Below, piece after piece: positions 1 through 64,000 of a stretch of 64,000 nucleotides of DNA. Within the stretch, counting starts at the first letter, position 1. Each line of letters opens with the position of its first letter. The notes under the pieces are model-generated. The model was not told where the DNA came from, did not search any database, and saw only the letters and a list, made by a program, of their open reading frames with translations. Origin of the DNA: Selaginella moellendorffii (taxonomy: Eukaryota > Plantae > Lycopodiophyta). Made by a program: the position numbers and the translations under genes. The DNA lies in NCBI RefSeq assembly GCF_000143415.4, contig NW_003314407.1:239748-303747 (forward strand). The letters are read 5' to 3'.

Positions 1-850
1 GTCTAGCACAAGGATATAGCATAATTTTAGCATACCAATAGCCTAACATAAGGATTCCACCAACTAGTATGGTATGGTTGGGCAAAGTGTTGTATAGTTA
101 GTATATTAGTTTATAGTGTTCATAGCTTTATGAGGTTAAGCTAGGCCTTAGCTACTACAAATCTATGGCTGAAGACATAAATTAGAAGTATAGACTAATT
201 GATTGATTAATCAATCATATGCACACTCCACCTCATTTGTGTTTATTAATGTTTAACATCTGTAAAAGTGTAATAGAATTTGTGTCAGGAATAGGATCTT
301 TCTATGCATTCGAGAGTGTGAAGTAAAGCAACTTGAGACTTGCAACATCCCATGCTAGCACCTAAAGTTAAAGTTCTATAATATGAGACTTCTAATGTTG
401 TTTTTCTTGGCATGTGGAAACCCCCTTATACACCATCTAGGGTTGCAACATTTAACACTCGGGTTCTTATGGTTCTTATAGCTGGCTAGGGAAATCTAAT
501 TGCCCCAAATGGTCTGTGAGTGACTAAGAGAGAGAGTTGTGTCTTTTCTTGGTTGGGTCCCTTGCCTAAGGCTTTTATAGGTTGTGTTGACATCTCATGT
601 AAACAAGTTTAATGTTCAAGGGCTGATAAAGCCTTGATTGACACTTCCACAATTTGAGCTATCAAGCTGGTGACACATGCACCAATCAAGACAAGTTTGA
701 CTATTCACCCTTTACTTAGGTATCACAAGCCACCCATGATGTGGGAACAAGTGGTATCTTTCACAACAAAATGTTGGTGTACTTTGTATTTGTACTTAAT
801 TCCTAGTCATCCACTTGAAAATAAATTAGCTACTGCATTACAAGACAAAT
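1..850 (-). mobile_element. Possible LTR-retrotransposon LTR remnant (window edge)
   Basis: Non-coding. The minus strand has a TATA box (CTATAAAAG, ~573-581) followed by a CT-rich leader, resembling LTR U3/R. No second LTR, PBS or TSD is visible. Confidence 0.25.
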
Positions 851-1066
851 AAAAGATTCAAACTAAAACAAAAATCCATCTGGCTTGGAATGTCTTTCAT
901 AAATTATCTTGAACCTTAGAGACAAAAAAAATATCTATAAGTTTACATTTTAAAAAATCTTTATTTTATTATTTTAACTTATTCTAAATTTTATATAAAT
1001 AAATTTTTATATATCTATAAGGTTAAAAACAGTTTTAATTTTATTTCTTTGCTATTACTATTTGCA

Positions 1067-1954
1067 ATGAGAATAGCATTAAATATTTTCATTTTACTAC
1101 TTTTATTTAAAGTTTCTAAACAAATTGAATATCAGACTGGAGTATTTGATGCTATAAGTGAAAATGTTGTACATGCTATTATAGGAGCTATTAGAAATTC
1201 AATTAATAATATACCAAATAGTATAATTCCATTAAGACAAAGTGTACATGGAGAAGTAGATGTTCAACATCCAGATAGAACTCATACATATGTTGGATTT
1301 GGTATTTTTGTATTAGAAACAATTAGAGAATTTTGTACTATAAATTCCGAAGGAGGTGTAGAATTAGGAGTTAACATAAGAAATTCACTAAATCACATTT
1401 TAGAAGAGTCTTCTGATGAGATGCTCAATTTTGCTGCCTCATTTATTATTATAAACACTGAGCATTTTTTAATTTATTATTTTGTTAGAAATTTTAATAA
1501 TCAACAACACAGAAGACAACAGATTTTAGTAAGACATTCTCAATGCTATTTGTTTTCAAGCTTTTTAATAAGTGGTTCTATCAATATGCTGCATCAATAT
1601 CTATTACCTTCACAATTTTTAATTTCTTCAAATCATAAAGCACATTTATATTTAAGCTCTGATTGTAACTTAATAGTATATATGGGTATAAAAACATTAT
1701 GGTCTTCAAATACTTCAAAAAAAGGAACAAACTGTATTCTAAGATTGCAAGAGGATGGAAATTTAGTTTTATATTCTTATGATAGTAAACCTGTTTGGAC
1801 AACAAATACTTATTGCACTTCTTATAATTGTTATAAAGCTACATATTTAGTTATACAAAATGATTGTAATTTGGTTTTATATATTGGATACCAAAAAACA
1901 TTTAGCACTAACCCTAAATTATATTCTGAATGGGATTCAAAATCTTTTTGCTAA
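1067..1954 (+). CDS. Secreted protein: signal peptide + unknown ~130-aa domain + GNA/bulb-type mannose-binding lectin domain
   Basis: Intronless ORF from ATG 1067 (MRIALNIFILLLLF). C-terminal QxDxNxVxY motifs QEDGNLVLY and QNDCNLVLY plus degenerate SSDCNLIVY. Paralog at 60413-61324. Confidence 0.85.
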   Translation: MRIALNIFILLLLFKVSKQIEYQTGVFDAISENVVHAIIGAIRNSINNIPNSIIPLRQSVHGEVDVQHPDRTHTYVGFGIFVLETIREFCTINSEGGVELGVNIRNSLNHILEESSDEMLNFAASFIIINTEHFLIYYFVRNFNNQQHRRQQILVRHSQCYLFSSFLISGSINMLHQYLLPSQFLISSNHKAHLYLSSDCNLIVYMGIKTLWSSNTSKKGTNCILRLQEDGNLVLYSYDSKPVWTTNTYCTSYNCYKATYLVIQNDCNLVLYIGYQKTFSTNPKLYSEWDSKSFC

Positions 1955-1955
1955 T

Positions 1956-2499
1956 ACATATTTTCTTTATACTTACCATTTCTGTTTCTTATATTAGATA
2001 TGTAAATTTATTAATAAAATAGTTAATCATGTTCTAATATCTTATTAAATTGTTTCTTTCATCACTGTCTTGTCTTTTAATAAGGAGAAGGTTTTAATTT
2101 TAATCATAATTACAATTTAAAATTTTCTACCTTGTTTTTATAAGTATTTAAATTTCTATATTATTAAAATTTCCAACTTGGTAGCAATTGCCTAAAAAGC
2201 ACCGCTCATGAGCAAACGATCGATGATATCAACATATTTTCTTTATACTTACCATTTCTGTTTCTTATATTATATATGTAAATTTATTAATAAAATAGTT
2301 AATCATGTTCTAATATCTTATTAAATTGTTTCTTTCATCACTGTCTTGTCTTTTAATAAGGAGAATTTTAATCATAATTACAATTTAAAATTTTCTACCT
2401 TGTTTTTATAAGTATTTAAATTTCTATATTATTAAAATTTCCAACTTGGTAGCAATTGCCTAAAAAGCACCGCTCATGAGCAAACGATCGATGATATCA
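1956..2499. repeat. Two-copy tandem repeat (1956-2231, 2232-2499)
   Basis: Near-identical units from ACATATTTTCTTTATACTTACC to GATCGATGATATCA, with one ~8-bp indel. Confidence 0.95.
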
Positions 2500-4245
2500 T
2501 CTCTCGAGCTTGCTCATCATCGAATCTAGCACAGGAAGCTCCTTGACAAGCTCTTGCCATTCAGGCATTCCCTGTAGCAGCACCCAAATCACTTTTGCTC
2601 TCTAGCCAACTAGATTAAGAAGATTTGCTTACCCGACCCGATTTGCGGATTCTCCCATCGAGCCGGAGCACAATGAAAACCTCTTCGCCACCGGTTACTC
2701 CTTCCGACTCTTGCTGCTCAAAGATCCACCTGATTGTCGTTTCCACACTCTAAACGCTCAAACAAGGTAGAAACAAGATACTCACCTCTCCCATTCTGCT
2801 TGAGAAACCACCTCCGCTACAAATCGCTTCTCACTCTCGAGCACTGCCTTCAGTGCCGCGTCCTGCGCTCGTTTTTGAAAATCATCCTGAATCACGAGAG
2901 AAAAGGGAAATTTAGGAACCACGGATTGGATAAGCTTACGCTGCCGGAGCCAGCTGCTGGAGCTTTTACGGAGCGTCCAAATCCTTTCTTCTTAGGCGTC
3001 TCGTCCTTTTTCCTCCACTCGACCGGAATCAAGAGCACGCCTCGTTGCAGGAGATCTTTGCGGTATCTCTCCGCCTTCTCCAAAGCTCCCTTGATCGACT
3101 CTTTGGTACCGGCCAATATCACCTTTCGCTCCAAGAGAACATACAAGCAAGCTTGGTTTGATATTGGAAAGAAAAAACTTCTTACCGGTCGTGTGATCCC
3201 TCGAAGTTGCACCACCTCCACGATGCGTCCAGTTCCGAGCCGGACAGGAAGCCTTGACAAAGTCTCGTTTCTTGTGATTTGAGACATTTGCGTCTCTTCT
3301 TTCTTGCTGTCCCAGATAAACAAGGACACAAAAGCCACTATACCTGTGAAAAAGCGCAACCTTGATTAGATGAAAACACACTCTCATCACATTTACCTGC
3401 GAGGTCTATTGCCAGATTCTGTGCGGTCTCCGTGACGCTTGGAGCGTCCTCTCCCCCCTGCAGTGCACGAATGAGCCTCGGGACCGTGATGAAAGTCGCG
3501 ATCCCAGCGGCAATCGTGAATGCGACGTAGAAAAACTTGCGAACGCCACGAAACGGTGCCTGGACTTCGCTGATGAGCTTTAAGTCTCTTCGGAAGCTGC
3601 TTCCAGTGTCTTCGCCACCTTTCCGAGCCTGTCCAGTGCACGGCAAAGCTCATCACTTCGGGCCAAGCAAAGATTGAGAGAGAGAGATTGGCTCAACCTC
3701 GTCCTGGAGAGCCTTGAACTCTGGAGACGCTCGGAAGGGAGCAAGGTCCGGATCATTGAGGATGACATGAAACTTGACGTTGTAATCACGCAGCGCTGTT
3801 TGCAATGCCTGTGCTGCTTTCGCGGGCTCTTCCCTGGAAACAAATGGTCACGAAAGGAGAGAAGAAACGAAAGAGTCGAAGAAAGCACGAAACCTTGAAG
3901 CATGGCAGCAAGCTTTGTTGTAGTACGCGGCCTGCGCCTCATCGAAGTTTGGATTCATGGCCAGGGCGGTATCAAACTGATGCAATGCGTCCTTCACCTG
4001 CCTAGTGAGAACAAACCAACACGTATGGAATCATCCACATCCATGGAGCTTCGCTAAAGTACCCTTCCTTTGGAGAAGAGTGACAAGCCCAGATTGACGG
4101 CGTCGGTTGCTGTTTTCACCTGTGATTCGCTTCCATCCTTGGCAGCGCGCACCCTGATCGCGATCTTGGCGCGCCCAAATGCGAGGCGACGAGGGGCGGC
4201 ACCACACCTGAGCGACACGCACCCGGAAAAACACAAGACATCCAT
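2497..4245 (-). CDS. LPA1: LOW PSII ACCUMULATION 1, chloroplast TPR/DUF3493 PSII assembly factor (multi-exon)
   Basis: Exons encode a transit peptide, VNLGLSLFSKGRV, FRRDLKLISEVQAPFRGVRKFFY, ITRNETLSRLPVRL and C-terminal MSKLER* (TGA at 2497-2499). These match remembered Arabidopsis LPA1. Confidence 0.9.
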
Positions 4246-4418
4246 CTCTCACTCTCTCTCACACACACACGCACACACACCAAAAGAAACCCTTTTATCT
4301 TTTTTTTGTGACCTCTACGAGGATCTTAGCTCGCGAGACATCGATCGTTCTTTACCTTTAGATAGAACCACACTTTCTTTACCCTTTGCTCGAATCCATT
4401 TCCAGAGATAGCAGAGTA

Positions 4419-5474
4419 ATGGCGTCCTCTCTCGTTGCAACCAGGTCGCTCCTTCTCCCGCATCAATCTTCCTCCTCTACTCGAAGAAATGGCGGCCACA
4501 TTGTAGTTTGCTCTTGCTCCTCCATGGAAGACTTCACCAGAAAAGCAGGCAAGCTCGCATTCGCTACAGTGGCGGCCACAGTCCTCCTGGCCGGGGTAAG
4601 CTCCTCGCCATAGACCATCTTTCACCTCCTCCTTCGACACAGCATTTGCCCGGTGTGGGCATTTGTGAGTTCTCTTATAGATCTTGTGTCCCTTGTCTGG
4701 CTTTGATAGGCAGCAGATGCCCGGCCGCGCCCTCGCTTCGGATCCAGCGACGAGGAGATCCGCGAATACCTGGACAAAACCCCCAGCTACGACGATCAAA
4801 TGATGCGAGCCTATCTGGACGTCAAAGGTAAGTGGACAGGAACCAAATGCCCGAGCCCCGTCACCAGCGGTGCCACCGACGGTTTCAAACTGGAACCCGG
4901 TGACTACTACGTGACCAACATGTGTTTGCAGCCAACCTCATACCAAGTCACCCGGAAGGCCGGGATTGGCGAGTTTGACATCTCGACAACGTACGAGACG
5001 AAGCTGCTTGCGAGGGTGGACGGGATCGAGGGCTCCCTGGCCGTGGCTCCAGACGGTGGTGTCAAGTTCGAGGAGAAGAAAGGGCTCAACACGGACACCA
5101 CCATCGCCAAAGTCATCGCTAGGCTTCCCGGGAAACAGGAGCTAGTGCCCTTCATGTTTGGGATCCAAGACCTGGTTGCGTCGGGTAGGCCGGAATCTTT
5201 CGGTGGCCAGTTTATAGTTCCCACAGCGACGATCCAACCGAAGAAACTGGACGTGGATGAGACCGAGCCGCTGGAGAGCACCACCACGGAGGGCAGCATT
5301 GTGTTCAAGGTGACGAGGAGCAACTTGGAAGCCAAGGAGCTGGGTGGCGAGTTCGAAACCAGCCAGCTCTCGGGCCTGGATCTACGGTCCAGATCCAACG
5401 CGGGCTTCCTCATTGGAAACAAGGAGAAGAAGAGGGTCAAGGTATCGGGCGTGTGGTATGCAAAGCTCGATTGA
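4419..5474 (+). CDS. Divergent PsbO-like (OEE1-like) thylakoid lumen protein; exons 4419-4595 and 4710-5474
   Basis: Bipartite transit peptide ending LLAG|AADA. Motifs YLDVKG..KCP, MCLQPTSY, VPFMFGIQDLVA, VSGVWYAKLD. Intron at the same position as in the neighbouring PsbO, and the spliced frame is intact. Confidence 0.85.
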
Positions 5475-5580
5475 TTGCTAAGAGATAACTCTGATAGAAA
5501 GAATGTAAAGAAAAACAGTACCATGGATTGGATATCTCAATCAAACAAAGCTAGATATCATATCCTTTGGCTTTGAAAGA

Positions 5581-5645
5581 GCCAGGTGGCGCGTGCTCAT
5601 TGGCTGCTCGAGCTTGTGGCGGCAAACCTCTTATCCATATATCCG
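5581..5645 (+). promoter_or_regulatory. Light-responsive-type promoter motifs upstream of PsbO
   Basis: G-box-like GCCAGGTGGC (5581-5590), reverse CCAAT (ATTGG, ~5599) and reverse I-box CTTATCC (5630-5636), 80-135 bp before the ATG. Confidence 0.4.
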
Positions 5646-5715
5646 CGCTATCCAAGAGCCCTAAACGCTCTGTTTAGCCCTAAAACAGAGCAGTGCGCGA
5701 GATCCAAGCAGCGCA

Positions 5716-6801
5716 ATGGCGGCATCGGTGGTAGCAGCCAAGGCCGGGCCATCGCTCCTCCAGCCCAAGCTCGATGCCTCTGCAGGATCGTCCGCCAGCC
5801 TCCGCCCGGTGTCGGTGTCCAAGGCATTTGGATTGCGCAGCAATGGAGGAGGAGCGCGCCTCACTTGCTCCATGGAGGACATTGTCAAGAGGGCCACGGA
5901 TGTGGGCAAGGTCGCCGTTGCCACTGCCGCAGCCACATTGCTCGTCGCGGGGGTAAGCGAAAGATCTCCTCTGCTGGACGGATGAATTGAGAGAATTGGA
6001 GCAAGTCTGGTAGTCATTCTCATGAATTTCCCCTGTTTTGTGATGCTCTAGACCGCCGCCGCGAATCCAAAGCGCCTCACATACGACGAGGTCCAAGCCC
6101 AGACGTATCTCGAGGTGAAAGGCAGCGGCACCGCCAACCAGTGCCCGATCCTGTCCGGTGGCGACGAAGGATTCAAGTTCAAGCCCGGCAGCTACAGCGT
6201 CAAGAAGTTTTGCCTCGAGCCCACGTCCTTCACCGTGAAGAAGGAGTCGCCATTCAAGGGTGGCGGCGATCAATACGTCGACACCAAGCTCATGACGAGG
6301 CTGACATACACGCTGGACGAGATCGAGGCCGACTTGAGCGTGGACGAGAAGGGAAACCTCAAGCTGGTGGAGAAGGATGGCATCGACTACGCTGCGGTTA
6401 CCGTCCAGCTCCCCGGAGGCGAGCGAGTTCCATTCCTCTTCACCATCAAGGAGCTCGTAGCGACTGGCTCCCCGGATGGATTCAGTGGAAGCTTTCTGGT
6501 GCCGTCTTACAGGGGCTCCTCGTTTCTAGACCCCAAGGGACGCGGTGGATCCACCGGGTATGACAATGCGGTGGCGTTGCCGGCCGGAGGCGCTGGTGAC
6601 GAGGAGGAGCTCGGCAAGGAGAACCTCAAAGATACCTCGGGGTCGACTGGGAACATCACCTTGAAGGTGGCGGAGAGTAACACCGCCACTGGAGAGATTG
6701 CCGGGGTATTTGAGAGCATCCAGCCCTCGGACACGGATCTGGGATCGAAGGCTCCCAAGGAAGTGAAGATCCAAGGTATATGGTACGCGCAACTTGACTA
6801 A
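5716..6801 (+). CDS. psbO: Oxygen-evolving enhancer protein 1 (33 kDa); exons 5716-5952 and 6052-6801
   Basis: Canonical motifs [68 protein letters not shown]. Confidence 0.97.
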
Positions 6802-7213
6802 AGAAAGAGTCACAAAATCAGAGAGGAGAGATGATGTCCGGATGTTTGATCAGGAGAAAATCCTTGCATAAGAAGGCTGTCATCTTCTCAAACGAGCGAT
6901 CTCACATTGTAAAGTCTCAAATCCTTTTTAAACTACAAAGCTGTTCCAAGATTCCATCTGTAGTAGCCAACGTTAAAATCAAATCACATTTTTCTCATCT
7001 GGAGCACAAGACTCTATGATATCACAATGGATTGAATCTTAACCGTCAGTTTGAACGGCCATGATCATTCTCTCTCACGTATAAAATAAAGGATAGGGTA
7101 AGGGTTTTCTACAATTCGTAGGCGGTGGTTGCGTTTCTTGGTGAGTGGGTATGGCGGTGTTGATTTCTTGCTTGAAATTCTCAAGGATTTCGTGATTGCC
7201 TTACCGGATCTGA

Positions 7214-7954
<741 letters not shown>

Positions 7955-8495
7955 GTAACCTCTCTTCCATGTAATAAAGAACACACTGCCGCTTTCAACA
8001 CCATCTCGAAGTTCTTCCCCATGCCCCTTGAGTTGGTATTTACCTAACCAGGCTGAATGTGTTGGAGTTGTGGAGGTGTATGCTGTGTGGAGATGTCAAG
8101 GTTTATGTTATCGGAGTTAAAAATGCCGAGTAGTAAGCCCATCACGTATGCCCACCACAGTCGCGCACAACATCACCACTATTGTAGTTAACTTGTCGAA
8201 GCAAGTCTTCCAACCAGAATGACAGCTGATAGTCGTGGATAGCACGCAATTGTCCATCACCAAATCGCCCCTCAAACAAATCCTTCACGGTCACCATGCC
8301 GATGAGCAGGAAGCCCTGAACGTTATACATCGTGCCATTGTCTTTCATACGTTTGATGGTGTGGTACAGCTCGTCCAGGCAACATCAGGCTGGAAGTAGT
8401 AGAAGTCCCTGTGATAGCAGATGGCGTGACGAAAGTCCGCTGCAGAACTGACGCATTCTTCCCAAAACCCTTTAAACAAGACTTTATGTAAGCTT

Positions 8496-10573
8496 TTATA
8501 CAGCACCAGTTTTACACCATTGGCGATCTGCCTTGGTGACAGCGATAACAAGTGCTGCCACCCAGAAAATCACCACAACCACGTTAGCTATGGCCTCGTA
8601 AAACATGGCTGACCAGTGCCACTTTGGGAGATGGTCTCCCTCCACGAAATGTGGAACCTTTTCCTTGTAGTGAAGCAGCCCCTTGCGCTGCCCAGGCTTG
8701 TAGCTGGGCGGACACAAAATGTACACAATTGGTACAAGCATGTGTGTACAAGTTGAAAGAAGAAAGAAGGACATTGCGATCACGTAAAAATCATGGCTGC
8801 AATTTCGGCCTCTTTGCTTCGCTACCCAGGAAATTCTGTAGGCCACCACTGCCAAGACCAGGAGTATGTAGATTATGTGAACCTTTACATGTTTGAGCTT
8901 GACAAGGAAAAATTTGATCAAGGCTGGCTGCTTGGTGAACTTGGCCTGTGCCGCAACTCGATCGATGCTGCTTGTTGGAGTGAATGTGAAAGTGGAAGAG
9001 TACGAAAAAATGGACTTGTATATGGTCTGGAGGAAGAAGGGTGTCATCCACCAGAAATGTGACTCGTCCCGGTTACGACTCTGGATGGATTGTGGAAGAC
9101 CGAGCCAGACTGAGATCCAAGAAAGGCGCCAGAAAATGAGGAAGATGGCGAGCTGGATGATAACACGCCGCGCCTCATGGGAGGTGCCGATCATGAGGTC
9201 CAAGTGAAGTGCAAGACAAACGATGAAGAGGAGAAGCATAACAAGGTTGACGATTGCGATGAAGTAGTATCCCGTGTGCCAGAAGAAACTCACCTTGAGA
9301 ACCAAGGAGAGTTTGCTCTTTGGCCCAAGCATCTCTCTCCATGTCGCAGAGAATTGCTGTATAGCTCCCTGGCACCACCGCTGCCGCTGCTTGATATATC
9401 CTTCAAACGTCCACGGTGTAAGACCAATCTAACAATCAAAGGTGGAGTCAACAAAAGTCACCGTGTTTTGAGCAACAGCAGACCTGAAGCTTGCGGTTGA
9501 GGTAGACGGACTTGAAGCCCTGGTTGAAGAGCTTGAATGCGGTCATGGTGTCTTCTGTGATTGACATTGGCTGGAAGCCTCCAATCTCGTCCAGATGTTT
9601 CCTTCGGAAGATTGCTCCAGTTCCAACGCAGGGTGCGGCCCCAAATGTGTCCCTGTGAATCATGACACGCTCGTAGCCAAATCCGCAAGCATCATTTAGA
9701 GGGTCTCCCACTGGCAGGTTATAAAACGATTGAGGGATTTGCACGAATGACACTTTGGGGTCCTTCACTATGTGAGGGAGCAAAGTCTTCAAGAATGAGG
9801 GGTGAAGTATCATGTCTGCGTCCATCATCACCACGAACTCCGCGTCGGAATGCTCCAGGCCGTAGTTAAGGTTACCGCATTTGAAGTTGTGTGGGACACC
9901 TGGAATCTGGAAGACTGGAACAGTGAGATCATGAGCACGCACTGGGAAGGGAATAACGACTATTGTAAGCTACCTTCTTTCGACGAAGATATTTGACACA
10001 AGCACTCTCCAATTCTTCACAGTATCTTTTTAGCTCATCGTCCCCTCCATCATCAAGGACCAAAACTCGAAACTGGTGCTTGGGATAATCCATGGCCAGG
10101 GCAGCCTGAATGGAATCCTCGGGAACGTCAGTGGGCTCTTTACAGCAGGGAAGAAATATGTCAACCGTCGGAAGCTCTTCCCAATTCAACGATAAACTCT
10201 GACGGGGCCGCCATATTCGAGGCGGTAACACCAGATCCGCAGCCGAAATAACGCTGCTCGCAAAGTATATCACCTCGCAAGTCGTCAAAACTATCAGCCA
10301 CGGCCTTCTCGCGAGCTCTCCGGGATGTTTAGAGTAAACATAGATCCTATAAACGAGGTAATTCGCAAATGCAGCTATGTGTGCACAGACAAGGATGCAG
10401 ATAATAGTGTGCCAGATTAGCTTCCCCCAATGTGGTGTCGGTATTGGATGAAGAGAAGACGAATTGGATGAAGATGGAGAAGAAGAATCATGGGAATCGC
10501 TTGGATCACTAAGATCACTTGGTGGTGTCTCCTGCTGCTGCTGCTGCAACTCAAGATCTTTAATGCTAGACAT
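8496..10573 (-). CDS. GT2 processive glucan synthase type A, intact (exons 10573-9974, 9906-9484, 9428-8496; ~651 aa)
   Basis: PTVDIFLPCCKE, VLDDG, HNFKCGNLN, DADMI, FVQIPQSF, GTGAIFRR, SITED and QRQRW, with N- and C-terminal TM helices. Exon lengths keep frame. Confidence 0.88.
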
Positions 10574-11193
10574 GCTACTATCTTAATGAGTTTCCTTCGT
10601 TCCAGAGAATTTATTCGTGAGCATAATTTACTTTTCGTACAGCTGCATTTGTGTATGGTTGGTTGCTGTCTTGCAAATTGTGTCTTGATTCGTGTAAAGT
10701 TCCACTGAGAAGAGTTATTTCGTAAGCATGTTAAGAACTGCAAGCGAAAACAAATATCATGTGTAAAAGTTAGCTAAATATTCCGGTTTACATTGGTGGT
10801 GTACCATATGACGCCGACCAAATCAGAATTGTCCACAAACTGCCTTCGAATCTAAATGTGTTTTTGCGAATCAAGTAGCGTGTCCAATTCTGCTTCTTTC
10901 TGCTACCGACAACTTGTCATCGTCTTGCATTACAAGTTTGACTGTGATAGCAGGGACAAAGGTTAATATTCAAGACCACCACACTCACTGCGAGTCTGAT
11001 GCCTCCTTTCACGAAACTTATATGCATCCCAATGTTGACCACTAGCAATCCTCAAGAGATTTCTAGGACAGAAAAGAGAATTCAAACTACAAAAGAAGAA
11101 GGCACAAAGCAACTTTGGCTATACGTTTTTTCTCAGAGATCGTTTGCCACTTTACTAAACAAAGAAGTGGCATGTACAACGAATGTTGATTGA

Positions 11194-13234
11194 CTATATA
11201 GCACCTGCCTTACACCAGCGTCGATCCGATTTGGTGACGATTATAACAAGTGCCGCCACCCAGAAGATACTCGTAGCAACGTTAGATATCCCCTCGTAAA
11301 AGATTATTGACCAGTGCCACTTTGGGAGATAGTCTCCCTCCAAAAATTGTGGAACTCCTTCCTTGTAGTGAAGCAGTGACTTGCGTTCCCCAGGCTTGTA
11401 GCTTTGTGGACACAAGATGTACATAATTGGTATGAGCATGTGTGCACAGGTGGAAAGTAGAAAAAACGATATGGCGATCACGTAGAAATCATTCTGGCAG
11501 TTTTTGCCACCTTGCTCGGCTATCCAATAAATCCTGTAGCCAACCACACCCAAAACCAGGAATATGTAGATAATGTGCACCCTTACGTGCTTGAGTTTGA
11601 CAAGGAACTTTGATCACCGCTGGTTGCTTCTTGAGCTTGGCTTGTGCTGCAGCACGGTCAATGTTGCTTGTTGGAGTGAATATAAAGGTGGAAGAGTTTG
11701 AAAAGATTGACTTGTATATCGTTTTGAAGAAGTAAGGGGTCATCCACTAGAAATGTGACTCGTCCCAGTTGCAACTTTGGATTGGCTGGGGAAGACTGAG
11801 CCATACCGCGAACCAAGACAGGTGCCAGTAGATAAGAAGAGCTGAGAGATTTATAAGAATGCGTCGGCTATTGTGAAAGGTGCCAACAATGAGGTCCAAG
11901 TTCAAGGCAAGGAGAACTATGAAGAGCAAGACCATTACAATGTTGAAAATTGAGATGAAGTAGTATACAGTGTGCCAGAAGTAGCACACCTTGAGTAGAA
12001 ATGAAAGCCTGCTCTTTGGCCCAAGCATCTCTCTCCATGTCGCAGAGAATTGCTGTATAGCTCCCTGGCACCACTGCCGCCGCTGCTTGATATATCCTTC
12101 AAACGTCCACGGTGTAAGACCAATCTAACAATCAAAGGTGGAGTCAACAAAAGTCACCGTGTTTTGAGCAACAAGCTTGCGGTTGAGGTAGACGGACTTG
12201 AAGCCCTGGTTGAAGAGCTTGAATGCGGTCAAGGTGTCTTCTGTGATTGACATTGGCTGGAAGCCTCCAATCTCGTCCAGATGTTTCCTTCGGAAGATTG
12301 CTCCAGTTCCAACGCACGGTGCGGCCCCAAATGTGTCCCTGTGAATCATGACACGCTCGTAGCCAAATACGCAAGCATCGTTTAGAGGATCTCCCACCGG
12401 AAGGTTGTAAAACGAATGAGGTATCTGTACGAATGACACTTTGGGGTCTTTCACGATATGAGAAAGTAAAGTCTTCAGGAACGATGGGTGAAGTATCATG
12501 TCTGCGTCCATCATCACCACGAACTCTGCGTCCGAATGCTCCAGGCCGTAGTTAAGGTTACCGCATTTGAAAAAGAACTGTTATAAAAGTTAAAAGCTGA
12601 CCTTTTCTCGACGAAGATATCGGACCGAAGCACTCGGAGGCTCAACATGCTCCAATACCTCACAGTATTGTTTCAGCTGATCGTCCCCTCCATCATCCAG
12701 GACCAAAACTCGAAACTGGTGCTTGGGATAATCCATAGCCAGGGCAGCCTGAATGGAATCCTCGGGAACGTCAGTGGGCTCTTTGCAGCAGGTAAGAAAT
12801 ATGTCAACCGTCGGAAGCTCTTCCCAATTCAACGACAAACTCTGACGGGGCCTCCATATTCGAGGTGGTAACACCAGATCTACAGCTGCAATAACGCTGT
12901 TCAGAAAGTATATCACCTCGCAGATCGTCAGAATTATCAGCCACGGCCTTCTCACAAGCTCGCCGGGATGCTTGGAGTAGACATAGAACCTGTAACCGAG
13001 GTAATTCACAAATGTAGCTATGTGTGCTGAGACAAGGAGGCAAATGATTGTGTGCCAGATTAGCTTTCCCCATGGAGATGCTTGAGGAGCGGCTGACAAA
13101 GAAGTGGATGATGAAGGAGAACTGGACGGAGAAGAAGAAGAAGAAGAAGACTCATGGGGAGCATTAGAGTCACTTTGGTCGCTAAGATTATCACTTGGCT
13201 GCTGCTGCAACTCAAGATCCCGCACACTAGACAT
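11194..13234 (-). pseudogene. GT2 type B pseudogene
   Basis: Relative to the 19821-21912 copy: intron-1 acceptor/exon-2 start deleted (~12570), exon-2 donor lost (~12173), QRRRW changed to QRRQW, TAG at 11747, frameshift at ~11610. Confidence 0.88.
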
Positions 13235-13532
13235 GATGCTGTGGGAGGAGGAATCTGGAACTTCTTACATATTCATGTTTGATAGGGTTATTATTGACGT
13301 GCCATGTCCGTCCAGCTGTCCATGTGCATTTTGGTTCAGCAGTCATTTTGTAGATCATGGACTTTCAATACCAATCTATCTTAGAAAACATTGCGAATCT
13401 TTTGATTTCGACCAAGCACGCGACGTGAATAGATGAACATGACTAACGATCTGACTGATGAATCACGCCGGCGAACCTCGACAGGCCAGCTAATTCTTTT
13501 ACGTGACCAAAGGTGTACAATGGTCTGTTTGA

Positions 13533-14837
13533 ATGTTAAATCAGATGTGTATTCGGAATGTAGTACTGAAAGAGAGCTGTATAAACCTTGTTGTTGACAT
13601 ACTTTCGAGAAGCGTCCAATTCCACCGAGTAGAACCTCTCGGCCTCGCGGTTACTCCCAAAGTTGATGCGCCGGGCGGACGACGACGCTGTCGTCAACCA
13701 TTGTACGATCCTTCTGAATTGCATGGTATCATTCCTGGGGAAGTGAGGCAGTCTATGATATTCGCTCTGTCATTGCTCGAATTGTGGACGGAAGCAAGTT
13801 TCACGAGTTCAAGAAGTTGTAAGCTTTTTAAAATTTGTAGACACTTCAATGCTCCTCCCAAAGAAAATTGTCACGGCCACCTCGGGGTCAGTGTCGAGAT
13901 GTAGATCCTCGTCAATGTCGAAGCTATAGTGATCGAGCTTCTCACAACCTGTTTAGGTCGTGTAGCTGAACAAGTAATCTCTATCGCCTTCTGATTACTA
14001 TATAGCGGGAAGAACGAGTGCGTTACCAACTGATCCTCTGTCACTGGCTCGTCCTTCTTGACAAACACCTTGAAGAAAACATTTTGATACCTCTTGATCC
14101 CAAAGCAGAACTTGTAGTCTGGTGGATCGACGTCCCAGTGAAAGATATGGCTTGTGGAGATACCGTAAGACTTTCTGGAGATTTTCGAGAGCACAACGCC
14201 TGTTCCAGTGCCGAGAGCCATGGCACCTCGGCAGATCGCAGCGGTGGGATTAAAAGGACAATGCACAGCTTCCACTGCTTCTTTGAATCGCACCTTGATC
14301 CTTTTCACCACGTACGGACTCTCGGAGAAGCCTCCAACCAGATATATGTACTTGATACCGTCAACTTTGTCAAAATTCTCCTCGATTAGCTGGATGGTTT
14401 TGTTGATTTCTGTGTCAAAGATTGCGCACATCTCCTCGCAGTCGATCTCAATCTCATGGTAGCACTCATCATCTCTCTGGAGCAAATCCCAGTTTCCTGT
14501 ATCAAACTCCCTGTCATGCTCTTTCCATGCCTTCGGCAGCTTTGGTGGAACTTTCATGAATTTGAACAAACATGCACTTGCCCTTGGGTCCGAGCCACCA
14601 GCTCAAGATCCTGTGGACCACATCCGGCTCCTGCTGCTTGAAAGTGTTGAAGCATCCAATCTTCTTGGTGAGAAACTCCAGAAAGTTAGAGTCGAAAAAA
14701 GTACCACCTCCAAGTGCTCCGGAGCGAGCGCCCGGCCAGTCGATGAAAAGATGGACATCCTCTGGATCAGAGCGATGCACAAAAGCAAAACTAGAGTAAG
14801 TCGTCCCGAAATCCAGACCCACGACAACCTTTGGCAA
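13533..14837 (-). pseudogene. HSPA12-like Hsp70 pseudogene (internally deleted)
   Basis: VVVGLDFGTTYSSFAF, GALGGGTFFDSNF, YLVGGFSESPY, AICRGA, SRKSYGI. Frameshifted and missing the middle of the ATPase domain. Confidence 0.75.
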
Positions 14838-14954
14838 TGGGGTGTCACAGAGTGCGAGCGATCCCGAGACAAGAAAAAAAAAAAAAAAAAAAACTCCTTT
14901 AAAAGAACAACTCGTTTTGGTTATCTTTCGCGTTTCTACTATGGACGTGACTAG

Positions 14955-16040
14955 TTAATGCGTGGCTGCGTCAAACCCCAGCGAGTAGAGCTTCTCGGGC
15001 TCAAGGTTGATCCCAAAGTTGATGCGCCGGGCAAACACCTTGATGCAGCTCCACCTTGCGGCCCTTGCCCAGCTGCAAATCCTCGCTGATATCAAAGTAG
15101 TAGCGGTAGACTGGTACTGCATCGCTGCTGGAGCCAAGCAAGCTAATGCCCATGATGGTATTGTTCGTGTTTAGAGGAACGAAGGTGCGTGTGACGGCCT
15201 CACTCTCTGACACTGTATCGTTCTTGGCACCACGATTGGCCCTCTCAGCATAGACTTGCATGCTGCCCTTGGCCTGGTCGCTCCAAGTCGCCGGGACTGT
15301 AAGACACCATTGCATGTCCCCGTACTTCGGCAGATGGTGGATCATAGATGTGCAAATGTTCCAACGTGTCAACGTTTAAATGCCGTTTAAAACATTTCAG
15401 GACAATCCAACGTTTACATATTAAAGCCTAAAATGATTAAGAAAACACTAATATTTACTAAAGACACTTTAATCTGATATTAAGTTTATAAAACCTAATC
15501 GAATAACATACTAAAACAAATGAAAGAAGAAGCCATTTTAGTCGTCATAGGCATTGCTTTGCATGTTTTCACACCTCTTGCCCGAACTCCAATGAGATGT
15601 GCTTGCACTTGGTCCACTCCCCCAATGTGAATCTCATGACAATACTTACATGTCCAATGCCGCTTTGCTCATATCACATGCTTCCAGCTCCAGCATTTGC
15701 GGTGTCCTCCAATTCCTGTCATGACCACAAGAACCCTGAAGAAACCCTAAAGAAACCCTAAAGAAACCTTTGTCTCTTTTCGCAAATAGTGCAAACGTTT
15801 AGAATGGCATTTTTGAACGCGTTTAAAACGTTACGTTTTTTAAGTTTCACATGTTTTCCGGCAACTATGTGGTGGATGATAAACACGGAAATAGATCTCA
15901 GGTAATCCACGACCAGCCTCTCCTCCTTCTCACTTCCTTCTTCAGTGCAGCAGCTTGGAACCCATCTCAAACACACCAACCTTTTGCTCGATCTCCTCCT
16001 GTGCAGGTGGAGTGAGGTCTTCTTTGAGCCAAGCCACCTT
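14955..16040 (-). pseudogene. Second HSPA12-like fragment, interrupted by a hAT element
   Basis: LVVDYLRSI..IIHH on one side of the insertion and WCLTVPATWSDQAK on the other. C-terminal RRINFG segment present. Confidence 0.7.
15343..15869 (-). mobile_element. Non-autonomous hAT transposon derivative (527 bp)
   Basis: Exact 8-bp TSD TGGTGGAT (15335-15342 and 15870-15877). Termini CATAGATG / CAACTATG. Minus-strand BED-finger remnant WKHVI*AKRHWTCKYCHEIHIGGVDQVQAHLIG..VKTC. Confidence 0.88.
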
Positions 16041-16224
16041 CGAAGCCGCTACAAAGCACAATCCACAAGCTTGAAAGATCCTTGCTTCTCCCCTGGAACA
16101 TAGAAGAGGCTCGACTGGGTCTTGCCAGGCCAGTCAATGAAGAGAACCAAAACCTGAGTAAGTTGTTCCAAAATCTAGACTAAACTCGATCCCTTGGAAG
16201 ATTTATATAAGCGCTATACAAAAT

Positions 16225-16698
16225 CCTACCAGTTGTGACGCTGCGCGAGCTTCGCCTGTAGCTCGGCCTCAGGGATGAGTCGCTTGCCAGCCTTCCATCG
16301 TTCCCTCCACCATTCCACAAGCTCTGCCTAGAGACCAAGCTTATCGATGGATCCATCCATGGAACTTTCTCTTACCTCTGTGAAGGAGTGATTCGAGACG
16401 TACTGACTGTCCACTGTGCACTCCATGTCTCCAAGATCCACAGAGACGGACATGTTCTTGTCATCACCACCTAGCTTCCGGATGGCTCCTGTTTATTTGG
16501 GGAGAACTTTACAAACTTCGGTGAAACGTTGCAAGAGCTTTAGTACCTCGTATTCATGCCATCCTGTAGCCGGTTCCACCAAGTTCTTTCTCCCATCTTC
16601 CAAACCTTAGCCGCAAGAAGAAGCCTCGCACATTTGTGTTGAAGTCTGGAGAATCCATCCATCTACACCCGAGAGATCTATGTTAGAAAGCAAGACAA
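16225..16698 (-). pseudogene. Orphan copy of TZP 3' (Plus3) exons
   Basis: Near-identical to ~25925-26400 and truncated at the duplication junction. Confidence 0.85.
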
Positions 16699-17176
16699 TC
16701 TCAAAGTTCTTCCGGTCTGCTATCATGCCCCTTGAGTTGGTATTCGCCCAACCAGGCTGAATGTGTTGGAGTTGTGGAGGTGTATGCTGTCAAGGTTTAT
16801 GTCTAAATAGTTAATAGCGTCCCAAGTGAAAAATGCCGAGTAGACTCTTATTATGTCCGGACATTAAGCCTTGTAGTTAACCTGTCGAAACAAGTCTTCC
16901 AACCAGAATGACAGCTGATAGTCTTGGATAGCACGCAATTGTCCATCACCAAATCGCCCCTCAAACAAGTCCTTCACGCTCATCATGCCGATGAGCAGAA
17001 AGCCCTGAACCTTATACATCGTGCCATCGTCTTTCATACGTTTGATGGTGTGGTACAGCTTGTCCAGGCAACATCGGGCTGGACGTAGTAAAAGTCCCTG
17101 TGCTAGCAGATGGTGTGACGAAAGTCCGCTGGCGCATTCTTCCCAAAACCCTTTAAACAAGACTTTATGTAAGCTT

Positions 17177-19231
17177 TTATACAGCACCAGTTTTACACCA
17201 TTGGCGAACTGCCTTAGTGACAGCAATAACAAGTGCTGCCACCCAGAAAATCACCACAACCACGTTAGCTATGGCCTCGTAAAACATGGCTGACCAGTGC
17301 CACTTTGGGAGATGGTCTCCCTCCACGAAATGTGGAACCTTTTCCTTGTAGTGAAGCAGCCCCTTGCGCTGCCCAGGCTTGTAGCTGGGCGGACACAAAA
17401 TGTACACAATTGGTACAAGCATGTGTGTACAAGTTGAAAGAAGAAAGAAGGACATTGCGATCACGTAAAAATCATGGCTGCAATTTCGGCCTCTTTGCTT
17501 CGCTACCCAGGAAATTCTGTAGGCCACCACTGCCAAGACCAGGAGTATGTAGATGATGTGAACCTTTACATGTTTGAGCTTGACAAGGAAAAATTTGATC
17601 AAGGCTGGCTGCTTGGTGAGCTTGGCCTGTGCTGCAACTCGATCGATGCTGCTTGTTGGAGTGAATGTGAAAGTGGAAGAGTACGAAAAGATGGACTTAT
17701 ATATGGTTTGGAGGAAGAAGGGTGTCATCCACCAGAAATGTGACTCGTCCGATGGATTGTGGAAGACTGAGCCAGACTGACATCCAAGAAAGGCGCCAGA
17801 AAATGAGGAAGATGGCGAGCTGTATGATAACACGCCGCGCCTCATGGGAGGTGCCGATCATGAGGTCAAAGTGAAGTGCAAGACAAACGATGAAGAGGAG
17901 AAGCATAACAAGGTTGACGATTGCGATGAAGTAGTATCCCGTGCGCCAGAAGAAACTCACCTTGAGAACCAAGGAGAGTTTACTCTTTGGCCCAAGCATC
18001 TCTCTCCATGTCGCAGAGAATTGCTGTATAGCTCCCTGGCACCACCGCCGCCGCTGCTTGATATATCCTTCAAACGTCCACGGTGTAAGACCAATCTAAC
18101 AATCAAAGGTGGAGTCAACAAAAGTCACCGTGTTTTGAGCAACAGCAGACCTGAAGCTTGCGGTTGAGGTAGACGGACTTGAAGTCCTGGTTGAAGAGCT
18201 TGAATGCGGTCATGGTGTCTTCTGTGATTGACATTGGCTGGAAGCCTCCAATCTCGTCCAGATGTTTCCTTCGGAAGATTGCTCCAGTTCTAACGCATGG
18301 TGCGGCCCCAAATGTGTCCCTGTGAATCATGACACGCTCGTAGCCAAATACGCAAGCATCGTTTAGAGGGTCTCCCACTGGCAGGTTATAAAACGATTGA
18401 GGGATTTGCACGAATGACACTTTGGGGTCCTTCACTATGTGAGGGAGCAAAGTCTTCAAGAATGAGGGGTGAAGTATCATGTCTGCGTCCATTGTCACCA
18501 CGAACTCCGCGTCGGAATGCTCCAGGCCGTAGTTAAGATTACCGCATTTGAAGTTGTGTGGGACTCCTGGAATCTGCAACAGTGAGATCATGAGCACGCA
18601 CTGGGAAGGGAATAACAATATTGTAAGCTACCTTCTTTCTACGAAGATATTTGACACAAGCACTCTCCAATTCCTCACAGTATCGTTTTAGCTCATCGTC
18701 CCCTCCATCATCAAGGACCAAAACTCGAAACTGGTGCTTGGGATAATCCATGGCCAGGGCAGCCTGAATGGAATCCTCGGGAACGTCAGTGGGCTCTTTA
18801 TAGCAGGGAAGAAATATGTCAACCGTCGGAAGCTCTTCCCAATTCAACGATAAACACTGACGGGGCCGCCATATTCGAGGCGGTAATACCAGATCCGCAG
18901 CCGAAATAACGCTGCTCGCAAAGTATATCACCTCGCAAGTCGTCAAAACTATCAGTCACGGCCTTCTCACGAGCTCTCCGGGATGTTTAGAGTAGACATA
19001 GACCCTGTAAACGAGGTAATTCGCAAATGCAGCTATGTGTGCACAGACAAGGATGGAGATAATAGTGTGCCAGATTAGCTTCCCCCAATGTGGTGTCGAT
19101 ATTGGATGAAGAGAAGACAAATTGGATGAAGATGGAGAAGAAGAATCATGGGAATCGCTTTGATCACTAAGATGATCACTTGGTGGTGTCTGGTGCTGCA
19201 GTTGCAACTCAATATCTCCAACGCTAGACAT
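17177..19231 (-). pseudogene. GT2 type A pseudogene
   Basis: W-to-TGA at 18956, a ~14-bp frameshifting deletion at ~17750 relative to copy A1, and VGTG changed to VRTG. Confidence 0.88.
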
Positions 19232-19820
19232 GCTACTATCTTAATGAGTTTCCTTCGTTCCAGAGAATTTATTCGTGACCATAGTTTACTTTTCGTACAG
19301 CTGCATTTGTGTATGGTTGGTTGCTGTCTTGCAAATTATGTCTTGAATCGTGTAAAGTTCCACTGAGAAGAGTTTTTTCGTAATCATGTTAAGAACTGCA
19401 AGCGAAAACAAAATATCATGTGTAAAAGCCAGCTAAGTATTCCGGTTTACATTGGTGGTGTACCATATGACGCCGACCAAATCAGAATTGTCCACAAACT
19501 GCCTTCGATTCTACATGTGTTTTTGCAAATCAAGTAGCGTGTTCAATTCTACTTCTTTCTGCTACCGACAACTTGTCTTCGTCTTGCAATACAAGTTTGA
19601 CTGCGATAGCACAAAGGTTAGTATTCAAGACCGTGTGAGTCTGATGCCTCTTTTCAGGAAACTTATATGTTGACCACACTAGCAATCTTCAAGAGATCGC
19701 TAGGACAGAAAACAGAACTACAGAGAAGAAGGCACAAATGCAAAAAGGAACTCTCGCTATACGTAGATAAACAGGCTAGTTTGCCACTTTATTGAATAAA
19801 GAAGTGCAAGTGTTGATTGA

Positions 19821-21912
19821 CTATATAGCACTTGCCTTACACCAGCGTCGATCTGATTTGGTGACGATTATGACAAGTGCCGCCACCCAGAAGATACTCG
19901 TAGCAACGTTAGATATCCCCTCGTAAAAGATTATTGACCAGTGCCACTTTGGGAGATAGTCTCCCTCCAAAAATTGTGGAACTCCTTCCTTGTAGTGAAG
20001 CAGTGACTTGCGTTCCCCAGGTTTGTAGCTAGGAGGGCACAAGATGTACATAATTGGTATGAGCATGTGTGCACAGGTGGAAAGTAGAAAAAACGATATG
20101 GTGATCACGTAGAAATTATTCTGGCAGTTTTTGCCACCTTGCTTGGCTATCCAATAAATCCTGTAGCCAACCACACCCAAAACCAGGAATATGTAGGTAA
20201 TGTGCACCCTTACGTGCTTGAGCTTGACAAGGAACTTGATCACTGCTGGTTGCTTCTTGAGCTTGGCTTGTGCCGCAGCACGGTCAATGTTGCTTGTTGG
20301 AGTGAATATAAAGGTGGAAGAGTATGAAAAGATCGACTTGTATATCGTTTTGAAAAAGTAGGGGGTCATCCACCAGAAATGTGACTCGTCCCGGTTGCGA
20401 CTTTGGATTGGCTGGGGAAGACTGAGCCATACTGCGAACCAAGACAGGCGCCAGCAGATAAGAAGAGTTGAGAGATTTATAAGAATGCGTCGGCTATCAT
20501 GAAAGGTGCCAACAATGAGGTTCAAGTTTAAGGCAAGGAGAACTATGAAGAGCAAGACCATTACAGTGTTGAAAATTGGGATGAAGTAGTATCCAGTGTG
20601 CCAGAAGTACCACACCTTGAGTAGGAATGAAAGCCTGCTCTTTGGCCCAAGCATCTCTCTCCATGTCGCAGAGAATTGCTGTATAGCTCCCTGGCACCAC
20701 CGCCGCCGCTGCTTGATATATCCTTCAAGCGTCCACGGTGTAAGACCAATCTAACAATCAAAGGTGAAGTCAACAAAAGTCGCCGTGTTTTGAGGAACAG
20801 CAGACCTGAAGCTTGCGGTTGAGGTAGACGGACTTGAAGCCCTGGTTGAAGAGCTTGAATGCGGTCAAGGTGTCTTCTGTGATTGACATTGGCTGGAAGC
20901 CTCCAATCTCGTCCAGATGTTTCCTTCGGAAGATTGCTCCAGTTCCAACGCACGGTGCGGCCCCAAATGTGTCCCTGTGAATCATGACACGCTCGTAGCC
21001 AAATACGCAAGCATCGTTTAGAGGATCTCCCACCGGAAGGTTGTAAAACGACTGAGGTATCTGTACGAATGACACTTTGGGGTCTTTCACGATATGAGGA
21101 AGTAAAGTCTTCAGGAACGATGGGTGAAGTATCATGTCTGCGTCCATCATCACCACGAACTCCGCGTCCGAATGCTCCAGGCCGTAGTTAAGGTTACCGC
21201 ATTTGAAGTTGTGTGGAACTCCTGGAATCTGTAACAAATGGTCATGTAAAAAGAACTGTTAGAAAAGTTAAAAGCTGACCTTTACTCGACGAAGATATCG
21301 GACCGAAGCACTCGGAGGCTCGACATGCTCCAATACCTCACAGTATTGTTTCAGCTGATCGTCCCCTCCATCATCCAGGACCAAAACTCGAAACTGGTCC
21401 TTGGGATAATCCATAGCCAGGGCAGCCTGAATCGAATCCTCTGGAACGTCAGTGGGCTCTTTGCAGCAGGTAAGAAATATGTCAACCGTCGGAAGCTCTT
21501 CCCAATTCAACGACAAACTCTGACGGGGCCTCCATATTCGAGGTGGTAACACCAGATCCACAGCTCCAATAACGCTATTCAGAAAGTATATCACCTCGCA
21601 GATCGTCAGAATTATCAGCCACGGCCTTCTCACAAACTCGCCAGGATGCTTGGAGTAGACATAGAACCTGTAACCGAGGTAATTCACAAATGTAGCTATG
21701 TGTGCTGAGACAAGGAGACAAATGATTGTGTGCCAGATTAGCTTTCCCCATGGAGATGCTTGAGGAGCAGCTAACACAGATGTGGATGATGAAGGAGAAC
21801 TGGACGGAGAAGAAGAAGAAGAAGAAGATTCATGGGGAGCATTAGAGTCACTTTGGTCGCTAAGATTATCACTTGGCTGCTGCTGCAACTCAAGATCCTG
21901 CACGCTAGACAT
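19821..21912 (-). CDS. GT2 processive glucan synthase type B, intact (exons 21912-21280, 21228-20806, 20750-19821; ~661 aa)
   Basis: Same D, DxD, TED and QRRRW motif set as type A. Exon lengths keep frame with no stops. Confidence 0.88.
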
Positions 21913-22259
21913 GATGCTGTGGGAGGAGGAATCTGGAACTTCTTACATATTCATGTTTGATAGGGTTATTATTGACGTTCCGTCCAGCTGTCCATGTGCA
22001 TTTTGGTTCAGCAGTCATTTTGTAGATCATGGACTTTCAATACCAATCTATCTTAGAAAACATTGCGAATCTTTTGATTTCGACCAAGCACGCGACGTGA
22101 ATAGATGAACATGACTAACGATCTGACTGATGAATCACGCCGGCGAACCTTGACAGGCCAGCTAATTCTTTTACGTGACCAAAGGTGTACAATGGTCTGT
22201 TTTAATGTTAAATCAGATGTGTATTCGGAATGTAGTACTGAAAGAGAGCTGTATAAACC

Positions 22260-24000
22260 TTGTTTACTTGTTGACATACTTTCGAGAAGCGTCCAATTCC
22301 ACCGAGTAGAACCTCTCGACTCGCAGTTACTCCCAAAGTTGATGCGCCGGGCAGACACTTCAATGCTGCTCCTCCAAGAGAAAATTGTCACGGCCACCTC
22401 GGGGTCAGTGTCGAGGTGTAGATCCTCGTCAATGTCGAAGCTATAGTGATCGAGCTTCTCACAACCTGTTTAGGTGGTGTAGCTGAACAAGTAATCTCTA
22501 TCGCCTATATACCGGGAAGAACGAGTGCGTTACCAACTGATCCTCCGTCACTGGCTCGTCCTTCTTGACAAACACCTTGAAGAAAACATTTTGATACCTC
22601 TCGATCTCAAAGAAGTCCAAGAACTTGTACTCTGGTGGATCGACACCAGCGAAAGATATGGCTTGTGGAGATACCGTAAGACTTTCTGGAGATTCTCGAG
22701 AGCACAACGCCTGTTCCAGTGCCGAGAGCCACGGCACCTCGGCAGATCGCAGCGGTGGGATTAAAAGGACAATGCACAGCTTCCACTGCTTCTTTGAATC
22801 GCACCTTGATCCTTTTCACCACGTACGGACTCTCGGAGAAGCCTCCAACCAGATATATGTACTTGATACCGTCAACTTTGTCAAAATTCTCCTCGATTAG
22901 CTGGATGGTTTTGTTGATTTCTGTATCAAAGATTGCGCACATCTCCTCGCAGTCGATCTCAATCTCATGGTAGCACTCATCATCTCTCTGGAGCAAATCC
23001 CAGTTTCCTGTATCAAACTCCCTGTCATGCTCTTTCCATGCCTTCGGCAGCTTTGGTGGAACTTTCATGAATTTGGACAAACGTGCACTTGCCCTTGGGT
23101 CCGAGCCACCAGCTCAGGATCCTGTGGACCACATCCGGTTCCTGCTGCTTGAAAGTGTTGAAGCATCCAATCTTCTTGGTGAGAAACTCCAGAAAGTTAG
23201 AGTCGACGTAAGTACCACCTCCAGGTGCTCCGGAGCTAGCACGAGCTTCATGGACCCTGTGGGTGACGCAATTCTCCTTCTTGTGCACAACAATATCAAT
23301 AGTTCCACCACCAATGTCCGCCACCAAGAACTTGTCCCCTCAAGAAAGGGAGACACTACCACAGTAGAATGACGTCACCTCCGTCTCCAAGATGATCCTC
23401 GGAGGGTAAACAGTTCACAAAAGTTACCTCTCACAAGCTCAGCCTTCTTGGAGTTCTTGTTGTCGGTGATAAAACTTTGCATTTTTTTGTTGTTCTAATG
23501 AAGTGTTGAGATTCCAGAGAATATTCGAAAGAAGGGGAAGCGAGAGGAAAATAGTGGAGCTTAGTGTGAGCCAGAGATGGAACACAGTATAGAGTTGATG
23601 TGGTGATGTGGTGTATTCAAGTGTGGTGATGTGCAGAGCAAATGAGGCTATTTGAAGTGTGACTACATTGTGGGCAAGGGGTTTTGCTATTAGTTGAAGT
23701 CTTGGCTGAATTGTTGAAGGAATAGAAACTTTTGTTCCTAGTATTTCCTACACAGCTCTTGGAGTATGAGTTCAGGTTCTAGTTGGACTTGTAACTGTCT
23801 TACGTTGCAAATCCACTCTTGCCCACAATGTGGGGCACACTGTACTCACTCGCTACTGACCAGATAGCTCGCTTGCTCCCCACGTCGCCACACTCGAGTA
23901 TGCCACATCACCGTAGTATGAGCTCCAGGCTAGTCGGTGAAAAGATGGACGTCCTGTGGATCGGAGCTATGCACGGTAAAGGAGATTGCAGAAGCCATAA
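22260..24000 (-). pseudogene. HSPA12-like Hsp70 pseudogene (copy 2), with unrelated insertion at ~23350-23925
   Basis: VADIGGGTIDIVVH and YLVGGFSESPY, frameshifted. N-terminal remnant at ~23930-24000. Confidence 0.75.
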
Positions 24001-24172
24001 CTAGCTAGCCTAAACAAAACCCTATGCTCGAGGCACGCTCACGATATTCTCGGGATATGGCCTTAAGTTTAGTCAGATCTTTTAAATGAGACTTTTACTA
24101 GCACACAGATAGAAAAGCATGAAGAACTACTAAGACAAAAAACACGGAGAAGAACTTGTCACTCGCTAGACT

Positions 24173-25760
24173 CTACTTGTTGACATAAGTTTGAGCCGCA
24201 TCAAATTCCACCGAGTAGAGCCTCTCAAGCCCACGGTTCCTCCCAAAGTTGACGCGCTGTGCAGACACCTCGATGTTGCTCCGTCCAAAGTACATTGTCA
24301 CGGCCACCTGGCGACTCGTCCCCAGCTCTAGATCCTCATTTATGTCCATGCTGTAGCTGTCGAGCATGGCACAGCCTTTGTCGATCGTGCTGCTGCTCGA
24401 GATGAGTAAGTCGATCCTCAAGGCTTTCTGGTCAGTGTATATGGGAAAGAACGAGTGCGTGATCTCCTGGTTCTCCGAGACTGACTCGTCCTTCTTGACG
24501 TAGAGGCTAAAGACGCTGCATCTCTCGATTCCATAGTTGTCGATAAACTTGGATGCTGGTGGATCGTCCCACCGTGCATAGCGACTCGTCGCAATGCCAT
24601 AAAGAGTTTTTGGAGATCCTGGAGAGAACCACGCCTGTTCCAACTCCAAGAGCCACTGCGCCCCGGCACACTGCGGAACCGGGATTCAGGGGCGAGAGCA
24701 CGTCCTCGACCGAGTCTTCGAACCGCTTCTTGATCCTGTTGAACAGGTAGCGACTCTCGGAGAAGCCTCCCACCAGAAGGATGTACTTGACGTTGTCAAC
24801 TTTGCGAAGTTTCTCGTCGATCAGCTTGATGGTCTTGTCGACTTCGGTGTCAAAGATCGCCTTCATCTGCTCGCAGCTGATCTCGATCTCGTCGTAGTAG
24901 TCACCGCTCTCTGGGAATCCCAGCTCCGCCTTGTCGTGCTTCTTCCATGCCTTGGACAACTTTGCAGGGATTTCCAAAAACTTGGAGCCGCTTCCGTCGA
25001 ACGTGCACTTGCCCTTGGGTCCGAGCCACCAGCTCAAGATCCTGTGCACCACATCCGGCTCCTGCTGCTTGAAAGTGTCGAAGCAGCCGATCTTCTTCCT
25101 GAGAAACTCCAGAAAGTTGGAGTCGACGTAAGTCCCACCTCCAAGTGCACCGGAGCTAGCACAAGCTTCATGGACCTTGTGAATGATCCAATCCTGCGCG
25201 CTCTCCTTCTCATGCACGATGATATCAATGATTCCACCGACATCCGCCACTAGGAACTTTAACCCTGGGCGAAGGAGAGAACACCTCGGAGCTGCCTCTG
25301 GCACGAGAAAGAAGCTGCCTCCGGCTCCAGGATGATCCTCAGGGGATAGATGCTCGCATCGGGGACGCTGCAAAACTTACCCGCGACTTGCTGGAGCCGA
25401 GCAAGCTAATGCCCATGATGGTATCGCTCTTGTTTAGAGGAACGAAGGTGCGTGTGACGGCCTCCCTCTCCGACACTGTATCGTTCTTGGCACCACGATT
25501 GGCCCTCTCGGCATAGACTTGCATGCTGTGGCTCAAAGAAGACCTCACTCCCCCTGCACAGGAGGAGATCGAGCAAAAGGTTGGTGTGTTTGAGACGGGT
25601 TCCAAGCTGCTGCGCCGAAGAAGGAAGCGAGGAGGAGGAGAGGCTGGTCGTGGATTACCTGAGATCTATTTCCCAATTTATCATCCACCATCTGCAGGAG
25701 AAGTACGGGGACGTGCAGTGGTGTCTTACAGTCCCGGCGATTTGGGGCGACCAGGCCAAG
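24173..25760 (-). pseudogene. HSPA12-like Hsp70 pseudogene with internal inversion
   Basis: VPEAA, FLVADVGG, GGGTYVDSNF, LLVGGFSES and AVCRGA on the minus strand with a frameshift at ~24610. The DYLR..WCLTVPAIW segment lies on the plus strand at ~25528-25760. Confidence 0.75.
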
Positions 25761-25927
25761 CCACCCTTCGAAGCCGCTACAAAGCACAATCCACAAGCTT
25801 GAAAGATCCTTGCTTCCCTGGAACATAGAAGAGGCTCGATGAAGAGAACCAAAACCAGCGTAAGTTGTTCCAAAATCTAGACTAAACTCGATCCTTTGGA
25901 AGATTTATATAAGCGCTATACAAAATC

Positions 25928-28900
25928 CTACCAGTTGTGACGCTGCGCGAGCTTCGCCTGTAGCTCGGCCTCGGGGATGAGTCGCTTGCCAGCCTTCCAT
26001 CGTCCCCTCCACCATTCCACAAGCTCCGCCTAGAGACCAAGCTTATCGATGGATCCATCCATGGAACTTTCTCTTACCTCTGTGAAGGAGTGATTCGAGA
26101 CGTACTGACTGTCCACTGTGCACTCCATGTCTCCAAGATCCACGGAGACGGACATGTTCTTGTCGTCACCACCTAGCTTCCGGATGGCTCCTGTTTATTT
26201 GGGGAGACCTTTACAAACTTCGGTGAAACGTTGCGAGAGCTTTAGTACCTCGTATTCGTGCCATCCTGTAGCCGGTTCCACCAAGATCTTTCTCCCATCT
26301 TCCAAACCTTAGCCGCAAGAAGAAGCCTCGCACATTTGTGTTGAAGTCTGGAGAATCCATCCATCTACACCCGAGAGATCTATGTTAGAAAGCAAGACAA
26401 AGACGTGTTTGAGAGACACCACTACCTCCATAGCTCGGACCTTGACAGCCTCACGGACTCGATAGCAGCAAGCATGTCTTTGGGAACGCTGGGAAGTGTT
26501 TCACTGGTTTGCGGAGCTGCCGCTTTCTTAGCCGGAGTTCCAGTCCTTTGGAGGCCAACTTTCTTGTGAGTGTTGTCCTTGGGACTCTCCTCGTTCTTTC
26601 TTTGATCTTTGGCTCTCGCAACCTTGTGATCGGGCTCGTGAAGCGGAGCTATAGACAAGTTACCCGATTGTGGAACGAGGTTGGTGCTTTGAGTCCATAC
26701 AACCGGAGGAATGCTGGCAGCGGGACTAGCTTTTGCGTGATCCACGAGCACAAGACTTGGATTCGCAGGTACTGTTACGCTGGTCACGGACGGCTTGACG
26801 ACGATGGTGGTGTTGACGACGTTGCTAGAGTTCCTCCTCATGAATCTCCAGTTCCTCATCTCACTGTTCTCTCGAGCTCGAGACGCCGCCTCGGTGACCG
26901 AGAATCGACACTGAGCTCCCAAGTGTCCCATCCCCAAGCACCTCAAGCAAGGGAAGTCGAGGACCTCGCTACTCATGTCCTCGAGAACGAGCGCTCGCCT
27001 CTCCAGCTCTTTAAGTTCGCACTCGAGCGTCTCGGAGCAATCCATGACCGAATGGCCCTTGAGTCCGCAAAAGCTGCATGACCTCGACGCGCTCGAGATG
27101 GCCGCCTTGTCCTTGGGCTTGAAGCTCGCGTTCACCCAGTTCTTGACCGTCGCCATGCTCGCTACGAACTCGGCCATGCCTTGCGAGCACTCGGGATCAC
27201 CCGATCCATCCAAAGCTGCTGCTAAGTTGCGAGCCTTGCTACGGTTACCTGTGGATGATCTTTGGAGCTTGGAACTCTTCTCTTGCTGCCCCTGAGATGG
27301 TATGAGACACGAAGCGGCTTGCCACATACCAAAGGATGCCTCCTCGCCACCACCAGACTTGGACTTGGAAGCGTCTTGCTGCTCTTGCTTGAGATGCTGC
27401 TCCTCCTGGGAAGCATGAGCGCGATCTTCCAGGAGATCTTGAGCTTGAGCTTGAGCTGGAGCTTGAGCTTGGTCTTGATCTTGATCTTGTTTGAGAAGTT
27501 GATGCTGTTGCTGTGCCAGAGATTTGGACGCATGCTCTTTGGTTCTTTTGCCGTCTTTTAGCTGCTCGGGAGGGCCACTAGAGCGCGTGGTGCCTTCCGT
27601 CGCATTGGTACTGTTACCACCGCCTTCGTTACCATCACCCGATGCTTGAGGCTCCTCCCGCGAGGAGAAATCTCGTCGCCTCTCGCTCTTTTCGTGCTCT
27701 CCTCCATCTTGCTGCTCCTGCCGCTGCCGCTGCTGCACTCGCTGCTGCTGCTCGTCACCAGAAGTTTGCATCTCCGATGCTTCCTTGTGATGCGCACCAT
27801 CGTCTGTGCAATCCATGCTCTGGGGAGACACCGCATGCTCGTCGGGGAAACGCTTCATCAAAGGTGGCGAGAGCACGAGATCGTGGTCCTTGGCCTTGGA
27901 GGACGATTCCAGCCGCAAGTCTACACTGGAGCAAAGTCCTCCCACTGGAGATCCGAGCTCGGTGGATGGAGCGGCTGTTGCCTCGGAGCCAAAGCATCTC
28001 TTCTTCGCCAGGCCTTTGCCGACGTCGATCATCCACTTCATGAAGGAGCCGACGACTGGTTTTTGTGCACTAGCAGCAGCGGCAAACTGGTCCGAGCATC
28101 TCTCCTTGGAGTTCGAAAGATTCCTGGTCACCTCGTTTGCCACTTGCTTTGGCTTATCAGCGAGATGGACGAGAAGACTCTTCCGGATCGGCGGGATGCC
28201 AGAGCTGCTGTTGGAACTCAACCTCAATCCGGCGTTCTCGCTATCGGCCAGCACATAGCTCGCTGTTTTCTGGAGTGGAGATGCCTGGTCGTGCTCCACT
28301 TCGAACTTCCGCTTGGAAGGAAGAAGCTTGAGGAAGCCACAGTCGTTTTTGAAAGATGGCCGAGCCTTGGCTGCTTGAGCAGCTCCAAGCTCGCTGAGAT
28401 TTGGAGCTTCCGAGTCTGCGGCAGTGGAGAGTGGAGCTGGCTGGAGGATATCTGTGCTACACCTTGGCAAGCTACTGCTCTCCCTGCCTGGCTTAGCTCC
28501 CGAGAGGATCATCGTTTGATCGTCGACTTCGGTCTTTACGTGCGCCAAGTTCAAGCTCGTCTGCGAGTGTCGTCCGCTCAATGCAGCTCCTGAGCCACTG
28601 GCCATCAGCATCATCTCCTTACGAGCCTCTTCCAGCTCTAGCTCGGAGGACGATCTTACAGCTTGGGGCTTGTTCTTTTCCTCGTCGCAAAATTCCAGCT
28701 TTGGTGGAACCAGCTGCAAACCCGCGTCTTTGTTCACCACCTTTGTCTCCTTTTCATTTTCCTGCTCCTGCACTGGAGGCTGCACTGGAGGCGCTGGACT
28801 AGTCGATGCTGTTCGTCCCAGAGGAGAACCATCTAAGCGAGAAGAACAATACGAAGCTTAGCAAAGATCGCTGCTACAAGACGTTTGAACTCACCTCTCT

Positions 28901-29783
28901 TGGAAGAGCGATCACGTACACCACCACCGAAGCTGAAAGTATCAGTGCTAACCCTCGACGAAGTAGCGAGCTGTCCAACCATGGCTATGGCTCGCTGCTT
29001 TGGAATCGCACCACCCCATAACTTCAGCGCTTGTTGTTGTTGTTGTGAGTTTGATCCGGGACGAAACGCTGGAACCTCGGGAGTAGCAGTTGCAACCAGA
29101 GCCATGCCTCTGACGTCCGCTTCCGAGAGCCCCGAGCTCCCGCGACCGCTGGCACTGTGACTGTTTCCAGTTGATCGCAACTTGGTCCTATCTCCTCCTG
29201 TTCCTAGCGATGATCCTTCCACTAAAGGTTGGCCCCCATGATCGTTGTGATTCCTGGTCGTACTAGCCAGTGGAGCTTGATGGGAATCTATGGAACAAAA
29301 AAGAGAATGGTTATCGTTTGATCGTATCAAAGAAAGAAAGAGCTCAACGAAGGGAAAGTTTCTCTCTTACAACTTGTAGTATCGAAGAAAACTGAGCCGC
29401 ATTGAGCACTTAGCCTCTGGCCGAAGCTGGTCTTGAGAAATGGGCGAGGTGGTCGCTCCGGAGAGATGCGGGGCTGCTGCTCCGGAGCCTTTTGTTCCTC
29501 GCTACCCGAGTTTTTGATCTGGAAAAGAGGAGCAGCGAGCATCAATCTCCAGAGACTAGCCACCGGACGCTTTGTTTGCAAAAACGTACCTTTCTCGCTC
29601 CAACAGCGCCTTTGATAGAACCTATCCAACGAAAGAGCGCTCGGTTTAAGACCTTCGAGCTACCACGAGGAAAAAAAAAGTGTTTTTCCTCTTACCTCGA
29701 GAGGACGAAGAATGCGAGCGATGGCTATAAGACTTGGCACCGCCGTTTGGAGGTGACACCTCTGGAACCTCGCGGATCTCCAT
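25928..29783 (-). CDS. TZP: Tandem zinc knuckle/Plus3 protein (TZP-like), multi-exon; start uncertain
   Basis: Two CCHC knuckles (CSFCGLKGHSVMDC, CLRCLGMGHLGAQC). VRLSRSELWR|WM..GFFLRLRFGRWEKDLGGTGY matches the Plus3 domain. Stop TAG at 25928-25930. Confidence 0.8.
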
Positions 29784-31172
29784 TCACCAGTAGCGCTCCT
29801 CATCTCTTGGCGAGCGACAAGATCAAGAGCTCCTCAGATCCAATTCCAACCATCTATCTGGATTGGAATTATCCAGCGCTAGCTAGAGGAGCTAAGCCAC
29901 TACCACACAAAGGGGAAAGAAAGATGGAGAAAGGTCTCTCTTTTCTCCTCTCGGCTCTTCTCTCATCCTGGCCAGTCGCTGTCCACTTATCCTTGACTTT
30001 GGTTGATCAGATATGATCATCTCCCCCTAGGCATGAGAAACCAATCCTTTTTACTCTCTGGCTCGCAAATCCCACCCAGTAGAGCAGCACGACAAATCCA
30101 GTGACCCAATTGCTTGCTCGATCGGCCCAGCCCGGCAAGAATGTGTCCTGCGCGCTCCAGCGAATGCCCACGAAACAAAAAGCTGCAAGAGAGAAAAGAG
30201 GGAAGAAAAGAGAGAGAGAGAGAGGGGTCTCGGCGCTCAGAAGAAAGAAAGCAATCCAATTTCTGGACGCGCGCTTTCCAGCCTGACCGGACAGAGGAGT
30301 TGCTACTCTCTTGCTGCCTGGGGGGATTTGGACACTCCCCACACGCAAAGATCACAAATGCCCCCACGAAGAAAATGATCGTCGTTTGCTCGTTAAGAGA
30401 GATTTGGAGAGTGTGATAGTGACCAACTTTGGTCGTGAAAGAGAGCAAAGTAAAAGAGCGACCTTTGCTTTGCTTTGCTGCTTTGGATGGTGATGTGATC
30501 AATGACAGAATAAGAGAAATTGTTGCCTTTATGCCTGTGATCTTTTTCTTTTCTCCTTTAAAGGCTTTAACGCTTGAGAGATCTTAACGAAGAACATGAT
30601 CCTAGATCTAGCTGGTTATTAAAATTCCGAAATTTTTTTCCCTCTCCCCTCCAGAAAAAGAGAAAGAAATTTGCTTTGCTTTCATGTCTGCTGGCGAGCA
30701 GGCGCCATAAGCTGCGGCATTAATGAAGAGCTTCTTTTGTGATAACCAAGAACAGCTAGCTAGCACAGGGACACACTCTACTGTGCTTTGATTGTGGTGG
30801 TGGTAACCTCCTAATCGATGAATGCGCGATTCACTTCACGATGTAAGAGACGAGCACGAACGAAGGAACACGAGAAAGAAGCTGGACGATGATGCTTGCC
30901 TGCGTTGGTTCTTAAAAATCTGGAAAAGCGTTGGGCTTGTCTTCATCTCATTGGATTTTCCACTGTCGATGTCTCAAACAAATGCTTTGCTTACGCCTTG
31001 CCTGAAAGTGACACAGGCCACCTATGAGCAGACTTCCCAAGAGCAGGAAACCAACAAACCTTCGCTGTGGATCCATTTCCATTTTATTCGAACACCTGCC
31101 GAAACACCACCCGGGATTCAGAAAAGAAAGGAAAACAATAGACTATCACCACCTTTTGGCATTCCTGCCAAG

Positions 31173-32974
31173 CTATTTCGTGTCGAGCATTGCTGGTCCG
31201 AGCCTCACGGAATTGACGTAGTTCACTGGACTGTGAGCAGAAACGCCGGGGAAGAACAGACCAACGAGCCGCAGCACCGTCGACGAGCTGGACTCCCGAT
31301 AGTTGTCACCATACCGGAAGTGGAGAACAAAGCTCTGGAGAAGCTCCCACACTGCCACGGCATGGTTGAAGATGTAGTAGAATGGATTGAAGTAGTTTTT
31401 GTTGGGCTCCTCCTTCACAATCTACAGTATCACCAAAGTTCGTCTCAAGAGAAAAGGAAGAACAGAAGATATGTAGACGTACCATTTTGGTGTAGAAGCT
31501 GGTGTAGAAGAAGCACGGCTCGATGTGCTTGAACTGGAAGAGAAAGTCGTCGAAAGGAACGCGTGGGATAAGATCAGCGCTGTAGACAACGCGGAAGAAG
31601 CGATTGTCTGCTCCGTTGAGCTTGCTTGTCATGGTAGCTGCGAATTCCTTGTCCCCTACTCGAGGCTGTCCAAACGTGTAGAGAGCACCCAGCTTGCCTG
31701 TGATGGTGTTTTCCTTGTTGTGGAAGAGTATGGTGGTAAAGACGGTCGCCAGAGCACCTCCCAAGCTATGTCCAGTTACGTAGACTTTGGCATTCCTGTG
31801 AGCTCTGAGGAGGACCTTGAGCTCGTCGCAGGCGGTGTCGTAGGCGAAGAGAGGCTTCCCCTTGTCTTGACCGTGATCCTGATCCTGATCCCCCAGTGTA
31901 ACAGCTTCGATGAGCCCCGAAGCTGGAGTGTGCTTGCTGCTGCTGGTGGCGTTGCCGGAGGCTCTGGTTTTGGCGACGTTGTCCTTCATGCGAGTGAATG
32001 AATCCATGTCGTGGCGATCCACCAGGCTGAGAGCTTCCAGAAAGCCGACGTGAACACGGCCAATGCCGGGGAGAAGGTACCACGAGAAATCAAAGTCTGT
32101 GCTCCAGTCGGAGGCGTTGAACGGCATTGTTCCGCGGAAGACAACGAAGACAGCTTGTGCATCGACTGCTCGGTCCATGAAAATGAGAACTTGAGTTGGA
32201 TTCGTAGGTTCGTTCTCTGTGACAAAAAAAAAACATAGAACTATAACTCAGCATCAGGAAGAAGAGAAGTTCTTGCGATACTTACTGTTGATGCACTCGT
32301 ATATATCCACGACATGCATCTACATTCACAGCACAAAAGTCAAGCAACAAAACGTCGATGCTGATACTTACTTTCCACTCGTTCGTGATGATCTTCCGGA
32401 TGATTTTGGAGTTTTCGTATGCAAGCTTGGACGCCATCATGCAAACATCTGCCATGAGTTTCGACCCCGGAGGATCTGACACAAAGTGGCTGGCTACTTG
32501 ATCTTCAAGTTGATGGACCAGCAAGTCCGTGCGTGGATCTAAAAACCCAATCACACTCCAGTAGGAGTCGGAATCCTCGTCGGGGATGATGATTCCTACA
32601 AAGAAAAAAAAAGAAAAATGAGACAAAGAAGAAGAAAGAAAGAACAAGTTCTTCTACGTACCTCTTCCAGTGAGAAGCTTTTGGACGAGGTTGGAAAGTC
32701 CGCCATTGGCATAGACAGTGTTGAGGAAGATCTCGAGGAATTCGCCAATGGCCGCGAGCACTTTGGAGACGAGATGGAGGAGCTTGAGGATGAGCATGGC
32801 GAACCTCGCTTGCCAGCTCTGGTCCACCATCCCCTGGAGCGATGGCGAGCACTCCATCCCTGGTGCATGCCCACTCCACGTCACAAAAGACGCCACGAGC
32901 TCACCCAGGCCACACTCCCTGGATCGAAATATCACATACTCGCTACTTTCATCCGGCTGCGTTCTTTGATCCAT
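31173..32974 (-). CDS. Class 3 triacylglycerol lipase (OBL1-like), multi-exon
   Basis: MASKLAYEN, VVFRGT, DWSTDFDFSW, VHVGF, VTGHSLGGALA, YTFGQPRVGD, DLIPRVP, HSPVNYVNSVRLG. Confidence 0.9.
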
Positions 32975-33436
32975 GCTGCAATCAATCGAGCTAGAAATCA
33001 AACCGCCCAAGAGCTGCAAGGAAAGAACGCGAGCTCCTTTAACGCATCTGGAAGAAAGCTTGGAAGCCAAGGCAAAGGATTTGCATACCGGACGAGGAAG
33101 ACGGAGTCCTTCGCCCGGATTCTCGTCGCATCCACTGCCACAATCGCTGGAATCCGCCCTTCATTCACATGCCGCACACCGGATCGCCCGCGCGATGGAT
33201 CGAGGCGGCGAATCGGCGCATCTCAGAGGCTTGGCGACAAGGGCGTGGGATTGGAAGATGTGGATTTCCTCTTCTTCCTCCTCCGCTCGTAACGGGTCGG
33301 TGATGCTCCACTCTCGCAAGCAAGAAAGGGCATATTCTCCGCCATGGAATCATTCTCTTAGGGTTTTAGGGCATTGTTGGGCGTTCCCTCTTCTTCTTCC
33401 CTGGGCGCCATTGCTGCGATCGCGCGCCTCGATCGC

Positions 33437-34140
33437 CATGGCTGCTAGAAATGTAGGAATCTCAGCTCGCTCGCGGTGTGGAATGCAGGAAGAGATTGGG
33501 CGGATTTCCCAGGGTTCTTGGACAAGCTCGATCAGGTATGAGAGTGAATTTGCGATCTCTTTGCGCTGCATTCACTCATGCCTTGCTATCTATAGTCTTT
33601 CTTTTGTTTTTTACCTGTGAATCTCTGGATCGCTTGGCTCTGGATCCTTTGTTTAATTCTCTTTTGTTCCTTGCAGACTGGCAAGGCTGGTGCTAGCTCG
33701 TGACTTGGATTCTAAATTTCCACTGGTATCAGAGAGAAATTCTTTCAAAGAAGAGGAAAAACTGTTGCTTGATGCGATGATGATTGCATGATACTGGGAC
33801 ACCTCTCTACCTAAAGCATCAATCGCCCGTGATCATTTCTCTCAGAGCTTTCGTACGACGCTTGGGTGAGGGAATATTGTCGCGCTCGCCATCCACAGTA
33901 GCGTCCTCGTTCATGTATGCCGGACGGAAGCCGGAAAGATTGACAAGTAAGCGTCTTATTGTTTTGGTTTGCTTTGTCCTTTTAACAGCGCTGGTCCTTG
34001 GCTTTTATGCAGGTGTCGTTGCGTCGAGAGAGAACGCAGGTATTGTCTCTGTCGTACTTTTGTTGGTGTTTTTGTTGACCATTTCCTGTAATCAGAGTCC
34101 AGCTAAAAGAACACGTTGCTCCTACGGTGCTAAAAAATGA
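33437..34140 (+). other. Possible small multi-exon gene of unknown product
   Basis: A series of short GT..AG intron-like segments (e.g. 33947-34011, 34039-34095), an upstream telo-box-like TAGGGTTT and a GCCATGG start context. No recognised protein. Confidence 0.3.
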
Positions 34141-34277
34141 AGGAAAAAGAAAAAATGGAGGAGGAGGGGACAACGGCCTTTGTACATCTGCAAGTATTTT
34201 TCTTCGCTTTTCTACTTCTTTAAGTTTTTTTTTTTTTTTCATTTTTCTTATGCCCGACTCGTGTGTATTCTGCAATC

Positions 34278-35969
34278 TCAGAAGGTGTAGTCGAGGCGAG
34301 GATTGAGAAACAAACCTCTCAAGGCGAACTTGATGTCGTGATTGCTGAAAGGACACGAAGGCAGCCATTGCCATGAAGCCGGGGTGGTGGAAAGGTCGCA
34401 GACCAACATCCCCGAGTGCGAGCTCTTGAAGAAGTATATTAAATCGCCGGACCCAGCGCACTTAAGATCGAAGTCTCCCTTGCTCTCGTAAAACATCTGG
34501 AAGTAATGCTGCGGCATCTGGTCCTTGTCAAGCCACTGCTGGCTTTCAACTTGAAGCTCCCACAGGTGAATCCTCTCGCAAACTCGGTCAGTTCCCACTC
34601 CGCCGACTAACAGCAGCTTTTCCTTCCGCTTGAGCAGGAAAGACGAGTACAGGCACGCGGGCCGCGGCACCTTCATCTCGGACCATAGTCTGGTACCCAG
34701 GTTATACGACATGAGGTTGTAAGGGCGGGCAGACGTCAGACAGTAGAGTGTGCCCTGGCAGAAGACGGTTTTGGAGGTCCACACAGTAATCTTGACGGTG
34801 TAGTAGCGGGGAATGGCTCCAAGGACGGTCCAGGAGTCCGTTCTGGAATCGTAGATCTCCGTGGAGCACTCGTAGTCACCCCCGCATTCGGACGTCCCGC
34901 CTGCGACGATGATCCTATACCCGCTGCTGTCGTCGACTTGAAACACCCCGACGAGTGAGTTGAATCGCTTGTAAGTCATCTGAGGCAGCTCCTTCCAGGT
35001 CTGCATGATCGGGTTGCACACCGCCAGCATCCCCAAGTTGCTGAGACCGGCTCGCATGAAGATGAGGCCTCCGATGGCAGCCAGCGGGAACCTCATATAA
35101 GGTGGCAGGAATGCGAGCGAGACATTGAGCCACTTGTTGAGCGTGGGGCTGAAGGCACACGACTTGTCCCGGCAGTTATAGGAGCAGGCAAGGAGCCAGG
35201 GGGCCTCCCTCGCGGGTGTGCTGCGGTAGACTCTCTGGAAGTTGCTCGACTTGATCCGGGAGTTCCAGGACTTGCAGACGAGGCCGGCCGCCACCAGGCT
35301 CTCAATTGGCATGAAGGCGAACACCTTGTCCATGATGTCCTCGGGGAGGCTATGCCAGAGTGGGAACGAAGGCTCGTGCTGCTCCTGGCCGCCATCCATG
35401 ATTCTCGCTCGGGAGCTCATTGGTGTGACGGACGCACGTAGGCTGGCTGACTTGGGGGCAGGAGCAATAATTACAAGCTGCAAACGAGAAGATCCAGGAT
35501 CAAACCACAAAGTAAAGGTGGTGCCGTGGAGGTGCGGGAAGGGGGAAAGTGCAAACCTTGATTGCTGGGTGGGCCGGCACGAGAAGAAAGGCCACACCTG
35601 ATGATGCTGCGTCCACCCTCCAACACCAGCAGCAGCAAGAGCAACGATTGGAAGAAGAAGAGGGGTAGTAACAGTAACTGTACCAGCTAGAGATCCGTCA
35701 ACAAAGTCATCTCCAGCAGCAGAGGACTCTGTGGTGGAGCAAGCGAGAAAAGAGCAAGCAGCAGTCAAGGACTTATATCTGCTGGGAAGCGGGGGGAGGA
35801 GGAGCAGACTTGGAGAGACGAGGAGGCGGTGTGAAAGCGAGGTGCTTGAGCAAGAGGAGCAAGGCTGGTCGTCGTCAATCATGCAGCAGCAGGAGCAGGG
35901 GGTGGGAGTGGACGCTTTCGGAGACAACCGGGTGCATCCAGAGGGGTTAAGCGAGCGCCACCGCAACAT
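34278..35969 (-). CDS. F-box/kelch-like repeat protein (true start may be near 35420 or involve an upstream exon)
   Basis: F-box LWHSLPEDIMDKVFAFMP..LVCKSWN, followed by VCNPIMQTWKELP, YRIIVAGG and TEIYDSRTDSW. Confidence 0.88.
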   Translation of the reverse strand: MLRWRSLNPSGCTRLSPKASTPTPCSCCCMIDDDQPCSSCSSTSLSHRLLVSPSLLLLPPLPSRYKSLTAACSFLACSTTESSAAGDDFVDGSLAGTVTVTTPLLLPIVALAAAGVGGWTQHHQVWPFFSCRPTQQSRFALSPFPHLHGTTFTLWFDPGSSRLQLVIIAPAPKSASLRASVTPMSSRARIMDGGQEQHEPSFPLWHSLPEDIMDKVFAFMPIESLVAAGLVCKSWNSRIKSSNFQRVYRSTPAREAPWLLACSYNCRDKSCAFSPTLNKWLNVSLAFLPPYMRFPLAAIGGLIFMRAGLSNLGMLAVCNPIMQTWKELPQMTYKRFNSLVGVFQVDDSSGYRIIVAGGTSECGGDYECSTEIYDSRTDSWTVLGAIPRYYTVKITVWTSKTVFCQGTLYCLTSARPYNLMSYNLGTRLWSEMKVPRPACLYSSFLLKRKEKLLLVGGVGTDRVCERIHLWELQVESQQWLDKDQMPQHYFQMFYESKGDFDLKCAGSGDLIYFFKSSHSGMLVCDLSTTPASWQWLPSCPFSNHDIKFALRGLFLNPRLDYTF

Positions 35970-36083
35970 GAACCGATTTAGCCAGTCAAAGCTACGATTC
36001 TATGCGTGAGGGAACGTATGGTAAGAGGGGAAGGAGATCTTTCACTCACACCATCTTCTCTTTTTGGCGACTAACTCATGCTC

Positions 36084-36106
36084 CTCTCTCTCTCTCTCTC
36101 TCTCTC
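36084..36106. repeat. (CT)n microsatellite
   Basis: Direct dinucleotide run. Confidence 0.85.
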
Positions 36107-50302: not shown

Positions 50303-52785
50303 AAATTTAGTAGAGTTGAAAGGTTCCTGCCAGTATTTTGCCATGAAGAGCACAGATAAGAGCGTCATAATCAGCAGAAACAATGTGATATTTCTGACTT
50401 AAAACTTGCACTGATCTTTTGAACAGGTTAATTGCGCATGTGCTGAAAGAGAGATTCAGGAATTGATCTTGCTTTCTAAATTGACTTTTCCTTGCAGATT
50501 ACGACTCATGTTTGCTTAGCAAAAGACTTTTATCCTGCAGGGGAACTCTTCAAAAGGAGAAACAACCACTAAAATACGTTGATCAAGCTCCCCAAACCAG
50601 TGTACAAGTAGCATTTATCTTTGTTTGGTTTTGTACTTGTAAGATCCAGTTTTAACTGAGTTTTTTCTCTTTTCCCTCCAATTGCAGCGGATTGCCATGA
50701 GCATCAAGTGCAGAGCCTAGGATCTGCGTTGGCTGGCTCTGGGATCACATTGCCTCTAGATTTTTGCGATAGTGCCATTTTTTTGTTTTGTTGTGTGGAT
50801 CAACTGCTAAGGCGTTCTTAAGGTGTCAGAGGATGATTATTCAGTGAGTGTGAGACAGATGAGCAAGAAAAACGGAAGCGCCTTCACAAGCATTGGTTCC
50901 AAGAGCAGACACACCAAAAAAAAAAAAAACTCTGGCATTTACATTATCTGGAGATGAGGTCAGACACACACCTACAGCTTACCCCTGCATTTGCAAAAGC
51001 CCCATTGGAAATGGCGACAAGAAATGTGTCAAATAGCACAAGAGAACGATACAACTAACTTCCAAAACAATCATTCATTCATATGTAGGCCTTTGATGTT
51101 TTGAAAAAAATGAGAGATGAAAACAAGAATAGAAAGAAAGAAAGAAAGAGAAAAAAAAAACCAAGTTTTGAAAAGCTGTGTCTTGAAAGCTTCCACTCCT
51201 TTTAAAGAAATACACACTCAAATATATCAAAACATTCTCCCAATTTTACAAAACACTTCAAAAACTTATCTGCCACCTTTTGCAAGCATTATATAACCCC
51301 GTCCCCTATTTAAGTCGTCTGCAAAGGATTTATCTCCTCGACCGTTCGAAATTGGATTTCCAAGCCGCGCCCCCGGGGCAGCATCGGCCCCGGGGGACGG
51401 CGCTCGCGTCATGTGTTCTCGGGGGAGCACGGGGCCCCCCTAACCTTAATCAGGTAACAGCTGAGGAGGTAGAGAGCACCGCATCTATATGAAAAAAGAT
51501 CCTTGTTACAACCACCAAACTCCTGTGCCGTCTGCAAAGCAGTGCTTAGATCCCAGTAAATTCGACAAGCTACCAGCAGACTCTCTCACTCCTCTTGCCC
51601 AGCATCCCCTTGGAATCCTTCAGCTTCCCGGGCCTTGCAAACACATGCTGCTGAAGCGATCTGCAGTGAGATTCAAGCCATGGCTGCAGACTCCAAGAAC
51701 TGCCACACGTTCACGAAAGCGATCTCCTCCTATTTCAAGGCCATGGCATGGAAGAGCTCTAGAGCTTCCCGTCCTTGTCATTTGCATGTAAAAACCTCTG
51801 AAAACATAACGGAAGAAGTAGAAATCTATCGTTTATAAAGTTAATTTGTAGTTTATAATTTTATCAACTGACTTTGAAAAGGTAGAACTCACCCAGCCAG
51901 CATATAATTCCCTTCACTTCCAACTCCCACTGCTCAAAAAGCCACTACAGATGCCCATCAATAGTCAGCATGATTGGCTCTTAAGAAAATAAGATTTCCA
52001 TTTTACCTAGGCAGTTGAAAGCCTAAGTGAGGTTTCTGGCTGCACATTCTTTTTGTTCTAAAAAACTCGATATATCCTTAAAACAGTACATACCATCAAA
52101 TCGATGATTGAGTTGTGCTGGAAATGATCACAGCTTATCCAAGGATCCAGCAAAAAACAAAGTTGCTTCTAAAGTTTCACAACATGGACTTCATATCTTG
52201 TAGTGGTGCATGATATTCAGTTACCAGAAAAACACAAACCCAGTAACTAATACTTGTATACATGCCCTCTAGGCTCTGTTGTCTCCCAGCTTGGCTGAGG
52301 TATTGCACCATACTTTTCACAGAAAAAAAAAATGTTTCAGGAACGGCCATCCCACTCGAATGGAGAATACATACTTGTATTCCAATTGGAATTCCATCTC
52401 TTTGCAAGAGTGAAAATAGGACTGCTATCAGTGACAAGATTGTAAGACTTTAGAAACAAATGATCAGCAAGCAGTGTAAAAATGAACAGTGAACAGTTGT
52501 TTGTAATGATTATGATACCCATGTGTCTTTAATTGGAAAGATTAGAAATGAATTTGATTGGTGTGTGGTCATAGAATAGGTTGCATTCAAAAGACCACAC
52601 TTGAAACTCAATTAGAAAATAAAATTGTGTCGTGACAGGGCATTATGCATCTAGGTATATGTGTGCTCAACAAAACGACACCAGACTATATGTTACACAC
52701 GTTTCTTTAGTTGCACTGTTTCTGAATCTCTGTAACTTTTGCATTCTCAAACTGTATCATTGAGTGCTTGAAGGCCCACATAAGG

Positions 52786-55500
52786 ATGGGAGGGGACGAA
52801 GAGCTCACCGCCAGAGGCATCAATCCCTGTCTGATTCTAAACAAGTCCACCAATTTTGGAAAGAAAAGAGCTGGTGTTGCCGGCAACCAGTACAAGAAAC
52901 CTAAGATCGGGTGCATGCCTGCCGACTTTCTTGAGTTTTTCCCAATTCAGGGGGATGCCGCACAGAATGATAAAACAGTTGTTTGTACACAGCAGCCAAG
53001 ACAATGTTCCCAGTTTTGGAAAGCAGGAAATTACGATGGTTCTAACGCACAAACAATGTCAGGTCCTTGCTCATTATGACTGCTTTTTAAGGAAGTAACT
53101 CATTACGTGGTTTTGTAGCTGGAATGGACCACGTACGAATGCATCCCAAATTCCTTCATTCTAACGCAAGAAGCCACAAGTGGGCTTTTGGTGGTAATTC
53201 AAATAGGCATATCACTGTTCCTCTTTTCTTTCTAATGCATGATCTTACACTTTTTGCAGCAATAGCAGAGCTGCTTGATAATGCACTCGACCAGACAACA
53301 AATGGAGCGACATTTGCCAACATAGATGTTCTCAAGAATCCAGTTAATGGCACGCCAATGCTTCTGTTTGAAGGTTTGTAAGACTTTTTTTTTTTTTCCC
53401 TTTTTTCTTTCTTTATGCAAGTAACATTGTATTTGTTAATTTAGACAATGGTGGTGGAATGACTCTTGATCATTTGCGACAATGTATGCCCTTTGGGTAT
53501 TCTGTAAATGACACAGCCAGTAGAACAATTGGACAATGTAAGTGCCATCTTTTTTTTTACATTTTTTAATATTATTTATACTACCAGATGGAAATGGTTT
53601 CAAAACAAGTACAATGCGCCTTGGTGCAGATGTCATTGTATTTTCAAAATCAAACATTGCAGTAGGTGACAGGTATAAGAGTTGACTGCCATATTTTTCG
53701 CCACTTTATTTAACATTGTGTACAGATTTATTCAAAGTGTGGGATTACTCTCTTATAGCTTTCTCCGTGATACAGTGCAGCAAGATATTATAGTTCCAAT
53801 GGTTTTGAGTGGATAAATTCTCTTAGATGTGTATTCATCACATTGTTCATATTTGCAGCTGGATTATGAAGGATATGGGCTTGAGTTAAAAGAGATCCAT
53901 AAATGTACACATCAAGATTGGAAAATTCGTATGGACGTAATCACTAAATGGAGTCCTTATCAAAATGAAGAATCTATTCATAGCCAAGTAGGTACTCTAG
54001 ATCAATAATCTTAAGTTATGTGTCTCTACTATTCAAGTTCAAGAAAATTAATGACCAAGGGACAAGAATAATTATCTATAATCTTTGGGAGAATGACGAG
54101 CAACAAATTGAACTAGACTTCAAATCTGATCCTCATGTATGTTTTATATTTTAAAATTTTACTTTTCTGACACCCATCAAGGATATCTGAATTAGAAACG
54201 GTCGACATGACATACATTGTGAAATGGCAAACAAATATTCCAGTATTAAGCACTTTTTCCTGTACAAAAGTTCTCTACGGGTAAGAAAAAATTTAAAATA
54301 CACTTTCTCATCCACTCAGGTTTGCAGGTATATATTTCAATGTTGTATTTGCATCTACCAGAAAACTTCAAGATCACTCTTCGAAATCAAGAAGTTAAAC
54401 ACTCTGACATAAGGAGTGATGCAATGCATATAGAGCAGTTTAATTTCAAGTTTCAAAATGATTTAAAAGTAGTTGTCCCCATTATTAAAATTTTCTTTGA
54501 TATTTATTCAACTTTGAATGTAGATGTCTGCAAAAGTACACTTTTGGTACACACAACAAATAGATATACAAGGATTTAATGTCTACCACAAAAACCGACT
54601 TATTAAGGTAACCAATCATTCAAAAAGATCATTTTTCTCATTTAATATATGACAGCCCTTTTGGAAAATATGGAATTCATCACGAAAACAAGGGCGAGGT
54701 GTCTATGGCAAGTTTTACTATTCTACTATTAGTCTTTGATACATTCTTTAAGGTTATTTAGGAGTTTTGGAAGCAAACTTTGTGGAGCCCACTCATGATA
54801 AACAAGGTTTTGAAAGAACACCTATTGTTCAACAATTAGAGTATCAACTGCAAATCATGCAGAAAAGATTATGGTTGGCTTGTTTGTTTATACCTTTTTA
54901 CTAAGTTCTTTTTCTACACAGGAAGGACTTTCAGAAAAAGCAGACCGATAGACCAGTTGCTGATGTTGCTTTTGCTACCGAGAAGAAAAACATGATGCAT
55001 AAAGAAAAAACTTTATACCAGTTTCAGAATGAACAACAAATAGAACATCTTCACGGTAGAACCTTTTAACACAAGAATGATGTTTCTTTGCTAAAATATA
55101 TTCACAATGCTAATCATTGTCCTTAGATTGCGAGGACACAGAACATTTTCAAAGAAAAGCAAAGAAGGGATCGGAATCTCACTTTGCTAATGAAATAGAT
55201 AAGGTATTTGGTGTAAATTTGTGAGAAACATAACTTAAATTTAAGCTAACTCAAAATCTGATGATTTCCAGAATGTAAAATCACAAATGGCAGAGTTTCT
55301 ATTTAGAAAAAAAACAGACACTGAGATCACCTCCACACTGAAAGATGCTCAGCCAATACATAACTTCCCTAAACTAGCTACATTGAGGAAACTATCACTG
55401 AAGTACGTATGAATTGTATCTATTACTGACTTCAAATTTCCATTTCAGAGCGGAGGCACATCTAAACATGGCAGTTGCTGAAAATCCAAAAGAATGTACT
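52786..55500 (+). pseudogene. MORC: MORC/CRT1-family GHKL ATPase gene, probably disabled; 3' end approximate
   Basis: CSQFWKAGNY, DHVRMHPKFLHSNA.SHKWAFGAIAELLDNALD, DNGGGM, GNGFKTSTMRLGADVIVFS, GTRIIIYNLWE, QGFNVYHKNRLIK, GVLEANFVEPTHDKQGFERT. Apparent in-frame TGA at 54188-54190. Confidence 0.85.
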
Positions 55501-57763
55501 TGATCTTCCTCTAATCCCTCTCAGATGATTTTGTATTTTTTGAGCTGTATTTGTTATTATTACAGATTCAACAGCTGAACGGAATGATAAGTCTTATCAA
55601 GCAGTGGGCTATTCAATGAGCATGACAAATATTAAAATGAGATTGAGAAAAAGGAAAAACATCGTGTCTTACAGATATTAAAAAATAGATTGAGAAAAAA
55701 AGTTTTAAACTATACTATGGTCCTCTCATCATTAATTAGAATGATGGTATAAAACAAATTTCAAATTGTCAGAAAATAAACTAAATAAATCCAAATAATA
55801 CAGCTCATCCAGCCGAACCAGATAGCAGCCCCCATGGAAGAGGAAGTCCATGTACGTATGGACGAGCTCCACCTGTGTAACAGACCACACGACATAGTTC
55901 CTCTCCTCAGGTGAGTGTGAAGGGTTTGGATTTGGCACACCAGCTTCTGCTTTAAAGGCAAAACCCAGCAGCAAACTTTGTTGAAAGGGAACCAATTTCT
56001 TAGCTTTGACAAAGTAGCACTGGCTTTTGCACCGTAATTTTTAAATATTACAGCTCTTCAACGATGGTTTGCAATAGTTCCCATTACTCTACTTGGTAGA
56101 TAGAAATATTGCTCTGCTGAATTACAATCATTTGGAACCTGCATAAAAAAAGGCTTACACTTGACTTTTGTGTTTCTGGATTACACAACATCAACTTCTA
56201 GCATACAAGACAAGCATTCTTTGTGCAAAAAAATCATCCAGCACAAGACCATTATCACAGTCATACACTAGAAACCATGAGGAAACCAGGAGGAAGAGCG
56301 ATACAGTATGAAAGAAAATGCGAGATAACTGACACAGTTCAAGCAGTGTACATGGATGGGAGCGGAAGAGGTGCAGCAGTACAAGGACTACCGTCCACAA
56401 CAAGCCATACAGTTAGCAACAGCAATTTTGCATGATTGTTTATGTCTGGTGCTGCTACAGGTCGAGCATTTGACACGGGGTACCAGGGTAGTGGAGTAGA
56501 CTTGCTTTATGATGCCCGACTGAATTTTCACGTACCGTTTGTCTCTTCCAGCTTAACGGCTGGGGTAGGACGAGGGTGGTTCGAGAGTTACATCGGAATC
56601 AGGTGTGGATCTTTTACTTGTCGCTGGGTTCTAACACCTGTTATCTTCAGCCTTTAGATTTTTTGAAAAGGTTTCCTTAACCGTGTAAGACAAGCACCGG
56701 GAAATGGAGATTACACAGGCCATCTCACATGCATGCCCTACTGTCTGGCTTATTGGATCGCATGCTTTGAGCAGCTGGTTGGAGCTGGTTGGATTCGTCT
56801 GATTTTCAGACGAAGAATCAGATAAAAAAAGAAAGAAAAGGAAAGTGTTTTTCCTGGGAGTTGTTTCCCTTCGCACACACTTGCCATATAAAAGCTTAAG
56901 AATGCATCAAGTACAAATAAACGAAGATCAAACTGTTTCGCTATGGATCAAAATGGTGTTCAGTAGTTGCATTCATAACCAGCAAGTGTAGCTGGAATTC
57001 GAGTGTTGGAAGATGCATCAGACACAATTTTGTGCTTATCTGGACGCAATCCGTTTCCATGGGCGTTGTAATCCTCTTTGGTCCTTATAACCTTGGTAAC
57101 AAAAGGGAAAGACCTAGAAAAACGCCTGTGACTAGACATGACCATACTGTGTCGGTTCTCTGTGATTTTCAAGTCATGGAACTCCATCACCAGCGATTCA
57201 TCCTTTTGCCGCCGGCAGAATCAGGATAGTAAAGCAAAGATTCCTTGCGTGTTATGACTACCTTCTTGGATGTGACGCGCTGCGCCTGGGATCCATTATG
57301 GGCGAACCACTTTGAGAAGTTTACAAAACCTTCACAGAACGTTTATGTCTCTGCTTCTGCAGGTGGCTTGGGATGAATCGACAAGGCCACGATTCCTTTA
57401 AGTTTTCTAGAGCACTTGCTGGTGGGAAAGAGGAGCCGTGTATTGCCACAGTTGTTATTAAACATGAAAATCGGTAGATCGTGGGAAGGGCTTTTGGCCG
57501 GTAGTGTAGAATCAGATTTTTTTTAAAAACAATGAACAAGAACTTAAGTTTTTCAAGAAGATAAACTACTTTTGCCACTAACTCTTCTGGAGAGGGAGGA
57601 GGAAGATAAAGTCGTAATCTTTTTTCCCCACTAATACAAGAATAAATTTTATTATTTCAACCAATGCATATGCATCAAGGCAGTGATAACAACGTTGCCA
57701 ACGGTTTGATAAATGTGAACATTAGATAGCAGATATCACGGAGAAACCCTATCGTGAACAATC

Positions 57764-59585
57764 ATGAAGTGCACAGATGATGGGATCAGAAGGGTCAAAG
57801 AAAATTCGAAAGAGGAACTCGTGTTGCGTGTGACGAATATAGATTCAAAGCCTGGTGCTCTGACCAAGAAGTTCTCTGTCACGGATGACAGAGAAATACT
57901 CGAGGCAATTGCATCACACCGAGTTTCAAGTTTAATAGATTCATGTGGTGCCCGTCTGAATTCGTTTGTAAAATTCCTAGACTACGCGTTCCTTGAGACA
58001 AATGGGAAACAGTAAGTGTATTTTCCTTTTGACAGAGCATTTTAAACACCAAAATATTCTGTAGGTCATTGATTGTTTCGGATGCATGCTTCCTGGATGG
58101 TGGAGTATGGAAGCGCACACACTCAAACCCTATCCTTCAAGATATGAAAGTGGTAAATCCTTTCTTTGGTTTTAATTCTAAAATAACTGCTACAATTGAA
58201 CTTGCCAGGGACAAAAACGAGCCCAGGAGTCCATGGAAAAGGTATTTCACGTCTTAACCAGTTTATTCAATTTGTTCCCTTTGATACAGGGAGAGAGCTC
58301 AAAAAAGGCCGTCATAAAAGAGGTGTTCATCAAAGAAATCAGTGACCGTTCTTACAGGTGATCCTTCCGTGCAAGAGTCACACACAAGAACAAGTTGATA
58401 CATTTCAACACGAAAAGATCTGGACGCATAATGTCATTTGACGTTGTCGATGTCCAGGGAACAGAGATTAGAATTATTGGCTCCGACGATTGTGCCTTGG
58501 TTTTGTCAGATAAGATTGTACAGGGTACAGTGTATTCATTTTCTGGTAGTGGTGGAATACGACGTTCCAATCAGGCATACACACCATTTGAAGTGACATG
58601 GGAGATTCAGGCTAACAAAGGTATGGAGTTTACAGCTTTGGATGAGGATGCAACGTTCCCAAGAATTGTCTTGGCAAAAACAAGCATATTAAGTGCGTGT
58701 CAGAAGGAAAGGGACTCTTTTGTCGATGTGGTTGGTATCGTAATATGGATCGGTACAATTACAGTAACATCTCGTGACAGTGGAACTTTTGTGAAGAAGA
58801 GAACATTGTGTCTAGGTGATGATTCAGGCCACAGTGTTGATCTATGTCTCTGGGATTTAAAAGCAGAAGAAGAGGGCTCATATATACAGGAGCGGATAGA
58901 CAGTGGAGTTCAGCCAATAATATGTGTCAAGGGTGGAAAGGTATCGGACTACAATGGTAAATCACTTTCAGCAATTGGTGTGAGCACCATTCTTATTGAA
59001 CCGGAAATGGAAGCAGTGGCTGATTTGAGAGAATGGATGACATTGTACTACAATGTCACTAACTTCATACATTTGAGCACTTCATCATCCAGACAGACTG
59101 TTAGCTGCACCACTACTTTATCAGAGATATCAAACATGCAGTTAAAGGTGTTAGAGAGTTCCCCTATCTATAGAGTGATAGCTACTGTGAAGGAAATGAA
59201 GACAGATGAGTTTTACTATAATGCATGCATCAATGTCTTGAATGCACGGCAATGTGGCAAAAAAACTACCCGAACAGCAGATGGTTGGTTCTGCAGTTAT
59301 TGCAATATTGAGTCTGCCAACATGGAGTTCAAGTATGCTCTAAAGATGTGCATCGAGGATAGTAGCAGTCATGTGTGGGCCATTGCATTTCAAGAGGCTG
59401 CACAGGAAATAGTGGGAATGTCAGCAAAGGAACTAGCTACAATGCGAGATGAGAACTACCCTGCATTCTCACTACTTATCGATGGTATCCGCTCAAAGAT
59501 TTACAAATTCAAAATCTGGAGCAAGCTTGAAAAATACCAAGACATGGAGAAGCTAAGGTTCTATATACTTGGACTTGACACCTAA
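57764..59585 (+). CDS. RPA1: RPA70-like ssDNA-binding protein (multi-exon)
   Basis: N-terminal OB-like exon, then FDVVDVQGTEIR, FVDVVGIV, L.DDSGHSVDLCLW, KVSDYNGKSLS, zinc finger YYNAC..CGKK..WFCSYC and AFQEAAQEIVGMSAKEL. Confidence 0.88.
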
Positions 59586-60412
59586 GGTATGCAGATTCCA
59601 TTCTAATCTTTTACACGTTGATATATTTATCTGTGTTTTGTTTTGTAGTTACATGGAACTTGCAAAAACAAATAAAATAAAACACACCTCCTAGCAAACA
59701 TCAGCTCTGTTTGATGGTTATCTGTAGCAAGAAAGGAATATCAAGATACAAAAACTAAAAAAGGGAAAGAACAACAACACATGATTCTCAAGTGGACAAT
59801 AAATGACAAATGCACCAACTGTATCAGAATTTAGCATGTTATAATGAACAAACACATAGTCCACCAGAAAATACAGTCATTTATACTTCAATACACATCA
59901 CTTGCTTGCAGATGCAAAACCAGCAATTCTATACCAAAAATCCCTTTACCATACCATCCCATTAACTGCTCTTACCTCTGGAATGCCCAAATAATATACC
60001 AAATTGAGGAATATGATTGAGCCACCTCTTCATGTGTTGAATAATTCTTTTAAGCTTTGAGTCCAAGCTTGTATTATTCTATTCCAGTTAAACATTTAAG
60101 AAATAGTGTTTGGTTGCAATCACTAAGTAAAAACTAAATAAACCAAGTGCTTGTTACATATTGAACTAAAGCAAGTTTTAATAAATTGTTTTCTTTTTTG
60201 GATTAACATCTAACTATCCCAGCGGAGCTGGGTTCCCTGCTAGTTGTAATGTTTAAGAGACATTGGAGTACAAATATTCCTAACTGATTCTTGAGATAAT
60301 CCCGCATCAGCATTGAGACGTCATCTATAGTCGTCCAAGCAAAAGCCATTCTCTTTATTGTTTCATATGTTTATTTGGGATCTTACAATGGGGCATTGAT
60401 AGAAACATTTTA

Positions 60413-61324
60413 TTAAAACAAGCAAACTTTTTTGGAAGCCCACATTTCGTATATCCATGGTTTAATATGGAATTGCTTTTGATAACTTGCAAATAAAATT
60501 AAATTACAATCATTTTGAAGTATTAGATATGAATTTACAAAACAATTTTTAGTTTTACAATTTGTACCTGATGCCCATAAAGATTTTTCATTCTTTTCAT
60601 ATAAAACTAGATTACCATCTTCCTGGAGCCTCAACTTACAATTTGTACCTCTATTTGCAGTTTTAGTAGACCATAATATAAGATTTTTGTAATATAATAT
60701 TAAATTACAAATGCTATTGAGATATAAATGTGCTTTTCCATTTGGGGAAACTAAAAAAAAATTTGCTGACAAATACTGATGTGGCATATTGATATAGCCA
60801 CTTATTAATGTACTAAGAAAAATATTACATTTAATCATGTTACCAACTGAAGTTAGTAATTCAGGTCTACGAGGAATATAGTTTCTTATCATATATTGAA
60901 AAGCATAATGTTCAGTTATAACAGTAACATAAGAAGCAGCAACATTTACTATTTGACCATAAGCTTCTTCCAAAAGTGCACCTAAGTCACCTCTTATAAC
61001 AGATCCAGGATCAGTACCACCAGCTGCATTCATTGCACATTTTGCAAATGATCGTTCAACTCTGCTATAAATCCAAAGACTAATAGAAATAGTTGTACTA
61101 GTTCCATCGTCATGTTCAAGTACAGCTGTACCATCTTGTCTTTGACCTCTTGGATAATTATCATTGGTTATGACAGCAATCATTCCTCCAATACCATTTA
61201 AAATCGCACGAACAGAGTCGTCATCTAATGCATTTAACTCACCATAATCAATTTGATAAGAGGATTGTACTTGTGAAAAAAAACTAGATAATAAAAATAA
61301 ATTAAAAAAATAAATAAAATTCAT
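60413..61324 (-). CDS. Secreted unknown-domain + GNA lectin protein (paralog of 1067-1954)
   Basis: Signal peptide MNFIYFFNLFLLSSFFSQVQS, LQEDGNLVLY, LQNDCNLILF. The N-terminal domain aligns with the first copy. Confidence 0.85.
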   Translation of the reverse strand: MNFIYFFNLFLLSSFFSQVQSSYQIDYGELNALDDDSVRAILNGIGGMIAVITNDNYPRGQRQDGTAVLEHDDGTSTTISISLWIYSRVERSFAKCAMNAAGGTDPGSVIRGDLGALLEEAYGQIVNVAASYVTVITEHYAFQYMIRNYIPRRPELLTSVGNMIKCNIFLSTLISGYINMPHQYLSANFFLVSPNGKAHLYLNSICNLILYYKNLILWSTKTANRGTNCKLRLQEDGNLVLYEKNEKSLWASGTNCKTKNCFVNSYLILQNDCNLILFASYQKQFHIKPWIYEMWASKKVCLF

Positions 61325-61587
61325 AATTAGTAATATATAGTACTAAGATTTTATTATAGTAATTTTCTTGACAACCCCCTTATCCCATATCCATATATAT
61401 GTAGTATTAGCTTGTATTTTAACCTTTTATACAATCATTTAAGTAACATAAAAAAGTGGTGTAATCCTTGAGAATTGCGTCATTATTAAACGACAAAGGC
61501 GGGGAAGAAGGCGGGAAGCTCTCCGGCGGAAGTCTAAGAATATAAAAATGTCCCAAACTAAACTTAACTTGGACTCAAGCCTCGCCA

Positions 61588-61716
61588 CTAAGTGCTTGGA
61601 ACCGCAAATGCAGTGAGCTCGTCAGGCTTGATGCCATCAAGCACCATGAGCTGGAAGAAATGAAATGAATCTTCCATTAGACCATTCTGGACATACGCCT
61701 GGATCATAGAATTATC
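61588..61716 (-). pseudogene. PPR motif fragment
   Basis: Minus strand reads NSMIQAYVQNGLMEDSFHFFQLMVLDGIKPDELT then stops. Confidence 0.6.
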
Positions 61717-61818
61717 GAATGAAAAACGTTGCCAACCTCTGCACAAGCCAGCGGCCGTCCCATAGGTATGTCAACCTAAGAAGTTCCCACTGTTTTCAGT
61801 GGCTTCACGGAATATGTT

Positions 61819-63714
61819 ATGCCCGTGAAATGGCGCGACGAAGAAACGCTCCATTACCTCTCGCGAGCCGTGAGATCTTGTGGGATCAATCGGGACCTCG
61901 CGGAGGGCAAGCGCATCCACGCAAGAATTCTCGAAGGAAGCCACAGCAAAAACAGGTATCTCACCAATCTCCTCATCGAGATGTATGGGAAATGTGGCAG
62001 CCTCGAAGACGCACAATCGGTGCTCGACTCCATCGACAACCCAAATCGCTTCTCCTACACGCTCATGATCCAGGCGTATGCCCACAGCGGCCACGCCCGG
62101 TTCATGCGCCAGGCGCGATTCTTGCTGGATCGAATGCCTGAGGCCGACGCTGTCGCAGCCAACATCATGATCAAGGGATACATACGACTGGGCGATCTTT
62201 GCAGCGCCCAAGAGATCTTTGACCGGATGGATCACAAGACGCTGGCAACCTCGAGCCTCATGATCGCGGCATATGCCCAATGTGGGCATCTCTACGAATC
62301 CTGGAACTTGTTCTTACGAATGGAAAGCCGGGACTTTCTTATCTGGACGGCACTTGTGACTGCGTGTGCTGATATTGGTAAACTCGACGAAGCTCTTCGA
62401 GTGCTTCATCAGATGCCCAAGTGGGATGTTGTCCCGTGGACTGTTGTTCTTACAGCATTTGCCCGGTTTGGGCATTATGATTCTGCTAGAAGACTATTTG
62501 ATAGTATGCCGTACACAGATAGGATCTCTCAAAATGCAATGCTCAATGTGTATGGACAAGATAATAGGACTCACGAATTGAAACAGCTCTTCCACAACAT
62601 GCCCGAGCGGGATATCATAAGCTGGACTTCTATGATGGCCGCAAATGCTACACAAGGTAATGTGGGCGATGCGCGAGGCTTGTTTGACAGGATCCCGCAG
62701 CGGAACACTGTGGCATGGAACACCATGATCCAGGCTTACGCCGAGAAGAAAAACCTCCATGAGGCTCTCTCGATGTTCATGGCGATGGAGCAGCCGGATG
62801 TCATCTCCTGGACGCACCTTATTGCTGCCTTCTCTGAAAATGGATTCCTTGATCAAGCCAAGTTCATGTTTGACAGGATCCCTCTGCGAGATATGGTCTC
62901 TTTCAATGGAATGCTTGCGGCTCTCCTCAAGAACGATCGTCTTGACGATGCCAAGGCAATGTTTAATGAGATCCCGGAGAGAAACCTGGCATCCTGGAAT
63001 CTCTTGATCGGTGGGTTCTCGGACCGAGGAGAGCTTGACGCCGTGAAGCATTCGCTGGAGATAATCCCGCAGCGAGACTTCATATCGTGGAACTCATTGG
63101 TGGCAGTCTATGTCCAAGCTCATCAGCTCGACCAAGCAAAAGCCGCTTTTGACGAGCTTCCCCAGCGAGATTGGTCGTCATGGAATCTCTTAGTCTCGGG
63201 TTACGCTCAAACAGGAAAACTCCAAACAGCGGCACAATGGTTCGGTCGAATGCCGCAGTGGAACGTTGTCTCATGGAACGCTCTCATCGCCGGCCATGCC
63301 AAGCATGGCGTCGAGTCGATTGCATTGAATCTCCTCTCGAGCATGAGCCTGGAAGGAGTAATACCAGACTCAACCACATTTAGCAGCGTTTTGGCCGTCT
63401 ACAGCCACAAAGGGATGCTGGCCGCCTGCCGAGAAATCTTTGGACTCATGGTCCGAGACCACTGGATCGATCCGAGCTTACAGCAGTTTTGCGGCGTGGT
63501 GGACGCCTTGGGCCGGAGTGGCAAGCTGAGCGAGGCTGAGGAGCTTGCGTCTGCCATGCCTTATTTGCCAAACCGTGCGGTATGCAATGCACTACTCGGT
63601 GCGTGTAACATCCATAGCGACGTGACTCGCGGTGGTAGAATGGCAAGCTGCGCAGTGGATGTGGCTCCAAGCTCAGGTACCTCCTACGTGCTCTTGTCCA
63701 ATATGTCCTCTTGA
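61819..63714 (+). CDS. PLS-class PPR protein with a run of ~31-aa short motifs and E domain, no DYW
   Basis: NLLIEMYGKCGSLEDA, repeated FDRIPQRN.V.WN units, VVDALGRSGKLSEAEEL, ALLGACNIH, SYVLLSNM*. Confidence 0.92.
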   Translation: MPVKWRDEETLHYLSRAVRSCGINRDLAEGKRIHARILEGSHSKNRYLTNLLIEMYGKCGSLEDAQSVLDSIDNPNRFSYTLMIQAYAHSGHARFMRQARFLLDRMPEADAVAANIMIKGYIRLGDLCSAQEIFDRMDHKTLATSSLMIAAYAQCGHLYESWNLFLRMESRDFLIWTALVTACADIGKLDEALRVLHQMPKWDVVPWTVVLTAFARFGHYDSARRLFDSMPYTDRISQNAMLNVYGQDNRTHELKQLFHNMPERDIISWTSMMAANATQGNVGDARGLFDRIPQRNTVAWNTMIQAYAEKKNLHEALSMFMAMEQPDVISWTHLIAAFSENGFLDQAKFMFDRIPLRDMVSFNGMLAALLKNDRLDDAKAMFNEIPERNLASWNLLIGGFSDRGELDAVKHSLEIIPQRDFISWNSLVAVYVQAHQLDQAKAAFDELPQRDWSSWNLLVSGYAQTGKLQTAAQWFGRMPQWNVVSWNALIAGHAKHGVESIALNLLSSMSLEGVIPDSTTFSSVLAVYSHKGMLAACREIFGLMVRDHWIDPSLQQFCGVVDALGRSGKLSEAEELASAMPYLPNRAVCNALLGACNIHSDVTRGGRMASCAVDVAPSSGTSYVLLSNMSS

Positions 63715-64000
63715 TGATAATTTAAAAATGTTTCTGTATTATTCTTGAATTCTTAGGCTACTATATATTAGCCCAGTGAAATTATAAAAGGAGAGAAAAA
63801 AGATACTGGAAGAATTAATAACATATAAAAGTAAAGACATATTTTAGTATTTTGAAGGCTGATAGTTTAAATTGACTTACGCTATTTTTCAATGTGGCAA
63901 TTACAAGTAATATTAAAGATTTAACAAAATGATTTTGAATCCCATGCAGGTTTGAATTTGGGATTACTACTAAATGTTTTTTGATATGCATAATATAAAC

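Follow-up and report, generated by a model that had tools for sequence, protein, structure and literature searches.

According to Vaattovaara et al. (PMC6368629), the DUF26 domains of the PDLP proteins, ginkbilobin-2 (Gnk2) and the fungal lectins Y3 and LDL form a single fold group, built of two helices on a central antiparallel sheet, whose members have been proposed to bind carbohydrates. The same paper defines DUF26 by six cysteines that include a C-X8-C-X2-C motif, and describes Gnk2 as a mannose binder with antifungal activity (PMC6368629). Plant chimerolectins, in which a lectin is joined to an unrelated domain, provide another point of reference. The parts of the overview by Van Holle and Van Damme (PMC6362431) drawn upon here ascribe lineage-specific chimerolectin architectures to early land plants, and they name glycosyl hydrolase, EGF-like, peptidase M11 and S-locus/PAN/kinase domains as partners of GNA domains. 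A fusion of a DUF26-like domain to a GNA domain goes unmentioned in the passages of PMC6368629 and PMC6362431 drawn upon here. Further comparison is invited by the monomeric antifungal gastrodianins, by type-2 RIPs and other AB lectin toxins, and by the lectin-like bacteriocins.

The window analyzed in this work, by which we mean the whole stretch of 64,000 nucleotides from Selaginella moellendorffii, carries several copies of a gene whose product resembles the chimerolectins (Van Holle and Van Damme, PMC6362431) in joining a lectin to an unrelated domain. Two of these copies, here called A and B, had been read in the original prediction as members of an AB-toxin-like secreted family, and both open reading frames are present where that prediction placed them. 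The features of the locus, with the evidence for each in brackets, are the following.

1067-1954, plus strand: gene A, an intronless coding sequence of 295 aa and stop, with the order signal peptide, orphan N-domain, RR linker, GNA lectin domain (open reading frame)
1067-1120, plus strand: predicted signal peptide of A, residues 1-18, MRIALNIFILLLLFKVSK (assigned by reading the sequence)
1121-1501, plus strand: N-domain of A, residues 19-145, with a single Cys at residue 90 (AlphaFold2 model, pLDDT 50-76, and fold matches)
1502-1552, plus strand: linker of A, residues 146-162, with Arg149-Arg150 at 1511-1516 and Cys160 (RR and Cys conserved in A, B and the paralogue C)
1553-1951, plus strand: GNA (bulb-type, beta-prism II) lectin domain of A (Pfam, PDB sequence matches and fold)
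800-2400, no strand: AT-rich island around gene A, GC 0.20-0.28 (200-bp GC profile and dinucleotide table)
60413-61324, minus strand: gene B, an intronless coding sequence of 303 aa and stop, with the domain order of A (open reading frame, Pfam B_lectin at 38.6 bits, PDB sequence matches)
63921-64000, minus strand: a further family copy, of which only the C-terminal end (25 aa and stop) is present, running off the window end (tblastn)

The products of A and B align end to end with 42% identity (E 2e-76) and share, as had been claimed, a predicted signal peptide and an N-domain of ~130 residues. The putative signal peptides show a short charged start, a hydrophobic run of 12-15 residues and a small or polar stretch, in that order. 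Every motif named in the prediction can be located in both proteins, namely QIEY in A and QIDY in B, IRNSLNHILEE and IRGDLGALLEE, and AASFIIINTEH and AASYVTVITEH, together with the aligned N-domain cysteine (EFCTIN and AKCAMN), the dibasic linker (HRRQQIL and PRRPELL) and the cysteine that follows it (SQC and IKC). The copy cut by the window end is 72% identical to residues 271-295 of A (E 2.6e-07 by tblastn), with a DNA identity of 81%. Outside the window, an intact, full-length paralogue of 295 aa (C; L002:3449-4336 of Selaginella moellendorffii GL377704.1) is 67% identical to A. Paralogue C retains AASFIIINTEH, the N-domain cysteine (NLCTIN), the Arg-Arg pair (HHRRQQ) and the linker cysteine (NKC), but has HFDY in the place of QI[ED]Y and IIND in the place of LEE, so that these last two motifs do not extend to the whole family. 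Across A, B and C, the eight cysteines of the mature protein all align. The published assembly also holds a syntenic counterpart of the gene A locus (L001, GL377689.1), with a DNA identity of 96% and the same TPR/DUF3493 and PsbO neighbours. The family spans at least four loci. Two NCBI entries of the same species resemble the lectin half of A, SELMODRAFT_7677 with 91% identity and SELMODRAFT_8086 with 77%, and the DNA around them leads to L001 and L002. The NCBI gene models at both loci annotate just 77-90 aa of the lectin part, which would account for the absence of the N-domain from protein databases. What emerges is a multi-copy, lineage-restricted and cysteine-rich family, putatively secreted to judge from its N-termini, and in these respects the prediction is supported. 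It is also a family new to description: a chimeric, defence-type and largely unannotated group of lectins in spikemoss.

The C-terminal half of these proteins is a plant-type GNA domain of the beta-prism II fold, in which the canonical cysteine pair is kept and one or two mannose motifs are intact. The Pfam family B_lectin (PF01453) is matched by A with 42.2 bits and by B with 38.6 bits, above its cut-off of 32.4, and residues 160-295 of the AlphaFold model of A form a beta-prism II (pLDDT mostly 74-90, falling to 53-64 in places) that scores Z 15.6 against 4tkc, 15.5 against 1xd5 and 13.4 against the GNA structure 1msa. Both lines of evidence bear out the genuine GNA domain that had been proposed. 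In the PDB, the lectin half of A is closest in sequence to two plant lectins of the GNA type, gastrodianin (69 bits) and SCAfet (68 bits), and both cysteines of the canonical pair (DCNL...NCIL) are matched by cysteines of gastrodianin-4. Of its three QxDxNxVxY motifs, A has two intact, the first having lost its Gln and become degenerate (LSSDCNLIVY) and the second (LQEDGNLVLY) and third (IQNDCNLVLY) being preserved; C shows the same pattern, and B keeps the second motif intact and the third nearly so (QNDCNLILF), having lost the first. The mannose sites of the prediction are present in part, and sugar may be bound through them. The closest likeness is to the monomeric gastrodianins (GAFP, 1xd5/1xd6), with which the lectin half shares the 69-bit match, the Z of 15.5, the canonical pair and two QxDxNxVxY motifs. 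Unlike gastrodianins, however, the Selaginella proteins carry a 145-residue N-terminal extension of a different fold, a degenerate first sugar site and four extra conserved cysteines, located in a C-x4-C between subdomains II and III, in the third motif and at the C-terminus.

GNA-type domains also occur in the killing proteins known as lectin-like bacteriocins (LlpA/putidacin L1, pyocin L1), which match the lectin half with 46-59 bits and Z 10.5-11, but these are bacterial proteins made of tandem GNA domains, with no other module and without the plant cysteine pair. A word-based protein search with the lectin domain of B returned one bacterial lectin as its sole match. A bacterial origin of the lectin half was nonetheless rejected, since the plant cysteine pair is present in it and the best bacterial match lacks that pair. 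A viral origin was likewise discarded, because the viral GNA matches (27-46% identity) cover only residues from ~150 onward and are no closer than plant lectins. Four contigs labelled as giant-virus bins in IMG/VR (L012, L017, L023 and L052) encode GNA-type domains with 34-46% identity to the lectin half over ~90-110 residues. The N-domain is absent from all four, and the viral contigs as a whole hold generic GNA domains only. With a plant-type lectin half and nothing but generic GNA domains in viral contigs, there is nothing to support a foreign origin.

The N-domain is a sequence orphan, as had been anticipated. Relatives were sought among proteins with a word-indexed search of 5.8 billion clusters, which found none, and with an exhaustive profile search of 1.84 billion representative proteins, whose single match was a spurious repeat protein aligned in seven stretches and which thus yielded no genuine relative. 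For the N-domains of A and B, no Pfam family was reported at E<=10, PF01657 included, a PDB profile search at E<=10 returned no match, and feature searches of the ESM Atlas gave no usable one. Together with the viral contigs, these searches uphold the claim that the domain is not assignable by sequence to a known family. Searches by sequence likewise gave no RIP, enzyme or toxin family, and no recognisable catalytic motif was seen in the domain. The DUF26-defining C-X8-C-X2-C motif is absent as well, with one cysteine per N-domain in A, B and C.

Predicted structure points to a possible resemblance at the level of the fold. The AlphaFold model of A was computed from an eight-row alignment of four family sequences and four GNA domains, with a mean pLDDT of 59.5, and it lays out the N-domain as a helix (32-47), a hairpin (59-82), a second helix (100-122) and a second hairpin (126-141) at pLDDT 50-76, followed by a segment, residues 141-177, which includes the linker and falls under 40. 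Other predictions were less confident, with ESMFold placing the N-domain under pLDDT 50 and AlphaFold giving 32 for B from its single sequence. The structural comparison was run on the whole model, N-domain and lectin half together. In an exhaustive scan of 48,161 representative chains, nine GNA-type chains rank first, and the next ranks, which fall on model residues 24-149, are taken by the DUF26 of PDLP8 (Z 6.9), Gnk2 with mannose (6.3), Coprinus Y3 (6.3) and the DUF26 of PDLP5 (6.2). Further down come one tRNA-synthetase domain (Z 5.3) and then the Lyophyllum lectin LDL (Z 4.5). The alignments to PDLP8, Gnk2, Y3, PDLP5 and LDL, which head the list for the N-domain and all lie on model residues 24-149, span 82-99 residues in sequence order. 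When the best 1000 chains from Foldseek were re-aligned, PDLP5 (Z 8.2 over 95 residues, rmsd 3.1), PDLP8, Y3 and ginkbilobin-2 were the sole N-domain matches to exceed a background of ~4.5. The Z of the N-domain to Gnk2 is 6.1-6.3, and about 90% of the target domain is aligned for Gnk2 and for the DUF26-A of PDLP5. Atlas and Foldseek fold searches of the PDB with the whole model returned lists filled with GNA lectins and were uninformative on the N-domain.

We therefore give the N-domain a little better than an even chance of having a fold of the DUF26/Gnk2/fungal-lectin type, on the evidence of the model. The weak points of this reading are a moderate model derived from four family sequences, Z values of 6-8, a range in which perhaps only a common arrangement is shared, and the lack of both the DUF26 motif and PF01657. 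The single cysteine and the missing PF01657 signal imply a fold-level resemblance to DUF26 and not membership. In their putative secretion and in the predicted order of elements of the N-domain, the Selaginella proteins are like Gnk2, the single-DUF26 CRRSPs and the fungal lectins Y3 and LDL; they depart from Gnk2 and DUF26 in a sequence identity of just 7-11%, in having one cysteine instead of six, in the absence of PF01657 and in the fusion to a GNA domain. The N-module may thus be described, by inference from the model, as having the two-helices-on-antiparallel-sheet fold of DUF26/Gnk2, Y3 and LDL minus their disulfide scaffold.

The two halves also differ in how they evolve, the N-domain changing at two to three times the rate of the lectin half. 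Overall dN/dS is 0.36 between A and its L001 counterpart, 0.52 between A and C, and 0.51-0.59 between either of these and B; by part, it amounts to 0.69-0.85 in the N-domain and 0.25-0.39 in the GNA domain. The prediction had the family diversifying, and of the two domains it is the N-domain that evolves faster, as would suit a variable head for recognition or an effector role, carried on a sugar-binding base that is conserved. In sequence of 26-29% GC, chance would place a stop every ~12 codons, and a frame of ~300 codons would stay open with a probability of ~1e-12, so that the open reading frames are not accidental. Since they remain open with dN/dS of 0.36-0.59, selection has kept the genes intact. 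Synonymous divergence (dS) among the three full-length frames is 0.35-1.2. Paralogue similarity ends no more than 10-20 bp outside the coding sequence, and no shared transposon flanks or terminal repeats were found around the copies. The L001 counterpart of A presents a 1-bp deletion and a substitution cluster just past the signal peptide (L001:3400-3480, matching 1067-1130 of the window), with a frameshift as a result; past the break, the frame stays open for 279 codons with 94% identity to A, and only this part entered the alignments. The frameshift may reflect a null allele or else a fault in the assembly.

The linker between the two modules is the most divergent segment of the protein. Its Arg-Arg pair is conserved across the three paralogues, with a cysteine on each side. 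Processing into two disulfide-linked chains is therefore possible, given this conservation, the poor prediction of the linker and the flanking cysteines. A complex prediction of the N-domain with the GNA domain scored 0.00, in a run that left the alignment unused and in which the partner fold was uncertain, and it weighs on neither side of the question.

Base composition sets the family apart from its genomic surroundings. Gene A has a GC content of 0.259, a GC3 of 0.122 and a single CpG, and gene B has values of 0.294 and 0.148 for GC and GC3. Across A, B and C, GC is 0.25-0.29, GC3 0.12-0.15 and CpG o/e 0.07-0.36, as opposed to 0.53, 0.61 and 0.94 in the neighbouring PPR gene. The AT islands are 1-1.6 kb long and have sharp edges, GC rising to 0.4-0.5 at ~2400 in the case of gene A. 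Gene B and the cut copy, both on the minus strand, flank the PPR gene in question, an intronless, GC-normal gene of 631 aa on the plus strand (61819-63714), and hence the lectin genes are interleaved with ordinary genes and do not form a single large island. Compared with L001 over 800-4260 of the window, the island around A shows 3.8% substitutions and many indels, as against 1.0% in the adjoining TPR/DUF3493 gene. Recent substitutions from AT to GC number 16 and those from GC to AT 7, counts that are too few and too parsimony-biased to separate amelioration from equilibrium. The 3' flank of A consists of a 276-bp tandem duplication (1956-2231 and 2232-2499, 96.7% alike), which is found likewise in L001. 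A post-stop hairpin in the style of giant viruses was considered and dismissed, the palindrome behind C (L002:4336-4382, directly after the stop) being a mere (TA)n microsatellite and A and B having none.

Gene A is silent in the RNA data. None of the sampled words of the gene is present in 16 Selaginella moellendorffii transcriptome assemblies, and three deep RNA-seq runs of ~1.4 billion letters each place zero reads on positions 1-2400. In the same runs, the gene at 2400-4200 is covered at a depth of 3-14, the PsbO paralogue beyond it at 2-20 and the gene that follows at 75-800. Expression of gene A is thus probably limited to tissues outside those sampled or to induction. The same reads illuminate the neighbouring genes. 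RNA joints confirm nine introns of just 53-69 nt in the TPR/DUF3493 gene (2400-4200, minus strand), with alternative joints near 3992-4115, and many sites of this gene carry two alleles, each in about half of the reads, which indicates that the sequenced plant is heterozygous there. Two tandem PsbO (MSP) genes follow at 4419-6000; the first, at depth 2-20, has a 114-nt GT..AG intron (4595-4708), and in the second, at depth 75-800, molecule ends pile up at 5679-5680.

The explanation we favour, tentatively and at somewhat less than even odds, is that these are spikemoss-specific, secreted, disulfide-rich defence lectins of two modules, which would act by bivalent binding rather than through an enzymatic A-chain. 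Judged by the example of Gnk2, gastrodianin and GNA, the protein would be exported and its GNA domain would bind mannose-type glycans on fungi or other attackers, while the variable N-module might offer a second surface for the recognition of glycans or other targets. Two recognition surfaces would lead to action by bivalent binding or cross-linking and not through an enzymatic A-chain, and the Arg-Arg of the flexible linker may serve subtilases or kexin-type proteases as a point of cleavage into two chains. The original prediction went further, proposing an AB-toxin-like defence protein in which the N-domain is a new cytotoxic effector, cut free at Arg-Arg, tethered by Cys90-Cys160 and delivered into cells after mannose binding. 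Much of its scaffolding stands: the predicted signal peptide, the Arg-Arg in a disordered linker, the flanking cysteines conserved in three paralogues, the GNA lectin and an orphan N-domain that is the faster-evolving part. The order of signal peptide, non-lectin domain, basic linker and lectin domain, with cysteines on both sides of the linker, is also that of type-2 RIPs and AB lectin toxins; but a RIP A-chain is twice as large as the N-domain, which has no RIP or enzyme match, the lectin is of the GNA type and not ricin-B, and cleavage and disulfide are putative. It is the toxin A-chain itself that fails to appear. For the N-domain within the whole model, no RIP or toxin fold is found among the best 50 matches of the 48,161-chain scan, and no enzyme or toxin fold exceeds the background of ~4.5 among the best 1000 Foldseek chains; the matches that do exceed it have folds that bind carbohydrates, a catalytic motif is not recognisable, and Cys90-Cys160 is just one of several possible pairings among Cys 90, 160, 250 and 255. 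The prediction had held that a match to a known non-toxic domain would refute it, and the resemblance to DUF26, Gnk2, Y3 and LDL comes close to being one; Gnk2 itself is antifungal. The AB-toxin reading is borne out only in part, and we consider delivery of a toxin unlikely.

Many GNA-type lectins are made as precursors that are then cut. The N-domain might accordingly be a large pro-domain (a folding helper, an inhibitor or a sorting signal), removed at Arg-Arg to leave an ordinary GNA lectin of ~135 aa. The position of the pair in a flexible linker right before the lectin domain would suit this, and so would the weak constraint on the N-domain (dN/dS 0.7-0.85), to be expected where only folding and removal are needed; yet a part of 130 residues, for which a compact fold is predicted and in which the AAS....TEH, Y..RN and GG..G..IR elements are invariant, is large for a pro-peptide, and the conserved N-domain cysteine suggests a place in the mature disulfide network, which makes this reading very doubtful. 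The composition of the genes and the silence of gene A raise the prospect that they are relics instead, methylated, transcriptionally dead and decaying copies without present function, possibly from an AT-rich mobile or viral donor. Gene A has zero RNA reads beside expressed neighbours and its words are absent from the 16 assemblies, GC3 is 0.12-0.15 and CpG o/e as low as 0.07, the L001 counterpart is frameshifted, the island has diverged about four times as much as the next gene, and the genes are intronless within sharp compositional edges. Against this, three full-length frames have stayed open despite a dS of 0.35-1.2, at a chance of ~1e-12 each, dN/dS is below 1 even for A and its frameshifted counterpart (0.36), eight cysteines and two sugar motifs are retained, the copies lack shared flanks or terminal repeats, and viral contigs carry generic GNA domains, never the N-domain, the GNA half being of plant type. 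Present-day functionlessness is hence improbable in our estimation. A bolder proposal, which we advance as speculation with little probability, would make of the family a previously unseen plant defence class, a DUF26/Gnk2-fold offshoot without its cysteines, fused to a GNA lectin; its genes would sit in very small, hypermutable AT islands free of CpG, a normally silent, fast-evolving compartment for secreted proteins that would parallel in a plant the AT-rich isochores where some fungi keep their effectors.

The whole architecture and its ~130-aa sequence-orphan domain are missing from lectin and DUF26 surveys, and the annotation of this model lycophyte contains fragments of 77-90 aa. A survey like that of the chimerolectins could not have detected the architecture, given an N-domain devoid of any InterPro signature and genes annotated as fragments only. 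Base composition, with GC3 of 0.12-0.15 beside 0.61, almost no CpG and a four-fold higher allelic divergence, constitutes a separate puzzle, one of local mutation or silencing in a plant genome. If the model is right, the family would provide a natural two-headed mannose-binding protein for trial against fungi. And if a Gnk2-type fold can indeed stand without disulfides, the spikemoss proteins would bear on the origin of DUF26 in land plants and on its relation to fungal lectins.

Follow-up and report, generated by a model that had tools for sequence, protein, structure and literature searches.

Can a duplicate of psbO shed the surfaces through which PsbO serves water oxidation and still be maintained as a working gene? 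To our knowledge, PsbO is the one extrinsic subunit of PSII that is present in every oxygenic phototroph, and it ranks among the most conserved. The question is raised by a gene of Selaginella moellendorffii that lies in a window of 64,000 nucleotides (the whole stretch of DNA that was analyzed). An initial annotation of the window had described an intact PsbO paralog at positions 4419-5474, free of stops and frameshifts, and had proposed that it encodes a neofunctionalized PsbO-like protein.

The PsbO-like gene, its neighbors, and its transcripts

The paralog is encoded on the forward strand in two exons. Exon 1 (4419-4595; 59 codons) specifies a Ser-rich chloroplast transit peptide and a putative thylakoid-transfer signal, and exon 2 (4710-5474) specifies the last four codons of the presequence (AADA), the mature PsbO-like protein, and the stop. 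The model comprises 313 codons without a stop or frameshift, as had been claimed, and its spliced product (4419-4595 joined to 4710-5474) is identical to the 313-residue protein XP_024522430.1. RefSeq names this protein ‘oxygen-evolving enhancer protein 1, chloroplastic-like’, a designation that results from automatic naming. A second allele, XP_024521334.1, is encoded on the scaffold of the other haplotype and differs from the window protein at four residues.

The two exons are separated by a phase 0 GT..AG intron of 114 nt (4596-4709). In both the paralog and the neighboring canonical psbO, the intron lies four codons (12 nt) before the AxA site, which is A-D-A in the paralog and A-A-A in the canonical protein. 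This position matches that of the conserved intron of land-plant psbO, 12 nt upstream of the mature-protein boundary (PMC4459440), and the intron of the PsbO-like gene therefore corresponds to the conserved land-plant site.

Canonical psbO (5716-6801 on the forward strand; exons 5716-5952 and 6052-6801) begins 241 bp downstream of the PsbO-like stop codon and is followed by a polyubiquitin gene. This tandem copy directly downstream, either the parent or the sister of the paralog, is key context for it and was absent from the initial annotation. On the other side, a gene for a PSII assembly factor of the LPA1/REP27 type (TPR and PF11998 domain matches; approximately 2452-4245 on the reverse strand) is transcribed divergently. 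The family PF11998, ‘Low psii accumulation1 / Rep27’, scored 84.9 bits on positions 3338-3646 of the reverse strand, and the corresponding gene call on the other haplotype carries TPR_16 and DUF3493. The LPA1-like and PsbO-like genes are arranged head-to-head around a common divergent promoter region of roughly 50-100 bp, with a CT/CA microsatellite (about 4246-4283) just upstream of the PsbO-like 5′ UTR. The order LPA1-like, PsbO-like, PsbO, and polyubiquitin is common to both haplotypes.

Spliced contigs of the PsbO-like gene, each of about 1 kb, were identified in four public runs from four studies. These contigs start at 4288, 4311, 4371, and 4383, which defines a 5′ UTR at 4288-4418, and they extend to 5480-5518, just past the stop, with exactly 4596-4709 removed (contigs of X1, X7, X10, and X15). 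One of the four runs also contains a low-depth unspliced piece. The runs are labeled only ‘RNA?’; however, the contigs can be taken as mRNA-derived because the GT..AG joints are exact in both psbO genes and the canonical contig carries a poly(A) tail. The PsbO-like gene is therefore transcribed and correctly spliced, and its ORF is intact in all four RNA assemblies and both haplotypes. Absence of expression had been named in the initial annotation as grounds for abandoning its interpretation, and the spliced transcripts in four runs show the opposite.

In each of the four runs, canonical psbO was represented by spliced contigs of high depth. The depth of the PsbO-like contig was far below it in three of the four, which suggests that the PsbO-like transcript is much the rarer one there, although contig depth cannot rank genes. 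The protein is recorded only in UniParc and RefSeq, and earlier proteomic studies of Selaginella therefore probably could not have detected it.

The possibility that the gene is an artefact of annotation or assembly, or a chimeric model, was considered and rejected as vanishingly improbable. Two haplotype scaffolds that were assembled independently both carry the gene, and its transcripts are contiguous and spliced in four studies.

A predicted PsbO barrel with remodeled loops

Exon 1 of the paralog can be aligned to exon 1 of canonical psbO, with CS..MED and a hydrophobic AT.AAT.LL.AG core ending in LL(V)AG common to both. This similarity suggests that the PsbO-like protein carries a bipartite presequence of the lumen type, from which we infer a lumenal location. 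Both disulfide Cys are kept at aligned positions (codons 4848-4850 and 4923-4925, which bound the segment 4848-4925); in a 40-sequence alignment C72, the second of the pair, shows no variation and C47, the first, hardly any. Other motifs that persist in the paralog are part of YL.VKG, VPF.F..LVASG..ESF.G.F.VP, and the C-terminal GVWYA..L strand.

The mature part of the protein was modeled with AlphaFold2 from a 40-row alignment of canonical PsbOs, an input that biases the model toward the PsbO fold. The model had a mean pLDDT of 81 and a pTM of 0.75, with barrel strands above 90. Confidence was low (about 60) in two remodeled loops (residues 173-190 and 221-240), and the N-terminal 45 residues received a moderate score and were partly helical, with the N-terminal extension at low to moderate confidence. 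All significant PDB matches to the model were PsbO chains (Foldseek E 2e-20). The model aligned with pea PsbO (5XNL chain O) with a Z of 25.5 over 205 residues at 3.1 A, and with the engineered barrel 5G38 with a Z of 20.4 over 159 of 172 residues at 2.1 A. At scores of at least 0.9, a feature search of the ESM Atlas returned MSP clusters and no others. Collectively, the modeling indicates that the PsbO beta-barrel fold is kept in the paralog. The initial annotation had listed lumen targeting, the intron position, both Cys, and the barrel strands as preserved, and this list is borne out by the exon 1 alignment, the splice joints, the 40-sequence alignment, and the AlphaFold model, respectively.

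The paralog thus resembles canonical PsbO/OEE1, as exemplified by its neighbor and by pea PsbO, in its bipartite presequence, intron site, Cys pair, predicted eight-stranded barrel, and C-terminal WYA strand, but differs in much of the remaining sequence. The mature PsbO-like protein is 36% identical to the neighboring canonical PsbO over 257 aligned columns with 18% gaps, whereas identity between canonical Selaginella PsbO and the PsbOs of mosses, liverworts, ferns, conifers, and angiosperms lies at 72-78%. The Pfam MSP model (PF01716; curated cutoff of 25 bits) recognized the PsbO-like protein with 97.7 bits in two stretches, leaving the middle unmatched, compared to 327.5 bits in one stretch for canonical PsbO. 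Among 168 columns that are at least 90% conserved in land plants, 73 are identical in the paralog, 16 are similar, and 27 are deleted; identity was found at 42 of 73 such columns within predicted strands and at 31 of 68 elsewhere. The paralog is also less acidic than canonical PsbO (calculated pI 5.56 vs. 4.72; 34 vs. 26 Lys and Arg residues).

Much of this difference is concentrated in loops, which we aligned against the neighboring canonical PsbO and 96 land-plant PsbOs. The beta5-beta6 head loop, between ‘VPT/VPS’ and the next strand, comprises 48 residues in canonical PsbO and 23 in the paralog (ATIQPKKL...TTTEG; 5226-5294; pLDDT about 61). The Arg of SYRG is absent, the Asp of DPKGRG is replaced by Gln, the second Arg is replaced by Leu, and a stretch of 14 residues is deleted, such that the SYRG...FLDPKGRG motif is not found and its Arg and Asp residues are gone. 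The initial annotation had reported the replacement of this segment by 23 unrelated residues. The change in length is correct, but ‘unrelated’ appears to be too strong: because ‘QPKK’ and ‘DVDETE’ resemble degenerate remnants of ‘DPKG’ and ‘GDEEE’, the replaced head loop is best seen as having been shortened and degraded, and not as foreign sequence inserted in its place.

In the beta7-beta8 loop (5364-5432; pLDDT about 62), QPSDTDLG is changed to QLSGLDL, in which only one Asp remains, and is followed by a 10-residue insert, RSRSNAGFLI (5385-5414). Two further motifs are altered, namely GIDYA, which becomes GLNTDTTIA through a 4-residue insertion (5082-5108), and TRLTYTLDE, which becomes TKLLARVDG. 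The predicted mature N-terminus is about 17 residues longer than that of canonical PsbO and includes an extension, RPRPRFGSSDEEIREYLDKTP (4722-4784), that is absent from the canonical protein. Each of these alterations had been noted initially, including an insertion of about 10 residues, and each is recovered in the alignments.

Reportedly, mutagenesis of spinach PsbO has identified D157, R151, and R161 as needed for activity or chloride retention. We take all three residues to lie in the head-loop segment and to be lost in the paralog. The head loop contacts D1, D2, CP43, and CP47 and has a role in proton exit, and the loop Asp222-Ala228 (Thermosynechococcus elongatus numbering) contacts D1 and D2 and contributes Asp222-Asp224 as proton-exit carboxylates (PMC7318136). 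That both altered loops contact the PSII core and carry carboxylates of the proton-exit path had been asserted in the initial annotation and agrees with this description. In angiosperms, the surface of PsbO that faces PSII shows full conservation except in the beta1-beta2 loop (PMC4459440), and the loop changes of the paralog are for this reason exceptional.

These differences bear on whether the paralog might be a true PsbO isoform that occupies the canonical PsbO site of PSII, where it would support or modulate O2 evolution in a given tissue or condition, with its new loops making alternative contacts. Such a role would account for the retention of the lumen presequence, the disulfide, the barrel, and the three conserved motifs named above, as well as for the persistence of one Asp of DTD and of a ‘QPK’ remnant of DPKG. 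The ratio of paralog to canonical contig depth varies widely by run, which might reflect condition-specific use, although contig depth is unreliable. However, the loops that are shortened or rebuilt are those that contact D1 and D2 on a surface that angiosperm PsbOs conserve fully, the spinach residues that are said to be needed for function are all lost, and the net charge is shifted. Furthermore, the divergence among PsbO isoforms of one species is only 2-9% (PMC4459440), compared to 64% here. We consider a true isoform to be quite improbable. By sequence and predicted fold, the paralog is a member of the PsbO superfamily that lacks the features that define the Mn-stabilizing subunit, and the missing motifs suggest that the Mn-stabilizing function has most likely been lost.

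Protein-level constraint and the origin of the duplicate

The divergence of the paralog could also reflect decay. A tandem duplicate that is transcribed from a compact shared promoter region under relaxed selection, and that has yet to acquire a stop, would be of local interest only. We evaluated selection from differences between the two haplotypes (the window vs. L001) and from the comparison with canonical psbO.

The two haplotypes differ at 13 positions in the PsbO-like coding sequence, 4 of them nonsynonymous and 9 synonymous (710 nonsynonymous and 229 synonymous sites). This corresponds to an omega of about 0.14 (binomial P = 0.0008 vs. neutrality). Haplotype divergence was in agreement among site classes, at about 4% for synonymous sites, 3.5% for the intron, and 3.7% for intergenic DNA. 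When variants from the RNA contigs were added, the ratio of nonsynonymous to synonymous changes was 8:9 (omega about 0.29; P = 0.01), compared to 2:18 in canonical psbO. In one accession, X10, 5 nonsynonymous and 4 synonymous differences were counted. These estimates of selection come from one species and few polymorphisms.

Between the PsbO-like gene and canonical psbO, dN was 0.54 and dS was at least 1.8 (saturated). Identity at codon positions 1, 2, and 3 was 61, 62, and 41%, where the chance value for position 3 is 31%. The GC content at third codon positions (GC3) of the PsbO-like gene was 74%, compared to 44-49% GC in flanking non-coding DNA. To this we added a decay simulation, in which neutral substitutions were applied to the canonical psbO coding sequence. 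At 0.1 substitutions per site the reading frame survived in 5% of runs, and at 0.3 in 0.2%; at 0.5 and above, it survived in 0 of 5000. The two genes themselves are separated by a p-distance of 0.45, and all of roughly eight indels are in frame.

Collectively, these observations indicate that selection has constrained the product of the PsbO-like gene through most of the gene's history and continues to do so, although this constraint is several-fold weaker than that on psbO. The features of a pseudogene, that is, a disrupted ORF, a lack of splicing or expression, and an omega near 1, were not observed. A decaying duplicate is accordingly difficult to reconcile with the omega values of 0.14 between haplotypes and 0.29 overall, with a third codon position that has diverged far more than the first and second, with a GC3 held at 74% against a background of about 46%, or with a frame that stayed open in at most 0.2% of neutral simulations at the observed divergence while every indel preserved it. 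The ORF is, moreover, intact in both haplotypes and in the four RNA assemblies, and conservation is higher in the strands than in the loops. Decay would nevertheless be consistent with the higher nonsynonymous share of the paralog than of canonical psbO, with the loss of many otherwise invariant residues, with an extremely long branch, and with the status of the paralog as a singleton, and it has a precedent in the Brassicaceae psbO pseudogene At4g37230. On balance we regard it as unlikely, and we favor a live, diverged gene.

To place the paralog among its relatives, we searched protein databases at two depths. In a word-indexed search of 5.8 billion proteins, the only matches were the two alleles of the paralog. 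When 1.84 billion representatives were searched exhaustively with HMMER, 82 matches were obtained, among which there was no ortholog and no second ‘headless’ PsbO lineage; all 82 bear a far greater resemblance to canonical PsbO than to the paralog. Among these representatives, no other sequence falls into the 50%-identity cluster of the paralog, and the next match, at 117 bits, is to a canonical PsbO from a plant. An omega near 1 together with a lack of orthologs had been named in the initial annotation as the mark of a decaying duplicate. The values of 0.14-0.29 depart from the first part, whereas the second part holds in that no ortholog was found among the 1.84 billion representatives.

Because database coverage of the genus is thin, the absence of an ortholog is weak evidence with regard to other Selaginella species; among the 120 best matches, the only probable close relative of the canonical gene was P0126, a Logan transcript from run SRR18804342 that groups with Selaginella canonical psbO. 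For Diphasiastrum, which is in the database, the matches examined comprised canonical PsbO only. Low-scoring plant clusters from Tanacetum, Panicum, Triticum, and Acacia were considered as a possible PsbO-like family and rejected as short or partial gene models.

Most full-length distant representatives of PsbO, including that of the glaucophyte Cyanophora, are 45-53% identical to canonical Selaginella PsbO. At 36%, the paralog is thus further from its own tandem neighbor than are most of these distant PsbOs, that of Cyanophora included. In a maximum-likelihood tree, the terminal branch of the paralog was about 3 substitutions per site, compared to a median of 0.16. The paralog attached on the land-plant side of the tree (support 89/80), within which its placement was not fixed. 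Constraining it as sister to Selaginella canonical psbO cost 0.14 log-likelihood units and was compatible with the data (AU p = 0.30). When shared derived residues were sought, one position emerged, which is no more than for control taxa.

The simplest origin of the paralog is a local tandem duplication of psbO, because the two genes are in tandem and have the intron site in common. We would place this duplication in the lycophyte or Selaginella lineage. Synonymous sites were saturated in every comparison, and the duplication can therefore not be dated.

Candidate roles and known counterparts

The interpretation that we prefer, to which we assign a probability of roughly 0.6, is that the paralog is a functional, low-abundance, lumen-targeted PsbO-like protein that acts outside the OEC. 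In such a scheme, the protein would keep the barrel, the disulfide pair, the GVWYA strand, and part of YL.VKG, while both PsbO loops that serve D1/D2 binding and proton exit would have been shortened or rebuilt. Because these docking loops are rebuilt and over half of the residues that are at least 90% conserved are changed, the paralog would most likely be unable to cap and stabilize the Mn4CaO5 cluster. It may instead have been kept for another lumenal role, in which the barrel, the N-terminal extension, and the new loops would form a partner-binding surface. The proposal of neofunctionalization in the initial annotation is compatible with our preference for a live gene over a decaying one, whereas the specific roles that it suggested (an assembly placeholder, an OEC-off regulator, or a subunit of another complex) remain speculation.

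A structural counterpart is available in PsbO-beta, the loop-less barrel engineered from PsbO of T. elongatus (5G38/5G39), which omits residues 1-15 and the loops 55-63, 149-192, and 220-231 (PMC7318136). Its barrel is the same as that predicted for the paralog. Two of the segments engineered out, 149-192 and 220-231, are the two loops that are remodeled in the paralog, and the construct shows that the PsbO barrel folds and is soluble without both. By analogy, the paralog would reach the lumen and fold as a soluble barrel. However, PsbO-beta is a laboratory construct without a biological role, whereas the paralog keeps the N-terminal region and has replaced rather than deleted its loops. If the paralog is a constrained and expressed barrel that lacks the docking loops, it would represent a natural counterpart of PsbO-beta and provide a handle on functions of the barrel itself, such as proton buffering, the proposed GTP binding, or partner binding. 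It would also make it possible to examine how an essential subunit that evolves slowly can be released from constraint once its gene has been duplicated in tandem.

Departures from the OEC are well established for the other extrinsic subunits. The PsbP-like (PPL1/PPL2) and PsbQ-like (PQL/PnsL) proteins arose from duplicated OEC extrinsic subunits, have kept the fold and lumen targeting, and act in PSII repair or in the lumenal subcomplex of NDH. They are ancient, widespread, and experimentally characterized, whereas the PsbO derivative is so far found in one species and known from its sequence. As a tentative extension, to which we give somewhat less than even odds, the paralog may be the first of a ‘PsbO-like’ class, in which a barrel no longer belongs to the OEC and, by way of a new N-terminal helix and new loops, has come to serve another lumenal partner, which might be involved in the assembly or repair of PSII or be part of a different thylakoid complex. 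Such a class would parallel the PsbP-like and PsbQ-like proteins, and all three OEC extrinsic subunits would then have non-OEC relatives.

By the same analogy, our best guess at this role is that the paralog might be an accessory factor in PSII biogenesis or repair, although we give this specific assignment low odds. Biogenesis or repair would be the likeliest arena because the ancestral partners of PsbO are the lumenal domains of PSII and, more circumstantially, because the PsbO-like gene has a short divergent promoter region in common with the LPA1/REP27-type gene.

A 2025 review of the extrinsic subunits of PSII regards all PsbOs as functionally similar and describes no family of PsbO homologs (PMC12661325). 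The initial annotation had likewise stated that plants are not generally known to have divergent ‘-like’ families of PsbO. This holds broadly, in line with the low divergence of PsbO isoforms and with the review, but a third psbO lineage in the Brassicaceae is an exception. Its member At4g37230 is a pseudogene, and a copy in Thellungiella halophila is expressed (PMC4459440). This lineage is the only precedent that we found in the literature for a strongly divergent extra psbO in a land plant; it differs from the paralog in its independent origin within the Brassicaceae and in its reported status as a pseudogene in A. thaliana, A. lyrata, and B. rapa. In our literature search, no paper describing the Selaginella gene was found, and the term ‘PsbO-like’ occurred in one unrelated paper. 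Where publications mention PsbO together with Selaginella, they deal with canonical PsbO, as in the case of D8TBN9 and its phospho-Ser219.

A head-to-head gene pair and its promoter region

The PsbO-like gene (4419-5474, plus strand) is flanked upstream by a gene for an LPA1/REP27-type PSII assembly factor (~2452-4245, minus strand), the product of which carries TPR and PF11998 ('Low psii accumulation1 / Rep27'; 84.9 bits). The two genes are oriented head-to-head, with only ~50-100 bp separating the LPA1/REP27-type start codon from the transcript start of the paralog, and thus, together with canonical psbO (5716-6801, plus strand), 4.5 kb holds three PSII-related genes. The promoter region common to the divergent pair includes a CT/CA microsatellite (4246-4283). 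Comparison of positions 4200-4418 between the two haplotypes revealed 9 SNPs and ~40 indel positions, suggesting from sequence comparison that their promoter alleles may differ.

Variation in canonical psbO and in the paralog

Between the two haplotypes, the canonical psbO coding sequence carried 13 synonymous differences and a single amino-acid replacement (position 6167, E to G), and its intron differed by a 13-bp indel (5970-5982). In X10, an RNA-derived run from organism B with contigs that carry the spliced paralog, canonical psbO exhibited ten synonymous differences and one nonsynonymous difference, and the paralog transcript had four private nonsynonymous changes (V30I, K98N, S108N, and N289S). 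X10 may derive from another accession, or from a closely related species in which the paralog evolves faster.

A PsbO transcript encoding 333 aa was identified in Logan run SRR18804342 (positions 151-1152 of L002). Its product clustered with canonical PsbO of S. moellendorffii (SH-aLRT 85), with a similarly long branch. The source of this transcript may be another Selaginella or a heterosporous lycophyte.

Other neighboring genes

Immediately downstream of psbO is a polyubiquitin gene (7265-~8180, plus strand) comprising head-to-tail ubiquitin repeats. In the other haplotype, the next gene after polyubiquitin encodes a cellulose-synthase-like glycosyltransferase on the minus strand. A weak B_lectin match was also detected in a gene call from that haplotype, for the region corresponding to 1067-1954 of the window.
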